In this document: positions 1 to 52,099 of the stretch, in pieces | Layout: the number at the start of each line of letters is the position of its first letter | How positions within the stretch are numbered: position 1 is the first letter of the stretch | From: an uncultured Opitutia bacterium | GTDB lineage: Bacteria > Verrucomicrobiota > Verrucomicrobiia > Opitutales > JABJCN01 | Assembly: GCA_913046175.1 (NCBI GenBank) | Contig: CAJWSN010000001.1 | Coordinates: 1 to 52,099, forward strand | Length of the DNA stretch: 52,099 bases | Reading direction: 5' to 3' | Notes under the pieces: model-generated | The model's input: the letters and a program-made list of their open reading frames with translations, nothing else | Told to the model about the DNA's origin: nothing | Databases searched by the model: none | Program-made: the position numbers and the translations under genes

Positions 1-211
1 GTGCACCATGAACCGCGGACGCGTGGCTGGCACGACCTACGGTCGAGCGCTGAAGAAGAGAGAAGAGAAGGGCTATCAAAAGCCAGCGGCACCAGCGGTT
101 GGCGATATGGATTAGCGGGTGACCCACGTGAATGATACCCATTGAAATGGCAGAGGTCAGGATCGCCAACAGGACGAGAACAGGTAGCAGCACTGGTCCA
201 AGGGGGGTCAT
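1..211 (-). CDS. hypothetical membrane protein, N-terminal part only (runs off the left edge)
   Basis: ATG at 211 on the minus strand opens a stop-free frame to the window edge. It reads MTPLGPVLLPVLVLLAILTSAISMGIIHVGHPLIHIANRWCRWLLIALLFSLL... and contains hydrophobic helices. It is absent from the ORF track because it has no in-window stop. No family recognised. Confidence 0.3.
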   Translation of the reverse strand, partial: MTPLGPVLLPVLVLLAILTSAISMGIIHVGHPLIHIANRWCRWLLIALLFSLLQRSTVGRASHASAVHGA

Positions 212-263
212 TGTTTTGGGGGCTTGTTCAGGTTTCAGTGATCTTTCTTCATCACTGTTCCTG

Positions 264-1394
264 CTAACCAAGACGAAGTGGCATAACAACGCAGGTGAAA
301 TGTCCGCTATTTCTGAAGACCCCTGGGCTCATGTCATTCTTGAATTGAAGGATGACATCATCGTCATCCAGAACCTTGAGTGGGCTTACCAAAAATTCTG
401 GATTAAAGGTTAGCTTTGTTTCTGGCCCATCGTATTCGATTTTCAATTTATCTTCTGACTCCCCAAATTCTGCACTTTGGCCACTAATTTCCAGCTGGTT
501 TTCACTGAATGTCATATTGACGGACATGCTCTTCTCCGTCACGACCAGCGCGGCACGGGATATGCATTCGCGAAGATCGTTCCGGTCTATGGAAACGGTT
601 TGTTCCACATCTTCGGGGATAACAATTTTATAATTTGGAAACTTGCCCTCAACTGCCTTTGAAACCAAGTGGATTGACTGTGATAGACCTGCTTCTTGAG
701 CATCTTCCCCAACCTCTATATCAAATGCCACCTGTCGATCATTGAATAGAATCTTGGCATTTTGACCTTTGCCCAACAAGCGCTCCAGTTCATTGACTGT
801 TTTCATGGGAAGAATAAAGCTGCCAGTGTTTTCTTCTGACACATCCAGTTCCATGCTGTTAAGCGCCAACCTTTTTCCGTCGGTGGCGACAACCGTCAGT
901 TTTCCCTCTTCAAAATTGAAGAAAACCCCATTCAGCATATGCCTTGTTTCATCCGACGATTGTGCATAGGAAACGCTCTTGAGCATTTGATGAAGCTTGG
1001 TTTGTTCGAGCAAAAACTCCCGTTGGTTTTCAAAATCAGGGAGAGGTGGAAACTCGCTTACTCCTATGGCAGTCATCTTGAACTTTGAGGTGCCTGAAGA
1101 AATCATGGCATGTTCAGCATCCAGGGCCTCAACTTCTGTTTCCATGCTTGGCAGGGTCTGAACTATTGATGCAAGCTTTCGAACCGGCAGGGTCAGTGTG
1201 CCCTCGGTTTTCATCTTGGCCTTGATTGAACAACGAATGCCAAGGTCCAGGTTGGTGGTGGTCAGTGAAATCTGATCACCTGTTGCCTCTATCAACACGT
1301 TGCTTAGGATCGGCATTGTTGGACGGGTTGGGACAACATTCAACACCTGTTGCAAGCCATTTGAGAAGTGATCACGGTTGATTTTGAATTTCAT
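264..1394 (-). CDS. dnaN: DNA polymerase III beta subunit (sliding clamp)
   Basis: [10 protein letters not shown]...[13 protein letters not shown]...[14 protein letters not shown], and the length fits a three-domain clamp. I moved the start to ATG 1394 because the track start at 1430 is a TTG that adds 12 aa. Confidence 0.92.
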
Positions 1395-1642
1395 AAGATC
1401 AAGTACACGATTCTTTGGGGTAATTGACAATCAGGATTTAATATAGAAAATATAAAAAGGGAAATTCAACCTCATCTTATGTCCTGTGAAAAAGGGAAAA
1501 ACCCTCTTCAGCCAAGCTTTGATGCGGTAGGACACAGGACCCAGGATGTTGCATGAACTGTGGACAAATGTACAAACAGGTGGGGAGCCGGAAAAACTTT
1601 CTCCTTGTACACATGTTGTTGGCTGTTGCCCACAATCTGTTC

Positions 1643-2005
1643 TCAGGATCCCCGGCTCAGGGTTTCCAGGTATTTCCAGAACGATTTGTGCTGCTCAAGC
1701 ATTTGCTCATTGTTGATGGGTAATTTACACCTGAAAATGAAATCCGTTAGTGTGTTTTTATGAAGTATATAGTGACACCGAAGTTGGGATTTGTCTTCTG
1801 TTGGCTCGAAATACACCCGGTGCTCCTCCGCCCGCAACCTGTAAAAAACCTGTCCGTCACGCTGAAACCGCCCAAGGTCGCCGCCCGGTTTTTGCAGCAT
1901 CGTCTCAGAAAGATCGGAAATTTTTTCAACAAGTGATAATTGCTCGCTCTTGGGCATGGCGTTTAGGGCACGCATGCATTGTTTGCTGAAGGTCACTTGA
2001 AACAT
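1643..2005 (-). CDS. RelE/ParE-fold toxin-like protein with a C-terminal extension (no partner gene)
   Basis: FSKQCMRALNAMPKSEQLSLVEKISDL...GQVFYRLRAEEHRVYFEP follows the RelE/ParE pattern (FSKxAxkdLkkLpk...YRLRvGdYRviY). About 35 extra C-terminal residues follow. Confidence 0.5.
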   Translation of the reverse strand: MFQVTFSKQCMRALNAMPKSEQLSLVEKISDLSETMLQKPGGDLGRFQRDGQVFYRLRAEEHRVYFEPTEDKSQLRCHYILHKNTLTDFIFRCKLPINNEQMLEQHKSFWKYLETLSRGS

Positions 2006-2030
2006 GTTTTAAAAGATTAAAAACCTGAAA

Positions 2031-2966
2031 CTAAACAAGGGAAACCTCAACAGCAAAAGCAGAAGATTCTCCTGGGTTAACCAACTGAAGACCCTTGCGG
2101 TGTACGGGACTGTTTGGAGGACCCATCCAGGGCTCGATACAGTAAAATGGAGCCTCCTCGCTCTCCGTCCAGGTGACCAGTGCCCTTGAAGAGGCAACGG
2201 GCTCTTCATTCTTGAACCGGATGGCAACATTTTCCTCACCACCCTTGGGCCCAAAAGTGCATTCAGCATCCTGCAGATGTGTATGAATCCGATTGACCAG
2301 AACCGGTTCGTCAAAAGAGAAAACACCCGATTTATCAGCAACCTTTTCCCTTTCGAGACTCCCGTCTTCCATGTGTCGCAATGCTCGTTTGGCCGGAATA
2401 TGAATTTCATAACAATCCCGACCCAGCTCATAATGCCATGGCAAACTGAAATAGAAATGATGCCCGGGACACCATGGTATGGGAAAGCTTTCGTTGTTAC
2501 GAAGGCCAAGTTCAACCTGAAAACCAAGCTCGCTGAAAAAATAGCTCACACGGAACTCGTAGTTGTAGGGGTAGGCCTCGCAGGCTGTAACATCTGGCAG
2601 GAGTACGGCCTTGAAACTGCTTTCATTGGCATCCATTAGTTCAAAAGTGCTTGTCCGGGCGAAACCGTGTTGTGGCATGGGTCGGATTAACCCATCTTGG
2701 TCCTCCCAGCAATCAGTGTCTCCATCAGCATGGCATCTTCCGGCAAAAGGGAACAGGATGGGGTTTCCACCCCGCACTTTACCGATATCCCCATAATCTG
2801 CATCCTCTGGCCAATATATGACATCCCGCACAGAACCATCTGCCATTTCTGTGAACCAACTGATCAATCTGCCTCCGGCAACCGGATCTGCAAGGAAGGT
2901 GGATGGACCCTGAACCCACCTGTGGATTTTCCGACCTTGATATTCAAAGGTTTCCATATAAGACAA
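2031..2966 (-). CDS. aldose 1-epimerase family protein (galactose-mutarotase-like)
   Basis: Motifs GGNPILFPFAGR, PQHGFAR and PGHHFYF are present. Length is 311 aa. Confidence 0.8.
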   Translation of the reverse strand: MSYMETFEYQGRKIHRWVQGPSTFLADPVAGGRLISWFTEMADGSVRDVIYWPEDADYGDIGKVRGGNPILFPFAGRCHADGDTDCWEDQDGLIRPMPQHGFARTSTFELMDANESSFKAVLLPDVTACEAYPYNYEFRVSYFFSELGFQVELGLRNNESFPIPWCPGHHFYFSLPWHYELGRDCYEIHIPAKRALRHMEDGSLEREKVADKSGVFSFDEPVLVNRIHTHLQDAECTFGPKGGEENVAIRFKNEEPVASSRALVTWTESEEAPFYCIEPWMGPPNSPVHRKGLQLVNPGESSAFAVEVSLV

Positions 2967-3043
2967 TTAGATATCATGTCTTTGATTGTGTTCAAAGGAA
3001 TTGATGACCCAGACCCCATCGCAGTTTGTTCTGCACAAAGTTG

Positions 3044-4573
3044 ATGAAAAAAAGACAAATAACCCGCAGTACCGATGGTATTTCAATCAGGCTTCTGGTT
3101 GCATGGCTGTTGCTGTCATGTCTGCTCAACGCATCAACCGAGCTTCCGCGTCCCCCGCTCGACCCATCCAAGACAAAAGTTTCCCACCCCAATCGGTCTG
3201 ATCCAGTTCAGGTATATGTTTTGCCCATCCATGGCCTCATCACTTCTGCCCAGCTATACATCGTGCGACGGGGCCTGAAGGCGGCATTGGAGAAGGGGGT
3301 GGATGCCGTGGTCGTGGACATTGACACCCCTGGCGGGGATCTGCAGACCACGCTGGAGTTGATGGAGGTTCTTAACCGCTTCGATGGGGAAACGATGAGT
3401 TTTGTTAGGAAAGAAGCTATTTCCGCCGGGGTTTACATCTCGGTTTCCACCGAGGATATTTATTTTGCTCCCAAGAGCGTGATTGGATCTGCGGCCATTG
3501 TTCAGGGAACCGGTCAGGATGTTCCAGACACCATGAAAATGAAACTTGAGAGCTACCTTATGGCCCGCGTGCGTGCCTATGCCGAGGAGTACCCGCACCG
3601 GGTGCAGGTCGTCCAGGCGATGATGAAGAAGGAGTTTGTGTTGGAGCTTGATGAAAAGATTCTCAAGTCCGAAGGCGAACTCCTCTCCCTAACGGCTAAA
3701 CAGGCCATGGTTGAATATGGCAATCCACCAAGTCCCCTTTTAGGGTCCGGTATCTACGATGACGTGAAATCCATGCTGGATGATCGTTACGGTCCGGGTA
3801 AATACATAATCAAGGAATTTGAAGTGACCTGGTCAGAGGACTTTGCCAAGTTCATGAACAACATTGCCCCCCTCCTTTTGGGTATCGGGTTATTGGGGTT
3901 GTTTATTGAGTTCAAGACACCGGGGTTTGGGGTTTTTGGCGTAACCGGCATTGCCTTACTGCTTATCGTTTTTGCCAGCAATTATATCGCCGGTTTGGCT
4001 GGTCATGAGGAAATACTCTTTTTCCTGTTGGGGGTGGGCCTTATCATGTTGGAAGTGTTTCTCTTTCCTGGAATTATGGTTTTGGCGATCACGGGTGCTT
4101 TTCTTGTACTGGGTTCACTTATTTGGGCAATGGCCGACTACTGGCCGGGCCACATGGGCGATATGCCGCCTGGAGACGGAACACTTCCCTTCCTTGACTT
4201 TGGATTTTCATATTTTCTAAAGCCGGCTGCAGATGTAATGCTGGGTTTCCTCATTGCTGTTGTCGGGGCTGTTTTCATGGTGAAGTTTCTCCCCCGAACC
4301 TTCCTCTGGGATCGGATTGTATTGCAGGAAGCGGTTGGAAACATGGATCCCATGGTCTCCGGCGGCGGCTCGGCAATCAACCAGGATCCGACCCTGCCTG
4401 GTTCCGGGTCCGCTGGTGTGGCCATGACCGACTTGTTTCCAAGTGGTGAAGTTGAAATTGATGGCAGGCGCTATCAGGCGCGAGTCAATGTGGGGACAAT
4501 TCCCCGTGGCTTTGGAATTCGCGTGACCGGACAGGAGGACTTTTGCTTGTTGGTGGAGGAGTCGAATACATGA
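3044..4573 (+). CDS. NfeD-family membrane-bound ClpP-class serine protease
   Basis: It has a signal-like N-terminus and a protease core (VLPIHGLITSA, VVVDIDTPGGDL, EAISAGVYI). A multi-TM block follows, then a C-terminal NfeD OB-like domain (FPSGEVEIDGRRYQARV). Start placed at ATG 3044; the track start at 3026 is a TTG. Confidence 0.85.
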   Translation: MKKRQITRSTDGISIRLLVAWLLLSCLLNASTELPRPPLDPSKTKVSHPNRSDPVQVYVLPIHGLITSAQLYIVRRGLKAALEKGVDAVVVDIDTPGGDLQTTLELMEVLNRFDGETMSFVRKEAISAGVYISVSTEDIYFAPKSVIGSAAIVQGTGQDVPDTMKMKLESYLMARVRAYAEEYPHRVQVVQAMMKKEFVLELDEKILKSEGELLSLTAKQAMVEYGNPPSPLLGSGIYDDVKSMLDDRYGPGKYIIKEFEVTWSEDFAKFMNNIAPLLLGIGLLGLFIEFKTPGFGVFGVTGIALLLIVFASNYIAGLAGHEEILFFLLGVGLIMLEVFLFPGIMVLAITGAFLVLGSLIWAMADYWPGHMGDMPPGDGTLPFLDFGFSYFLKPAADVMLGFLIAVVGAVFMVKFLPRTFLWDRIVLQEAVGNMDPMVSGGGSAINQDPTLPGSGSAGVAMTDLFPSGEVEIDGRRYQARVNVGTIPRGFGIRVTGQEDFCLLVEESNT

Positions 4574-5031
4574 TTTGGGTTATTGGACTTATTCTGCTTG
4601 CCGCAGTGTTGATCAGCTTTGAAATCATCATTCCCGGTGCTGTTTTGGGCTTTCTTGGTCTGCTGGTGTTTTTTTCAGCTTGTGTTGTGGCTGCGGTGCA
4701 GTTCGGACCGGTTCATGGTGTTTTTACCTTTTTGATTGGTGGCATTTTCCTGGGTGTTTTACTTTTTCTGGAATTCAAGTGGCTTCCGCGTACCTCGATG
4801 GGAAAGCAACTCTTTCTCTCCAAGTCTGTTCGGGGCAAGGCCAATGAAGGCCTTTCCGGGGATTTAATTGGCAAAACCGGTGAAGCCCTTACGCCCCTGC
4901 GCCCATCAGGCATGGTGCTGCTTGATGGCATCCAGTACGAAGCAACCTCCAAGGATGGCTTTATTCAAACGGGAGAACGCCTTAAGGTTGTGGGGAAAGA
5001 TAATTTTCGTGTTGTCGTAATAAGAATTTAA
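4570..5031 (+). CDS. short NfeD-family protein (TM helices plus OB domain)
   Basis: [27 protein letters not shown]...[13 protein letters not shown]. The start overlaps the upstream stop as ATGA (4570-4573). Confidence 0.8.
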
Positions 5032-5080
5032 AAATCTAATCAACCAGCCTCTAGACAATCCCCATTCATCAAATCCTCTC

Positions 5081-6091
5081 ATGACACCAATCTACCTGAT
5101 ACTCTTTGGCATTGGGGGCGTTGTGCTCCTGGTCGTCTTCCTGATCATACTTTCGTTTTTTAGCACGTGGCTAAAGGCCTTGCTGGCCAAGGCACATGTA
5201 TCCTTCCCAAATCTTGTGGCAATGCGCTTGCGGGGGGTACCAGCCTCCGCCATTGTTGATGCACGCATTACTGCGGTAAAGGCAGGAATAGAACTTTCGA
5301 CTGACGAACTGGAATCCCATTACCTTGCAGAAGGGAACCTGCACCCCACAGTCCGCGCCATCATTGCTGCCCAAAAGGCCAATATCACCCTCGGGTGGGC
5401 TCAGGCCTGTGCAATTGACCTTGCCACGAAGGGTACCAGCAAGTCTGTGATCGAGGCAGTTCAGACCTCTATCAACCCCAAGGTGATTGATTGTGTCATA
5501 GAAGGACGCGACACCATCGACGGTGTGGCCAAGGACGGTATCCAGGTCAAGGTGCGCGCCAAGGTTACTGTTCGAAGCAACCTTGAGCGATATGTGGGGA
5601 GTGCCCAGGAGGAGACGGTTATTGCCCGGGTCGGGGAAAGCATAGTCTCAACCATAGGCTCCTCCGAGAACTACAAGGTGGTTCTGGAGAACCCGAACTC
5701 GATCACGGATTCAGTTCTGCGCCGTGGTTTGGATGTCGGTACCGCCTTTGAAATCCTTTCCATTGACATCGCCGACGTGGATCTTGGCGAAAACCGGGGG
5801 GCGCAACTGCGGGCCGAACAGGCGGAGTCGGACAAAATTGTGGCTCAGGCCCAGGCGGAAATTCGCCGGGCTGCTGCCGTTGCCGTCGAGCAGGAAATGA
5901 AGGCAAAGGTGGAGGAAATGCAGGCGAAGCTGGTTGAGGCCCAGGCTCTGGTGCCCACAGCCATGGCTGACGCTCTTCGAGCCGGAAACCTGGGGGTCAT
6001 GGATTATATGCGCCTCAAGAATATTCAGGCAGACACGGAAATGCGCGATTCCATTTCCAAGGATCCCGAAGACCTCAATCCCCCGACCTAG
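5081..6091 (+). CDS. floA: flotillin-like protein FloA (UPF0365/YqfA family)
   Basis: N-terminal TM helix followed by [45 protein letters not shown]. It has an Ala/Glu-rich coiled C-terminus. Confidence 0.9.
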
Positions 6092-6109
6092 AAAATTTTT
6101 TCCAGAACC

Positions 6110-6550
6110 ATGGATTTTTTTGATATCCTTGTCCCTTTTATTATCCTGCTGGTTTTTGGTTTTCAGGCTCTCGGAAAGCTCTTCGGGAAACTCAGGGGGC
6201 GGCCTGCTTCAGAAAGCCAGGTTGAACCACCCGTTTACGAACCGAGGGAGACGAAGCCATCTGCATCATCCCCCCGTGATATTTTTTCTGAAGTCCGACG
6301 GGTTATCCAGGAGCGCATAGGTCTTGTGGAACAGGAACCCGAAGATGTTCCAGCAGAAAAAGAAAAGAATCCCCAGCCCAAAGCGCAACCCAAGGCTCGA
6401 CCAATACCTCCACCGGTTCCGAATCCTGCTTCTCCCAACCCGTTTAAACTCAAGCTCAGGGGCTCGGCAAACCTAAGGCGTGCAGTCCTTTACCGGGAAA
6501 TTCTGGGTCCCCCTACCGGCTTGCGCAGACACCAGGATATGGAATTTTAA
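6110..6550 (+). CDS. hypothetical Pro-rich membrane protein
   Basis: It has one N-terminal TM helix (ILVPFIILLVFGF) and a Pro/Lys-rich linker. It sits 18 nt after floA on the same strand. No family recognised. Confidence 0.5.
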   Translation: MDFFDILVPFIILLVFGFQALGKLFGKLRGRPASESQVEPPVYEPRETKPSASSPRDIFSEVRRVIQERIGLVEQEPEDVPAEKEKNPQPKAQPKARPIPPPVPNPASPNPFKLKLRGSANLRRAVLYREILGPPTGLRRHQDMEF

Positions 6551-6580
6551 ACTATACCCGGTTGATCTCTGCGTGATGCC

Positions 6581-7444
6581 TTAAGGTATAAGATTTCTAC
6601 CCGCCCCCGGGTTCGGCATCTTGTATAGTTTTCCCTTGAGTCGAACATAGATTTTTTCTCCATCATCAAAAATGATGGTCATGGCGCCGCTCTTGGTGAT
6701 GGTTACGACCTCTCCTTCCTTTATCGTTTGATCAAAGACCTTCTGCTGTGTGCTCCTGCTCAACAGGATCACATGTACATCGCCTCCCCTGGCTTCAAGA
6801 CTCATTTCCTCCTGCGGCGCCGGTGCGGGTGTAGTGGGCGCCGGACTACCTTGTGGGCCGGCTTCTCCGGGATTCACGGTCGGGCTTGCAACCTTGGGCT
6901 CCGGATTCATGGCGACTTGATCCGGGTCATTCTTGTCGGGGCCAAACATCCAGACAAGAAACCCCACGACAATTATTACTGCAGCAATACTGACTCCTAC
7001 TGCAGCCAAAAGTAACTTGTCGCCCTGTTCTCCTGAGCTCTGCTCTTTCCGGGTTCGCCGTGGCTCCTTCAGTTTTCTAAATCCACGGTTTTCTGCCTTT
7101 TCCGCGAGGGTATGCACATCATCCTCAATCACTGGCTCGGCAGAACTGGTGGAGGTTAGATCGATTTTCCCAAAGTTTTCCCGCTTTTCCTTCCTGCGCC
7201 CCAAGGAACTTGTTCCCATCTCTCGGCCAAATTCTGCCGTTGCATCTCCGGGATCCAGCCCCAGCAGTTCTGCATAATTCTTTAGGAACCCCCTTTTATA
7301 TATTTCTGGCAGGTCAAAATCAAATTTGTTCTGCTCAAACGACTCCAGGAAACTGACCCTGATTTTCGTTTGTTCGGCGGCTTCCTGGATAGATAAACCT
7401 TTGTTGGTGCGTGCTTCCTCAAGCTTTTCCCCTAGTGTCTGCAT
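6581..7444 (-). CDS. RodZ-like helix-turn-helix membrane protein
   Basis: MQTLGEKLEEARTNKGLSIQEAAEQTKIRVSFLESFE is an XRE-type HTH like RodZ. It has a single TM helix (LLLAAVGVSIAAVIIVVGFLVWMF) and a Pro-rich periplasmic tail. Start placed at ATG 7444, which avoids overlap with ftsK. Confidence 0.7.
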   Translation of the reverse strand: MQTLGEKLEEARTNKGLSIQEAAEQTKIRVSFLESFEQNKFDFDLPEIYKRGFLKNYAELLGLDPGDATAEFGREMGTSSLGRRKEKRENFGKIDLTSTSSAEPVIEDDVHTLAEKAENRGFRKLKEPRRTRKEQSSGEQGDKLLLAAVGVSIAAVIIVVGFLVWMFGPDKNDPDQVAMNPEPKVASPTVNPGEAGPQGSPAPTTPAPAPQEEMSLEARGGDVHVILLSRSTQQKVFDQTIKEGEVVTITKSGAMTIIFDDGEKIYVRLKGKLYKMPNPGAGRNLIP

Positions 7445-7490
7445 CTGTAGTGTTCGGTTGTAATGTTTGTCTTTGAATTGACGTTTTTTT

Positions 7491-10115
7491 CTAAAGCATT
7501 TCCAAATCAACCAGGATTTCACGACCTTGTGCAGCATTTCCATTGTCAGGTCCTATAATGCCGCGTTCCTCCAGGTCATCCATGATTCTGGCGGCCCTGT
7601 TATAGCCGATCTTCAACTTACGCTGTATCATGGAGGTTGAGGCCTTTCGGGTGATGCGAAGGACTTCCAGTGCATCCCGGATGAGGGCTGCCTCTTCGTC
7701 ATCGTAATCCTCATTTCCGCCGCCTGCACTGCCTTCGCTTTCTATGCTGCGGTCCACCTGCTGCTGGATGGCCTCTATGATGTCGGGTGGGCCGTTCTTT
7801 TTCAGGAATTCAACAATGGAGCCAATTTCCTCATCAGAAACAAAAGCACCCTGGGCCCGCACTACATTTGCCGCACCCGGTGGGATGAAGAGCATGTCCC
7901 CCTTGCCGATAAGGGCCTCGGCTCCTTTTGTATCGAGAATGGTTTTGCTATCCTGCCAGGATATGACCTTGAAGGCAATGCGACTGGGAAGGTTTGCCTT
8001 TATAATCCCGGTGATGACATTGACCGAGGGGCGCTGCGTGGCGAGAATGAGGTGGATGCCGGCTGCGCGTGCCAGTTGAGCAATGCGGGCGATGGCAGTT
8101 TCCACATCGTTCTTGGCGATCATCATGAGGTCAGCCAACTCGTCAATTATGCACACGATGTAGGGCATTTTGGTGTCGGGAATCTCGATTTCCTCATCTC
8201 GCGGGACTTCTATGCTCTCTATGGCGCCCCGCTCCTGAAGTGTCATCTCGGCATCCATTTCATCCGCTTTTTCATTTTCTTCCCGGTCCTTGAGAATCTT
8301 TGCGTTAAAGCCTGCCATGTTTCGCACGCCCACCTTGGCGAAAATCTCGTAACGACGTTGCATTTCGGCAATAAGCCATTTTAAGGCACCCGGCACCTTT
8401 TTGGGCTCAGTAACCACGGGGATCAGCATGTGGGGCAGGGAATTGTATATCTGCATTTCCACGACCTTGGGGTCGACCATGATAAAGCGGAGGTCGTTGG
8501 GTGACGAGTGGTAGCAAAGTGACGCGATAATGGCGTTGATGCAGACTGACTTTCCTGACCCCGTAGATCCGGCGATGAGCAGGTGGGGCATTTTCGTAAG
8601 GTCGGCCACAACGGGCTTGCCGCTGGCTTCCTTGCCAAGGACCACGGGAATTTCGGCCTTCGATTCTGCCCATGCGCGGGATTCCACGATCTCGCGCATG
8701 CATACCGGGGAGGGTTTCTTGTTGGGGACTTCAATTCCAACACAATCTTTCCCCGGCACGGGGGCCAGAATGCGAACAGATTCTGACTTGAGTGCCATGG
8801 CAATGTTCTTGTCCAGTCCCGCGATCTTCTCGACCTTGACTCCTGGTGCCGGGTAAACTTCATAACGAGTGATGACTGGGCCGACATGGATTTCGCCGAG
8901 TTCAACCTCAACCTTGAACTCCTTGAGGGTTTGCTTCAGTGCAGCCGCACGCTCCTCATGGTCATCAGTGTCCTTTGTGTCCTCCTCGGGTGGTTGGGAA
9001 AGAAGGTCGAGGTGGGGGAAAAAATAATCTCCCTCCCTTTCTGGGATGGTGATCTCAGCCTTTTCCATTTTCTCGCCCTTGACTATCTTTAAATCCTTGA
9101 GGTCCGGGGGGGGGAGCTTCTTGGGTTCAGGCTCCTCGGTGTTTTCCTCTGGCGCAACTGTCTTAACCGGCTCCTCTGGTGACTTTTCCTCTTTGGTGGT
9201 GGCAGGAGCCTCCTTGGTCTTCTTCGCCTCTTTTTTCGGGGTTTCAGCCTTTTTCTTGCGGGCTTTTTTCGGTTTTACCACAGGCGCTTTCTTCGCCCTG
9301 CCTGATGCATTTTTCCCGGGAAGTGGTGAGTCTCCAAAAAGTATAATCTCCTCATCCTCGTCTGGGAGTAATTTCTGCTGAACGGGTGCGTTGGGTTCCT
9401 TTTGGGATGAAGGCGAGGCGGGTGATGGGGCTACGGTCGCTGTTTTTTCCGGAGATGCCTTTGTGGCCTTGGTTTTTACCTTGGCCCTGATGCGGGCTTT
9501 TCGATTTTTGGCCACCCGGTTGAAGGTTTCCTTGATGGTATTAACCAAATTGACAGGGTTTTCCGTGAGAACCAGCAGTGAAGCGGAGCAAAAGCCAACA
9601 AGCAGGATGACGGTTCCGCCGAAGTTGCCCATCCAGGGGTTCATCACCCCGGTAAATATGGCATTGCCAATGTTGCCCCCAAGACTTCCACTTGGAAAGT
9701 ATCCATTGGCCCGGATATCTATGGTCTGTCCGAAGCCTCCGGCAAGAGAGCACAATAAAAAGGGCAGGGCAGCCAAAAGTGACAATTTTGTCCAACCCCA
9801 TTTCTTTTTCAGTCCAAAAATACATACATAAGAAAAACCAAGAATGTATACTGGAATAAACCAAGATCCTATACCAACTATGCCTAAAACCCAGTTTGCA
9901 AAATTCGCACCGACTATGCCGACCCAATTATGCGAAAGCGGATTGGTGTTATTGATACTATCCTGATTAACATCATAGGACACCAGCGCCGCAAAACCTA
10001 ATATCCCCAATGCAAGCAGGAAGAGACCCATTATCGGGCGGGTTTTTCCTGGGCTGGGTTTCTTTGTTACGGGCTTGCGTTCCTGCTTTTTCTTGCGCGT
10101 TCTTTTGGTTGCCAC
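7491..10115 (-). CDS. ftsK: DNA translocase FtsK/SpoIIIE
   Basis: It has N-terminal TM helices and a Lys/Pro-rich linker. Walker A is GSTGSGKS. The C-terminal gamma winged helix reads ASTSMIQRKLKIGYNRAARIMDDLEERGIIGP. GTG start. Confidence 0.95.
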   Translation of the reverse strand: MATKRTRKKKQERKPVTKKPSPGKTRPIMGLFLLALGILGFAALVSYDVNQDSINNTNPLSHNWVGIVGANFANWVLGIVGIGSWFIPVYILGFSYVCIFGLKKKWGWTKLSLLAALPFLLCSLAGGFGQTIDIRANGYFPSGSLGGNIGNAIFTGVMNPWMGNFGGTVILLVGFCSASLLVLTENPVNLVNTIKETFNRVAKNRKARIRAKVKTKATKASPEKTATVAPSPASPSSQKEPNAPVQQKLLPDEDEEIILFGDSPLPGKNASGRAKKAPVVKPKKARKKKAETPKKEAKKTKEAPATTKEEKSPEEPVKTVAPEENTEEPEPKKLPPPDLKDLKIVKGEKMEKAEITIPEREGDYFFPHLDLLSQPPEEDTKDTDDHEERAAALKQTLKEFKVEVELGEIHVGPVITRYEVYPAPGVKVEKIAGLDKNIAMALKSESVRILAPVPGKDCVGIEVPNKKPSPVCMREIVESRAWAESKAEIPVVLGKEASGKPVVADLTKMPHLLIAGSTGSGKSVCINAIIASLCYHSSPNDLRFIMVDPKVVEMQIYNSLPHMLIPVVTEPKKVPGALKWLIAEMQRRYEIFAKVGVRNMAGFNAKILKDREENEKADEMDAEMTLQERGAIESIEVPRDEEIEIPDTKMPYIVCIIDELADLMMIAKNDVETAIARIAQLARAAGIHLILATQRPSVNVITGIIKANLPSRIAFKVISWQDSKTILDTKGAEALIGKGDMLFIPPGAANVVRAQGAFVSDEEIGSIVEFLKKNGPPDIIEAIQQQVDRSIESEGSAGGGNEDYDDEEAALIRDALEVLRITRKASTSMIQRKLKIGYNRAARIMDDLEERGIIGPDNGNAAQGREILVDLEML

Positions 10116-10215
10116 TTTCCTCGTTTATAATCCTCGTTATTTGCCTCAACTTACTAACTCCTTATGAGTGACATTTTTTAAAAAAGATTCAATAAAAATC
10201 GAAAAAAGCAATGAA

Positions 10216-11211
10216 ATGACTGATTTGGGATACCTTAGACTTAAACCCTTATATATGGAACGAGTATGGGGTGGCTCTTGTCTGAAAACCCATTTGCATC
10301 GTGAACTGCCGACAGGCTCTCCCATCGGTGAAAGCTGGGAAATTGTGGACCGGGAGGAGGCTCAGTCAGTCATTATCAATGGACCATTGAAAGGGCTGGC
10401 TTTGCGGGAAGCACTTGAATCCTACGCTGAAGACCTGATGGGGCCTGACTGGAATCCGGCATCGCGCTTCCCGGTCCTGGTCAAGTGGCTGGATTGCAGG
10501 GAACGCCTGAGCCTGCAAGTTCATCCTCCAGCTTCAGTTGCGCCCGAACTTGGCGGTGAACCCAAGACGGAAAACTGGTATGTGGCGGCGGCAGACCCGG
10601 GAGCCTCTTTGATTGTTGGCCTAAAGACGGGGGTTGTTCGGGAGCAATTTTTGCAGGCACTGCAGAAGGAATCCCTGAAGGATTGTGTTCATTCTTTTAC
10701 ATCACTTAAAGGGGACTCCCTTCTTGTGGAAAGCGGTCGCCTGCATGCCATTGATGCTGGAAACCTCATCCTGGAAATCCAACAAAATTCCGATACGACC
10801 TTCCGGGTTTATGATTGGGGTCGATTGGGCCTGGACGGTCAACCCCGACAATTGCATGTGGAGGAATCCTTGCGCTGCATCGACTTTCATGATTTTGAGC
10901 CGGAGCCCTTGCGCATAACGAATCCACCTGCCCCATTTGAGGTTCTTGCTGATTGTAATGAATTTCGCATCATCCGTCACGTTTTCAATGAGGAAGGCAG
11001 TTGCCAGGTCTTTCCTGCAGGGGAAGACACCAGGCTTGTCCACGTGGTGGAGGGAACCCTGGAGGAGGTGGGAACAGGAGAGTTTCTTGAAAAGGGGGAT
11101 AATGTAATTCTACCTTACACACTTGGGTTTGAATTTGTTGCGGAGGCTAACACCACCATTTTGGTGACGGATCGTTTTCTCGGAAAAAACTCGCCAGGGA
11201 GCAAAACTTGA
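10216..11211 (+). CDS. type I phosphomannose isomerase (cupin)
   Basis: YMERVWGG, GESWEIVDR and LSLQVHPP motifs are present. Start placed at ATG 10216 (MTDLGY...); the track start at 10168 is a GTG. Confidence 0.8.
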   Translation: MTDLGYLRLKPLYMERVWGGSCLKTHLHRELPTGSPIGESWEIVDREEAQSVIINGPLKGLALREALESYAEDLMGPDWNPASRFPVLVKWLDCRERLSLQVHPPASVAPELGGEPKTENWYVAAADPGASLIVGLKTGVVREQFLQALQKESLKDCVHSFTSLKGDSLLVESGRLHAIDAGNLILEIQQNSDTTFRVYDWGRLGLDGQPRQLHVEESLRCIDFHDFEPEPLRITNPPAPFEVLADCNEFRIIRHVFNEEGSCQVFPAGEDTRLVHVVEGTLEEVGTGEFLEKGDNVILPYTLGFEFVAEANTTILVTDRFLGKNSPGSKT

Positions 11212-11255
11212 ATTAAACGCCAGCGCTCAATTTTTTAAGCAACCCTTTTACCGGA

Positions 11256-11870
11256 ATGGACGATAATTCCAACAATACAACTCCTGAAGCGGAGGTAGAT
11301 GACCAAGCCGCCGAGGCAGACTTGACCGCTGCGCCACCCGAGGCTGTGCATCCAGAGGACCCGGCCGGCCAACTCCAAGCCAAACTTGAAGATCTCCACG
11401 AACAAAAGGAAGACCTTCAGGCCCGTCTCTTGAGGACCGCCGCCGATTACGAGAATTACAGGAAACGCACAATGCGTGAGCGTGAGGATTTTCGATCTGA
11501 AACAGAGGCAATCCTCATAGAAGACCTGCTTCCAGCAATTGATACCCTCAAACTAGGCCTCAAGGCAGCGGAAGATCACCCGAAAGCTGAAGACATCACC
11601 CAGGGGTTCGCCCTGGTTCTGGAGCAGTTTAAGAACATCCTTGGCCGTCGCGGCCTGGTTGAGGTTATCCCTACGGGCACGGCCTTTGATCCCAAGCTCC
11701 ACGAGAGTGTTTCCCAGCTTTCCAGTGATGAGATACCGGAAGGCCATGTCGCAGAGACAGTCCGTGTGGGTTATAACTTCAAGGATAGATTACTTCGGCC
11801 GGCCTCGGTGGTTGTCTCGACCGGACCTGCAGGGGAGATAGAGGAGCCCCCTTCAACTGCGGAGGGTTGA
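11256..11870 (+). CDS. grpE: nucleotide exchange factor GrpE
   Basis: [21 protein letters not shown]...LLPAIDTL...HESV...[17 protein letters not shown]. Confidence 0.93.
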
Positions 11871-11896
11871 GCCGTCCGCTTGTGTCTCCTGTTGCC

Positions 11897-13042
11897 ATGG
11901 CCAACGAAGACTACTATGAAATTCTCGGAATTTCTCGTGACGCTGATGCGGGCGCCTTGAAAAAAGCGTATCGCAAGAAAGCGGTCAAATATCATCCGGA
12001 CAAGAATCCCGGGGACAAGAAAGCGGAGGAAATGTTCAAAAAGGCATCGGAGGCTTATGAGGTGCTGAAGGATCCCGAGAAACGTGCAGCTTATGATCGT
12101 TTTGGACATGCTGCCTTTCAGCCTGGTGGAACCCATTCAGCAGGCGGTGGCGGGTTTCATGACCCATTTGACCTTTTTCGTGAAGCTTTTAGCGGTGGCG
12201 GTGGTATCTTTGATGAAATCTTCGGTGGCGGCGGACGCAGAACCCAATCCTCGACTGGGTCTGCGGCAGGGCATGACCTGCGTTTTGATTTGGAAATAAC
12301 TCTTCGTGAAGCAGCGGTGGGTGTGGAAAAGGAAATCAAATACCGCAGGCCTGTTGCATGTGGCTCATGTAACGGTACCGGCGCGGCATCAGCCAGTGGA
12401 ATGGACCAGTGCTCGACCTGTGGCGGCCTGGGTCAGGTTTCTTCCAACAGGGGATTTATTACCTTTCAGCAAACCTGTCCAGATTGTCGTGGAAGCGGGG
12501 TCCGCATCAAAAACCCCTGCCGGGAATGTAGCAGTGAGGGGCGCGTTACACAAACAAGCAAGGTCAAGGTCAAGGTGCCGGCAGGAGTGGATAATGGCTC
12601 ACGACTTCGCTCCCAAGGCAATGGGGAGGCGGGGGTAATGGGTGGTGGCTCTGGCGACCTTTACGTGATCATACACGTAAAGGAGCATGAAATTTTTGAA
12701 CGCCACGGGGATGATCTCTTTTGTGAAATGCCATTGAAATTCACATTGGCAACCTTGGGTGGAAGTGTTCAGGTACCCACCTTGACAGGACGTGTAAATC
12801 TCAAGATTCCCCAAGGGACCCAATCAAATCAACTTTTCAAGTTAAGGGGCCACGGGATGCCTAATGTCCGCACAAGCAGGCGTGGCGACCAATTGATTCG
12901 TGTGACCATTGATGTACCCAAGAAACTGACTCGGGAGCAACAGGAAAAGCTGGAGGAATTTGCAGACATTTCCGGCGATGCGACCAATCCCATAGGTGAA
13001 ACCTTCTGGGCCAAGGCCAAGCGCTTTTTTGAGGACCTCTAA
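11897..13042 (+). CDS. dnaJ: molecular chaperone DnaJ
   Basis: J domain [12 protein letters not shown]...KYHPDKNP, then a Gly/Phe-rich region. Four CxxCxGxG zinc motifs are present ([32 protein letters not shown]). Start placed at ATG 11897. Confidence 0.95.
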
Positions 13043-13050
13043 GCCCCTTC

Positions 13051-13566
13051 ATGCAAGAGATCGTGAACCCCGAACACCTCCCTGCGAACTCGAAACTCTT
13101 CTCCCTGGAAGAAGCCGTTGGCATTCGGAACCGTCCGGAGTATCATACACAAAAAATAGTCCTGACCAATGGGTGTTTCGATCTCCTGCACCCGGGCCAC
13201 CTCTTTTTTCTGCGCAATGCCGCCAAGCTGGGCGACCAACTCTGGATTGCACTTAACGGAGATGTCAGTGTCCAAAAGATCAAGGGACCGAAGAGACCGA
13301 TTCTGCCCGAGGCATTTCGAGCTTATTCTCTTGCGGCCTTGGATTGTGTTTCCGGCCTCTTTATTTTTCAGTCCTCCAGGCTGGATGCAGAGATTCAAGC
13401 CTTTAAGCCGGATGTTTATGCAAAAGCCGGGGACTATTCGATAAAGACATTGGATGGACGGGAAAAACATGCACTTCAGTTAGTGGGATCAAGAATTGAG
13501 TTCCTGCCCTTTCTGGCTGGCTTCAGCACCACGGACCTAATTGCCCGGATTTGCGAGGCCACATAA
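13051..13566 (+). CDS. cytidylyltransferase-fold protein, RfaE domain II-like (D-beta-D-heptose 1-phosphate adenylyltransferase)
   Basis: TNGCFDLLHPGHLFFL...NGDVSVQKIKGPKRPILPEAFRAYSLAALDCV. Confidence 0.75.
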   Translation: MQEIVNPEHLPANSKLFSLEEAVGIRNRPEYHTQKIVLTNGCFDLLHPGHLFFLRNAAKLGDQLWIALNGDVSVQKIKGPKRPILPEAFRAYSLAALDCVSGLFIFQSSRLDAEIQAFKPDVYAKAGDYSIKTLDGREKHALQLVGSRIEFLPFLAGFSTTDLIARICEAT

Positions 13567-13605
13567 CATTTCCAAAATAATGGGAACTCAATCAACCAAA
13601 CCACG

Positions 13606-14193
13606 ATGAGATTTGTAATCCTGGGGTCCGGCACCGGGTCCAATGCAAAAGCCATCCTTGATGCCGAAAAGGCAGGATCGCTTGGCAGGGCAAAAGCTGT
13701 TGCCATTGGTGCGGACAGGGAAGACGCGACAATACTCGACCATGGCGCCATACTGGATATTCCTGCCAGCTTTCTCCATCCTGGTCCCTTCAAGACAAAA
13801 CTGGAGGGGGAGGCGGAGCACTCCTGGATACAACAAATTTGTCAATGGAAGCCTGACCTGATTGTCCTCGCCGGCCTCTTGAGGGTTTTAAAGCCACCTT
13901 TCATTGAGGCATTCCATGGCCGGATCATCAACCTGCATCCCAGTCTGCTTCCAGCCTTTCCCGGACTCCATGCAATTGAAAAAGCCTTTGAATACGGCGT
14001 GAAATTTACCGGCTGCACGGTCCATTGGGTTACACCCACCGTGGACGCCGGCCCAATCATTGACCAGGCGTTGGTACCTGTTGCGAATACGGACACAATT
14101 GAAACCCTGGAAGCCAAGGTCCACGCTGCTGAGCACCAACTCCTGCCAAATGTGATCCGCAGGCTCAGCCTGGGAGATATCCCACTTGCCTAA
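13606..14193 (+). CDS. purN: phosphoribosylglycinamide formyltransferase
   Basis: ILGSGTGSN...INLHPSLLPAFPGLHAIEKAFEYGVKFTGCTVHWVTPTVDAGPII. Confidence 0.92.
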   Translation: MRFVILGSGTGSNAKAILDAEKAGSLGRAKAVAIGADREDATILDHGAILDIPASFLHPGPFKTKLEGEAEHSWIQQICQWKPDLIVLAGLLRVLKPPFIEAFHGRIINLHPSLLPAFPGLHAIEKAFEYGVKFTGCTVHWVTPTVDAGPIIDQALVPVANTDTIETLEAKVHAAEHQLLPNVIRRLSLGDIPLA

Positions 14194-14238
14194 GGGACGG
14201 CCCAATTATTGCAGTAGTTGCAGTAGTCGTTGGAAATA

Positions 14239-15399
14239 TTAAATGCGCGGGAATTTGATCCACTTTTCCTTGGACTTGGAGCTTTTCACCACGGTTTCAA
14301 TGAAGGCCATGCCGATGATGCCATCACGAATATCTGGAAAATCATAGCCACTTTTGCGGGGATACTTTCCAGCAACCTCGTCATGGATTGCCAGTGCAGC
14401 GGCATTGTAGACGTTGGCAAATGCCTCGATGAAACCCTCGGGGTGACCAAAAGGAATCCTCGTGTTGGCTGCGGCTGCGCCTCCTATGTAATCGTTGCCC
14501 CTTCGGTAAATTTGGCGTGGGGCACGTGCGTCCTTGACGATCAGCTCGTTGGGGTCCTCTTGGTGCCACTCAAAGGATTGTTTGGTTCCATAAACACGGA
14601 TGTTGAGGTCGTTCTCGTCTCCATTGGAGACTTGGGATGCATAGATGATGCCTCTGGCGCCACCCTTGAAGCGCACAAGCACGTTCCCGTCATCGTCAAG
14701 GGTGCGACCTGGGATATTCACTGAAAGGTCTGCGCAAAGCCGGTCTATCTCCAGGCCTGTAATGTAGTGAACGAGGTTCTCGGCATGGGTGCCAATATCA
14801 CCCATGCAGTTGGAGACACCGGCAATCTTGGGATTGGCGCGCCAGTTGGCGATCGCCTTGTCCTCGCCGGTCAGGGCCGTGATGGCATAGCCTTGAGGGT
14901 ACTCGCAGACGACCTTGATGATTTTGCCGAGTTTGCCTTTGGCAACCATCTCGCGGGCTAGCTTTACCATCGGGTAGCCTGTGTAGTTATGAGTTAGCGC
15001 AAAAACCTTCTTTGTTTTTCTGATGACCTTTCGCAGTTCTCGGGCCTGCTCAAGGTTGAGGGTGACCGGTTTGTCGCAGATCACGTTGAAGCCGGCCTCC
15101 AGGAAGGTCTTGGCCACGTCGAAGTGCAGATAGTTCTGCACAACGATGGTTACGAAGTCGATGCGCTCGTTGTCCGGAAGCGCGGCCTCTTTTTCGGCCA
15201 TCTCCTGATAAGTTGAATAGACACGCCTGGCATCCAGGTGGAGATCCCTTCCGGATAACTTGGATTTCTTGGGGTCGGAGGAAAAGGCTCCTGCAACAAG
15301 TTCTATTCCGCCATCAAGGGCGGCGGCGCAACGATGGACACCGCCAATGAAGGCACCGCGTCCGCCGCCGACCATTCCCATTCGTAGTTTTCTTTTCAT
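14239..15399 (-). CDS. Gfo/Idh/MocA family oxidoreductase
   Basis: Rossmann N-terminus LRMGMVGGGRGAFIG and the ...EKP-type motif CDKPVT. Length is 386 aa. Confidence 0.85.
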   Translation of the reverse strand: MKRKLRMGMVGGGRGAFIGGVHRCAAALDGGIELVAGAFSSDPKKSKLSGRDLHLDARRVYSTYQEMAEKEAALPDNERIDFVTIVVQNYLHFDVAKTFLEAGFNVICDKPVTLNLEQARELRKVIRKTKKVFALTHNYTGYPMVKLAREMVAKGKLGKIIKVVCEYPQGYAITALTGEDKAIANWRANPKIAGVSNCMGDIGTHAENLVHYITGLEIDRLCADLSVNIPGRTLDDDGNVLVRFKGGARGIIYASQVSNGDENDLNIRVYGTKQSFEWHQEDPNELIVKDARAPRQIYRRGNDYIGGAAAANTRIPFGHPEGFIEAFANVYNAAALAIHDEVAGKYPRKSGYDFPDIRDGIIGMAFIETVVKSSKSKEKWIKFPRI

Positions 15400-15419
15400 T
15401 TTAATCGGTTGGGCTGGGG

Positions 15420-16457
15420 TTATTGGTTTTCCTTGTCGAAGGCGGAATCGAAAGCAAGGGTGCTGGGCTTGAAGTCCACCTTCTTCGTGAAGGCACAGGC
15501 TTCAGCGGCACCGTGGAAACGATCCATGCGACCGTCTTCCCATTCAATGGAGAGGGGACCCAGGTAGTTGACATCATTCAGGGCGACAATGATCTCCTCG
15601 AAGTTGATGTCGCCGTGTCCAAGGGAGCGGAAGTCCCAGAAGCGACGGGGGTCTGTAAAGTCGGTATGGCCACCAAAGACGCCGACCGTACCATCCCCAT
15701 GACCCCACCAGACGTCCTTCATGTGAACGTGGTAAATCCGGTCAGGGAAGTTGCGTATGAATTTCACATAGTCCACTCCCTGGTAGCCGAGGTGGGAGGG
15801 GTCGTAGTTGAAGCCAAAACGCTTATGGCCTCCCACGGCCTCAATGGCACGCTCGGCAGACGCGATATCAAACGCGATTTCGGTGGGGTGTACTTCGAGC
15901 GCAAAGTTTACATTCACAGCCTCGAACGCGTCGAGGATGGGGCCGAAACGATTCCCAAAGTCCTCAAAACCCTTGTTCCAGTAGTTTTGGTCTGTGGGGG
16001 GAAACGCGTAAATTGAGTGCCAGATGCTGGAGCCTGTGAAGCCGTTGACAGCCACGGGGAAGTCATTGGGTCCACCGGGCCGACAATCAAAGAACTTGCG
16101 AGCAGCCTTTGCGGTATCGATCATTCCCTGAGCCGCACGCTGGCGGACACCCTCAGGTGCACCATCACCCCAGATTTTGGGGGAGAGGATGGCCTGGTGG
16201 CGTTCATCGATGAGATCACAGACGGCCTGGCCAACAAGATGGTTGGAGATGGAGAAGCACTCGAGGCCATTGTCTTGGAGGAGTTGCCACTTCTCGCTGA
16301 CGTAGTTGTCATCGGCCAAGGCTTGGTCGACGTCGAAATGGTCGCCCCAGCAGGCAAGCTCAAGCCCGTCAAAGCCCATTTCCTTGGCCTTGGGGGCGAG
16401 TTCACTGATGGAGAGGTCGGCCCACTGGCCGGTGAAAAGTGTTACGGGTCTGGCCAT
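15420..16457 (-). CDS. sugar phosphate isomerase/epimerase (xylose-isomerase-like TIM barrel)
   Basis: [14 protein letters not shown]...[11 protein letters not shown]...HVHMKD...SIEWED are typical AP-endonuclease-2/xylose-isomerase-like barrel motifs. Confidence 0.8.
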
Positions 16458-16488
16458 GATGTTTTTTGGGTAGCGGTTTGTATTAATT

Positions 16489-17568
16489 TCAGGAAACTTG
16501 AACGGGTGCCCCGCTCCGGGCAGATTGGTAGGTGGCGTCGATGATCTTCATCAACCCAAGGGCCTGTGCGGGTGTGTTGAGAGGCGCTTCCTCCCCGTTG
16601 ATGGTGCGAATAAAGTTTTCTGCGGAGCGAATACGCCCCATGTCCTCGCAGGTCTCCGTAACAATGCCGCGAGTCACGGAGTTGCCATTTTCCTGGACGT
16701 ATAGCTCACAGGTGTCGAGCGCGGTCTCATCAAGCCCGTCGATGCCAAAAAGCCGTTCCACTTTGCCGCCGGCCTTGCTTCCCTGAAAGACAACGGAGAC
16801 AACTTCACGGTGGTTCATTTCGGCCCAGGAATTGCGGAAGGTGAGTACTTGTCCGCTTTTGAAGCGTATCATGGCGTGGACCGCACTTTCGACGTCCGTG
16901 ACTCCGTCCGCCACATCGGGGATGCCCCATGGCCCCTTGAAGCCCTTGTCCTGAATAAAGTCATCAAATGTTTGCGCAAGCACCCACTCCGGCTCGGGAC
17001 AACCCATGAAGTAAAGGCCAAGGTCGAGCATGTGGAGAAGGTCAATCAGTGGCCCGCCGCCGGATAGTGCCCGGTTTGTGAACCAGCCGCCAAAGCCAGG
17101 GATGCCAGTTCTGCGAATCCACTGGCACTGGGCGGAGTTGATGGTGCCGATGTCGCCTGCCTGGATATAGTCCATCATGGCGTAGGACTCGGGCCTTGCG
17201 CGATTATTGAAATTGAACATGAGGACCTTGCCTGCCTGTTCGGCAACAGTCTTCATGTCCTGGACTTCATCTGCGTTTAGTGCCGGTGGTTTCTCACAGA
17301 AGGCATGCTTGCCTGCCTCCAGTGCCTGGATGACCAGGGGTTTGTGAAATTTATTGGGGGTGATCACAGTCACAGCGTCTATATCAGCGGTGGCCAGCAT
17401 TTTGCCAGGGTCATCGAATGCATCAGCACCATATTCCCTGGCGGCTTTTTCAGCAGCAGCAAAGTTCATGTCTGCGATGGCGGCGATTTCCGCGCCACCC
17501 TCGATGAATCCGGCGGCATGATACTGCATCATGCCGCCAGCGCCGATAACGCCTACTTTTACACTCAT
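16489..17568 (-). CDS. Gfo/Idh/MocA family oxidoreductase
   Basis: [15 protein letters not shown]...CEKPPAL. Start placed at ATG 17568 (MSVKVG...). Confidence 0.85.
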
Positions 17569-17683
17569 AATTTTTGGGGAACTGGGATTGGAAAGGGTGG
17601 GTTGCCTTATCAAGGGGGACGGGTCAAATTAGGAACCGCATCTTATTAATCAATGGAAAAAACCGCCATTTGAAAACGCAGCC

Positions 17684-18484
17684 ATGCCCGAACTTGCCGA
17701 AGTCGAGTATTATCGAAAGTGCTGGAACCCAGGCCTGCGGCGCAAAGTGCAGGCTGTTCATTGCCATGGCGACAAGAGAATTTTTCGCGAGGTCCATGCC
17801 TCTACCCTGACCGCCGGCCTGGTTGGCAGAATCATGCGCGGCTCGGAGACCCACGGAAAGCAGATGCTGTTTCGTTTTTCCGGTGGGGCCTGTCTGGGCG
17901 TACACCTTGGAATGTCCGGCAACCTGTTTCACGCGAATGCAGGTCACGACCCCGGCAAACATGATCATCTTGTCATTTCCTTTGCCCGCGTTTCACTCGT
18001 TTTTCAGGACTACCGACAGTTTGGCCTGTTGAGATTTCATAATGGCCCAGGCCTGCCAAAGTGGTGGGACTCGCTCCCCCCGGGGGTCCTTGAGGAGGGA
18101 TTTGACCTGACGCGATTGAACAACGCCTTGCAGCGCCGCTCACGTTCCCCCCTGAAGGCGGCATTACTGGATCAGGCCTTTTTTCCCGGAATTGGTAACT
18201 GGATGGGGGATGAAATCCTGTGGCGGGCCGGGCTGCATCCGTCCATTTTGGCCGGGAATCTTGGTGACACCCAAATTCTTCAATTATTCAACAGGATCAA
18301 GGAGGTGTCGGCGGATGCCCTTCGTGTCATCGGGACGAATTGGGAGGATCCCCCACAATCCTGGCTTTTCCCCCATCGCTGGAAGGATGGCGGAACCTGC
18401 CCCCGTACTGGCACCCCCCTGGTCCGTGAACGCATCGGAGGACGGACAACCTGTTACAGCCTGGCGGCCCAACCCATGCCATAA
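17684..18484 (+). CDS. mutM: Fpg/Nei-family DNA glycosylase / AP lyase with a degenerate zinc finger
   Basis: The N-terminus is MPELAEVE (catalytic Pro2/Glu3). HGKQMLF is present, and H2TH is GIGNWMGDEILWRAGLHP. The C-terminus retains only 2 of the 4 usual Cys. Confidence 0.85.
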   Translation: MPELAEVEYYRKCWNPGLRRKVQAVHCHGDKRIFREVHASTLTAGLVGRIMRGSETHGKQMLFRFSGGACLGVHLGMSGNLFHANAGHDPGKHDHLVISFARVSLVFQDYRQFGLLRFHNGPGLPKWWDSLPPGVLEEGFDLTRLNNALQRRSRSPLKAALLDQAFFPGIGNWMGDEILWRAGLHPSILAGNLGDTQILQLFNRIKEVSADALRVIGTNWEDPPQSWLFPHRWKDGGTCPRTGTPLVRERIGGRTTCYSLAAQPMP

Positions 18485-18725
18485 CATCACCTCTCATTGG
18501 GCCAATGGCCATTCAGGGATTATTTGTTGCATGTTTCAAACGCGAATCATGAGGTGTCTCAGGCAGTTGGTCCCTGTTCTGGGAGGTTGAACGACCTGTC
18601 ATTCCATGCTGTTAACTCCGGCAGGGCCAGTCTGCTCGATTGCCGAGAGCCCTTTTAGGGAATTGCATTGTATCCGGCGCTACAAGCCATTTGTGGCCGA
18701 TTTCGGTGATCCATTGACCCCCCGG

Positions 18726-18766
18726 AAAAAACATAAGGCGCGCAACCTACCCCAAGGTTGCGCGCC
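18726..18766 (-). terminator. intrinsic terminator (minus strand)
   Basis: A perfect 11-bp GC-rich stem, GGCGCGCAACC/GGTTGCGCGCC (18737-18747 / 18756-18766), has an 8-nt loop. On the minus strand it is followed by TTATGTTTTTT (18736-18726). Confidence 0.55.
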
Positions 18767-18870
18767 ACTATGTATCATGAAGAATTGTGCGAAACCTACC
18801 CCAGAATTTCGCACAAAATGAACATCAATTTTTTTTTTCGTGGAACGCAAGAGGTTTCTATTTTCTATTC
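18726..18870 (-). ncRNA. candidate structured RNA (sRNA, or 3' UTR of the upstream kinase-like gene) with two hairpins sharing one loop
   Basis: Hairpins lie at 18785-18816 and 18737-18766, and both loops carry TGGGGTAGG on the minus strand. A possible minus-strand -10 TATAAT lies at 18882-18877. The 3' end is the terminator above. No Rfam family recognised. Confidence 0.3.
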
Positions 18871-18973
18871 CCCTTGATTATATAAGAAATGAGACAGCCT
18901 TATCAGCCATGGCTTTAAGTGACTTGCCGCCATGAATCAGAACCCTTTCGTAGGGCCCAGGTTTTCAAAGGGG

Positions 18974-20032
18974 TCAAGATTGATTCTTGGAGGCAATGGT
19001 CAGTATCTCCGGTTCGTTGAGCATGGTGCCAATATTGTATAAAACAAGATCTCCCATGGTCCTGCATTTCAGAAAAACCTTGTTGTTGTGGAATTCAGCC
19101 AGTTCCCCCCGGAGTTGCTTGATTTTTTCTGGTGATGAAAGGTTTTCCTTGCACATGCACTCCATCAGTTGCTGCATCTGCTTCTGGGCTGAGTGATATC
19201 GGCGCCCGATTAGGGTACGCTCCTCAATCTGGTATTGCTCAATCGTATCCTTGTTCAGGCTCTGGGTACAAAGCTCGACGATCGGGTTGTTGCCCTTGAA
19301 GAATTGAGGCAGGTAAAAACTGCGATGACCCTCGTAGGACTGCTGGTCAAAGTCGATCGCACGCACACGGTACTGGATTTCCTCAAAATCCGGTGTCATG
19401 TCCACAATGTAATTGTAGGCGCGCATATCTCCGAGGAGGCGGATGAAGCACCGCTCGTTGAACTTCACAAACTCCTTGGCGATTCTTATTCGATTCAGGC
19501 CAAGGTGATCCTTGTAGCGCTTGATATATTCATCTCCCGGAATGCCGGCAATGTGTTCCTCCAGGAGTGTGCCCCGGTCAACGAGGAAATGCATGGCATT
19601 CGGAGACAGGATTTGTTCCAGCGCCAAACCATAAACCCGGGAGGCATCGGCACGCTTGATGTAGTAGTAATCATAGTTGTCGTTGAACTGGTTGATGATT
19701 CGAATGCGGAAAGGGCAGGAGTTGCCGAATGCGCAATAATCAATCCGGTCAACCATTAGATGCTCAACGGCAGAAAGGTCGCCGCCGGTTTTCAACAAAA
19801 TGTAGGTTTCAGCCAGGGTGCGGTTTAATTGCTCTATCTTTTGCGGATTATAAATGGGGTTTTCCCACAGGGTGTCCCGTTGCCTTTTGTCAAGCAGCGG
19901 GTAGGAACTTTCAAAATTGCAGAGTTCCTCGTAGGTCACCGGCAACTCCAGGTTCCTGCCATGTTTTTTGAGAAAACCGTCCAACTTCTTGCTAACGGGA
20001 AAGAACGGTTTGCGCTTGAGTTTGGTTTTCAC
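18974..20032 (-). CDS. hypothetical protein with an atypical (RIO/Kdo-like) protein-kinase-fold signature
   Basis: YYYIKRAD is Lys-like. LLEEHIAGIPG is hinge-like. LGDMRAYNYIV resembles the RIO loop HGDLSEYNILV with the same Asp-to-Asn spacing. RAIDFDQ resembles IDFPQ. The gene looks more AT-rich than its neighbours. Confidence 0.45.
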   Translation of the reverse strand: MKTKLKRKPFFPVSKKLDGFLKKHGRNLELPVTYEELCNFESSYPLLDKRQRDTLWENPIYNPQKIEQLNRTLAETYILLKTGGDLSAVEHLMVDRIDYCAFGNSCPFRIRIINQFNDNYDYYYIKRADASRVYGLALEQILSPNAMHFLVDRGTLLEEHIAGIPGDEYIKRYKDHLGLNRIRIAKEFVKFNERCFIRLLGDMRAYNYIVDMTPDFEEIQYRVRAIDFDQQSYEGHRSFYLPQFFKGNNPIVELCTQSLNKDTIEQYQIEERTLIGRRYHSAQKQMQQLMECMCKENLSSPEKIKQLRGELAEFHNNKVFLKCRTMGDLVLYNIGTMLNEPEILTIASKNQS

Positions 20033-20097
20033 CTGGAGGGTCTGTGAGTGGTTTCTATTTGCAGGTCATGGATTCGCCTTCTGCCAAAAGCACCTTG

Positions 20098-21168
20098 TTA
20101 CTGCGCTTCATCTGCCATCTTTTGGGCAAGCATGGAAAGTTCTGCGGCCTTGAAGGCGTGCTTCTGTGTCATGGCGGTCTCCGTGCGGTGGAGGCAGTCA
20201 AGGATGAGCTGCCCAAAAAAAGGGAAGGCCACCCGGCCCTTGCACTCAATAAGCTTTTCCCCTTCGCCGTCGACCAGGAAAATCTTGTTCGACCCTTGTC
20301 GTGTGACATCACAATATTTCCTGACCTCCATGGTCCCTTTTGTCCCAACGACAAAAACCCGCCCGTCTCCCCAGAAACCTAGACCGTCCGGCGTGAACCA
20401 ATCAACACGACAGTAACAGGATGCGCCATTGTCGGCCGTGAGTGAAGCTTCACCGAAATCCTCCAGTCCGGGCTTGTCCGGAGATGCGAAATTTTCCACC
20501 CGGGCCAAGTTCACTCTGGCGTCCGAAGCCCCAGCATATGTCAGGAACTGTTCAAATTGATGGGAACCAATGTCTGTCAGTATCCCACCGTACTTTTCCT
20601 TCTCAAAAAACCAATCCGGCCTCTTGTCCCTGGAAAGCCTGTGGGGTGCCATGATGAGAACCTGTACCACATCCCCGACCGCCCCTTCCCTTATTAATTC
20701 CCCGGCGTGAAACCCCGCCTCCTGGTGAAGCCTTTCCGCGTAATAGACCATGTACTTGCGGCCGGTTGCCGCGACCTTTGCTTTTGCCTCCTCCAGTTGT
20801 GCCAGCGTGGTAAATGGGGACTTGTCCGTGAAATAATCCTTGCCGGCATCCAGCACTCGCATTCCAACGGGGCCGCGGTCACAGGGAATGGCCGCCGCCG
20901 CAACCAACTGAATCTCCCCATCGTCCAGTATTTGATCAAGGCTTTCTGCGGCCCTGGCCTGTGGAAAAGTCTCCTGGAAGGTACGTACTTTTTCCGGGTC
21001 CGGATCGTACACATATTTAATTTCTGCCCCGGCTTCCAGAAGACCATTGCATTGGCCGTAAATATGACCGTGGTCCAATTGCGCGGCTGCGAACTTGAAT
21101 TCTCCTGCTTGCACCACAGGCCTTGATTTCCCCTTTGGGGCGTAGTTCATGCCTTCTGCACGTGTCAT
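20098..21168 (-). CDS. Gfo/Idh/MocA family oxidoreductase
   Basis: It has a Rossmann N-terminal half (LVAAAAIPCDRGPVGMRVLDAGKDYFTDKSP) and an oxidoreductase C-terminal half. Length is 356 aa. Confidence 0.8.
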   Translation of the reverse strand: MTRAEGMNYAPKGKSRPVVQAGEFKFAAAQLDHGHIYGQCNGLLEAGAEIKYVYDPDPEKVRTFQETFPQARAAESLDQILDDGEIQLVAAAAIPCDRGPVGMRVLDAGKDYFTDKSPFTTLAQLEEAKAKVAATGRKYMVYYAERLHQEAGFHAGELIREGAVGDVVQVLIMAPHRLSRDKRPDWFFEKEKYGGILTDIGSHQFEQFLTYAGASDARVNLARVENFASPDKPGLEDFGEASLTADNGASCYCRVDWFTPDGLGFWGDGRVFVVGTKGTMEVRKYCDVTRQGSNKIFLVDGEGEKLIECKGRVAFPFFGQLILDCLHRTETAMTQKHAFKAAELSMLAQKMADEAQ

Positions 21169-21433
21169 TAATAATACCTTCCTTTTGCTTGGGTCAATAT
21201 AGCCATTACGTTTTGAGTGATTATTTTGTCAAATCAAGGCAGGAGCTTGAATGCTTGCCTCTGATATTGAACATACACCGGTTTTGACTGTCTCTGTTGT
21301 TATAATCAAACGACCCAGAAAAAGCTTGCAATTTCTATACTTATTCACAATTGCTCACAACGAGGGTTCATTAACTCTTGGGCATTTTTGAGACAAACAA
21401 CGAGGATTTTTTTGTGAGGAAAGGACAGATAAT

Positions 21434-24271
21434 TTGTCAGCATATACTGTTTTAATTGGCTTCACCGCCTTGATGATTGCAGGCTGTGCGGGCTTTTTCA
21501 GCGTCATTGGCATAGCAGATCTTTTTGAGGGCAATTCGCCATGGATCAGGAATGCGGTGATTATAATGGCAGCGAGTCTGGAGGTGGGCAAGTTGGTGGC
21601 GGCCTCCTTTCTTTATCGATACTGGAAGAAAAGCAGCCTGGGACTGCGCACTTATTTATTTTCTGCAGTCCTTCTACTGGTGGCAATCACCTCGTTTGGC
21701 ATCTATGGTTTCCTTTCCAAGGCATTCCGCGATAATGATCTCAAGGTTGAGACCCTGCGCAACAACCTTGCTTCTCCTGAGGGGGAAATCGCATTGCTTG
21801 ATCAACAGGCCAAGGTCTTCCAGGGCGACATCCGGGTACAACAAGACAAGATAGCGGAACATCGGGCCAAGATCGGCGCCTACCAGACAAAGACTTCATC
21901 CCTGGAGGATAGAATCCTGGAGCGTGAGCAGAGAATCCAAACGATGGAGCAGCAAGTGGAGGCCCTGCGGAGGCAGACGCCCGATGCGGTGCCTGCGAAT
22001 GAGAAACATATCGCGGATGAGCGCGTGCGCCTGAAGGCGCTCATCGCACAGGTTCACCTACAAATTGATGATCGTGAGGATGCCAAGCTGCAGCTTGTTC
22101 AGGCATCAAACAGTGAAATTGCCAACTACCAGAAGCAGGCCCTCCTTGCCAATGAGCGGATGGTGGTGCTGGACAATGCAGTCAAAATCCTGACCGACAA
22201 GGGGCCTGGTGGGTTTCTCAAGAATGACTATGTAAAAAAAGGGGAGGAGCTGCGCCTCCAGCAAAAGCCTGAACGGGACGCCCTTCGTGCACATGTGGCC
22301 TCGCTCAATGAAAATATAAAGATTTCTCGCGACCGCCTTCAACAAAACCTTGCCCGCATCGATGTGCGCATCAAGGAACAGGAAGCTGACATCACTGCGC
22401 ACAATGCATCCATTGGCAGGCTTGCTGACAAGGCCAAGACCCTGGATGTCGAAGCCCAGCAGCAGCATGAGGCAAAAATCACCGTGGTGCTGGGAGAAAT
22501 GACCGGCGTGGAAAATGAAATTCGCGGCATCAAGGGTGAAGTGCAGACAATTGCCGCCGAGGTGCGCAAGGAGGAGGACCTCATCCTGAAGGCAGAGTAT
22601 GCCATTCAGGATAATGAGGCGGGAACCCTCAAGGCCGAAACCGGCAAGCGGAAGCCGGAGGCAGAGATTTCAGCAATCCTCACGCAGGTGGATCACACGG
22701 AGATCGGCGCCTTCAAGTTTATAGCGCGCGCATTTTTTCAAGACTCCATTGAGGCTGCGCGTGCGACTGGCGACAAGACTTTGGTGTGGCGTGCTGAAAC
22801 AAAGGCCATGGACAGCGTTGTCAAGTGGTTCATCCTTGTGATTGTCGTGGTTTTCGACCCGCTGGCGGTGACCCTGGTTGTTGCCTTCAACGTGGCGTTG
22901 ATCAAGGATGAAGTTAATAAAAAGGAGTTTTGGAAATTTGCTCTAAAGCCTGCCATGGCAGTGTTGATTCTCGGGCTGATACTTGGTGGTGGGTTTATGG
23001 TTCTGCAAAAAGGCGGCCTACAATGGGGTTCGTCAGAAGTGGACTCCAGTGTTGCAGAAGCCGGACAAAAGGAAAACCCCGACGCCACGCCGCTGGAGAA
23101 ATTTCGTCAGGCACTGTTCTCCCCGCAGAAAAAAGATGCCGGTTCCTCGATCCTGGCCGATGCACCACTTTATCAGCGGATTCCAGCGGATTCCGTATTT
23201 GTCATGACTTTTAGAAGTTTCGACAATGTCCTCGACAGCGCGGAATTCGTCGACCTGCTTAAACGTGGCCTGACCAGTTCCATTGCACCAAACCTTGCCC
23301 GGGAGCTCAAATTAATTTGTTCCGACCCGGCAGGATATGGCCTTGCCCGAGCACGCCCAGCGTTTTTCTTTTCCAAGTTTCCGCCGGGGGATGCCCCCAA
23401 GGGACCTGGTGCGATTGCCTCCTACCCGGCATCGGGTGTTTTGTTCAGTTTGGAGCGTCCTGGTTCCCTGGAGGTGCAGCTTGCCCATACACTCCTGGGA
23501 ACCATCGGTGGTCGCTGGAGGGTGGAAATTGACAACGGCTTCAAGGCCTTCTACCATCGCGACCGTCGATTGGCTGTGGCTTTTGATCAATCGGCCCTGG
23601 CCATTTACGAGGATCCGCTGGGCCAGCTTGGAGACGCAGGGCTTCGGGATGAAATCAAGAATCTTTTTTCCGGCAACGCACCCACCCTGGCTTCCAGCAA
23701 GACTTTCGTCCGACACATGCAGGCCCAATACGATCTGGGGCTCTGGTTTGACGGGACCGCCTTTTTCCGGGAGATGAATCGTGATGCCGCCGGTTCGCCT
23801 CTTTACGGCCGGCTTCGCAAGTTCCTGGATTTCCAGAGCACGTATGAAGTCACGTTTGACAAAGGTGTGGCAATGGTGGACGGCAGGTATTATTATCGTG
23901 AAAAGCGTTTGCTCGATGCAGGCATCTTGTCCCTTCGCTCTGCCTTGCAGGATATTCGACCTGGCGATGCCAACACCGCCCAGGATCAACTGATGCTCCT
24001 TTGCGTGGAGAAGTTGGATTTCACCAGTTTTTGCACCATACTCGAGAAGCCTGAGCCCTCAGAAAACAAATTTGTTAAGCTTCTTGGAGCCGATGAGGCG
24101 ATGGACAACGTTGTATTCTCCCGCAATGTGGACAGCCCATATGAAGGACGCTTTTCCCTGACCCTTGAATTGAAGGAAAAGAATCTCCACAGCCTGAGTG
24201 AAATTTCCGAACTTATTCAAAAATCCATGCAGCCGGAAGTCTCCAGTATCGAGACCAAGACCTCCAATTAA
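21434..24271 (+). CDS. hypothetical polytopic membrane protein: 3 TM, ~370-aa coiled coil, 2 TM, ~400-aa unknown domain
   Basis: TTG start preceded by GAGGAAAGGA. TM helices are VLIGFTALMIAGCAGFFSVIGIA, AVIIMAASLEVGKLVAASFLY, TYLFSAVLLLVAITSFGIYGFL, WFILVIVVVFDPLAVTLVVAFNVALI and AMAVLILGLILGGGFMVL. A long heptad-rich region lies between TM3 and TM4. No family recognised. Confidence 0.8.
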   Translation: MSAYTVLIGFTALMIAGCAGFFSVIGIADLFEGNSPWIRNAVIIMAASLEVGKLVAASFLYRYWKKSSLGLRTYLFSAVLLLVAITSFGIYGFLSKAFRDNDLKVETLRNNLASPEGEIALLDQQAKVFQGDIRVQQDKIAEHRAKIGAYQTKTSSLEDRILEREQRIQTMEQQVEALRRQTPDAVPANEKHIADERVRLKALIAQVHLQIDDREDAKLQLVQASNSEIANYQKQALLANERMVVLDNAVKILTDKGPGGFLKNDYVKKGEELRLQQKPERDALRAHVASLNENIKISRDRLQQNLARIDVRIKEQEADITAHNASIGRLADKAKTLDVEAQQQHEAKITVVLGEMTGVENEIRGIKGEVQTIAAEVRKEEDLILKAEYAIQDNEAGTLKAETGKRKPEAEISAILTQVDHTEIGAFKFIARAFFQDSIEAARATGDKTLVWRAETKAMDSVVKWFILVIVVVFDPLAVTLVVAFNVALIKDEVNKKEFWKFALKPAMAVLILGLILGGGFMVLQKGGLQWGSSEVDSSVAEAGQKENPDATPLEKFRQALFSPQKKDAGSSILADAPLYQRIPADSVFVMTFRSFDNVLDSAEFVDLLKRGLTSSIAPNLARELKLICSDPAGYGLARARPAFFFSKFPPGDAPKGPGAIASYPASGVLFSLERPGSLEVQLAHTLLGTIGGRWRVEIDNGFKAFYHRDRRLAVAFDQSALAIYEDPLGQLGDAGLRDEIKNLFSGNAPTLASSKTFVRHMQAQYDLGLWFDGTAFFREMNRDAAGSPLYGRLRKFLDFQSTYEVTFDKGVAMVDGRYYYREKRLLDAGILSLRSALQDIRPGDANTAQDQLMLLCVEKLDFTSFCTILEKPEPSENKFVKLLGADEAMDNVVFSRNVDSPYEGRFSLTLELKEKNLHSLSEISELIQKSMQPEVSSIETKTSN

Positions 24272-24274
24272 TAC

Positions 24275-25879
24275 ATGTTTCGCGAACATCCACCATTAAT
24301 TTTGCTCTGGGTCCTGCCTGTTATTGGTGCAGGGTGTGCGTCTCAGAAGACACAGTCCGTTGAGCATCCACCAACTTCCATGATTGCGCCCGAACCGATG
24401 GAAGGGGAGGCAACCATAACGATTGCCAGCCTGGAGACAGCGCCAGGCGGGCTCGAAACTGAATTCCGTGTCCATGGCGGAGAGGATGACGCCTGGTTGA
24501 CCCTCGGCTTGCCTGGTGTAGCCGGATCGTCTGGTGCGCCCAAGGGGGAAACGACCCGCGGGGACTTGCCTGTGTTTCCAGTTGACAATGGGGCTGTTCG
24601 GGATGTGCCGGTGTTTTCCGGGGATTCCGAGCTTGGGGTGGTTCAGGCAGGTTCCCATCTGCAAAAAACCAGTCAGGCCATGGACCTGCCGGTATATCCC
24701 ATGGAGGAGCCGGAAGATCTCGCAGAACCGGATTTGGCGGGTCCGGCCGGGGAGGGCGGGGTTCCATCAAATACACGTCCAGCCACCCCGTCTCCTGCTG
24801 ATCCTACCCCGGAGAAACACGAGAAACCTCGACCACTTCCCGAAAATGTTCGCACCGCCTTCTTGAAAACGAATGCAGAGATGAACGACACCCCGGAGGA
24901 GCCCGGGACGAGAAAACCTTTCGCATGGCCTCGACCAGGATCAGCTGTTGAAACACCGGAGAATCTGCAGGCCCCGACAGACGATGTGGCGGCATGGCTC
25001 AAGGGCCATGCATTGCCCAAGCCCGTGGATTCTTTGGGGCTGCTGGATGAATTTGATGGCCCGGCAGACGCATTTGCCTGGCTCCTTCAACGCAGCCAAT
25101 CGAACAAGGCGCCAGACTCCCTGGCCGAAACCCGCAAGCAGATGGCCGTCCTCGATTGGCTGGCCCGTCTACAGGAAAATAAAAGTAATGAGCCGTGGGG
25201 TCATGGACGCAACCGTGACTTGGACGAGGTGCTTGCATGGTTTCGGAAAGGCGGCCTCGGCCAGGATGACAATGCCCCCGGACAGTCAGCCATGACTGCT
25301 GCGACCGGGCAACTTTTCCAGTGGCTGGGCCGATCCGCGCAAAAGAATGATGGTAATCACCCGCCTACAGGCGACGTGGTTGTTGGGGCAGATCCCTTGT
25401 CCCGGTGGCTTTCCCAAGGCCAAAAGGCTGGCCCTCCATCTTTGGTCAACCATCAACCAGATCAGGCCCTGAAATTTCCCCTGCAGTTATTCTCGGTCGG
25501 AAAACCTGTGGCGGTGAATTCAACGGGAAGGCCGCCAACAAACCCTACTGCGTCGAAATTATGGCTTCAGTCTCGCCTCGTAAAGAAGGCGACTCCTGAT
25601 ACCACCAGCCAAACCGGGACAACTATTCCCCAAGTGGATTATTCAGCCGCTTTCTCGTGGTTGCGTCGTGCGTCAGACAATTGGCAGCAACAATCGGGTG
25701 GTATGACAGCCCGGCGAATCCCGAGTCGAGTGAAAGCCAGGCCACGACCCAGCCTTACGGATGAGGAAAACCTGACTGAGGCCATGGGTTGGCTCCGAAG
25801 AGGCACTGGCCAGCGCAGACATTCCCTGCATGCAGCAACGGGAACGGATGCCTCCATAGAGGCGAAGCAGACTCCGTAG
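24275..25879 (+). CDS. hypothetical Pro-rich lipoprotein with a reiterated W-L motif
   Basis: Its ATG lies 3 nt after the upstream stop. The signal and lipobox-like sequence is LLWVLPVIGAG-C21. The composition is low complexity and Pro/Gly/Asp-rich. Ten x-x-W-L/F-x-[RKQ] motifs are present. Confidence 0.75.
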   Translation: MFREHPPLILLWVLPVIGAGCASQKTQSVEHPPTSMIAPEPMEGEATITIASLETAPGGLETEFRVHGGEDDAWLTLGLPGVAGSSGAPKGETTRGDLPVFPVDNGAVRDVPVFSGDSELGVVQAGSHLQKTSQAMDLPVYPMEEPEDLAEPDLAGPAGEGGVPSNTRPATPSPADPTPEKHEKPRPLPENVRTAFLKTNAEMNDTPEEPGTRKPFAWPRPGSAVETPENLQAPTDDVAAWLKGHALPKPVDSLGLLDEFDGPADAFAWLLQRSQSNKAPDSLAETRKQMAVLDWLARLQENKSNEPWGHGRNRDLDEVLAWFRKGGLGQDDNAPGQSAMTAATGQLFQWLGRSAQKNDGNHPPTGDVVVGADPLSRWLSQGQKAGPPSLVNHQPDQALKFPLQLFSVGKPVAVNSTGRPPTNPTASKLWLQSRLVKKATPDTTSQTGTTIPQVDYSAAFSWLRRASDNWQQQSGGMTARRIPSRVKARPRPSLTDEENLTEAMGWLRRGTGQRRHSLHAATGTDASIEAKQTP

Positions 25880-25899
25880 CCCTCCAACCCAAGGGCCCC

Positions 25900-26802
25900 A
25901 TGGAACGGGACGACTACTGGAAACCCCTGTTTTTCCCGGGACAGGCGACAAATTTCTTCAACCTTGGGGATTTACCTGAATTCCTGCCTGATCATGTCAA
26001 TTACCATGCAGGCAATGCCCTCTTTATGGCCGAGCTTTGTCGCTGGATTTACAATACCGACAACGAGGAAGCCCGTGCCTCTGGCTCCAGTACGTCCGTG
26101 GAAAATGCCTATCTCGATCGGGCAAACCTTAGGGAGGTCAGGCTTTGCAACCCCGAGGAGGCCCAGGCAAGCCTGCTCCTTTCAAAAGATGAGTCCTATG
26201 CCATCCTGCTATATCGTGGCACCAGCAAGCTGCAGGATTGGCTGGCAAACCTGAATGCCCCTGCAGTCCGTTGGTGGGGAAAGGGGATGGTGCACAAAGG
26301 GTTCATGGAGGCCTTCGTGAAAATATGGGAACAGGTTGCCCCGGTTTTGGCTGACGTGTCTGTTCCCGTGTTCTTTGCCGGACATAGTCTGGGTGGCGCC
26401 CTGGCAACCCTGACCGCCTCGTTGCGCGCTCCTCATGCCCTTTACACATTCGGTTCCCCAAGGGTGGGCAACCGTGTCTTTGCCCAATCCCTGCAACATG
26501 TCACCGTGCATCGTCTTGTTAATGGACTGGATGTGGTCCCAACACTGCCGATACCCGGTGGACCTCTGGACTATGTTCACGTGGGCAGACGACGTCGACT
26601 CTGGACGCATGCACGGTGGAACCTGCTTCGTGGGCTCGCCGGGCTTCGTCGCTTGTGGCGTCGACGAAAATTTTCAGTGGATACTTTCCTGCAGGCGGAA
26701 AACCCATTCCGCCCATCGGACTTCCTTGTGGACCATGCCCCCCTTAATTATGTCACGCGCCTCCAGCGGGAGTGGCATCGCTCTTCAGCCAGGAGAAGGT
26801 GA
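25900..26802 (+). CDS. class-3 lipase family alpha/beta hydrolase
   Basis: Nucleophile elbow FFAGHSLGGALATL, Asp motif VNGLDVVPTLP, and His motif VDHAPLNY. Start placed at ATG 25900, 20 nt after the upstream stop. No signal peptide. Confidence 0.85.
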   Translation: MERDDYWKPLFFPGQATNFFNLGDLPEFLPDHVNYHAGNALFMAELCRWIYNTDNEEARASGSSTSVENAYLDRANLREVRLCNPEEAQASLLLSKDESYAILLYRGTSKLQDWLANLNAPAVRWWGKGMVHKGFMEAFVKIWEQVAPVLADVSVPVFFAGHSLGGALATLTASLRAPHALYTFGSPRVGNRVFAQSLQHVTVHRLVNGLDVVPTLPIPGGPLDYVHVGRRRRLWTHARWNLLRGLAGLRRLWRRRKFSVDTFLQAENPFRPSDFLVDHAPLNYVTRLQREWHRSSARRR

Positions 26803-26899
26803 GCATCCTTGGCCCCGTCACCTTAAAAACCCTTTAATTCAGTCCTTGATTTTTCCGGGCATTTTTACACTCTATCCCGTCCAATCCCACGAAAAGAGT

Positions 26900-26976
26900 C
26901 GGGCCGTGGCGCAGTCTGGTAGCGCACCAGTATGGGGTACTGGGGGTCGTGAGTTCGAATCTCACCGGCCCGACCA
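26900..26976 (+). tRNA. tRNA-Pro (anticodon GGG)
   Basis: I folded the cloverleaf by hand. Acceptor is CGGGCCG/CGGCCCG, D arm GCGC-AGTCTGGTA-GCGC, anticodon arm CCAGT-ATGGGGT-ACTGG (GGG at 34-36, G37), T arm GTGAG-TTCGAAT-CTCAC. The discriminator is A and CCA is encoded. Confidence 0.95.
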
Positions 26977-27263
26977 ATTTTTCCATCTCTTGGCCGGTCA
27001 ACCGGAACAGGTTTCACGGATTCCAGGAGTTGCAAATTTAGAGGCACTGGAGGAATGCCGCTTTATTAATGGATAATGCCCCACAGCAAACCAGGGTTAA
27101 AATACCAGGGATCATGCTCCACAAATCCAGTGATGAGGTTTTTCTTTCCATAATTTAAGAATGTTCAATTACTGGTTTTAGTGTAACGTACCATAAAGCC
27201 TCCTATCCCGCTTTGGGACAAGGCTTTCCACGTGGACCGGGAATTAACTGATCCCCTCGGGTT

Positions 27264-27710
27264 TTATTCGACTGGATCGCCTCCACCTGCCTCATTGAGG
27301 GCGGTTTCAGGCCTTTGATATTGGGCGCTGCCAAATCCAAGTATCGGGATGCATATAAATGGGAAAAACACCATGCAAACTCCAAAACCTGCGCTTTTGC
27401 CAAAACATTTCGCCAGCTCAATATAAAACATCCATACCCACACAATTGCCGTACAGGGGACTATAAGCATAATCACCCACCACATTGGCTTCCCAATCAT
27501 TTCTACCATTACCACATAATTCCAGATGGGAACAATGGCGGCAACACCAGGCTTTCCAGCCTTGGTGAATATCTTCCAGAAGCCGGCAACGATAAGGACA
27601 CCCATGATTGTGCATATAATCGCCACAACCAACATGCCTATGCCAGCTGCTGCCGCAGCCCCTCCCATCATGGCTTCAAGTTCTTCTTGAGTATATTGAT
27701 CAGTGCTCAT
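27264..27710 (-). CDS. DUF5684-like small membrane protein
   Basis: GFWKIFTKAGKPGVAAIVPIWNYVVMVEMIGKPMWWVIMLIVP...LAKCFGKSAGFG matches the pattern I associate with that family. Confidence 0.75.
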   Translation of the reverse strand: MSTDQYTQEELEAMMGGAAAAAGIGMLVVAIICTIMGVLIVAGFWKIFTKAGKPGVAAIVPIWNYVVMVEMIGKPMWWVIMLIVPCTAIVWVWMFYIELAKCFGKSAGFGVCMVFFPFICIPILGFGSAQYQRPETALNEAGGGDPVE

Positions 27711-27760
27711 TTGCCGTATTTAGTCTCCATTGTTAATGGTAATTTCAGGAATCACATACA

Positions 27761-27788
27761 TTATAGTGATGTTTTTCTTACTGTCCTT
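27761..27788 (-). promoter_or_regulatory. possible sigma70-type promoter for the DUF5684 gene
   Basis: On the minus strand, AGGACA (27788-27783) and TATAAT (27766-27761) are separated by a 16-nt spacer by my count. The site is about 50 nt upstream of ATG 27710. Promoter rules for this lineage are unknown. Confidence 0.25.
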
Positions 27789-27814
27789 TTAATTAAGTGT
27801 CAACAACAGTGATT

Positions 27815-28639
27815 TTACGGGGAAGTACTATTTTGCCGAAGTATCTCATAGATGCAGATTGCGGTCGCACTGGAAAGGTTGAGGGAATCGGCAAGACCCT
27901 GTATTGGTATTGAAACCCGGATGTCTGCCTGTTCCTGCCAGAATTCACTCAGGCCGATGGATTCATTACCCAGCACAAGGGCCATGGGACCGGAAAGGTC
28001 CCGTGACCAGATGGGCTCGCCATCCCCACAGACGGTGGCAGCGGTCCGGATGCCTTGCTGCTTGAGAAAATCGACGGTGTTCCCCGCCTCGGCGACTGCA
28101 ACCTGCATTGGGAAAAGCAAACCCCTGGAAGCGCGTATCACATTTGGATTGAACAGGTCGACCATCAAGTCGTTGCAGATCACGGCATCCACGCCGGCAG
28201 CGTTGGCCGTCCGAAGGATTGCGCCCAGGTTCCCCGGTTTTTCTGTTCCTTCCAGGACGAGCAGGAGGGGCATATCTGAAAACACGACATCATCCAGTGG
28301 CAGGTGCCAGGATTTTGCGAGGCCAAGCCAGCCGTCAGGATTTTCCCGATTGGAGCATTTTTCGAAGGCATGCGGTGAGAGCTCTATAATTTGCGTCCCG
28401 CTTGCCTGCGCCTTTTCCAGAAGGGGCTGATCCTTGCCCATCGTGAATTTCGGGCAGTGGAAAAGTTCTTCAAGCGGTCGTTTGGCTGCAAGGAAGTTCA
28501 CAAGCTCCTTGCCTCCCTCAACAAGGAAGCATCCATGGCGGTCCCTGTCCCGTTTCTTGCGCAGTCCCGCCAGAAATTTAATCTTTGGGTTTTGCCGGCT
28601 TTGAATGAGGCTCGGATTGTCCGGGTTTGAATTATCCAT
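27815..28639 (-). CDS. TrmH/SpoU-family RNA 2'-O-methyltransferase (RlmB-like)
   Basis: LVLEGTEKPGNLGAILRTANAAGVDAVI...LVLGNESIGLS...IPIQGLADSLNLSSATAICIYE. Confidence 0.88.
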   Translation of the reverse strand: MDNSNPDNPSLIQSRQNPKIKFLAGLRKKRDRDRHGCFLVEGGKELVNFLAAKRPLEELFHCPKFTMGKDQPLLEKAQASGTQIIELSPHAFEKCSNRENPDGWLGLAKSWHLPLDDVVFSDMPLLLVLEGTEKPGNLGAILRTANAAGVDAVICNDLMVDLFNPNVIRASRGLLFPMQVAVAEAGNTVDFLKQQGIRTAATVCGDGEPIWSRDLSGPMALVLGNESIGLSEFWQEQADIRVSIPIQGLADSLNLSSATAICIYEILRQNSTSP

Positions 28640-28657
28640 GGAACATGTAGATTTTCT

Positions 28658-29518
28658 TCAATGGGCCAGCAGGTCGTTGATGATGGCCTGTGCAGTCCCG
28701 GCATAGCCACCGCCAAAGAGGTTGTGATGGTTGAGGTAGTGGTAAAGATTGTAGAGCTTCTTGCGCACTGGATGGCCGGAGTCTCGTGGCCATGCCTCAT
28801 CATAGGCGCGGTAAAAGTCCGGGCCAAAGCCGCCGAACATTTCTGTGAAGGCCAGGTCTGTCTCACGGTCCCCGTGGTAGGTGGCGGGATCAAACACCAC
28901 GGGCTGGTGCTTCTCGTCGTAACCAATGTTGCCGCCCCAAAGGTCACCATGCAGAAGGGAGGGTTCAGGGTCGTAGCCTTCAAAGTAATCCCCCAATCGG
29001 CCCAGGAGATCGTCTGCACCCCGGAAGGATTTGCCGCCCTGGCGGGCGAGGTTGAATTGGAATCCCAGTCGATGTTCACCGTAGAACTCGATCCAGTTGT
29101 CGGTGAACGGGTTTGGTTGCGGTGTGGCCCCGATGGTATTGTCGCGATGCCATCCAAAGGCCCTGCCCCTGTTGCGGTGCATGTTGGCAAGCTGTTCCCC
29201 GGCCCGTCGTTGGCTGCCTTGTCCCGGCGACCCCATTTCAATGTGTTCCAGGACGAGAAATGCGCGGCCATCGGCGGTTCCGCCACAGATGGGTTTCGGG
29301 ACGCGAATGGTTTTCGTGTCTGCCATTTCCTGTAGGGCAAGTTGCTCCACCTGGAATGCCTCGAGGAACGACGTCCGGTTTTGTTTTACAAAGAATGTGC
29401 CACTGGAGGTTTCCAGCCGGTGTGCATCGTTGATGCAGCCTCCACCGATGGGCGAGGCTGAGGCAAAATCAGTCGCCCTGCCTGTGGTTTTGGCGATTGC
29501 CTGGCAAATAGTCTTCAT
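28658..29518 (-). CDS. fructosamine/ketosamine-3-kinase family protein
   Basis: PIGGGCINDAHRLETSSGTFFVKQN...LLHGDLWGGNIGYD...VFDPATYHGDRETDLA. Confidence 0.88.
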   Translation of the reverse strand: MKTICQAIAKTTGRATDFASASPIGGGCINDAHRLETSSGTFFVKQNRTSFLEAFQVEQLALQEMADTKTIRVPKPICGGTADGRAFLVLEHIEMGSPGQGSQRRAGEQLANMHRNRGRAFGWHRDNTIGATPQPNPFTDNWIEFYGEHRLGFQFNLARQGGKSFRGADDLLGRLGDYFEGYDPEPSLLHGDLWGGNIGYDEKHQPVVFDPATYHGDRETDLAFTEMFGGFGPDFYRAYDEAWPRDSGHPVRKKLYNLYHYLNHHNLFGGGYAGTAQAIINDLLAH

Positions 29519-29560
29519 GGGATGCTGTCATCTTCCTTCTGCCCAGGTGGGGGGGCTCCA

Positions 29561-30046
29561 TCATTTCTTTTCCAGGGCGTCGCAGGCCTCCTGCAGCAAC
29601 TGCCGGCATCCGTCCTCAAGCAGGTCAAGAACCAGCTCGAATCCCATCGGGCCGCCATAGTAGGGATCGGGGACGTCACGGTTTTCATGATCTTCGCAGT
29701 AGTTACAGAACGGTCGCACCCGATCACGCTCCTCATCGGTTTCAGCGAGGGCCAGCAGATCGCGGAGGTTGTCGCCATCCATGGCAAGGATGCGGTCAAA
29801 GACCTGAAAGTCTTCACGTAGGACTTGGCGGGCCCGTCCGCCTGTGCGGATGTAACGGCGTGCGGCGGCCTGGTGCATTCGATGGTCCGGTGGGTTTCCG
29901 GTATGAAAGGAGATGGTGCCGGCGGAGTCGCAAAGGATTTGATCCTCGAGGCCCTTCTCCTCGACCAGTTTCTGCATGACAGCCTCACCCGCCGGGGAGC
30001 GGCAGATGTTGCCCATGCAGACAAAAAGGATGCGGTAGGGTTTCAT
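29561..30046 (-). CDS. low-molecular-weight protein-tyrosine phosphatase
   Basis: P-loop ILFVCMGNICRSPAGE (CX5R-S) and the DPYYG Asp loop (VPDPYYGG). Confidence 0.9.
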   Translation of the reverse strand: MKPYRILFVCMGNICRSPAGEAVMQKLVEEKGLEDQILCDSAGTISFHTGNPPDHRMHQAAARRYIRTGGRARQVLREDFQVFDRILAMDGDNLRDLLALAETDEERDRVRPFCNYCEDHENRDVPDPYYGGPMGFELVLDLLEDGCRQLLQEACDALEKK

Positions 30047-30053
30047 GGCAGGC

Positions 30054-30833
30054 CTAAAGTTTATCCAGGTCCAGGGTTATACCAACGGGGCAATGGTCGG
30101 AGCCATGAACCTCCGACAGGATAAAGGCGTCCTGAAGGCAGGGGACGAGTCGCTCGGAAATAAGGAAGTAATCCAGCCGCCACCCGACGTTTCTGGCCCG
30201 GGCACCTGCGCGGTAGCTCCACCACGAGTAATGCCTTGGCTCGTCAGGATGCAGGTGACGGAAAGTGTCGACAAAGCCAGCCTCCAGCAGGTGTGTCATG
30301 CCCGACCGCTCCTCATCCGAGAAACCTGGGCTGTTGCGGTTCGCACTGGGTCTCGCAATGTCGATTTCCTCATGGGCCACGTTTAGATCCCCGCACAGTA
30401 TGACCGGCTTGCGCTTGTCAAGGGCCTGGAGGTAAGCGCGAAGGTCCTGATCCCATTGCATTCGATAGGGGAGACGCGCCAATCCACCTTGTGCATTGGG
30501 CACGTAGGTGTTCACGAGGAAGAAGTCCTGCGTCTCAATCGTGATGGCCCGTCCCTCACCGGCGTGGTCTGCAGGCGGAAAATCCTCCTGTGCTGCAAGT
30601 GGTTCCTCCTGGGCAAAGACTGCTGTACCGGAATATCCTTTTTTCTCGGCACTGTGAAAAGTTTTCCAGGCAAAGGAGAAGTCCTCGTCAGGAATTGTGT
30701 CCGGGTTCACCTTGGTCTCCTGCAGGCAGAGGAAGTCCGCCTCACACCAGTTCGCGAAATCCCTGAGCCCTTTTTTTATGCAGGCGCGGATGCCGTTCAC
30801 GTTCCAAGAGATCAGTTTTTGTTTCCCGGGCAT
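30054..30833 (-). CDS. xth: exodeoxyribonuclease III
   Basis: LISWNVNGIRA...FLCLQETK...GDLNVAH...YSWWSYR...SDHCPV. Start placed at ATG 30833. Confidence 0.92.
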   Translation of the reverse strand: MPGKQKLISWNVNGIRACIKKGLRDFANWCEADFLCLQETKVNPDTIPDEDFSFAWKTFHSAEKKGYSGTAVFAQEEPLAAQEDFPPADHAGEGRAITIETQDFFLVNTYVPNAQGGLARLPYRMQWDQDLRAYLQALDKRKPVILCGDLNVAHEEIDIARPSANRNSPGFSDEERSGMTHLLEAGFVDTFRHLHPDEPRHYSWWSYRAGARARNVGWRLDYFLISERLVPCLQDAFILSEVHGSDHCPVGITLDLDKL

Positions 30834-30960
30834 GGACAGGCAGTGTGAGGGAAAATTAGAAATCTGGAAGCGGAAAACCCGGATAATCCAGTCATTTGCC
30901 CTGATTTCTATGCGGTCGTTCATTCTTGCGATTCGCCGGTCCTTTCACATCACAAGACCC

Positions 30961-31839
30961 ATGAGCATGAAAATCGGCTGGATTGGGACTGGCGTCATGG
31001 GCGCACCCATGGCGGGGCACCTGCAGGCAGCCGGCCATGAGCTTTTTGTCTACAACCGCACATCAGCCAAGGCACAGGCACTCGTTGAAGCCGGGGCCAC
31101 CTTTTGCGGTTCACCGCGTGAGGTGGCTGAGAACACGGAGGTTATCTTCCTTATTGTGGGGTTTCCAGCGGATGTCGAAGCCACGGTACTGGGCAAAGAC
31201 GGTGTCTTGGCCGGCGCGTCGACAGGATCCGTTGTCGTGGACATGACCACTTCCGAGCCCTCCCTCGCCAAGCGTATCCATGAGGCCGCGAAGGAAAAAG
31301 GAGTTGATGCCCTGGATGCCCCTGTTTCGGGGGGGGATATTGGGGCCCGCAACGCGACGCTCGCCATAATGGTCGGTGGGGCCCTGGAGGTTTTTGACCG
31401 GATTCACCCACTCTTTGAAATCCTCGGTGACAACATTGCCCATATGGGTCCGGCCGGTGCCGGCCAGCACACCAAGATGAGCAATCAGGTCCTCATTGCC
31501 GGCACCATGATCGGCGTTGTCGAGTCCTTGATCTACGCCCATGGGGCCGGGCTTGACCGCGACGAGGTCATTGCCGTTATTGGCAGTGGTGCGGCCGGGT
31601 CCTGGTCCATCAACAATCTGGGCCCCCGGATTGTGAGGGAGGACTTTGACCCTGGTTTCTACATCAAGCATTTCGTCAAGGATATGGGCATAGCCCTTGC
31701 CGAGGCAAAGCACATGAACATAGCCCTCCCGGGGCTCACCCTTGTCCATCAGTTCTATCAGGCTGCCATTGCCGAGGGGCTGGAGAATCTTGGTACCCAG
31801 GGCCTTTACAAGGTTATTGAAAAAATTCAGCCGGGATGA
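30961..31839 (+). CDS. NAD(P)-dependent beta-hydroxyacid dehydrogenase (3-hydroxyisobutyrate / 2-hydroxy-3-oxopropionate reductase family)
   Basis: KIGWIGTGVMGAPMAGHL...LDAPVSGG...AGAGQHTKMSNQ. Start placed at ATG 30961. Confidence 0.88.
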   Translation: MSMKIGWIGTGVMGAPMAGHLQAAGHELFVYNRTSAKAQALVEAGATFCGSPREVAENTEVIFLIVGFPADVEATVLGKDGVLAGASTGSVVVDMTTSEPSLAKRIHEAAKEKGVDALDAPVSGGDIGARNATLAIMVGGALEVFDRIHPLFEILGDNIAHMGPAGAGQHTKMSNQVLIAGTMIGVVESLIYAHGAGLDRDEVIAVIGSGAAGSWSINNLGPRIVREDFDPGFYIKHFVKDMGIALAEAKHMNIALPGLTLVHQFYQAAIAEGLENLGTQGLYKVIEKIQPG

Positions 31840-32120
31840 GTGACGAAACCAAATCCTCCATCCCCGGTGCGGGCTCCAGCGTCCTCTGGGGCTTTGCCGG
31901 CCTCTTGCTGTTTCCTGTACCCCTGGTCGGCGTGACCTGTGGAATCGTGGCCATCGTCAAGGCACAGAAGGCGAAGGTTCTTCTACAGGGAAGGAAGGAT
32001 GAATACCTTGGCGAAGCGACAGCAAGGCTGGGATTCCGCCTTGGCGTTACTGCTGTGGTCTTTGCCCACCTATGCTACCTGGTGGTCGCTGTCTACATGC
32101 GGCAGGGAATGCCTTCATGA
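31836..32120 (+). CDS. small membrane protein (DUF4190-like)
   Basis: ATGA overlap with the upstream stop. Two TM helices are present (VLWGFAGLLLFPVPLVGVTCGIVAIV and LGVTAVVFAHLCYLVVAVY). Confidence 0.55.
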   Translation: MSDETKSSIPGAGSSVLWGFAGLLLFPVPLVGVTCGIVAIVKAQKAKVLLQGRKDEYLGEATARLGFRLGVTAVVFAHLCYLVVAVYMRQGMPS

Positions 32121-32140
32121 TGTTATCTTCTTCTGCTCAA

Positions 32141-32169
32141 TCGTTGTGGTGGTCGTTTCACCACAACGA
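32141..32169. terminator. hairpin between convergent genes (possible bidirectional terminator, no U-tract)
   Basis: A perfect 11-bp stem, TCGTTGTGGTG / CACCACAACGA, has a 7-nt loop. It lies between the ends of 31836-32120 (+) and 32271-33599 (-). Confidence 0.35.
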
Positions 32170-32270
32170 ATCAGGTGGACCCAATGTACAAAAATGTCCG
32201 CAGCCATAGGATTCTTGAGTCCTGCAATTTCTGTTGCCCCTTGACGTTTACAAGAGGCTTTCTGGCTGGA

Positions 32271-33599
32271 TCAGGTCGTACCCCGGTTTCTTGGCGCCCC
32301 GGTTTTGCGGGACGCTGGCACGGCCTTGGAAGGGGAGCTTTCCTTGCGGATCATGGGCTCCATTTTACGTCCAGGTGCAGAGACCTGCTGGATCCATTTC
32401 TGTAATTGCGCCCGTTTTTCCCCCTCGGCCGAGGGTAGTTGTTCCTCGAGCAGTTTCATGGTCAACAGGTTAATCTGTTCCCTATTTTCAATAACCAGCT
32501 TCTGGTACTCCGACTGCACCAGCCCTGCCAGAACCATGGCGTTTCCGGGCTTGCGTGCGATGGCGGTGATGATCAGCTTGGGCTGCGGCCCATCTTCCAC
32601 GTCGACGGTATATTTAATGACGGAATCGAGTGGAACGGTGCGCCCCTTTTTTGCCTCGGCCTGGGCAAGTGCCCGGTGCCTGGGGTTGCCTTTGATTTGT
32701 TTAAAGGTACGTTTCTTTAATTCATCGCTTTTTAGGCCCTCCATGTGATGTCTGGTCATCTTCGTGATGAATTGAGCCTGTTGCTTCAGGCTCAACTTGT
32801 TGAGTGGGGCAGGCGGGACCAGCCGAAAGGACGCACTGGACTGGAACAAGGTCGCTTTGTGCTTTTTCTCTTCGATCGTTTCTTTTGGCAGTTGAGGCAC
32901 AAGGGCCAGCCCCAGCAGGAGCAGGATTGATGAAATCACAATGCCTAACTTCCCAAGGGAGGTCTTGCGACTAATGATCCCCGTCACAAGGGCAGCCATT
33001 TCCACGACGAGCAAAAGAAGTATAGCCAGGCCCATGGACAGGTTGGCCTTGATCCCGAAAAGGAGGAGAAACAGGATCACGACCAATGGAATGACGATGG
33101 GGGCAATGGAGATACGAAAGCTGAACCGGCCAAGCCTGAGGAGTTTATTGGAAGGTCTGTCTCTGGTGATGCCTGAACGATTCCCGGCCCCTGCGGAATA
33201 ATCGGTTTCTTCTTCCAGGGAGGCGCATATTTTTTGCAGGACCTTCCCTGTGTCCGGGTCGTGGAACTCGACATGCTGAATGCCTGCGAGCTGGTATCGG
33301 AAACGGTCGGTTAGTTCGCACGGCTCCAGGTACACGGGCAAAATTTTCTTCCGGGTCTCGGAGGCAAGCATCACCTCCTTGTGGACATTATCGGAGGCGA
33401 GGGAGTTCCTGCTGACGAGCAAAACCAGCACCCGGCATTCCCTGATCGCATGGACGATCTGCTCGGACCACAGACCCGCCGCCTCGATGTTGCCCTCGTC
33501 CATCCATACCGAGTATCCCTGCTCCTGCAGCAGTTTGACGACCAAGCCGGCCTGTTCCTGGTCCTTGCGGGCGTAACTAATGAATATTTCCCCGGACAT
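32271..33599 (-). CDS. TIR-domain protein with 3 TM helices and a Wzz/PCP-like extracytoplasmic domain
   Basis: The N-terminus is a TIR_2-type pattern: IFISYARKD...VWMDEGNIEAAGLW...VLVLLVSRNSLASDNVHKEVMLA. TM helices are at about aa 163-182, 187-209 and 216-235. The C-terminal ~190 aa resemble a polysaccharide co-polymerase N-domain (ATLFQSSASFRLV...KLIITAIARKPGNAMVLAGLVQSEYQKLV). Confidence 0.8.
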   Translation of the reverse strand: MSGEIFISYARKDQEQAGLVVKLLQEQGYSVWMDEGNIEAAGLWSEQIVHAIRECRVLVLLVSRNSLASDNVHKEVMLASETRKKILPVYLEPCELTDRFRYQLAGIQHVEFHDPDTGKVLQKICASLEEETDYSAGAGNRSGITRDRPSNKLLRLGRFSFRISIAPIVIPLVVILFLLLFGIKANLSMGLAILLLLVVEMAALVTGIISRKTSLGKLGIVISSILLLLGLALVPQLPKETIEEKKHKATLFQSSASFRLVPPAPLNKLSLKQQAQFITKMTRHHMEGLKSDELKKRTFKQIKGNPRHRALAQAEAKKGRTVPLDSVIKYTVDVEDGPQPKLIITAIARKPGNAMVLAGLVQSEYQKLVIENREQINLLTMKLLEEQLPSAEGEKRAQLQKWIQQVSAPGRKMEPMIRKESSPSKAVPASRKTGAPRNRGTT

Positions 33600-33668
33600 T
33601 GCCGTTTCAACCTAGGGTTGCGGCGCGGCCTGTTGCAACAGGATTCGTTGTCTCAAGGCATTTGGAAA

Positions 33669-35993
33669 TCAGCGAAACAATTGCAGCTCAAACCCCAGAA
33701 TTTCAAGGCGCAGCAGATCCTGGAGTTCCAGGCCCGGCCCGGGATAGAGAAGGAATTCGCGGCGGCGTTTGCGGAAACGCATTTCATCATCCTTCCATCC
33801 TTGGAGAATTTCACGGGCGGGTCGTCCGTCCCGGATGTCGGCCAGGATTTTTGGGTGGCCGAGAAGGGTGTTCACCTTCTTCAGGTCAAATTTACGGGGG
33901 TAAAGCTTGTGCAGCACAACAGCGAGCTGGATGCCGGTTTCCACGGCCTTGAAGGCCTTGCGGTCGGTGAGAACCAGGTTGACGCCTCCACACACCTGGC
34001 CACTGAACTTGCTGGCGTCAGGGGTGAAGCGTATGGGCAGAAAGGTGATGCCCGGCAGCTTTTTTGCATTCATTACCCCGGCCAGGAGCAGGTCGTCGAT
34101 GTAGGGTGCGCCGAGAACCTCGAAAGGCGTGTCCGTGCCACGACCGACCGAAAGACTGCAGAATTCAAGAAGGCCCACCCCCGGATACAGGATGGCCTGG
34201 GTAAGGTTGCGCATGTTGGGCGAGGGGTTGCGCCAGGGCAGGCCGGTGGCATCCTGGAGCTTGTCGCGTCTCCAGCCCTGGACGGGGATGATGACCAGTT
34301 CAACGTTGAACCCTTTTTCCTTGTTGAACATGCGCGCCAGTTCACCGGCTGTCATGCCGTGCCGGACGGGGATGTCATGGTAGCGGACAAAACTGGTGGT
34401 GTCCTTAAGCAGCGGGCCGTTGACTTCGTGGCCACCCACAGGGTTCACGCGGTCGAGGACAATAAACTTCAGTCCGGCAGCAGCAGCAGCCTCCATGCAG
34501 TTGCCCATGGTGGCCATGTAGGTGTAAAAGCGGGTTCCGATATCCTGGATATCAAAGACCAGGGCATCCAGGCCAGCCAGTTGTGCAGGGCGGGGTTTCT
34601 TGGTTTTTCCATAGAGGCTGTAGACGGGGAGTCCGGTCCCTTTGTCGATGCTGTCATTAACCCGGTCGTCCTCAACACCACGGATTCCGTGCTCGGGGCT
34701 AAAGAGGGCACGAAGCTGTACGCGCCGGTTTTGGTGGAGCAGGTCGATGGTGGAAAGCCGCCGGGCGTCGATGCCCGTGTGGTTTGTGACAAGGCCGACG
34801 CGAAGCCCCTTCAGGGACTCGAAGTCCTGCCGGAGCAGGACATCTATGCCGTTGAGCACCTGTGGTCGATGGTCTGCCACCGCCTCGGCGGCAAGGGTGC
34901 CGAGCCTGCGACGCAGCGGGACAACGCCTCCGCCCCCGTCAGGATGATTGCGGTTGGTCATGAGAATCCAGAAGCTGAGCGAGGTTGGGTCAATCCACAG
35001 GGAGGGACCGGTAAAGCCGGTGTGTCCGAATGAACCGATTGGGAAAAGGCTGCCTCTTGGACTGCTGTAGCCAGTGTGGATGTCCCAGCCCACCCCGCGT
35101 TTGTTTGTCATCCCGGGTGGGGTCTGGACGGTCGTCATGATGCGAACGCTCTCCGGTGTAAGGATGCGTGTGCCTTCAAGTACGCCGTTGCCGAGGATCA
35201 TTCGTGCAAAGCGTGCCAGGTTGGTGACCGTGGAGAAAACGCCGGCATGCCCGGCAACCCCACCCATTCTCCGGGCCGTGGGGTCATGGACTGTCCCCCG
35301 CAGCATCTGCCCGTCCACCTTTGTCGTGGGTGCGATGCGGGCCCGGAGGGCGGGTGCGGGTCGAAAACCCGTTTCCCGCATGCCCAGCGGGGTAAAGATG
35401 TTTGCCTTTGCAAACTCGTCCAGGGGCTTGCCGGAAACACGGTGAACAATTTCCCCAAGAAGAATAAAGTTGATGTCACTGTAGGTAAAGCGGCCCCCGG
35501 GAGCCTGCTGGAGCTTTTCATTGCAAGCCAGCCTGATGGCGGCTTCCACTCCCTGCCATTGTCCACGAAGGGATATGCCGGGACGCAGGCCGGAGGTGTG
35601 GGTGAGGAGGTGGTGCAATGTTACTTTTTCCCGCCCGTTGCCGGTAAAGGCTGGAATGTGGGTGGCCACCGGTTCCTGCAGGTTGATCTTGCCGTGTTCG
35701 GCAAGGATCAGGATTGAAGGTGTGGTGGCCACGACCTTGGTGAGCGATGCAATGTCGTAGACAGTGTCCTGGGTGGTGCTTTCCCGCCGCGGTATCGTGG
35801 CACGGTACCCGTAGGATTTGTTCCAAGCCTGTCCCTCGCGTTCAATCCATACAATGCCCCCGGGCAGCCTTTTTTCCCGAATGGCATTTGCAACGGAGGA
35901 ATCGATTGTGTGGAGAACATTCGGGTCGAATCTGGCCGACGCGGTGTCAACTGCCAGAAGGAGTACAAAAAGCAGGGTCAGGAAAGGTTGCAT
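33669..35993 (-). CDS. fusion protein: beta-lactamase-fold serine hydrolase (AmiE/PBP4*-like) plus DUF1343/NamZ-like exo-N-acetylmuramidase
   Basis: Signal peptide MQPFLTLLFVLLLAVDTASA. The SxxK motif is IASLTK, with a later HTGFTG. The C-terminal half carries DUF1343 motifs (GLVTNHTG, LFSPEHG, DIQDIGTRFYTY, VLDRVNP). Start placed at ATG 35993. Confidence 0.85.
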   Translation of the reverse strand: MQPFLTLLFVLLLAVDTASARFDPNVLHTIDSSVANAIREKRLPGGIVWIEREGQAWNKSYGYRATIPRRESTTQDTVYDIASLTKVVATTPSILILAEHGKINLQEPVATHIPAFTGNGREKVTLHHLLTHTSGLRPGISLRGQWQGVEAAIRLACNEKLQQAPGGRFTYSDINFILLGEIVHRVSGKPLDEFAKANIFTPLGMRETGFRPAPALRARIAPTTKVDGQMLRGTVHDPTARRMGGVAGHAGVFSTVTNLARFARMILGNGVLEGTRILTPESVRIMTTVQTPPGMTNKRGVGWDIHTGYSSPRGSLFPIGSFGHTGFTGPSLWIDPTSLSFWILMTNRNHPDGGGGVVPLRRRLGTLAAEAVADHRPQVLNGIDVLLRQDFESLKGLRVGLVTNHTGIDARRLSTIDLLHQNRRVQLRALFSPEHGIRGVEDDRVNDSIDKGTGLPVYSLYGKTKKPRPAQLAGLDALVFDIQDIGTRFYTYMATMGNCMEAAAAAGLKFIVLDRVNPVGGHEVNGPLLKDTTSFVRYHDIPVRHGMTAGELARMFNKEKGFNVELVIIPVQGWRRDKLQDATGLPWRNPSPNMRNLTQAILYPGVGLLEFCSLSVGRGTDTPFEVLGAPYIDDLLLAGVMNAKKLPGITFLPIRFTPDASKFSGQVCGGVNLVLTDRKAFKAVETGIQLAVVLHKLYPRKFDLKKVNTLLGHPKILADIRDGRPAREILQGWKDDEMRFRKRRREFLLYPGPGLELQDLLRLEILGFELQLFR

Positions 35994-36099
35994 GTTGCCC
36001 AAAATAGAAGCTTGGAAATGAAAAAAAGCAAAAAGCAAAATGGTGGGCTTGAAATTTTTCTTTTTTTGAGATGCTCTCCCCTAATTTTGTTTCTTGCCC

Positions 36100-39000
36100 A
36101 TGCCCAAGCGTACCGACCTGAATAGCATACTTATAATTGGTTCCGGCCCGATCATTATCGGTCAGGCCTGTGAATTTGATTATTCCGGCACCCAGGCCTG
36201 CAAGGCTCTGGAGGAGGAGGGTTATCGTGTCGTCCTTGCCAATAGCAACCCGGCCACAATCATGACGGACCCGGAGTTTGCCGACGTGACTTACATTGAA
36301 CCGCTAACGGTCCAGGTTCTGGAGAAAATCATTGAAAAGGAAAAGCCGGATGCACTGTTGCCAACGCTGGGCGGCCAGACCGGCCTCAACCTTTCGCTGG
36401 AGCTGGCCAAGGCTGGCATCCTTGAAAAGCATGGCGTGGAATTGATCGGGGCGAAACAAAAGGCCATAGAAAAGGGGGAGGACCGCGAACTTTTCAAGAA
36501 GGCAATGCCCAAGGTGGGGCTGGATGTTGCCCACTCAGACACCGTAACGACGGTGAAGGACGCCCTGCAGGCCCAGAAGGAGATCGGTGGCCAGTTCCCG
36601 GTCATTATCCGTCCCAGTTTCACCTTGGGTGGCACTGGTGGCGGCATTGCATACAACCTGGAGGAGTTTGAGCAAATGGTTGCAACAGGCCTCGATCTTT
36701 CACCGGTCGGCCAGATTTTGATTGAGGAATGCCTGCTGGGATGGAAGGAGTTTGAGATGGAGGTGATGCGCGACCACAAGGACCAGTGCATTGTCATTTG
36801 CTCCATTGAGAATTTCGACCCGATGGGGGTCCATACGGGTGATTCCATCACAGTGGCCCCGGCCATGACCCTGTCAGACAGGGAATACCAGCTTATGCGG
36901 GACGCCTCTTTTGCCTGCATCCGTGAGGTTGGAGTGGAAACCGGTGGCAGCAATATCCAGTTTGCCGTCAATCCGCGGACAGGCCGGATGGTGGTGATCG
37001 AGATGAACCCCCGGGTTTCCCGAAGTTCCGCCCTGGCTTCGAAGGCGACCGGATTCCCGATAGCCAAGATTGCAGCTAAATTGGCCGTGGGCTACAGCCT
37101 TGATGAGTTGCCCAACGATATCACGCGGGAGACACCGGCAAGCTTTGAGCCTTCCATTGACTATGTGGTCACCAAGGTGCCCCGGTTCGCCTTTGAAAAG
37201 TTTCCACAGACCGACAACACCCTGACCTCCGCCATGAAATCCGTGGGGGAGGCGATGGCGATCGGCAGAACCTTCAAGGAGTCCTTCCAAAAGGCCCTGC
37301 GATCCCTTGAGATTGGAGCCACAGGCTTCAGCGCATGGAAGCACATCAATGAAGACCGGATGCCCGGTAAGTCTGCCCTGACAGCCAATCTTCGAAAGCC
37401 AACTGCAGAACGGGTCTTCTATTTACGGCTGGCCTTCCTCTCAGGAATGTCGCTTGAGGAAATTTTTGCTGCAACTGCTATTGATCCCTGGTTCCTCGAT
37501 CAGCTCGGGCAGCTTGTGGAAATGGAGGAGATGCTTCGGGGCACCACACTGAAGACGCTGGATCCTGACCTTTTGCGGCGAGCCAAGGAGTGGGGGTTCA
37601 CGGATCACCAGGTGAGCCTGTTTTTGGAGTGTGAGCGAAAGGAGGTACGAAGTTGCAGGGACGAGTGGGGAATTGACACGCAGTATCGCCTCGTTGACAC
37701 CTGTGCCGCGGAGTTTGAAGCACACACGCCCTACTTTTATTCATCTTACGGCGATGAGAATGAATTGGAGGCCGGTGACCGCAGAAAGATCATGATCATT
37801 GGTGGTGGCCCCAACCGTATTGGACAGGGAATAGAATTCGACTACTGCTGTGTCCATGCATCCTTTGCCCTGCGTGAGATTGGGGTCGAGACTGTCATGG
37901 TGAATTCCAACCCGGAAACGGTATCCACCGACTACGACACCTCCGACAAGCTCTATTTTGAGCCTCTAACCATTGAGGACATCGCGGAAATCTACCGACA
38001 GGAGAAGTGTGACGGGGCGATTGTGCAATATGGTGGGCAAACCCCCCTGACGCTTGCCCTTGAGCTCCAGTCAGAAGGGGTGCATGTGATCGGCACGACC
38101 CCGGAGGACATCGAGATCGCAGAGGATCGAAAGCATTTCAAGGCAATCCTTGATAGGATTGGCCTCAGGCAGCCTGACAATGACATCGCCATTGAGCCAA
38201 TCGAGGCTTATGCAAAGGCCCGGGCACTCGGGTATCCCCTGTTGCTTCGCCCATCCTTTGTGCTGGGCGGCCGGGGAATGTTCATCGTCTTTGACGAACA
38301 GGAACTAAAGGACGTGGTTGACGAAGTTTTTGACGTGGCCCCCGGCAAGCCCGTTCTACTCGACAAGTTTCTTGATGAGGCCATAGAAATCGATGTTGAC
38401 TGCATCAGTGATGGCAAGTGCTCCGTTATTGGTGGCATGTTGCAGCACATTGAGTATGCCGGGGTGCACAGCGGGGATGCCACCATGGTCATGCCCCCTC
38501 ATTCCCTGGATGGGGACATGCTGGACACGATTCGCGAGGCCACTCATGCGCTTGCCAGTGAACTGAAGGTCGTGGGCTTGATGAATGTGCAGTTTGCGGT
38601 GAAGGATGAGGAACTCTTTGTCCTTGAGGTGAATCCCCGGGCCTCCCGCACGGTGCCTTTTGTGAGCAAGGTGATCGGGCGGCCTCTGGCCAAATTTGGG
38701 GCTCGCATCATGGCTGGAGCCACATTGGAGGAACTTGGGTTTACCGAGGAAATCACGCCTGGCTTCTGGGCGGTCAAAGAAGCCGTCTTCCCCTTTTCCC
38801 GTTTCCCGGGCGCACGGGTGGCTCTATCCCCGGAAATGAAAAGCACCGGCGAAGTCATGGGCATGGACGAGGACCTGGGCATGGCCTATGCCAAATCGCA
38901 GATGGCAGCCAAGCCCGCCCTGCCCATGACCGGCAACGTTTTCATAAGCGTCAAGGATCGTGACAAGAAAGTGGCGGTCGATGTGGCTCAGCAATTGGTG

Positions 39001-39333
39001 GCCCTTGGATTTAATGTTTATTCCACTGCGGGGACATCTGATGTGCTGCAGGAACATGGGGTCGAGGTCATGCAGCTTTTTCGCATCGGGGAGGGGAGAC
39101 CAACCGTGATTGACATGCTCAAGAGCGGCAAGATCGACATGATCGTGAACACCCCGTCTGGTCAAATCCCGCGCAAGCATGAGAATGCCATTCGCACGGA
39201 GGCGGTCCTTCGAAATATCTGCATCATGACAACGATGACTTCTGCCATGGCCGCCGTGAACGGCATTCGATCACTTGGGGAGAAGTCACTTGAGGTCAGG
39301 CCCCTCCAGGAATACGCAAGTTCTCATGACTAA
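36100..39333 (+). CDS. carB: carbamoyl-phosphate synthase large subunit
   Basis: [33 protein letters not shown]..., with duplicated ATP-grasp halves and an MGS-like C-terminus. Start placed at ATG 36100. Confidence 0.97.
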
Positions 39334-39347
39334 ACTCCTGGTTGTCG

Positions 39348-40217
39348 ATGCCCGAAAGAATAACTCCCGCCCCTTCCCTTGTTGCACTCCTTTCGGGGCC
39401 CGACCGACCCGGGATTGTGGCGGAAATCAGCGGCTGGATTTTTGATAACGGCGGAAACATTATCCATGCGGATCAGCATCGGGACCACCTCAATAATGTT
39501 TTCTTCCAGCGGGTGGAGTGGGCCCCCGGAAACAATGAGCCGAACCGCATGCTTGATGACCTGGTGAAAACTGCGGCCCGCGAGTGGCAGATGCATGCCC
39601 GCGCAGCCCTTTCCTCGGATTGTCCGAAGGTTGCTGTCATGGTGTCCCGCGCGCCTCATTGCCTGCAGGATTTGCTTTTACGCTTCAAGGCCGGGGAGTT
39701 CCCCGGCGAATTGGCATGCGTGCTTTCCAACCATCCGGACCTGCGGGAAATAGCCGAGAGGGACGGTATTCCCTTTCATCACGTGCCGATATCCCCGGAA
39801 GACAAACCTGGTGCGGAGAAACGACAACGGGAGGTTTTGTCGGCTTACTCGCCGAACCTTATCATCCTTGCCCGATATATGCAGATCCTGAGTGAAGACT
39901 TTCTGGATTTGTGTGGTTGTCCGGTCATCAATATCCATCACTCCTCCCTCCCTGCATTTGCCGGGGCCAAGCCTTACCATCAGGCCTACCAGCGCGGAGT
40001 GAAGATCATTGGCGCCACCGCCCACTATGTCACCGGAGATTTGGATGCCGGGCCAATCATCCACCAGGATGTTGCCCGAATAAGTCATCGCAGGAGCGTC
40101 AAGGAAATGATCCGCAATGGCCGGGACCTTGAAAAGCTCGTGCTTTCCGCCGCAACCCGCTGGCACCTGGAAAATCGCGTGCTTGTCTATGGAAACAAGA
40201 CGATAGTTTTCGATTAG
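39348..40217 (+). CDS. purU: formyltetrahydrofolate deformylase
   Basis: ACT-like N-terminus (LLSGPDRPGIVAEISGWI), then a formyltransferase core INIHHSSLPAFAGAKPYHQAYQRGVKIIGATAHYVTGDLDAGPII. Start placed at ATG 39348. Confidence 0.93.
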   Translation: MPERITPAPSLVALLSGPDRPGIVAEISGWIFDNGGNIIHADQHRDHLNNVFFQRVEWAPGNNEPNRMLDDLVKTAAREWQMHARAALSSDCPKVAVMVSRAPHCLQDLLLRFKAGEFPGELACVLSNHPDLREIAERDGIPFHHVPISPEDKPGAEKRQREVLSAYSPNLIILARYMQILSEDFLDLCGCPVINIHHSSLPAFAGAKPYHQAYQRGVKIIGATAHYVTGDLDAGPIIHQDVARISHRRSVKEMIRNGRDLEKLVLSAATRWHLENRVLVYGNKTIVFD

Positions 40218-40348
40218 CGGATGTTGTGTCAGTCGCCTGCTTCGCCGACATTTTTCAGCATGCCATAAATGATTGCTTTTTTTGCGCCCTCTGATTGTGT
40301 ATCACGCTCTTTTTCTATACAACAAAGTTGTACGCCCACAATTCAATC

Positions 40349-40672
40349 ATGCAATTTCTTGCCTTTTCACCCATAGCCCAGGCGGACCCGGCGGGCAACC
40401 CCTTGTTCAGCCTGTTGATGCCCATGCTGTTCTTCGCGCTTGCGATGTGGTTTCTCTTTATCGCACCGCAACAAAAGCAGAAGAAGGAAAAGGAAAAGAT
40501 GATCAATGCCTTGGGGTCGGGAGACAAGATCGTCACGATTGGCGGCTTCTACGGGATTGTGCAAAGCGTCAAGGAGGACCGGGTTGTCGTCAAGATCGCA
40601 GAGGGCACCAAGGTGGAAATTGAAAAGAGTGCGGTGCAGACCGTTGCCAACAAGGACAGTGGCAAGAAGTAA
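40349..40672 (+). CDS. yajC: preprotein translocase subunit YajC
   Basis: LLMPMLFFALAMWFLFIAPQQKQKKEKEKMINALGSGDKIVTIGGFYGIV. Start placed at ATG 40349. Confidence 0.9.
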   Translation: MQFLAFSPIAQADPAGNPLFSLLMPMLFFALAMWFLFIAPQQKQKKEKEKMINALGSGDKIVTIGGFYGIVQSVKEDRVVVKIAEGTKVEIEKSAVQTVANKDSGKK

Positions 40673-40699
40673 TTTATCCTTCCAGCATTCATTTTACCT

Positions 40700-43462
40700 A
40701 TGACCGGAAAAATTCTCTGGAAAATTTTAGTCAGTGCACTGGTCTTCCTGTGGGCTGGATTAAATCTTGTACCGCTTGAAGACCAGGACTTTGGTAAATT
40801 CCTGCAGCTTCGGCAAAATAAACAAAATGCCGATGAAGCCCAGAATGTCCGGCTCGCCGGGCTGGTTGATGAAGCCGAGGTCAATTTTGATAAAGGCCAG
40901 GATGCCTCGCCTTATCTTTCGCTTCTTCGCATGGGCCGTGAGGGCTTTACCTACTATGTTGATGGGGTGCCCAGCCTTCTTCCCGCAGGTAAAAAGCCGG
41001 ATAGCTTCAATTTGTTTCCCACGGCTGACATCGAAAAAAGAGACGATGGCAAATATTACCAGCGTGGAGGCAAGGAGCCCTTGTCGAATGCCAAGACAAA
41101 GGGAATTGATTTTGTTGAATTCTTTCCGAAGGTCGAAAACCGGTACGCTGGTGTTAAAAACCGGGACAAGCGCAACGAGGAACTGCTGGCTGAACTTTTC
41201 CAGCTTTCCCGGGGCCGGGTTCGTCTTGGCCTCGACCTCAAGGGAGGCATTGCCTACACCCTCAAGCTCAACGAGGAGAAGGACGCTGGGCAGATTCAAT
41301 ACTCAAATGCGGAGGAGCAGCTGGCTGATGTCATCCGGATTATGCGCAAGCGCCTGGACGGACTCGGCGTGGCTGAACCGGTCATTCGTGCACGGGGTTA
41401 TGACATGTTGGAGATTCAACTTCCGGGCATCACCTCCAAGGACAACCCGGAAGCGATCAACACCCTGAAAAAACCGGCCAAGCTGGATTTTCGCATGGTG
41501 GATCGCAATTCACCGACCCTTTTCGCCCCGCCCACGGAGGACCAGCGTCCATCCGCCGGCTACATCTACATGAAGGGCGAAGAGGAAAACCAGGAAACCG
41601 GTGAACCTTATGACATCTACCATCCTGTGGAGCGTCGCCCGACAGCGGTCGGGAACATCGTCAAGGAAGCCTTTCCCTCCATCAATGATTTTGGCAGCTA
41701 CAAGGTTTCCATGAATTTTACTGGCGAAGGCCGCAAGAAGTTCTCGGCAATTACGGGAAGGATTGCGGCGGAAAATGTACCCGGTCAACCACCTGGTCAA
41801 TTGGCAATTGTCTTGGATGGTGAGGTTTTCAGTGCCCCAACCGTTCGTGAGCGCATTGATGGAAATGCCGAGATTTCCGGACGCTTTTCTTTACAGGAAG
41901 CCAAGGAACTGGCCAATGTCTTGAACAACCCACTCAGTGTTGAGTTAGAGCTCGGCGAGAAATACGAGGTGAGCCCCACATTGGCGAAAGACTCACAGGC
42001 AAAGAGTATCAGCGCTGCGCAGTGGGGCGCCATCCTGATCGTGGTCTTCATGATTGTCTATTATTTTGCCGGAGGGATGGTGGCTGTGGTGTCCGTGGCG
42101 ATGAACCTTTTGCTGGTCCTGGGCGTGCTGGCGAGCCTTGGGGCAACTGTCACCCTGCCGGGGGTTGCTGCACTGGTACTCACGATTGGAATGGCGGTGG
42201 ACGCCAACATCCTCATCTTTGAAAGGATTCGCGAGGAGCTGCAGCATGGAAAGTCACTCAAGGTTGCACTGGAGGATGGGTACAACAAGGCGTTCTCCAC
42301 CATCATCGACGCGAACCTGACTACCTTGATTACAGCAGGAATCCTCTACTCACTTGGCACCGGCCCCGTTCGCGGCTTCGGGCTCACCCTGGCGGTCGGG
42401 ATTGTTTCATCCGTTTTCTGCGCCTTGGTTGTCAGCCGTTTTTTCCTGGAGTCCCTGGTGCATTGGCTGGGCGCGCGTCGCGTGCTTGGCTTGAAGCTCA
42501 TACCGGACGACCGGAACTGGAAATTCCTGGAAAGGCGCAAACCCCTCATGCTGGGTTCCCTGATCCTTGTTACTGGTGGCATGATTTATACGGGCACGAA
42601 CGTGAAAGACATCCTGGGCATCGACTTCACTGGCGGTGACGAAATCACACTCGAAGTGGCTGAAGGCCAGTCAATGCTGACAGAGGAGGAAGTCCTCCAG
42701 GTGCGGGATGCAGAGGATTCCATCAATAACGCGCAGGCGGTGTTTATTCAGGATTTAAGTGGCGGCCGGGAGCAATTAAAGGTCCAGACCGACCTCGACC
42801 AGGGGCTCACTTTTTTTGATGCCCTGGACAAGACATTTCCTGATCGCAAACTGGAATTGATCGGGGAGACGCAGATAGGTGGTTCCGTGAGCAAGGACAT
42901 CCAGAAGAATGCCTGGCTGGCGGTGGCATTTTCCCTTGTTGGCATCCTTCTTTATGTGGCACTTCGCTTTGAATTGGGATATGGCATAGGCGCGGTTGCT
43001 GCCACGGTGCACGATGTGCTCATCACCATCGGCCTCTACGTTCTGCTGGGAAAGCTCGGGTTCTGTTCGGGGCAATTTACGGCGCCCATGCTGGCGGCCC
43101 TGCTCATGATTCTCGGTTACTCCATCAACGACACAATTGTCTTGTTTGACCGCATCCGGGAGGAATTAATCCTACATCCGAACATGACCTTGGGTCGCGT
43201 GATCAATTTTTCTGTCAACCGGGTGCTTCCCCGGACGATACTCACGAGTATCACGACTCTTCTTGCGGCCAGTGCCCTTTACATTTTCGGTGCCGGAATT
43301 ATCAAGGACTTTTCATTTGTCTTTGTTCTGGGAATCCTGACCGGTACTTATTCCTCCATCTTTATTGCCAGCCCAATTTTCTACTGGTGGCACAAGGGGG
43401 ATCGCAAGCATGTGGAGCAACGTGAACTCCTGCCCAAGTATGACTGGGGCGATGCTTCCTGA
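40700..43462 (+). CDS. secDF: protein translocase subunit SecDF (fusion)
   Basis: The SecD part reads LGLDLKGG...LGVAEPVI...GMAVDANILIFERIREE. The SecF part reads GYSINDTIVLFDRIREE. Length is 920 aa with 12 TM-like segments. Confidence 0.93.
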   Translation: MTGKILWKILVSALVFLWAGLNLVPLEDQDFGKFLQLRQNKQNADEAQNVRLAGLVDEAEVNFDKGQDASPYLSLLRMGREGFTYYVDGVPSLLPAGKKPDSFNLFPTADIEKRDDGKYYQRGGKEPLSNAKTKGIDFVEFFPKVENRYAGVKNRDKRNEELLAELFQLSRGRVRLGLDLKGGIAYTLKLNEEKDAGQIQYSNAEEQLADVIRIMRKRLDGLGVAEPVIRARGYDMLEIQLPGITSKDNPEAINTLKKPAKLDFRMVDRNSPTLFAPPTEDQRPSAGYIYMKGEEENQETGEPYDIYHPVERRPTAVGNIVKEAFPSINDFGSYKVSMNFTGEGRKKFSAITGRIAAENVPGQPPGQLAIVLDGEVFSAPTVRERIDGNAEISGRFSLQEAKELANVLNNPLSVELELGEKYEVSPTLAKDSQAKSISAAQWGAILIVVFMIVYYFAGGMVAVVSVAMNLLLVLGVLASLGATVTLPGVAALVLTIGMAVDANILIFERIREELQHGKSLKVALEDGYNKAFSTIIDANLTTLITAGILYSLGTGPVRGFGLTLAVGIVSSVFCALVVSRFFLESLVHWLGARRVLGLKLIPDDRNWKFLERRKPLMLGSLILVTGGMIYTGTNVKDILGIDFTGGDEITLEVAEGQSMLTEEEVLQVRDAEDSINNAQAVFIQDLSGGREQLKVQTDLDQGLTFFDALDKTFPDRKLELIGETQIGGSVSKDIQKNAWLAVAFSLVGILLYVALRFELGYGIGAVAATVHDVLITIGLYVLLGKLGFCSGQFTAPMLAALLMILGYSINDTIVLFDRIREELILHPNMTLGRVINFSVNRVLPRTILTSITTLLAASALYIFGAGIIKDFSFVFVLGILTGTYSSIFIASPIFYWWHKGDRKHVEQRELLPKYDWGDAS

Positions 43463-43493
43463 GGTTCGATTGCGCAGGACACCCACCCATCCC

Positions 43494-45227
43494 ATGGATT
43501 CCAACAAGCTCTGGTCATACGACCCCCCGCCGGGGCATGTTATTGACCAATTGGCAAAGGACTTGTCGGTGAGCCGTTTTCTGGCGAACCTGTTGGTGCA
43601 GCGTGGTATTACTGACCCCGAGAAGGCAGAGGTTTTTCTCTCGCCTCGCCTCAAGAGCCTGGGGGATCCCTTGCTGTTGACCAACCTGGAGAAGGCGTCA
43701 AACCGCATCCTCAGCGTGATCCGGGAAAATGGGGAAATCTCAATCCTTGGGGATTATGACGTGGATGGCGTTACCAGTACAACCCTGCTGGTAAGTTTCC
43801 TTAAGCTTTTCGGGAATTTCCCAAGGTTTTTTGTCCCCCGCAGGCTGGAGGAGGGATATGGCATGAGCCGGGCTGTCATCAAGCGTGCCATCTCTGCGGG
43901 CACACCCTCTCTTTTCATTGCCCTTGATTGTGGGACGAACTCGATTCAGGAGGTTGCCTACCTTCGCTCGTTGAATGTGGATGTTATAATCATTGATCAT
44001 CACCAGTCCACCCAGGAGACCCCCGAGGATTGTATACTCGTTAATCCGCACATATTTGACAAAAAGGAAAGCCCCTGGCTCGACCTGTGCACCGTGGGCC
44101 TGGTTTTCAAGTTGATACACGGAATGGTGAAAATCCTGCGTGACCAGGGCAATGAAGATGCCCACCAGGTTCAGCTTAAGGACTATCTGGACCTTGTGGC
44201 CCTTGGCACGGTTGCTGATCTTGTGCCGCTTCGTGAAGAGAACCGGGTTCTTGTGCGGCATGGACTGGAGCGGTTGCGCCAGAGTACCCGCTGTGGTATA
44301 CAGGCGCTCTTTCAGGTGAGCGGACTGGGAATTGAGGGCAAGGAACTCAAGTCGAGCGACATTTCCTTTCGCCTCGGTCCGCGCATCAATGCAAGTGGCC
44401 GACTCGCCGATGCGACACTTCCAATCGAGATGCTTCTCTCGGACAATTTCCAGAATTCCCTTCAATCTGCGAGGCAACTCGATGAGATGAATACCGAAAG
44501 GCAGCAAATCGAGCGCTCCATCGTGGCTGAGGCAGAAAAAATGGCGATGGAACGCTATCATGATTCCCATGGAATTGTGGTATTCAACCCTTCCTGGCAT
44601 CCCGGTGTTGTCGGCATCGTGGCCAGTCGGTTGACAAATATTCTTAAGAAACCTTCCATTGTACTTGGTGCTGAAGGAACGATCGCCAAGGGCTCCGGTC
44701 GAAGTGTGTTGGGGGTGGATTTGGTGAAGGCACTCACGCAGGTTGAGGAGATGCTGGTTGAATTTGGTGGCCACCCCATGGCGGTTGGCCTTTCTTTGGA
44801 ACAGGTGGACCTGGAGCGTTTTCGCGCGGCCTTTGATGCCTCGGTTGAGGCTCTTCTTGGAGATTTTGACACGACACCAGCACTTGCAATTGATTCCTGG
44901 GTTCAACCCGAGGATCTTGGGCGGGACTTGCTGGGGGAACTGGAGAAGATGCATCCCTTCGGGCAGGGGAATCCGGAGCCAGTCATTGGCACCCGCTTTC
45001 TGGAGCTTGCCCAGCGCCCCCAGGTATTTGGGGAAGGGGGGAAGAATTTTCGCTTTCAATATTTCACCCCTTCCGGGGAAAGGATTAGCGGAATATCCTG
45101 GAAATTTGAAGGCTCGTTACCACCAGCGAATGTGCCATTGGACCTGGCCTTTCGATTTGGCTGGAATCATTGGAACGGAAACAGTTATCCGCAAATGGAA
45201 GTGCTGGACTGGCGGCTTTCCAGCTAG
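43494..45227 (+). CDS. recJ: single-stranded-DNA-specific exonuclease RecJ
   Basis: GDYDVDGVTS, IALDCG, IIIDHH and GGHPMAVG (DHH/DHHA1 motifs). Start placed at ATG 43494, just after the secDF stop. Confidence 0.93.
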   Translation: MDSNKLWSYDPPPGHVIDQLAKDLSVSRFLANLLVQRGITDPEKAEVFLSPRLKSLGDPLLLTNLEKASNRILSVIRENGEISILGDYDVDGVTSTTLLVSFLKLFGNFPRFFVPRRLEEGYGMSRAVIKRAISAGTPSLFIALDCGTNSIQEVAYLRSLNVDVIIIDHHQSTQETPEDCILVNPHIFDKKESPWLDLCTVGLVFKLIHGMVKILRDQGNEDAHQVQLKDYLDLVALGTVADLVPLREENRVLVRHGLERLRQSTRCGIQALFQVSGLGIEGKELKSSDISFRLGPRINASGRLADATLPIEMLLSDNFQNSLQSARQLDEMNTERQQIERSIVAEAEKMAMERYHDSHGIVVFNPSWHPGVVGIVASRLTNILKKPSIVLGAEGTIAKGSGRSVLGVDLVKALTQVEEMLVEFGGHPMAVGLSLEQVDLERFRAAFDASVEALLGDFDTTPALAIDSWVQPEDLGRDLLGELEKMHPFGQGNPEPVIGTRFLELAQRPQVFGEGGKNFRFQYFTPSGERISGISWKFEGSLPPANVPLDLAFRFGWNHWNGNSYPQMEVLDWRLSS

Positions 45228-45352
45228 GACATCTTGTCGTTTGCACCCGAGCCCTCCCAAAAAAAACCCTTATTGGCTAAAGTCGCTTCGTTGCCGGTCG
45301 ATTTACAGTGGTGACTATCTATCTTCAACGTGACATTGAAGGTTTTTCCAGT

Positions 45353-45388
45353 GGTCGCCGGGTCGACGGATCCGGCGGCCTTTTTTTT
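45353..45388 (+). terminator. intrinsic terminator
   Basis: The stem is GGTCGCCGG(GTC)...(GA)CCGGCGGCC (about 9-12 bp, one G-U pair), followed by T8 at 45381-45388. It lies 125 nt after the recJ stop and 52 nt before the arsC-type ATG. Confidence 0.7.
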
Positions 45389-45440
45389 GTTCCAGACAAA
45401 TGGATTGATTGGCAGACACAATTAAGCGTAGGAGTGTCTT

Positions 45441-45896
45441 ATGCCGGAAAGAAAAAGAGTCCTCTTTGTATGTATTCATAACAGTGCCCGCTCCCAGATG
45501 GCCGAGGCTTTCCTGCAAAAAGTTTGTCGTGAGCAATTCGAGGTCCAGAGTGCAGGCCTTGAGCCGGGTACTCTTAATCCTCTGGTTGTTAGAGTCATGA
45601 AGGAGGTGGGTATTGATATTTCTGGAAATGAAACCCGATCTGTGGGAGATATTTTGAACCGAGGGGAATCCTTCGATCACGTGATAACGGTTTGCGATGA
45701 GGCCAGTGCCGAAAGATGTCCGGTCTTGCCAGGCCCGGGACATCGTCATCACTGGGGATTCCCGGATCCTTCAGCCTTAAAAGGAAGCGAAGAGGATCGG
45801 CTTCCTGAAACCCGCAGGATTCGGGATCAAATTCTCTCCCGAATACGTGAATGGTGTCAGGAATGTTGTGGCGCTGGGGATGTACGCGCGTCCTGA
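45441..45896 (+). CDS. arsC: arsenate reductase, thioredoxin-coupled LMW-PTP-fold type (ArsC)
   Basis: P-loop VLFVCIHNSARSQMAE. The second Cys pair is VITVCDEASAERCP. HWGFPDPS is also present. Confidence 0.8.
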   Translation: MPERKRVLFVCIHNSARSQMAEAFLQKVCREQFEVQSAGLEPGTLNPLVVRVMKEVGIDISGNETRSVGDILNRGESFDHVITVCDEASAERCPVLPGPGHRHHWGFPDPSALKGSEEDRLPETRRIRDQILSRIREWCQECCGAGDVRAS

Positions 45897-46676
45897 TCAA
45901 CCATAACGGCCCTCAATATACTCAATGGTCTTCTGGTTTTTTGGGGAGATGAAGATCTGCTCCGTGCGATCGTGTTCAACGATCTCCCCAAGGAGCATGA
46001 AAATACACTCCTGACTGACCCGTCGGGCTTGGGCCATATTGTGGGTGACGATAAGAATCGTGTATTCGCCCGCCATCCCGGCCATCAACTCTTCGACTGC
46101 ACGGGTTCCATCCACATCCAAAGCGGAGCAGGGTTCATCCATTAGGATGACCTTTGGCTTCAGTGGAAGCAGGCGGGCGATACACAACTTCTGTTGTTGC
46201 TCAAGCTGCAGGCTGGTGGCGCGCTCCTTCAGTTTGTCCTTCAGGTCATCCCATAGCCGGACCTCGCGCAGGGCGGTTTCGACGGCCTCATCGAGCTGGC
46301 TTTTGCCCAAGGCCCGGCGTTCCGAATGTATTCGCAGGCCGAAGACGATGTTTTCATAAATGGATATGGGCAGTGGATTGGGTCGCTGAAAGACGATGCC
46401 GACTGACTTGCGAAGTTCCGGAAGAGAAACGTCTGCATCCAGAATGTTCTTGCCCAGGATGTGGATGTCGCCGGACGTGGTTACATTTCCATAGCGCTCG
46501 TTCACGCGGTTGAGAGATCGCAGGAGGGTGGTCTTCCCGCAACCAGAGGGTCCGATCAGGCTGGTAATGATGCCATCACGTATGTCGAGGCTTACATTCT
46601 GGAGGGCCTGAAAGTCTCCATACCAAAGGCTGAAGTCACGTATTGTGACGCAAAGGCTCTCTGCTTTTTCACTCAT
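45897..46676 (-). CDS. pstB: phosphate ABC transporter ATP-binding protein PstB (signature motif degenerate)
   Basis: Walker A GPSGCGKTT, Q-loop VGIVFQRPNPLPISIYENIVFG, Walker B ILMDEPCSALD, H-loop IVTHNMAQARRVS. The terminal IEGRYG is typical of PstB. The signature reads SLQLEQQQKL instead of LSGGQQQRL. Confidence 0.9.
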   Translation of the reverse strand: MSEKAESLCVTIRDFSLWYGDFQALQNVSLDIRDGIITSLIGPSGCGKTTLLRSLNRVNERYGNVTTSGDIHILGKNILDADVSLPELRKSVGIVFQRPNPLPISIYENIVFGLRIHSERRALGKSQLDEAVETALREVRLWDDLKDKLKERATSLQLEQQQKLCIARLLPLKPKVILMDEPCSALDVDGTRAVEELMAGMAGEYTILIVTHNMAQARRVSQECIFMLLGEIVEHDRTEQIFISPKNQKTIEYIEGRYG

Positions 46677-47479
46677 CCAAAGATACCACTGACAAATTCG
46701 TTGGTGCGGGAATCGGAGGCGTTCCCGGAAAAGATTTTCTTGGTTGTATCCTCCTCAACAAGTTCCCCGTTGAGGATGAATGCGGTACGTTTCGCAAGTC
46801 TTCGTGCCTGCTGGACGAGGTTGGTTACCAGGATAATCGTCATCTCGGCCTTAAGTTCCTTCAAGACATCCTCAATGCGCATGGTGGTAACCGGGTCAAT
46901 GGCAATGGAGAACTCGTCCAGGCAGAGAACTTCAGGTTCATGGGACAGGGCTCGTGCAATTGTGAGACGCTGCTGTTGCCCGCCGGAAAGTTTTGTGCCC
47001 AGGGTGTCGAGGCGGTCCTTAACCTCGTCCCAGAGTGCGGCCTGTGTCAGGCAGCGCTCGACGAGTGTATCGAGTTCGTCCTTTTTTCTTATGCCGGCCT
47101 GTCTTGGCGCAAAGGTCACGTTGTCATAGATGGTCATGGGCAACCCCACGGGGAGAGGCGCCACCATTCCAATCCGACGCCGGTAGCCGCAGAGGTCTCG
47201 CATGCCATTGTTGGAGAGTTTCTTGACGGGTGTGAAGCTGCTGGCATCGAGAACGGATTGGTTGTCCATCAGGACCCTGCCTTTCACCGTTGCATTGCTG
47301 ACAAAATCAATGGTGCGGTTGACGGCTTTCAGGAAGGTTGTCTTGCCTGACTGTGCCGGCCCGATGATCCCGAAAATTTGATTTGCAGGGATTTGAAGAG
47401 ACAGGTCTTTGAGGGCGATCTTGTCCCCGTAAGAGACACCAAGGCCCTCAACTCTTATCTTGGCAGGCAAATCTACCAT
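46673..47479 (-). CDS. PstB paralog with degenerate catalytic motifs but an intact signature
   Basis: Walker A GPAQSGKTT. The Q-loop Gln is absent (IGMVAPLPVGLPMTIYDNVTF). The signature LSGGQQQRLTIARAL is intact. Walker B is LCLDEFSIAID. The H-loop His is replaced (LVTNLVQQARR). Confidence 0.85.
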   Translation of the reverse strand: MVDLPAKIRVEGLGVSYGDKIALKDLSLQIPANQIFGIIGPAQSGKTTFLKAVNRTIDFVSNATVKGRVLMDNQSVLDASSFTPVKKLSNNGMRDLCGYRRRIGMVAPLPVGLPMTIYDNVTFAPRQAGIRKKDELDTLVERCLTQAALWDEVKDRLDTLGTKLSGGQQQRLTIARALSHEPEVLCLDEFSIAIDPVTTMRIEDVLKELKAEMTIILVTNLVQQARRLAKRTAFILNGELVEEDTTKKIFSGNASDSRTNEFVSGIFG

Positions 47480-48387
47480 TTTTTTCGGGTGCGGAGGATG
47501 ATGCGCATAATAATGGCCGCTGCATTGACGAGCAGGACTGTGCCGAGGAGAACGACAGCTGTTGCGAATGGTATCGCCTCATCCACGCCGGGAACTTGCG
47601 TTGAAATCGTGAAAAGGTGCATCGCCAACGCCATGCATTGATCAAGCAACCCATAGGCAAACACATCCCCTTTCTGTACTGCCTTGTAGAAAACGGCTCC
47701 CGTAAACATAATGGGCGCGGTCTCTCCGGCGGCACGCGAGACCTGCAGGATGATGCCGGTAAGGATGCCGCTGATGGAATTTGGCAGAACCACGCCGCGG
47801 ATGGTCTTCCACCGGCTTACCCCCATGTTCCAGCAGGCTTCGCGAAAGGACATCGGCACAGCGGACAGGGCTTCCTTGGTGCTGGCAATGATGACTGGCA
47901 GGGTCATGACGGCCAGCGTGAGGGATGCTGCCAGCACAGATCGACCGATGCCGGCAAAAAGGACAAATGCACCGAGCCCGAAAAGTGCGTGAACAATACT
48001 TGGTACACCGGCAAGGTTAATGACCGCGAGGTTAATAATGCGCGTGAACCAGTTGTCTTGGGCGTATTCGTTTAGGTAGACTGCCGCCAGCACACCAATC
48101 GGCGCGGCAATTACCAGCGAGACGACAACCAGGTAAATTGTGCCCAGCAGTGCAGGCCATATTCCCCCTGCACGCATTCCCCGGCTCGGGAGATCAAAAA
48201 GAAAACCAAGGGAAAGAGCCGGCATGGCCTTGTAAATCAAGTATGTGACAATCAACAACAGGGGTAACACCATGGCCAATGTCATCATCAGGAATGCGAA
48301 TTGGGCGATACGCTCAGAAAGCTGTTTTTTCCGGACCAGTTCGGTTTCGGCAAAACGCATGGAGTTTTCTGTTGGCGGTGTGCTCAT
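47473..48387 (-). CDS. pstA: phosphate ABC transporter permease PstA
   Basis: ALSAVPMSFREACWNMGVSRWKTIRGVVLP...SRAAGETAPIMFTG. It overlaps the downstream ATPase start. Confidence 0.92.
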   Translation of the reverse strand: MSTPPTENSMRFAETELVRKKQLSERIAQFAFLMMTLAMVLPLLLIVTYLIYKAMPALSLGFLFDLPSRGMRAGGIWPALLGTIYLVVVSLVIAAPIGVLAAVYLNEYAQDNWFTRIINLAVINLAGVPSIVHALFGLGAFVLFAGIGRSVLAASLTLAVMTLPVIIASTKEALSAVPMSFREACWNMGVSRWKTIRGVVLPNSISGILTGIILQVSRAAGETAPIMFTGAVFYKAVQKGDVFAYGLLDQCMALAMHLFTISTQVPGVDEAIPFATAVVLLGTVLLVNAAAIIMRIILRTRKKW

Positions 48388-49322
48388 TTGTCCCTGATAC
48401 CCTTAACAACCAAGTCAGCAGTAAGGTTGACTGCGAAGGTGATGGAGAAAAGCAGGATGCCGACAACGAACAGGACCTGGTAATGCTCGGAACCCCGGGC
48501 GGTCTCGCCCAGTTCTGCGGCGATGGTGGCAGTCAATGTGCGCACTGAGTCCAGGGGGTGAAAGAATGGGGGGGTGCCATCAAATGGAATATGCACGGCG
48601 TGACCGGTTGCCATCAAAACCGCCATGGTCTCACCAACTGCCCGGCCAATTCCCAGGAGCACGGCGGCCAGCAAGCCATTCTTGGCTGAAGGCAGCAGTA
48701 CCTTGTATACCATTTGCCAGCGCGTAACACCCAGGCCAATGGCCGCCTCCCGATAGGAGTCAGGGACCGCCTTGAGGGCATCCTCGCTTATGGAGACAAT
48801 GATGGGCACACTCATCAGCGCCAGAATGATTGCTCCATTCAGGACAGTCAGGCCAATGGGTGCACCAAAAAGCTTCATGATCAATTCATTCATGATGGTC
48901 AGCCCGATAAATCCCCAGACCACGGACGGAATGGCAGCCAGCAGTTCAATGATGACTTTCAACGCCTCCCTCAGGCGGGATCCGCAGAACTCAGAGATGT
49001 AAATGGCCGCCCCAAGGCCGAAAGGCACGGCAATAGCCATGGCCAGCACCGTGACACTGGCCGTGCCGGCGATGAGAGCCAGCACACCGAAACGCGGATT
49101 GCTTTCTGAAGCAGGGTACCATTCCTTGGTGAACAGGAATTTCCAGAAATTAAACTCCCCGCTGATCAGGAGTTCCCGTCCCTCCCAGAAGACAAAACCG
49201 AATATTGCAAAGACAAAAATAACCGCACTGATTCCACAAACTCGAATTATAAACTCGATTACCTTTTCCACGGCAGTGATTTTTCTCTTTAAGGCAGATG
49301 TTCCAGGGGGCTTTTTCAGCAA
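48384..49322 (-). CDS. pstC: phosphate ABC transporter permease PstC
   Basis: ALKAVPDSYREAAIGLGVTRWQMVYKVLLP...GRAVGETMAVLMATG. ATGA-type overlap with pstA. Confidence 0.92.
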   Translation of the reverse strand: MLKKPPGTSALKRKITAVEKVIEFIIRVCGISAVIFVFAIFGFVFWEGRELLISGEFNFWKFLFTKEWYPASESNPRFGVLALIAGTASVTVLAMAIAVPFGLGAAIYISEFCGSRLREALKVIIELLAAIPSVVWGFIGLTIMNELIMKLFGAPIGLTVLNGAIILALMSVPIIVSISEDALKAVPDSYREAAIGLGVTRWQMVYKVLLPSAKNGLLAAVLLGIGRAVGETMAVLMATGHAVHIPFDGTPPFFHPLDSVRTLTATIAAELGETARGSEHYQVLFVVGILLFSITFAVNLTADLVVKGIRDK

Positions 49323-49369
49323 ATCTAGAACACCTGAAATTTTTTACGCTGGATTGGAGTAGTTGATCC

Positions 49370-50278
49370 TTATTTGGATATAGGGATGTAGCCGTTATCC
49401 ACCACGACCTTCTGCCCGGCCTCCGAGAGACACCAATCAATGTAAGCCTTGGTGGCGCCTTTGGGATCACCGAGGGTGTACATAAAGAGTGGGCGAGCGA
49501 TGGGATATTTGCCGCTTTGGGCATTCTCCAGATTTGGCTCATAGGCGTCATTGCCTGTTTCGGTCGCAATCCTGAGCATTTTTACTTCTTCAGTTGCATA
49601 ACCCATCCCACTGTAGCCAATGGCACTGGGCGTTTTGCCCACCAATTCCACAACGTCCTTGGACCCGTGCAGGTCGCGCGAGCCCAACTTGAATTCCTTC
49701 CCCTTGGACACCACGGTTTCCTTGAAGTAAACATAAGTACCGGAGTTGGACTGGCGACTGACGCGGATAATCTCATCGTTGCCATCGGAGGCCTTGACGC
49801 CCAATTGTGTCCACTTCGTGATGGTGCCGCCCTCTCCAAAAATCTGGCCCAGTTGAGCGATGGTAATCTTTTCCAGGGGGTTGTCCTTGTGTACATATAC
49901 GGCGAGCGCATCCAGTCCCATGGTAAACAGTTTGGGCTCTGCATCATTTTGATTTTTGGCCTTGGTGATCTCCTTGTCCTTCATGGCCCGGCTGCAGTTG
50001 GCGATGTGGGTCGTCCCATTAATGAGGGCTGCAATGCCGGTACCCGAACCTCCACCGGAAACCTCGACCGATACACCGGGGTCGACTGTTGCATATGCCT
50101 CCGCCCAGGCTTGGGCGAGGTTGACCATGGTGTCAGAGCCGGCATTTTGAATAAGAGTCTTGCTGGCACCACCGGCGCCGGCACCACCACCGCCGCCACA
50201 GGACGGGAAGAGAAAGGCCGCAGCGGTAGCGAAGCCCAGGGTTGTTAAAACTTGGCACAGAATTTTCTTTTCCTTCAT
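49370..50278 (-). CDS. pstS: phosphate-binding lipoprotein PstS
   Basis: Signal and lipobox (AAFLFPSC) followed by a Gly-rich linker. PBP motifs are GSDTMVNL, GGGSGTGI and SRQSNSGTY. Confidence 0.9.
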   Translation of the reverse strand: MKEKKILCQVLTTLGFATAAAFLFPSCGGGGGAGAGGASKTLIQNAGSDTMVNLAQAWAEAYATVDPGVSVEVSGGGSGTGIAALINGTTHIANCSRAMKDKEITKAKNQNDAEPKLFTMGLDALAVYVHKDNPLEKITIAQLGQIFGEGGTITKWTQLGVKASDGNDEIIRVSRQSNSGTYVYFKETVVSKGKEFKLGSRDLHGSKDVVELVGKTPSAIGYSGMGYATEEVKMLRIATETGNDAYEPNLENAQSGKYPIARPLFMYTLGDPKGATKAYIDWCLSEAGQKVVVDNGYIPISK

Positions 50279-51405
50279 TCCTTGTTGTTTTCTTTGTTGT
50301 TTTGTTCGCCAAGGAAGGCTTCGGCGAGATCTTGGATTTGTTTTTTCAGATAGTTGAAAGTATTCTCGTAGGCCTCCTGTATTTCCTCCTCGGAACCCTC
50401 AAACTCAGAGGGATCCTTCACCTTCCATTCCACGCCAATGGTGCGGGTCGGTGGTGCGGGAAAAGCGCGCCTGGCAGCTTTGCGCAGGGCAATGACTATA
50501 TGGTAATGCTCCAGGTTGGGGATGTGGTCGATGGACTTTGTGATCTTGTTCGAGATGTTGATGTCCTTATCGAGTAGAAAGCGGGCGGTGCGCTCATCCA
50601 CCTTCTGGGGCTCAACGCCGGCACTGCTGAAAATGAAATTCTGGTATTCCAGGGAATTGCCGACTGCCTCGGCAATCTGGGTGGTGCAGGAATTGGTCTT
50701 GTCGACGAAGATGACACGAAAGACCTCTGTGCCCAGGTGCTTCATGTATTTGCCGGTGCACATGTAGAGGGCCTCCTCGCAAATGTTGGCCGATTGGTTG
50801 GCCGCGCGTTCGTAACGACGCACCACCGTCATCAGGGAGGTCATGGCCTCCATGGGAAGCTTGTTGTGCTCCCGCTGCAGGAGAAGGTCCTCATTAATCT
50901 CGTCACGCATCTGTTGGGCATTCTCATCCTCCTTGATGGTGGCCCAGGCCAACTCAGCATCCTCCTCAAGAAACGCCTGCGCGGCCTGCTCCAGCATTTG
51001 AGCGGCCACATCACTGAGACCCTGTAGCTTTTGGGAGTCGAAATCAATCTCGAGGGAATTCAGGATCAGCACCTCCCGCGCAATACTTTCCGCATAATCA
51101 CCGATGCGTTCAAGTTCCTGGTTGATCTTGATCGTTGCGTAGACAAAGCGAAGGGAACCAGCAACCGGTTGCTGCCGCAGGAGGAACTCCAGGCAAAGCC
51201 GGTCCACTTCCTGTTCCAGGTCGTCAATCCGCTGGTCGCGAAGAATAATCGAATAGGCGAGGGTGCCATTTTGCTCCATGAGGGCGGTGCGACTGTCCAC
51301 AAGCGCCTGCTTAACTTGTTGCGCCATCTGGCGCACCTTTCGACGTATGCGCTTGATGTCCTTTTGCAGACTGGCGTCCAGATGAGGGGTCGGGTTCGTT
51401 TCCAT
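50275..51405 (-). CDS. phoU: PhoU fused to a catalytically degenerate ArsC/LMW-PTP-like domain
   Basis: aa 1-225 hold two PhoU repeats (INQELERIGDYAESIA; VVRRYERAANQSANICEE). aa ~228-376 align to LMW-PTP/ArsC (VIFVDKTNSCTTQIAEAV...SSAGVEP...EWKVKDPSEFEGSEEE), with the CX5R Cys and Arg replaced by Asp and Thr. ATGA overlap with pstS. Confidence 0.85.
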   Translation of the reverse strand: METNPTPHLDASLQKDIKRIRRKVRQMAQQVKQALVDSRTALMEQNGTLAYSIILRDQRIDDLEQEVDRLCLEFLLRQQPVAGSLRFVYATIKINQELERIGDYAESIAREVLILNSLEIDFDSQKLQGLSDVAAQMLEQAAQAFLEEDAELAWATIKEDENAQQMRDEINEDLLLQREHNKLPMEAMTSLMTVVRRYERAANQSANICEEALYMCTGKYMKHLGTEVFRVIFVDKTNSCTTQIAEAVGNSLEYQNFIFSSAGVEPQKVDERTARFLLDKDINISNKITKSIDHIPNLEHYHIVIALRKAARRAFPAPPTRTIGVEWKVKDPSEFEGSEEEIQEAYENTFNYLKKQIQDLAEAFLGEQNNKENNKE

Positions 51406-51449
51406 GATGCAATTGCTGAATAAATATAATGTGGAAAGAAGACGTGCGG

Positions 51450-51466
51450 GTTACGGGATTGTTACG
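51450..51466. promoter_or_regulatory. direct repeat GTTACG-N5-GTTACG (Pho-box-like candidate) upstream of phoU-pst
   Basis: GTTACG occurs at 51450 and at 51461, an 11-bp register. This is 45-60 nt upstream of the phoU ATG (51405, minus strand). Confidence 0.25.
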
Positions 51467-51543
51467 TTTGTGCAACAAGGCTTCCAGGCGGTTTCCTTGA
51501 GCGGCTGATTATCCAGGCGAGCTTGCGACCATGCTTGAATGAA

Positions 51544-51562
51544 ATGTCACAAAAAATGTTAC
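51544..51562 (+). promoter_or_regulatory. direct repeat ATGTCAC-N5-ATGTTAC (Pho-box-like candidate) upstream of ppk2
   Basis: The half-sites resemble the E. coli Pho-box half-site CTGTCAT. By my count the register is 12 bp rather than 11. The site is 64-82 nt upstream of ATG 51626. Confidence 0.25.
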
Positions 51563-51625
51563 AATTTCTTGGTTTCCGTTGACGGAAATTTTTATAGGAT
51601 TGCATGTCATTTTTCATTCTAGGTG

Positions 51626-52099
51626 ATGGGCAAGACAAAAAAAATGCAGCTGGCGATGTTCCGTTTTTATGAGAACATCGACTATCGCACGTACGTTCGG
51701 GAAAAGAAGCGCCTGCAGGTGGAGCTGCTTAACCTGCAACAATGGATCATTGAAAACAAAAGGCGTGTGGCCCTGGTTTTTGAGGGACGTGATGCGGCGG
51801 GCAAGGGGTCTACAATCAAGCGGTTTGTCGAGAATTTGATGCCCAAGTACCTACGGGTGGTGGAACTGGACAACCCCACTCCGGCTGAATCCAAGAGATG
51901 GTTTCATCGTTACGAGAAACATCTCCCCAATCCCGGTGAACTCGTCTTTTTTGACCGATCCTGGTATAATCGCGCCCTGATCGAGCCCACCATGGGCTAC
52001 TGCAAGAAAAACCAGTATAAGTATTTCATGGACAAGGTGCTGGATTGGGAGGAGGCATTAATTCGCTCCGGGCTGATCCTTATCAAGTTCTACCTCTCG
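51626..52099 (+). CDS. ppk2: polyphosphate kinase 2 (N-terminal 158 aa; runs off the right edge)
   Basis: My hand translation from ATG 51626 is stop-free to the window end: MGKTKKMQLAMF...VALVFEGRDAAGKGSTIKRF...FFDRSWYNRALIEP...ILIKFYLS. The PPK2 Walker-A-like and FDRSWYNR motifs are present. It is absent from the ORF track because it has no stop in the window. Confidence 0.9.
   Translation, partial: MGKTKKMQLAMFRFYENIDYRTYVREKKRLQVELLNLQQWIIENKRRVALVFEGRDAAGKGSTIKRFVENLMPKYLRVVELDNPTPAESKRWFHRYEKHLPNPGELVFFDRSWYNRALIEPTMGYCKKNQYKYFMDKVLDWEEALIRSGLILIKFYLS

Follow-up and report, generated by a model that had tools for sequence, protein, structure and literature searches.

A conserved gene pair for a coiled-coil membrane protein and a lipoprotein in Verrucomicrobiota, with a membrane core related in sequence to a family of phage proteins

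Three closely spaced genes of an uncultured Opitutia bacterium encode a large membrane protein, a lipoprotein and a lipase, raising the question of whether all three form one functional unit and what such a unit might do in the cell envelope. The window, that is, the whole stretch of DNA that was analysed, comprises 52,099 nucleotides of contig CAJWSN010000001.1. Gene 1 (21434-24271, plus strand) is a 945-aa ORF with a TTG start, gene 2 (24275-25879, plus strand) encodes a 534-aa lipoprotein, and gene 3 (25900-26802, plus strand) encodes a class-3 lipase of 300 aa counted from its ATG, in an ORF that opens at 25789. The spacers are 3 nt between genes 1 and 2 and 20 nt between genes 2 and 3. 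A tRNA-Pro(GGG) gene (26900-26976, plus strand) is a downstream landmark that is conserved in the subclade and lies outside the module. Upstream, an AT-rich divergent intergenic region of 265 nt (21169-21433), bounded by a minus-strand GFO/IDH/MocA oxidoreductase gene and plus-strand gene 1, is taken to contain the promoter and leader of gene 1; its GC content is 0.366 vs 0.533 across the window. No sigma-70-like consensus sites were scored in this region, and terminator-like and promoter-like sites in the interior of the three-gene block did not exceed the shuffle expectation. ORF coordinates and base composition agree with the layout described in the first-pass annotation, which had further proposed that the three genes constitute an operon encoding an envelope-spanning assembly coupled to a lipolytic enzyme.

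We compared about 77 loci with enough downstream DNA from Opitutia, Verrucomicrobiota and a few Planctomycetota MAGs. A strict lipobox search identified a lipoprotein gene 3′ of gene 1 in 67 of the 77 loci, 65 of them with a gap of −11 to +17 nt, and in most of the remaining ten loci one was recovered with a looser pattern or by eye. Altogether, the lipoprotein gene starts about −14 to +17 nt from the gene-1 stop codon in at least 73 of the 77 loci. These downstream ORFs lie on the same strand and encode 200-635 aa, and 4-nt overlaps between the stop and start codons are frequent. Loci whose gene 1 is only ~25% identical still keep the pair, across freshwater and marine clades and a few Planctomycetota MAGs. 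Neither a regulator nor a kinase is conserved near the pair, and no TolQ/R-like motor genes adjoin it. Pfam, NCBIfam and PADLOC contained no family for gene 1 or gene 2. We conclude that genes 1 and 2 are a conserved, tightly coupled envelope pair without a characterised counterpart, as the earlier annotation had suspected for the whole locus.

The same cannot be said of gene 3, which is an ordinary Lipase_3 enzyme (PF01764, E = 3.4e-22). Ser163, within the GHSLGG nucleophile elbow, and Asp211 align with catalytic residues of the fungal-type, class-3 Rhizomucor miehei lipase 4TGL (E = 7.8e-13), His279 is present, and no hydrophobic signal sequence is seen within the N-terminal 45 residues, in keeping with its earlier description as an intact class-3 lipase without a signal peptide. 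Unlike the fungal-type enzymes, it is a member of a bacterial subfamily of ~295-aa proteins that lack signal peptides, and it most likely acts in the cytoplasm or at the membrane periphery. Between Asp211 and His279 there is a strongly basic insert of ~65 aa. The 5,271 homologues found at E≤1e-3 form a very large family of stand-alone proteins of ~295 aa from many phyla, and relatives in other phyla with 37-41% identity have unrelated neighbours. When gene 3 was compared by phmmer with all ORFs of 84 related loci, it matched only at loci L001, L006 and L008, to which a later look-up added L085; gene 1 at these loci is 62-73% identical to that of the window. At L001, a second, secreted PAF-AH-like esterase is encoded 3′ of the lipase. 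Outside the subclade, a gene-3 homologue was found within 10 kb of gene 1 in 0 of ~75 loci; in distant clades the gene 3′ of the lipoprotein is on the opposite strand or belongs to a MoxR-DUF58-BatA arrangement. Within the subclade, a flanking 352-aa gene, the tRNA-Pro, a SpoU methylase and a fructosamine kinase are also collinear, at 58-68% identity. Synteny in related genomes was thus found for the gene 1-gene 2 pair, whereas the trio is syntenic only in the window's subclade, where gene 1 is at least 62% identical. In our reading, genes 1 and 2 alone make up the functional module, in place of the proposed three-gene operon. Gene 3 may be co-transcribed with the pair here, but we do not regard it as a component, because it adjoins the pair only in a subclade in which the housekeeping flanks are collinear too and because it lacks a signal peptide while the bulk of the gene 1 and gene 2 products is predicted to be extracytoplasmic.

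A search with gene 1 gave 198 homologues at E≤1e-3; those with a named source come from Opitutae, Opitutales or Verrucomicrobiota, and relatives are encoded in 158 species genomes. An AF2 model of the full-length protein (pLDDT 77) predicted TM helices at residues 3-30, 36-62, 69-95, about 465-491 and 496-524, and a coiled coil consisting of a continuous helix (69-255), a loop (256-265) and a return helix (266-445), which bears out the previous view of a polytopic protein with a very long coiled coil. TM1-TM3 (aa 3-95; 21440-21718, plus strand, as are all features of gene 1) are the best-conserved part and contain an ITSxGIYG motif and, in TM2, the motif SLEVGK, in which Glu50 and Lys53 are invariant alignment columns. 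TM4 and TM5 (aa 448-524; 22775-23005), placed from alignments and AF2, include an invariant VFDPLAV motif in TM4 that supplies Asp475, the third invariant charge of the four-TM bundle. The net charge of the TM2-TM3 loop is +2.95 over 85 homologues, and Lys and Arg hardly occur in the TM1-TM2 loop. Between TM3 and TM4, AF2 secondary structure delimits an antiparallel coiled-coil hairpin (aa 96-447; 21719-22774) with arms of ~160 residues, or ~24 nm, each. Its tip loop, DKGPGGFLKND (aa 255-265; 22196-22228), is conserved across the family, and the family's conserved mid-coil motif coincides exactly with the hairpin turn in the model. Foldseek searches with the hairpin matched only long antiparallel coiled coils such as those of Rad50, MukB and chemoreceptors. 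An acidic, low-confidence linker (aa 525-571; 23006-23146), with pLDDT <50 over aa 527-548 and a length that varies in the alignment, leads to the C-terminal domain. The modelled architecture is therefore a four-TM bundle, a coiled-coil hairpin, a fifth TM helix and a C-terminal domain, with the hairpin and C-terminal domain presumably in the periplasm, a topology favoured by the loop charges, by the pairing with a lipoprotein and by the periplasmic structural relative of the C-terminal domain described below. Searches of Pfam, NCBIfam and the PDB revealed no similarity of gene 1 to MotA/ExbB/TolQ or any channel family.

The ~400-aa C-terminal region, which the first-pass annotation had left unassigned, contains an alpha/beta/alpha domain (aa 572-932; 23147-24229) that was modelled with a pLDDT of 81 and a pTM of 0.81. 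Treponema pallidum TP0453 chains (PDB 3K8G-3K8J) were the only significant Foldseek matches in the PDB (E 1e-6, probability 1.0), although the similarity is moderate (TM 0.37 on the query and 0.54 on the target, rmsd 8-9 Å) and sequence identity is 7-9%; viral structures gave no significant match. An orthologue 64% identical to gene 1 (P0006) passes the threshold of Pfam DUF4836 (PF16120; 33 vs 27 bits), whereas the window's own protein falls below every Pfam threshold. The model thus shows a predicted fold that is TP0453/DUF4836-like. TP0453 is a periplasmic lipoprotein whose amphipathic helices enter membranes, and it is a proposed lipid or glycolipid carrier (PMC5421087; PMC7521688). However, TP0453 is a free lipoprotein of 287 aa, whereas the gene-1 domain, at ~360 aa, forms part of a polytopic inner-membrane protein.

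Gene 2 encodes a signal peptide with the lipobox VIGAGC (Cys21), followed by a disordered Pro/Ala/Gly-rich linker; proline accounts for 10.5% of the mature protein. Leu or Phe follows 10 of the 13 mature Trp residues (binomial P = 5e-8), with nine W-[LF] motifs within aa 241-506 and one more at aa 74, so the description of a Pro-rich lipoprotein with a reiterated W-L motif stands. The lipobox Cys is its sole Cys, and the gene-1 coil has none. In its positional equivalents, disorder-promoting residues make up a median of 80% of the mature protein, Trp occurs within the last 70 residues in 57 of 61 complete sequences, and Asp at position +2 was found in 0 of 67, although no sorting rules for lipoproteins have been established in this phylum. 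The gene 2 product is probably located in the outer membrane. Conservation across clades is limited to short, Trp-containing amphipathic helices at the C terminus. Because gene 2 cannot be aligned between clades (HMM iteration stalls at 6 loci), the argument that the partner is the same is one of position and composition.

A search with a profile of the gene-1 core (aa 1-108, 108 positions) recovered 3,710 50%-identity clusters and placed the family on at least 579 IMG/VR contigs. The phage members, from large and jumbo phages, are ~190-520 aa (about 340 aa) four-TM/coiled-coil proteins; all are annotated as hypothetical and none is characterised, and the family is absent from Pfam. Examples are gp85 of Flavobacterium phage immuto (QQO92003.1) and ORF242 of Xanthomonas phage XacN1 (BBA65390.1), with further homologues in Stenotrophomonas RAS14, Ralstonia RsoM2USA, Pelagibacter phage Mosig and 735-kb uncultured phages. 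The E-values of phage homologues reach 1e-30 to 1e-48 with the 108-position profile. Like gene 1, these short forms contain the invariant motifs SLExGK, ITSxGxYG and VFDPLAV in TM1-TM3 and TM4 and a coiled-coil hairpin between TM3 and TM4. However, their coil spans a median of 128 aa vs 348 aa in the long form, and they have an acidic tail instead of TM5 and the folded C-terminal domain. At the level of sequence, these data show that the four-TM-plus-hairpin core is homologous to the phage family, and we read the Verrucomicrobiota gene 1 as a lengthened, domain-fused and lipoprotein-partnered derivative of it. A lipoprotein gene was found 3′ of the phage short form in 0 of 80 loci, and the homologues share no consistent lysis context and are not in lysis cassettes.

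Two-component spanins consist of an inner-membrane protein with periplasmic coiled coils, whose gene directly precedes or overlaps that of an outer-membrane lipoprotein. The lipoprotein is unstructured and Pro-rich, has a flexible linker after its lipidated Cys, and is believed to bridge the periplasm jointly with its partner (PMC6139136). The architecture of the gene 1-gene 2 pair matches this published definition, of which lambda Rz/Rz1 and T4 PseT.3/PseT.2 are examples. Three 'Rz-like spanin' PHROGs were also the commonest PHROG matches of the core family (7 of 25 members, E 1e-4 to 1e-2), and gene 1 of the window matched phrog_89 (E 2e-4 to 5e-4); these matches are weak and may reflect the composition of a TM helix plus coiled coil, as tape measure and SbcC PHROGs also appear. 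The differences are considerable: gene 1 has 945 aa, five TM helices and an extra TP0453-like domain, compared with ~150 aa and one TM helix in the spanin partner; gene 2 has 534 aa, compared with ~60 aa (up to ~300) in spanin lipoproteins; unlike spanins, neither protein has periplasmic Cys residues; and the pair is chromosomal and apparently inherited vertically, with no lysis cassette. As the phage relatives have neither a lipoprotein partner nor a lysis context, the spanin analogy cannot be inherited from them. Tol-Pal, Lpp and LpoB-type links likewise pair an outer-membrane lipoprotein with a protein that is anchored in the inner membrane and reaches into the periplasm through an extended helix or tether. 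This likeness is a functional analogy; no sequence or fold relation to these links appeared in Pfam, NCBIfam or PDB searches. Our preferred reading, held tentatively and at a little less than an even chance, is that the pair is a spanin-like or Tol-Pal-like connector of the inner and outer membranes that possibly handles lipid.

Other readings were weighed against this connector. The pair might deliver, activate or regulate the lipase for membrane attack, defence or lipid remodelling, and such a three-component system would suit the shared strand of the genes, the 20-nt gap between genes 2 and 3 without any terminator-like site, the presence of the trio in all five subclade loci that extend far enough, a lipase that stays adjacent down to 46% identity, the additional esterase of L001 and a lipid-related TP0453-like fold (PMC5421087). 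Nevertheless, the housekeeping flanks of the subclade are equally collinear, so that lipase adjacency adds no information, and the absence of the lipase elsewhere, its very large stand-alone family, its missing signal peptide beside two largely periplasmic partners (predicted) and the lack of any PADLOC match make this improbable. The envelope-spanning topology proposed earlier is plausible; its coupling to the lipase is not retained, as the lipase lies outside the conserved unit. At the other extreme, genes 1 and 2 could be functionally unrelated neighbours, with the downstream ORF coincidental or mis-called, since gene 2 is unalignable, low-complexity and of a type prone to spurious ORFs. 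We consider this very unlikely, given a lipobox ORF within ~15 nt in at least 73 of 77 loci from very divergent clades and GC contents, and recurring C-terminal Trp motifs. Moreover, the 0 of 80 result for the phage loci indicates that the pairing is specific rather than a search artefact.

Two further alternatives concern the activity of the pair. In one, it would be a domesticated phage device, a working machine and not a static tether, that drives fusion or remodelling of inner and outer membrane in a spanin-like manner; the core shared with viral contigs and isolated jumbo phages, the spanin PHROG matches, weak as they are, the conserved Gly-rich, hydrophobic loop on the hairpin tip, and the coiled coils and Pro-rich segments that are features of fusion proteins (PMC6139136) all point this way. 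We doubt it, and equally its possible uses in vesicle formation, controlled lysis or cell-cell transfer, because no holin or endolysin is nearby, the window has no prophage features around the locus, inheritance appears vertical and the housekeeping flanks are conserved, both ends of the hairpin are fixed in one membrane, unlike Rz, the gene-1 coil lacks Cys and gene 2 has a single one, in its lipobox, and the phage homologues lie outside lysis cassettes. Alternatively, the charged four-TM bundle could itself be active, in ion conduction or signalling, within an envelope-stress sensor or energy-coupled transducer. The coil and lipoprotein would then sense the state of the outer membrane or measure it like a ruler, by analogy with RcsF-IgaA or LpoB-PBP1b. 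Conservation does peak in the bundle (invariant Glu, Lys and Asp-Pro) and not in the periplasmic parts, its retention with a short coil in thousands of phage proteins suggests autonomous activity, and the long flexible tether of gene 2 resembles the reach-through linkers of sensor lipoproteins. Against this, the cytoplasmic loops are short with no output domain, no conserved regulator or kinase is nearby, and the similarity searches against motor and channel families were negative, so that neither the sensor nor the transducer version seems likely to us. The buried invariant charges nevertheless hint at ion- or energy-coupled activity, and a passive tether leaves them unexplained.

In the connector model that we tentatively prefer, the four-TM bundle with its buried charges would anchor gene 1 in the inner membrane, and the TM3-TM4 hairpin would extend ~24 nm into the periplasm, ending in the conserved Gly-rich tip loop. 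TM5 and the flexible linker would then lead to the periplasmic TP0453/DUF4836-like domain. Gene 2, translationally coupled to gene 1, would contribute a long disordered tether ending in Trp helices. We propose that they make contact in the periplasm, where the Trp helices would bind either the hairpin tip or the C-terminal domain of gene 1. Such a connector would contribute to envelope cohesion and outer-membrane lipid handling.

The locus consists of three open reading frames on the forward strand. Gene 1 (21434-24271) encodes a 945-aa inner-membrane protein from a TTG start codon, gene 2 (24275-25879) encodes a 534-aa lipoprotein, and gene 3 (25900-26802) encodes a 300-aa protein when counted from its ATG, the frame being open from 25789. 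The TTG at 21434 is the earliest start codon of the gene 1 frame, and initiation there gives a whole TM1 helix that aligns with the N-termini of the homologues. Genes 1 and 2 are separated by 3 nt (TAA-TAC-ATG) and genes 2 and 3 by 20 nt (TAG-N20-ATG). Upstream of gene 1 is a 265-nt intergenic region (21169-21433) with a GC content of 0.366 vs 0.533 for the window, across which lies a divergent gene for a GFO/IDH/MocA oxidoreductase. A tRNA-Pro(GGG) gene (26900-26976, + strand) is downstream of gene 3. Our ORF calls agree with the positions in the first-pass annotation, and the two short gaps, the AT-rich divergent leader and the tRNA-Pro that it described were all recovered. Promoter-like and terminator-like sites within the three-gene block were not above the shuffle expectation, and a search of the locus found no tandem DNA repeats and no Rfam elements beyond the tRNA-Pro.

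The first-pass annotation had treated the three genes as one envelope operon. We detected 198 homologues of gene 1, of about 800-1,100 aa, none with a precomputed Pfam domain; the named ones came from Opitutae, Opitutales and Verrucomicrobiota MAGs. When 185,579 species were scanned with one genome per species, a gene 1 relative was present in 158 genomes, and the best 80 loci were mostly labelled Opitutia or Verrucomicrobiota, with a few Planctomycetota. Enough sequence downstream of gene 1 was present in 77 loci. With a strict pattern, 67 of these had a lipoprotein start following gene 1, and in 65 of the 67 the gap to the gene 1 stop codon was −11 to +17 nt, frequently as a 4-nt overlap. 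A looser pattern added six loci and inspection by eye another two; the remaining two loci (L009 and L028) fell outside all three counts. Overall, an ORF with a lipobox began about −14 to +17 nt from the gene 1 stop codon in at least 73 of the 77 loci, which bears out the proposed coupling of genes 1 and 2.

The lipase behaved differently. Among all ORFs of the related loci, phmmer matches to gene 3 were found only in L001, L006 and L008, and a fourth locus with all three genes, L085, was reached in reverse from a 46%-identical lipase. In those checked (L001, L008 and L085), gene 1 was 62-64% identical to that of the window, and a 352-aa gene, a SpoU methylase gene and a fructosamine kinase gene were collinear at 58-68% identity, as was tRNA-Pro(GGG). 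Because these flanks are equally collinear in this subclade of close relatives (gene 1 at least 62% identical to the window's), adjacency of the lipase is no more informative than adjacency of the housekeeping genes. Beyond the subclade, the gene after the lipoprotein gene was usually on the opposite strand or belonged to a MoxR-DUF58-BatA series, and lipase relatives at 41% and 37% identity had unrelated neighbours. From these data we conclude that the conserved unit is the pair of gene 1 and gene 2, without the lipase. The observations of the first-pass annotation were confirmed and its interpretation was supported in part; its three-gene unit did not survive the comparison, as a gene 3 homologue lies beside the pair in those four loci only.

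Gene 3 matched Pfam Lipase_3 (PF01764) with 79.3 bits (cut-off 22, E = 3.4e-22). The nearest solved structure was Rhizomucor miehei lipase (4TGL, E = 7.8e-13), with whose catalytic motifs Ser163 (GHSLGG) and Asp211 (NGLDVVP) aligned; His279 sits in VDHAPLNY. We checked the N-terminus for a hydrophobic signal sequence and found none. These findings uphold the earlier description of a class-3 lipase with an intact Ser/Asp/His set and no signal peptide, and by profile, GxSxG elbow and triad the protein is a predicted enzyme of this class. Its family comprised 5,271 proteins at E ≤ 1e-3 among the candidates scored; the relatives listed were about 265-340 aa long, and the named ones came from other phyla (Nitrospirota and Acidobacteriota). 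The lipase is ordinary and probably incidental to the pair. Between the catalytic Asp and His (aa 211-279, window 26530-26736) the lipase has an insert of about 65 aa, strongly basic and rich in Arg and Trp (RRRRLWTHARWNLLRGLAGLRRLWRRRKF...), which could form a membrane-binding lid.

The flanking genes in the window are the GFO/IDH/MocA oxidoreductase gene, the conserved 352-aa gene, the lipase gene, tRNA-Pro, a DUF5684 gene, and the SpoU methylase and fructosamine kinase genes. The 352-aa gene (18974-20032, − strand), whose product has no Pfam match, lies upstream of gene 1 and is kept in the subclade at 63-68% identity (L001 and L085); similar-sized positional equivalents also occur in L007 and L008. 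In the window, the oxidoreductase gene (20098-21168) is inserted between the 352-aa gene and gene 1. The gene for the small membrane protein DUF5684 (27264-27710, − strand) lies between the tRNA-Pro and SpoU methylase genes, and is missing at that position in L001 and L085. In L001, a 64%-identical relative, a phage-type integrase gene (162-1391) is two genes upstream of gene 1, and two extra genes (8484-9923) sit between the lipase gene and tRNA-Pro, one for a signal-peptide-bearing PAF-acetylhydrolase-like esterase and the other nucleoside 2-deoxyribosyltransferase-like. We considered a mobile island at tRNA-Pro and rejected it: there was no GC anomaly, the tRNA and both flanks are kept across the subclade, and the L001 integrase is placed outside the conserved upstream gene.

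In a sister marine clade (L003, L022, L047 and L002 12627-18829), whose gene 1 is about 25-35% identical to that of the window, the lipoprotein gene is directly followed by a same-strand gene for a MoxR-like AAA ATPase. The series runs on in L002 and L003, through MoxR, DUF58/VWA, BatA and DUF4175 as an operon of the 'Bat aerotolerance' type.

The lipobox Cys of gene 2 is at position 21 and is its only Cys. Pro makes up 10.5% of the protein, the first half of which is long and of low complexity. Ten W-[LF] motifs are found among the 13 Trp residues of the mature protein (P = 5e-8), nine of them within aa 241-506, fitting hydrophobic-x-x-W-L-basic. Divergence is much faster in gene 2 than in its neighbours: between loci whose gene 1 sequences share 62-64% identity, those of gene 2 share 24-28%. 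A search of 5.8 billion clusters returned only eight relatives, and an iterative HMM built over the positional equivalents did not grow past six close loci. Across clades these equivalents share design, not sequence, and a lipobox is part of that design. Disorder-promoting residues account for about 80% (median) of the equivalents, a Trp-containing helix lies near the C-terminus in 57 of 61, and Asp at position +2 occurred in none of 67 lipoprotein sequences. The C-terminal motif is ...W[LI][RK]xxG[RK] in marine clades and PFRLSEWxS...H..WR in freshwater clades.

An AF2 model of full-length gene 1 (pLDDT 77) placed TM1 at aa 3-30 and TM2 at aa 36-62, followed by a single helix (aa 69-255) whose first part is TM3, a loop (aa 256-265), a return helix (aa 266-445), TM4 (aa ~465-491), TM5 (aa 496-524), a low-confidence linker and a folded C-terminal domain (aa 572-932). 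The model loop coincides with the mid-coil motif of the family, NERxxxLDxAVKxYxDKGPGGFLKxDGxKKGxELRxxQxPER. Because this conserved motif falls at the model turn, the antiparallel hairpin is supported. An alpha-helix rises 0.15 nm per residue, so that the hairpin arms, of about 160 residues each, would reach about 24 nm. Searched as a whole with Foldseek, the model matched long antiparallel coiled coils only; in PDB sequences, a gene 1 profile matched nothing but coiled coils (8QOX, haemagglutinin HA2 and designed coils).

Conservation of gene 1 peaks in its membrane part (85 aligned sequences), where Glu50 and Lys53 (SLEVGK), ITSxGIYG and Asp475-Pro476 (VFDPLAV) are invariant. Across these 85 sequences, the net charge of the loop joining TM2 and TM3 is +2.95, and Lys and Arg are all but absent from the one joining TM1 and TM2. 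By the positive-inside rule, the N-terminus would be inside, and the coil and, past the TM4-TM5 hairpin, the C-terminal domain would be periplasmic; this placement is reinforced because both the partner lipoprotein and TP0453, a relative of the C-terminal domain, are extracytoplasmic. The buried invariant charges suggest that the four-TM bundle does more than anchor the protein. TM1 also contains a nearly invariant, lipobox-like IAGC in mid-helix (aa 15-18, window 21476-21487). As a signal peptidase II site it was rejected on three grounds: the Cys lies in the middle of a 28-residue TM helix, a conserved hydrophobic segment comes after it, and some homologues carry Asn or Val at its position. 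The sequence is probably a helix-packing motif.

The C-terminal domain was also modelled alone (90 sequences, pLDDT 81, pTM 0.81). In a Foldseek search of the PDB, all significant matches were to one protein, Treponema pallidum TP0453 (six chains, with E between 1e-6 and 8e-5, probability 1.0 and a TM on the target of 0.50-0.55); the match to 3K8J had E = 1.1e-6, TM 0.54 (likewise on the target) and probability 1.0. As modelled, the domain is an alpha/beta/alpha fold superposable on TP0453, so the region that the first-pass annotation had recognized as a domain and left unassigned now has a predicted fold. TP0453 has an alpha/beta/alpha fold with amphipathic helices that integrate into membranes, and has been proposed as a lipid or glycolipid carrier in outer-membrane biogenesis (PMC7521688, PMC5421087). 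Lipid binding, or insertion of amphipathic helices into membranes, is a property known of TP0453 alone (PMC5421087), to which the gene 1 domain is likened by fold. A 64%-identical orthologue, P0006, matched Pfam DUF4836 with 33 bits (cut-off 27, E = 4.4e-8); it gave the one match among 25 members, and gene 1 of the window had none. A literature search on DUF4836 found no description. With Foldseek, the domain had no significant counterpart in predicted viral structures.

A profile of gene 1 aa 1-108 (alignment A4) was searched against 1.84 billion representative proteins. It matched 3,710 clusters (50% identity) at E ≤ 1e-3, of which 2,961 remained at the stricter E ≤ 1e-10. The Verrucomicrobiota long forms ranked first, and most of the matches listed below them were 190-520 aa long. 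In the five short forms retrieved, the TM1-3 and TM4 motifs are the same, the coil between them is short, and an acidic tail follows TM4. Ten short forms scanned against Pfam gave no credible family; what matches there were fell in the coil or TM region at chance level. One short form, P0300, is encoded on a 366-kb contig of phage-like content and adjoins an Amidase_2 gene. By tblastn, 15 phage records, from isolates or assemblies, carried a member, annotated as hypothetical in every case. These were Stenotrophomonas CM1 and RAS14, Xanthomonas XacN1 and Xoo-sp13, Salicola SCTP-2, Ralstonia RsoM2USA, Pelagibacter phage Mosig, Microcystis Mel-JY01, Flavobacterium immuto phages and uncultured phages of 484-735 kb; XacN1 ORF242 and immuto gp85 are among the named members. 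In IMG/VR, at least 579 confirmed viral contigs carry the family. Gene 1 aa 1-495 (window 21434-22930; compared with loci L088-L171) belongs to it, sharing SLExGK, ITSxGxYG, the hairpin and VFDPLAV. In 80 viral loci, complete short-form ORFs had a median length of 337 aa, and the coil span had a median of 128 aa vs 348 aa in the long form. A fifth TM was found in none of the 76 viral ORFs in which TM4 was located, and a lipoprotein gene downstream of the short form in none of the 80 viral loci.

We considered several known systems as precedents. A two-component spanin consists of an inner-membrane coiled-coil protein and an adjacent, overlapping or embedded gene for an o-spanin, an outer-membrane lipoprotein that is unstructured, often Pro-rich, and has a flexible linker after its Cys (PMC6139136). 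The i-spanin crosses the membrane once, by an N-terminal TMD, and then forms coiled-coil domains in the periplasm. By analogy, this is the closest architectural precedent for the pair: like an o-spanin gene, gene 2 directly follows gene 1, and its product is largely disordered, Pro-rich and putatively destined for the outer membrane. Rz-like spanins (three PHROGs) were also the commonest PHROG matches, found in 7 of 25 members at a weak E of 1e-4 to 1e-2 and covering the TM helix plus coiled coil; gene 1 of the window matched phrog_89 'Rz-like spanin' weakly (E = 2e-4 to 5e-4, 21-22 bits). All of these matches may be compositional. However, the pair does not lie in a phage or prophage lysis cassette with holin and endolysin, its flanks being housekeeping genes in the relatives too. 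Unlike an i-spanin, gene 1 has five TMs, with the coil as a hairpin between TM3 and TM4, and genes 1 and 2 differ from spanins in size. Moreover, whereas intermolecular disulfides via periplasmic Cys are called universal in spanins (PMC6139136), mature gene 2 has no Cys besides that of the lipobox and the gene 1 coil (aa 96-460) has no Cys. As cassette context, single TMD, size and periplasmic Cys all fail, the pair is spanin-like in build and is not a spanin. A spanin or holin role in lysis was rejected for the phage homologues as well, whose contexts show no consistent link to lysis: one has a holin and a chitinase annotated about 1.8 kb away, and another lies among replication genes. The commonest IMG/VR neighbours, with identities read from the sequences, were Hsp20-like, PhoH-like and tail-fibre-like genes. 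In 44 of the 80 viral loci (L091-L170), a small heat-shock gene of Hsp20/alpha-crystallin-like type precedes the short form in the same orientation, at a median gap of about 75 nt.

The predicted topology is also that of tetraspanins: the chain starts on the inner side, the first outer loop is small, and the second, which joins TM3 to TM4, is large. Pfam Tetraspanin (PF00335) scored 16-20 bits with P0284, P0290, P0360 and one long form of alignment A1 (E = 6e-4 to ~1e-2; 0.011 for the long form). Membership was rejected because every score was below the gathering threshold of 32.1 bits, and gene 1 of the window had no match. Scans of the three proteins against Pfam, NCBIfam and PADLOC identified Lipase_3 alone, the rest being coiled-coil noise (SMC, Rad50, Fib_alpha and JetC). 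A defence role, one of the options raised by the first-pass annotation, found no backing among the PADLOC-DB 2.0 models: genes 2 and 3 had no match there, and gene 1 matched JetC only, with a coiled-coil-type score (E = 6e-4, 15.8 bits).

The pair is conserved and translationally coupled, combining an inner-membrane protein that has a coiled-coil hairpin of periplasmic length and a TP0453-like domain with a tethered lipoprotein. We place it among connectors made of an inner-membrane coiled-coil protein and a putative outer-membrane lipoprotein. Gene 1 and gene 2 would meet across the periplasm, linking the inner to the outer membrane, and may handle outer-membrane lipid. The pair is a real, uncharacterised envelope module, and its relation to a phage family so large, yet lacking a Pfam model, was unexpected. 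That it is something categorically new seems improbable. We also hold it doubtful that the pair is a new trans-envelope machine of Verrucomicrobiota, built on a membrane module otherwise typical of large and jumbo phages, in which a charged, ion- or energy-coupled four-TM bundle moves lipid or remodels or fuses membranes. In such a machine the bundle (Glu50, Lys53 and Asp475) would act on the outer membrane through the periplasm-spanning ~24-nm hairpin, a lipid-binding TP0453-like domain and the tethered lipoprotein. If this were true, thousands of uncharacterised phage homologues would share this core mechanism in manipulating the host envelope, and would constitute a new class of phage membrane effector, apart from holins and spanins.

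With the pair read as an envelope connector, the finding bears on phyla that are abundant in the sea and in fresh water. To our knowledge, connection of the inner and outer membranes and lipid supply to the outer membrane are little studied in Verrucomicrobiota and Planctomycetota, and the pair, with its lipid-carrier-like domain, is a concrete, testable candidate for such a role. The analysis also exposes a very large protein family, without Pfam model or annotation, in cultured jumbo phages of Xanthomonas, Ralstonia and Stenotrophomonas and in phages of Flavobacterium, Pelagibacter and Microcystis. The cellular, domain-rich gene 1 provides a first handle on what these phage proteins may do at the host envelope.

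Follow-up and report, generated by a model that had tools for sequence, protein, structure and literature searches.

A membrane-bound TIR protein with a truncated co-polymerase-like domain on the periplasmic side from an uncultured Opitutia bacterium

Introduction

To our knowledge, every bacterial TIR enzyme characterised to date works in conflict systems, and every bacterial TIR system characterised to date responds to nucleic acids, second messengers or phage proteins within the cytoplasm. Likewise, all studied TIR NADases that we know of require an ordered clustering of their TIR domains for activity. The TIR domain of SARM1 is accompanied by ARM/SAM domains and that of AbTir by a coiled coil. 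The periplasmic domains of polysaccharide co-polymerases (PCPs) are themselves ring-forming oligomerisation modules, which dock on the Wzy/Wza export machinery.

In the single- and two-gene systems TIR-I to TIR-IX of E. coli, orphan TIRs, some of them with a transmembrane (TM) segment or TPR, give active-site-dependent phage resistance (PMC11350192). The triggers identified for these systems are phage proteins expressed intracellularly (e.g., tail tube, tail fibre and SSB), and the paper mentions neither a PCP-like nor any other periplasmic sensor domain for them (PMC11350192).

Here, we analysed a TIR protein encoded in a stretch of 52,099 nucleotides from an uncultured Opitutia bacterium, the whole of which is referred to as the 52-kb window. 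Our analysis describes the 442-aa product as an inner-membrane protein with a cytoplasmic, SARM1-like TIR domain of the enzymatic type and a tether of three TM helices, the last of which runs into a periplasmic PCP stub.

Results

The N-terminal domain is a SARM1-like TIR domain with an invariant glutamate

The gene extends over 32271..33599 on the minus strand and, according to the list of open reading frames, encodes 442 aa plus stop from an ATG start. From N- to C-terminus, its product comprises a TIR domain, three TM helices, a truncated PCP-like ectodomain and a disordered tail. A full-length AF2 model was built on an alignment of relatives (A5).

The cytoplasmic TIR domain covers residues 1-135 (33195..33599, minus strand) as judged from Pfam, AF2 and Foldseek. 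An N-terminal TIR_2 domain had already been proposed in the initial annotation, and the Pfam profile TIR_2 (PF13676) indeed matches residues 5-117 with an E-value of 4.1e-24, its score of 85.8 bits exceeding the cut-off of 28. Weaker Pfam matches to TIR and ThsB_TIR fall on the same domain. The model shows a flavodoxin-like α/β TIR fold with a pLDDT of about 90, and its best Foldseek matches are SARM1 TIRs (probability 1.0; target-normalised TM-score of 0.69-0.77). The TIRs of SPARTA, AbTir and plants were also matched at a probability of 1.0, and a likeness in fold extends to the TIRs of MyD88 and Hydra TRR-2. By sequence and predicted fold, the nearest solved relatives are the NADase TIRs of SARM1.

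A closer inspection of the alignment with human SARM1 pairs Glu75 (codon at 33375..33377, minus strand) with the catalytic E642 (VHKE versus VHKE; residue numbers counted from the alignment). Three alignments, of 8, 28 and 48 relatives, all show Glu75 as invariant; its earlier placement at the catalytic position of NADases thus withstands the conservation check, and we regard it as the putative catalytic glutamate. The BB-loop glycine and aromatic residue of SARM1, G601 and F603, correspond to G42 and W44. E75, W44, S8 and Y9 are unchanged across the 48 relatives, and the columns invariant throughout the family in alignment A3, the query included, are S8, Y9, G28, D34, W44, S69, N71, E75, E81, P88, Y102, L104, G106, I107 and Q108. 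At one of them, the aromatic residue ahead of the catalytic glutamate in SARM1, W638, is replaced by Asn71, so that activity or products may differ.

Three TM helices place the TIR domain inside and the C-terminus outside

Hydropathy analysis revealed three hydrophobic segments at about residues 163-181, 188-208 and 217-235, and AF2 modelled helices at 152-181, 187-208 and 214-232; both agree with the three TM helices of the initial annotation. TM helix 1 (about residues 163-181; 33057..33113, minus strand) leads from inside to outside as judged from hydropathy, the upstream K/R residues and AF2. TM helix 2 (about residues 187-208; 32976..33041, minus strand), which contains Glu200 and is defined by hydropathy and AF2, leads back inside. 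TM helix 3 (about residues 214-235; 32895..32960, minus strand), defined by hydropathy, AF2 and an alignment with the ExoP-like co-polymerase P0025, leads outside again and is equivalent to TM1 of co-polymerases. Seven K/R residues precede TM1 and three lie in the loop between TM2 and TM3. This distribution of positive charges, together with the alignment of TM3 to TM1 of the co-polymerases, places the TIR domain inside and the C-terminus outside, as had been proposed.

The segment from TM2 through the loop to TM3 is strongly conserved, and the subgroup of relatives with a TIR and three TM helices (TIR-3TM) shows no variation at the membrane-embedded Glu200 or in the SRKT loop behind it. When the TM region was compared with known families such as SLATT and DUF4190, Pfam matches at E-values up to 1 were limited to a non-significant one to DUF2207_C.

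The C-terminal domain is related to ExoP/Wzc-type co-polymerases

The extracytoplasmic domain (residues 250-395; 32415..32852, minus strand) is predicted to consist of an α/β base and the start of a long helix, as judged from the alignment with PCP-2a proteins, AF2 and Foldseek, and its counterpart comprises residues 56-176 of the ExoP-like PCP-2a. Residues 210-368 align with residues 16-176 of P0025 at 34% identity (pairwise E-value of 5e-18, database E-value of 6e-12), and the hallmark positions of the PCP subfamily (i.e., SSxSFxLxPP, H, G and L) are kept. Judged by these alignments, the C-terminal domain is truly homologous to TM1 and the membrane-proximal periplasmic part of ExoP/Wzc-type co-polymerases, in line with the PCP/Wzz-like ectodomain recognised in the initial annotation. 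AF2 modelled the base and the first helices with a core pLDDT of 80-91. The best PDB matches of this model in Foldseek were WzzB, KpsE and FepE, at weak scores (E ≥ 4.6e-3, TM-scores of 0.2-0.34). The Wzz profile of Pfam (PF02706) did not match the 442-aa protein even at E-values up to 1, and neither does it match the full-length PCP relatives, which indicates that the subfamily is divergent. A sequence search of the PDB with the PCP profile returned BY-kinase domains and no periplasmic PCP domain. The full-length relatives are genuine PCP-2 proteins, as they adjoin Poly_export and Wzy_C genes and possess BY-kinase domains and a Tyr-rich tail; P0025 itself adjoins Poly_export and Wzy_C and carries a BY-kinase domain.

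The query is truncated after the first helix. The long helical region of its relatives (about 250 aa) is absent, and the alignment stops ahead of their TM2, with the BY-kinase domain and the Tyr-rich tail missing as well. As hydropathy analysis found no hydrophobic segment after residue 235, the second TM helix of co-polymerases is missing, as the initial annotation had stated. The ectodomain is followed by a short helix and a basic, Pro/Ser-rich disordered tail (residues 396-442; 32274..32414, minus strand; assigned from pLDDT and hydropathy), in which the pLDDT drops below 50 from residue 421 onwards.

The fusion is confined to one lineage within a widespread family

The fusion of a TIR to a PCP part is confined to one lineage, with a single 99%-identical twin among ~15 billion proteins. 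This twin (P0001) stems from an independent assembly and has the same architecture, and the reading frame is intact in both assemblies. Query and twin differ at three positions, all nonsynonymous and all in the C-terminal part; two lie in the tail (residues 396-442), while the third (T380A) is located just upstream in the PCP-like part. Hypermutation by a diversity-generating element (DGR-type) was considered as the source of these clustered differences and rejected, as the window contains no template repeat. Further TIR-PCP fusions were sought by a full-length search, by an exhaustive HMMER search with residues 210-442 and on metagenome contigs with the TIR-3TM subgroup, which returned only the twin, a fragment of it and the relative P0003. 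The latter (255 aa) consists of the TIR and the TM helices, stops right after TM3 without an ectodomain and is conserved in several marine assemblies, so that the protein may be able to do without its ectodomain. In the sister protein P0002, the position of the PCP stub is taken by a FliL periplasmic domain.

The wider TIR family was found at 75 genome loci, each marine Verrucomicrobiota MAG carrying at least 5-7 copies, and the query TIR shares 36-59% identity with these loci. Typically, a single TM follows the N-terminal TIR and leads into a C-terminal region of roughly 480-600 aa, which is TPR or TolB-like (PD40). The TM segment lies about 150-195 aa from the N-terminus and is followed by an extracytoplasmic domain, a plan to which the query conforms, although it departs from most members in having three TM helices instead of one and a PCP-like ectodomain instead of TPR/PD40. 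Paralogs often stand in tandem, and the commonest neighbouring gene is another paralog; a conserved partner gene, defence partners included, was not found among the family loci. Moreover, ToxR-like wHTH (Trans_reg_C) regulators carry an ectodomain that shares about 32% identity with the TolB-like/TPR ectodomain of the paralogs, and since this domain occurs on both, it behaves as an exchangeable sensor module. The query is thus a lineage-specific member of a membrane family with the TIR inside and the sensor outside, which is large, expanded in marine Verrucomicrobiota and apparently unstudied.

Full-text literature searches, which combined TIR with co-polymerase, Wzz, TolB, TM and periplasmic sensor, found no description of such proteins, and none of the papers in the searchable library combines a TIR with a co-polymerase. 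The fusion of TIR and PCP therefore looks undescribed, as had been suspected; the novelty does not extend to the underlying layout, in which a TM connects a TIR to an extracytoplasmic domain and which is common in sequence databases.

The gene lies in a variable slot of the core chromosome

The gene is located on the core chromosome, where its neighbours are a namZ fusion, carB, a dehydrogenase gene and a membrane ORF of 94 aa. Its slot varies from one related genome to another between flanks of 71-85% identity, and such a variable slot between conserved flanks is typical of accessory genes. A recent horizontal insertion was rejected, as the composition is native (GC3 of 0.686, the same as namZ) and neither insertion scars nor signs of mobile elements were seen around the gene. 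The only repeats nearby are a short hairpin between convergent genes and one imperfect inverted repeat of 22 nt inside the conserved flanking genes. A scan for promoters and terminators gave counts not above those of shuffled sequence.

Ten flanking proteins gave no significant match to PADLOC models, the only signal being a weak MukB/JetC-like match on a 945-aa ORF (E = 6e-4). The window annotation contains no ThsA-like, cyclase, CD-NTase/nucleotidyltransferase, SAVED or Argonaute partner, which extends the earlier statement that ThsA-like, cyclase and Argonaute partners are missing nearby, and the window encodes no second TIR protein. Receptors of NAD-derived signals (SLOG, Macro, SIR2, STING-like) were seen neither in the window nor among the recurrent neighbours of the family. 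Genes for Wza, Wzy, Wzx, glycosyltransferases or another PCP are likewise absent from the 52-kb window, and among the homologues it is only the PCP relatives, not the TIR homologues, that sit in polysaccharide-export loci. The anti-phage framing of the initial annotation therefore finds no support in the genomic context, be it in the core-chromosomal location, in the ten flanking proteins or among partners of the family, though a role in defence is plausible all the same.

Discussion

Judging from its sequence and predicted structure, we tentatively propose, at a likelihood somewhat short of even, that the protein may act as an envelope-controlled TIR NADase, in which clustering from the periplasmic side would result in NAD+ depletion or a signal output. 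The TIR domain would cleave NAD+ in a Glu75-dependent manner, and the periplasmic side would govern its clustering. Since PCP domains are ring-forming modules that dock on Wzy/Wza, the stub could assemble with itself or together with the co-polymerase of the same cell. The TM helices would then relay an envelope change, such as damage to the exopolysaccharide machinery or its attack by a phage, and NAD+ depletion or an NAD-derived signal would lead to growth arrest or abortive infection. The reading as a one-component envelope sensor and TIR effector, put forward in the initial annotation, fits the anatomy of the protein, the family of TIR-TM paralogs, the presence of the family's ectodomain on wHTH regulators and the invariant glutamate; its anti-phage part finds no support in the context. 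Weighing against the proposal are the lack of nearby defence genes and conserved defence partners, Asn71 ahead of the catalytic position, the truncated PCP part with its disordered tail, the restriction of the fusion to one lineage, the existence of P0003 without an ectodomain and the weak Foldseek matches to PCP folds.

The cue and the output might also be physiological rather than immune. The protein would then be a transmembrane receptor that takes up a periplasmic cue, for instance nutrients, polysaccharide or the state of the envelope, and answers it with an NAD-derived second messenger that regulates normal physiology. With this family, Verrucomicrobiota would have their own equivalent of ToxR-like or receptor-kinase one-component systems. 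Many paralogs per genome in tandem arrays, housekeeping neighbourhoods in place of defence islands, native composition with a GC3 equal to that of namZ and an ectodomain module common to wHTH transcription regulators all speak for such a receptor. Nevertheless, we consider it somewhat unlikely, as no SLOG, Macro, SIR2 or STING-like responder accompanies the gene or recurs beside the family, as the characterised bacterial TIR enzymes are established to act in conflict systems, and as a variable slot and quickly changing ectodomains are rather what one would expect of an accessory or immune repertoire. Very improbable, in our view, is a TIR that serves as a non-catalytic interaction module and recruits proteins to the membrane, as in animal TLR/MyD88. 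TIR domains can serve as scaffolds, Asn71 stands in place of the aromatic residue before the catalytic glutamate, and the fold also resembles the TIRs of MyD88 and Hydra TRR-2; however, the equivalents of the catalytic glutamate and of the BB-loop glycine and aromatic are invariant in 48 relatives, the best matches by sequence and structure are enzymatic (SARM1, SPARTA and AbTir), and a second TIR protein is missing from the window.

A further question is whether the PCP stub senses anything. The functional unit might consist of the TIR and the three-helix membrane domain, with the stub being a by-product of recombination and at most a passive spacer or anchor. P0003, conserved although it ends right after TM3, would be consistent with this, as would the strong conservation from TM2 to TM3 including the membrane-embedded glutamate, the truncated PCP part with its disordered tail, the occurrence of the fusion in a singleton lineage and the three differences to the twin, all nonsynonymous and C-terminal. 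Yet the PCP hallmark positions are kept despite only 34% identity, the ectodomain is predicted to fold (core pLDDT 80-91) and neither of the two independent assemblies shows a disrupted ORF. Furthermore, FliL was gained at the same position in the sister protein P0002, which suggests that ectodomains are selected and not accidental. On balance, an inert stub appears unlikely. The opposite extreme, a true co-polymerase that controls the chain length or export of polysaccharide with the TIR as an accessory, is scarcely credible: while the ectodomain is homologous to PCP-2a and has fold matches to Wzz, FepE and KpsE, it lacks TM2, the long helical hairpin, the kinase and a Pfam Wzz match, the window is devoid of Wza, Wzy, Wzx, glycosyltransferase genes and other PCPs, and the TIR homologues are not found in export loci.

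If the proposed envelope-controlled NADase is correct, bacteria can couple envelope events directly to NAD+ chemistry in the topology of animal Toll-like receptors. A far-reaching extension, which we regard as quite unlikely as it stands, would be that marine Verrucomicrobiota possess a repertoire of type-II membrane receptors for outside-in TIR signalling, in which exchangeable periplasmic modules (TPR/TolB-like, FliL or the co-polymerase stub) register what happens at the envelope and thereby activate a TIR that cleaves NAD+ in the cytoplasm. The PCP and FliL variants would be guards or decoys within the exopolysaccharide-export machine and the flagellar stator, which are common phage entry points, and NAD+ would be depleted upon attack. 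Were this the case, it would be the first bacterial TIR system whose sensing of infection takes place outside the cytoplasm, and it would parallel Toll-like receptors in function. The family offers a defined test set, with dozens of genomes, at least 5-7 paralogs in each, exchangeable ectodomains and an invariant glutamate at the catalytic position. The fusion with the PCP stub also demonstrates that part of a co-polymerase is reusable as a stand-alone periplasmic module, which informs on co-polymerase oligomerisation; if the stub is inert, the finding shrinks to one more orphan membrane-anchored TIR.

How does the protein compare with described systems? With the SARM1 and AbTir NADases it has in common the TIR fold, the catalytic glutamate (E75 = E642) and the BB-loop glycine and aromatic, the NADase activity being putative here, whereas its TIR is N-terminal, tethered by three TM helices and followed by an extracytoplasmic domain, and has Asn71 for Trp. 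Its likeness to Thoeris ThsB and to the TIRs of CBASS, Pycsar and SPARTA comprises weak matches to ThsB_TIR and to the PADLOC models ThsB, TIR-SAVED and Aga_TIR, all via the TIR domain alone. The query stays far below all NCBIfam equivalog cut-offs, with 35.7 bits against a cut-off of 220 for the Thoeris model, and no ThsA adjoins it; moreover, those systems respond to cytoplasmic cues, whereas its extra domain faces the periplasm. TIR-I to TIR-IX of E. coli are not close homologues of its family. PCP-2a proteins (Wzc/ExoP) share TM1 and the membrane-proximal periplasmic part with TM3 and residues 250-395 of the query, which is cut after the first helix and differs from them in lacking TM2, BY-kinase, Tyr-rich tail and an export locus.

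At the level of architecture, animal Toll-like and IL-1 receptors likewise combine a sensor outside, a TM and a cytoplasmic TIR and form expanded paralogous families. There is no evidence of common descent behind this shared architecture: the TIR is C-terminal in TLRs and N-terminal in the query, the ectodomains are unrelated, and the query keeps the NADase-type glutamate. ToxR/CadC-like regulators resemble it in the order of an N-terminal cytoplasmic output, a TM and a periplasmic sensor, but their output is DNA-binding where the query has a TIR, and in place of the TolB-like/TPR ectodomain it carries a PCP stub.

Domain layout and predicted topology

The gene at 32271-33599 on the minus strand encodes a protein of 442 amino acids with an ATG start. 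Residues 5-117 match the Pfam model TIR_2 (E=4.1e-24; 85.8 bits against a cut-off of 28), as the initial annotation had read the N-terminus, and the TIR and ThsB_TIR models match more weakly. The PADLOC and NCBIfam matches are confined to the TIR part and fall far under the equivalog cut-offs, and the Pfam Wzz model gave no match even at E-values up to 1. The three transmembrane helices were borne out by hydropathy (about residues 163-181, 188-208 and 217-235) and by the helices of a full-length AlphaFold2 model (152-181, 187-208 and 214-232), in which the TIR fold is confident (pLDDT about 90). Seven K/R residues precede TM1 and three lie in the TM2-TM3 loop, and the predicted topology agrees with a cytoplasmic TIR domain and an external C-terminal part, i.e. 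the last ~205 residues.

The TIR domain resembles NADase TIR domains

The nearest solved sequences are the NADase TIR domains of SARM1, followed by AbTir and the SPARTA TIR-APAZ protein. Foldseek with the predicted model yielded the same ranking (SARM1 E=2.5e-7; TM-scores of 0.69-0.77 normalised to the target). Glu75 had been assigned to the NADase catalytic position; VHKE75 indeed aligns on VHKE642 of SARM1, which contains the catalytic glutamate, and G42 and W44 align on the BB-loop residues G601 and F603. Moreover, E75 does not vary in alignments of 8, 28 and 48 relatives. A notable difference is Asn71, likewise invariant in the family, which is found where SARM1 has W638 (the tryptophan before the catalytic glutamate). 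Judging from these alignments, we infer that the TIR domain is enzymatically competent and a putative NADase.

The ectodomain is related to polysaccharide co-polymerases

A database search retrieved four proteins of ~750 residues, named ExoP by JGI, whose residues 16-176 share 34% identity with residues 210-368 of our protein (E=6e-12 in the database search, 5e-18 pairwise). These relatives contain P-loop kinase domains and a Tyr-rich tail, one of them is encoded directly after a Poly_export (Wza-like) gene with Wzy_C in the same locus, and their profile matches the BY-kinases CapA/B, Etk and VpsO in the PDB. By these features they are genuine PCP-2 co-polymerases. In the alignment with them, our protein retains the hallmark positions of this PCP subfamily (SSxSFxLxPP and an invariant H, G and L). 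The long helical region breaks off after its first helix, and TM2 and the kinase are absent.

An AlphaFold2 model of residues 210-442 (pLDDT 71 overall, 80-91 in the core) consists of the TM helix, one strand, a helical bundle, a β-hairpin and additional helices, and its tail is disordered. In the PDB, the structures that match it best are co-polymerases without exception (WzzB, KpsE and FepE), albeit with weak scores (E at least 4.6e-3; TM-scores 0.2-0.34). The homology to PCPs is thus solid by sequence, and the predicted fold no more than suggests it. Taken together, the original description of the ectodomain as PCP-like but lacking the second TM helix was correct.

The exact fusion is essentially unique

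A protein from another assembly (P0001) is 99% identical and has the same neighbour. Residues 210-442, searched exhaustively with HMMER against 1.84 billion representatives, gave nine matches, none of them a further TIR fusion, and a metagenome scan with the subgroup sharing the TIR domain and three TM helices found only P0003. The exact fusion is therefore essentially unique. The divergent PCP-like module does occur without a kinase in P0035, where a DUF4190-like N-terminus with two TM helices is joined to a full periplasmic domain, and in three lipoproteins with the order lipoprotein-MORN-PCP-MORN (P0037, P0039 and P0041).

The closest TIR relatives share 55-60% identity over the TIR domain and three TM helices and differ in their C-termini. 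P0002 (locus L010, 233-1519; 60% identity) has a periplasmic domain of the flagellar stator-associated protein FliL in place of the PCP stub (42 bits against a cut-off of 24.6), P0003 terminates after TM3 and P0004 carries additional TM helices. A membrane-embedded glutamate (E200) within TM2 (32976-33041) is kept in P0002 and P0003, and the TM2-TM3 loop of the subgroup contains an invariant G-I-I-S-R-K-T..G, which suggests that the membrane domain does more than anchor the protein.

A wider family of TIR-TM proteins

Scanning one genome per species, we found 75 loci whose products have a TIR domain of this subtype (36-59% identity). Most of them belong to marine Verrucomicrobiota MAGs, with at least 5-7 loci in single MAGs (SP274, 7; NIOZ-UU28, 7; SI036_bin22, 6; SB9160_S9_bin_9, 5). 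The Verrucomicrobiota members consist of an N-terminal TIR domain, one hydrophobic segment at about residues 150-196 and a C-terminal region of roughly 480-600 residues. All 48 members scanned for domains contain TIR_2, about half contain TPR repeats and a quarter TolB-like PD40 propellers. Clustering of the flanking genes showed that the commonest neighbour is another paralog in tandem (19 loci, e.g. L029, 967-3153 and 3153-5417). The remaining recurrent flanking genes are ordinary for Verrucomicrobiota (DUF1501, PSD1/PSCyt, a sulfatase, BamB-like, RuvB and a menaquinone-biosynthesis gene). The neighbourhood survey proposed at the outset thus gave no ThsA-like or other recurrent defence partner, and the TIR-TM-TPR/PD40 genes are a paralogous expansion in marine Verrucomicrobiota.

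The TolB-like/TPR ectodomain of the family member P0007 is also found on wHTH Trans_reg_C proteins (about 32% identity over about 94% of the length), so one periplasmic module is combined with a ToxR/CadC-type output too. This shared sequence supports the view that the family members are transmembrane sensors whose outputs can be exchanged.

The gene occupies a variable slot in the core chromosome

The window is core chromosome, encoding dnaN, NfeD/FloA, ftsK, dnaJ, several GFO/IDH oxidoreductases, an rRNA methylase, fructosamine kinase, carB, purU, secDF, recJ and pstSCAB-phoU. It contains no second TIR protein or other PCP. None of the ten flanking proteins had a significant PADLOC match, in agreement with the initial view that no ThsA-like, cyclase or Argonaute partner is visible nearby. 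The single, weak match (MukB/JetC-like coiled-coil, E=6e-4) is to a 945-residue ORF, which together with an adjacent ORF of 534 residues (21434-25879, plus strand) lacks a Pfam match. At the end of the pstSCAB operon, PhoU is fused to a low-molecular-weight phosphotyrosine phosphatase (LMWPc; 50275-51405, minus strand), an unusual pairing since such phosphatases normally partner BY-kinase co-polymerases.

Upstream by 69 nt and on the same strand lies a gene (33669-36038) in which a secreted beta-lactamase-family domain is fused to NamZ, an exo-MurNAc-ase that acts in peptidoglycan recycling. Thousands of proteins conserve this fusion, and all those with organism names belong to Verrucomicrobiota. 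On the other side, a membrane ORF of 94 residues with two TM helices (31836-32120, plus strand), whose start overlaps the stop of a dehydrogenase gene, lacks a Pfam match; judging from its 82% identity to the counterpart in the related locus L087, it is a real conserved gene. The order secDF-yajC-purU-carB|namZ is conserved in the nearest relatives and the slot after namZ varies: L087 has two DUF7133 genes between namZ and the conserved 95-residue membrane ORF plus dehydrogenase, and L088-L091 have a photolyase and GSHPx. Direct comparison with L087 (carB 85%, namZ 71%, small ORF 82% and dehydrogenase 82% identity) confirms by sequence that the flanks are orthologous. The slot is thus variable, and the TIR gene is its lineage-specific cargo.

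By composition the gene is native, its GC3 (0.686) being that of namZ, and no clear insertion scars surround it. A 22-nt imperfect inverted repeat (86% complementary; 31981-32002 and 33787-33808) brackets the gene, probably by chance, as both arms are purine-rich and lie inside conserved flanking genes.

Between the window and the independent contig L001, 3 of 4336 nt differ. All three differences are nonsynonymous (T380A, R411H and S421G, at codons 380, 411 and 421; 32337-32462) and fall within 126 nt encoding the C-terminal helix and tail of the TIR protein. By a rough estimate, differences would cluster like this by chance with a probability of about 0.0025. A search for a DGR-like template repeat was negative.

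Possible mechanism and biological role

TIR NADases such as SARM1, AbTir, ThsB and SPARTA cleave NAD+ only when clustered, and the periplasmic domains of PCPs assemble into rings and make contact with the Wzy/Wza machinery. By analogy, our TIR domain would cleave NAD+ only in a clustered state, and the PCP stub would most plausibly set its oligomeric state from the periplasmic side, either by associating with itself or by assembling together with the co-polymerase of the cell. Envelope events would thereby be coupled to NAD+ cleavage. The FliL ectodomain of the sister protein P0002 is likewise a periplasmic module that forms rings.

The variable slot, the turnover of ectodomains and, by analogy, the precedent of other bacterial TIR proteins favour a role in conflict or phage defence. 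The housekeeping gene context and the sensor modules held in common with other outputs favour ordinary envelope signalling. The stub may also be functionally inert, given that P0003 does without it and that the C-terminus is truncated and disordered.

Comparison with known systems

Full-text searches of a literature library found no paper joining TIR domains with co-polymerases and none describing TIR-TM-TolB/TPR proteins. The TIR-PCP fusion is a curiosity of one lineage, and the more interesting lead is the family-level pattern of a sensor outside and a putatively catalytic TIR domain inside. Compared to PCPs, the protein has PCP-derived sequence but lacks their defining TM2 and export locus and apparently also the long hairpin. 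It would work like a TIR NADase effector, yet it belongs to none of Thoeris, CBASS, Pycsar and SPARTA, as their partners are absent. According to a survey of E. coli, phage protection can be conferred by orphan TIR proteins, of which some contain TM or TPR domains, and it depends on the TIR active site (PMC11350192).
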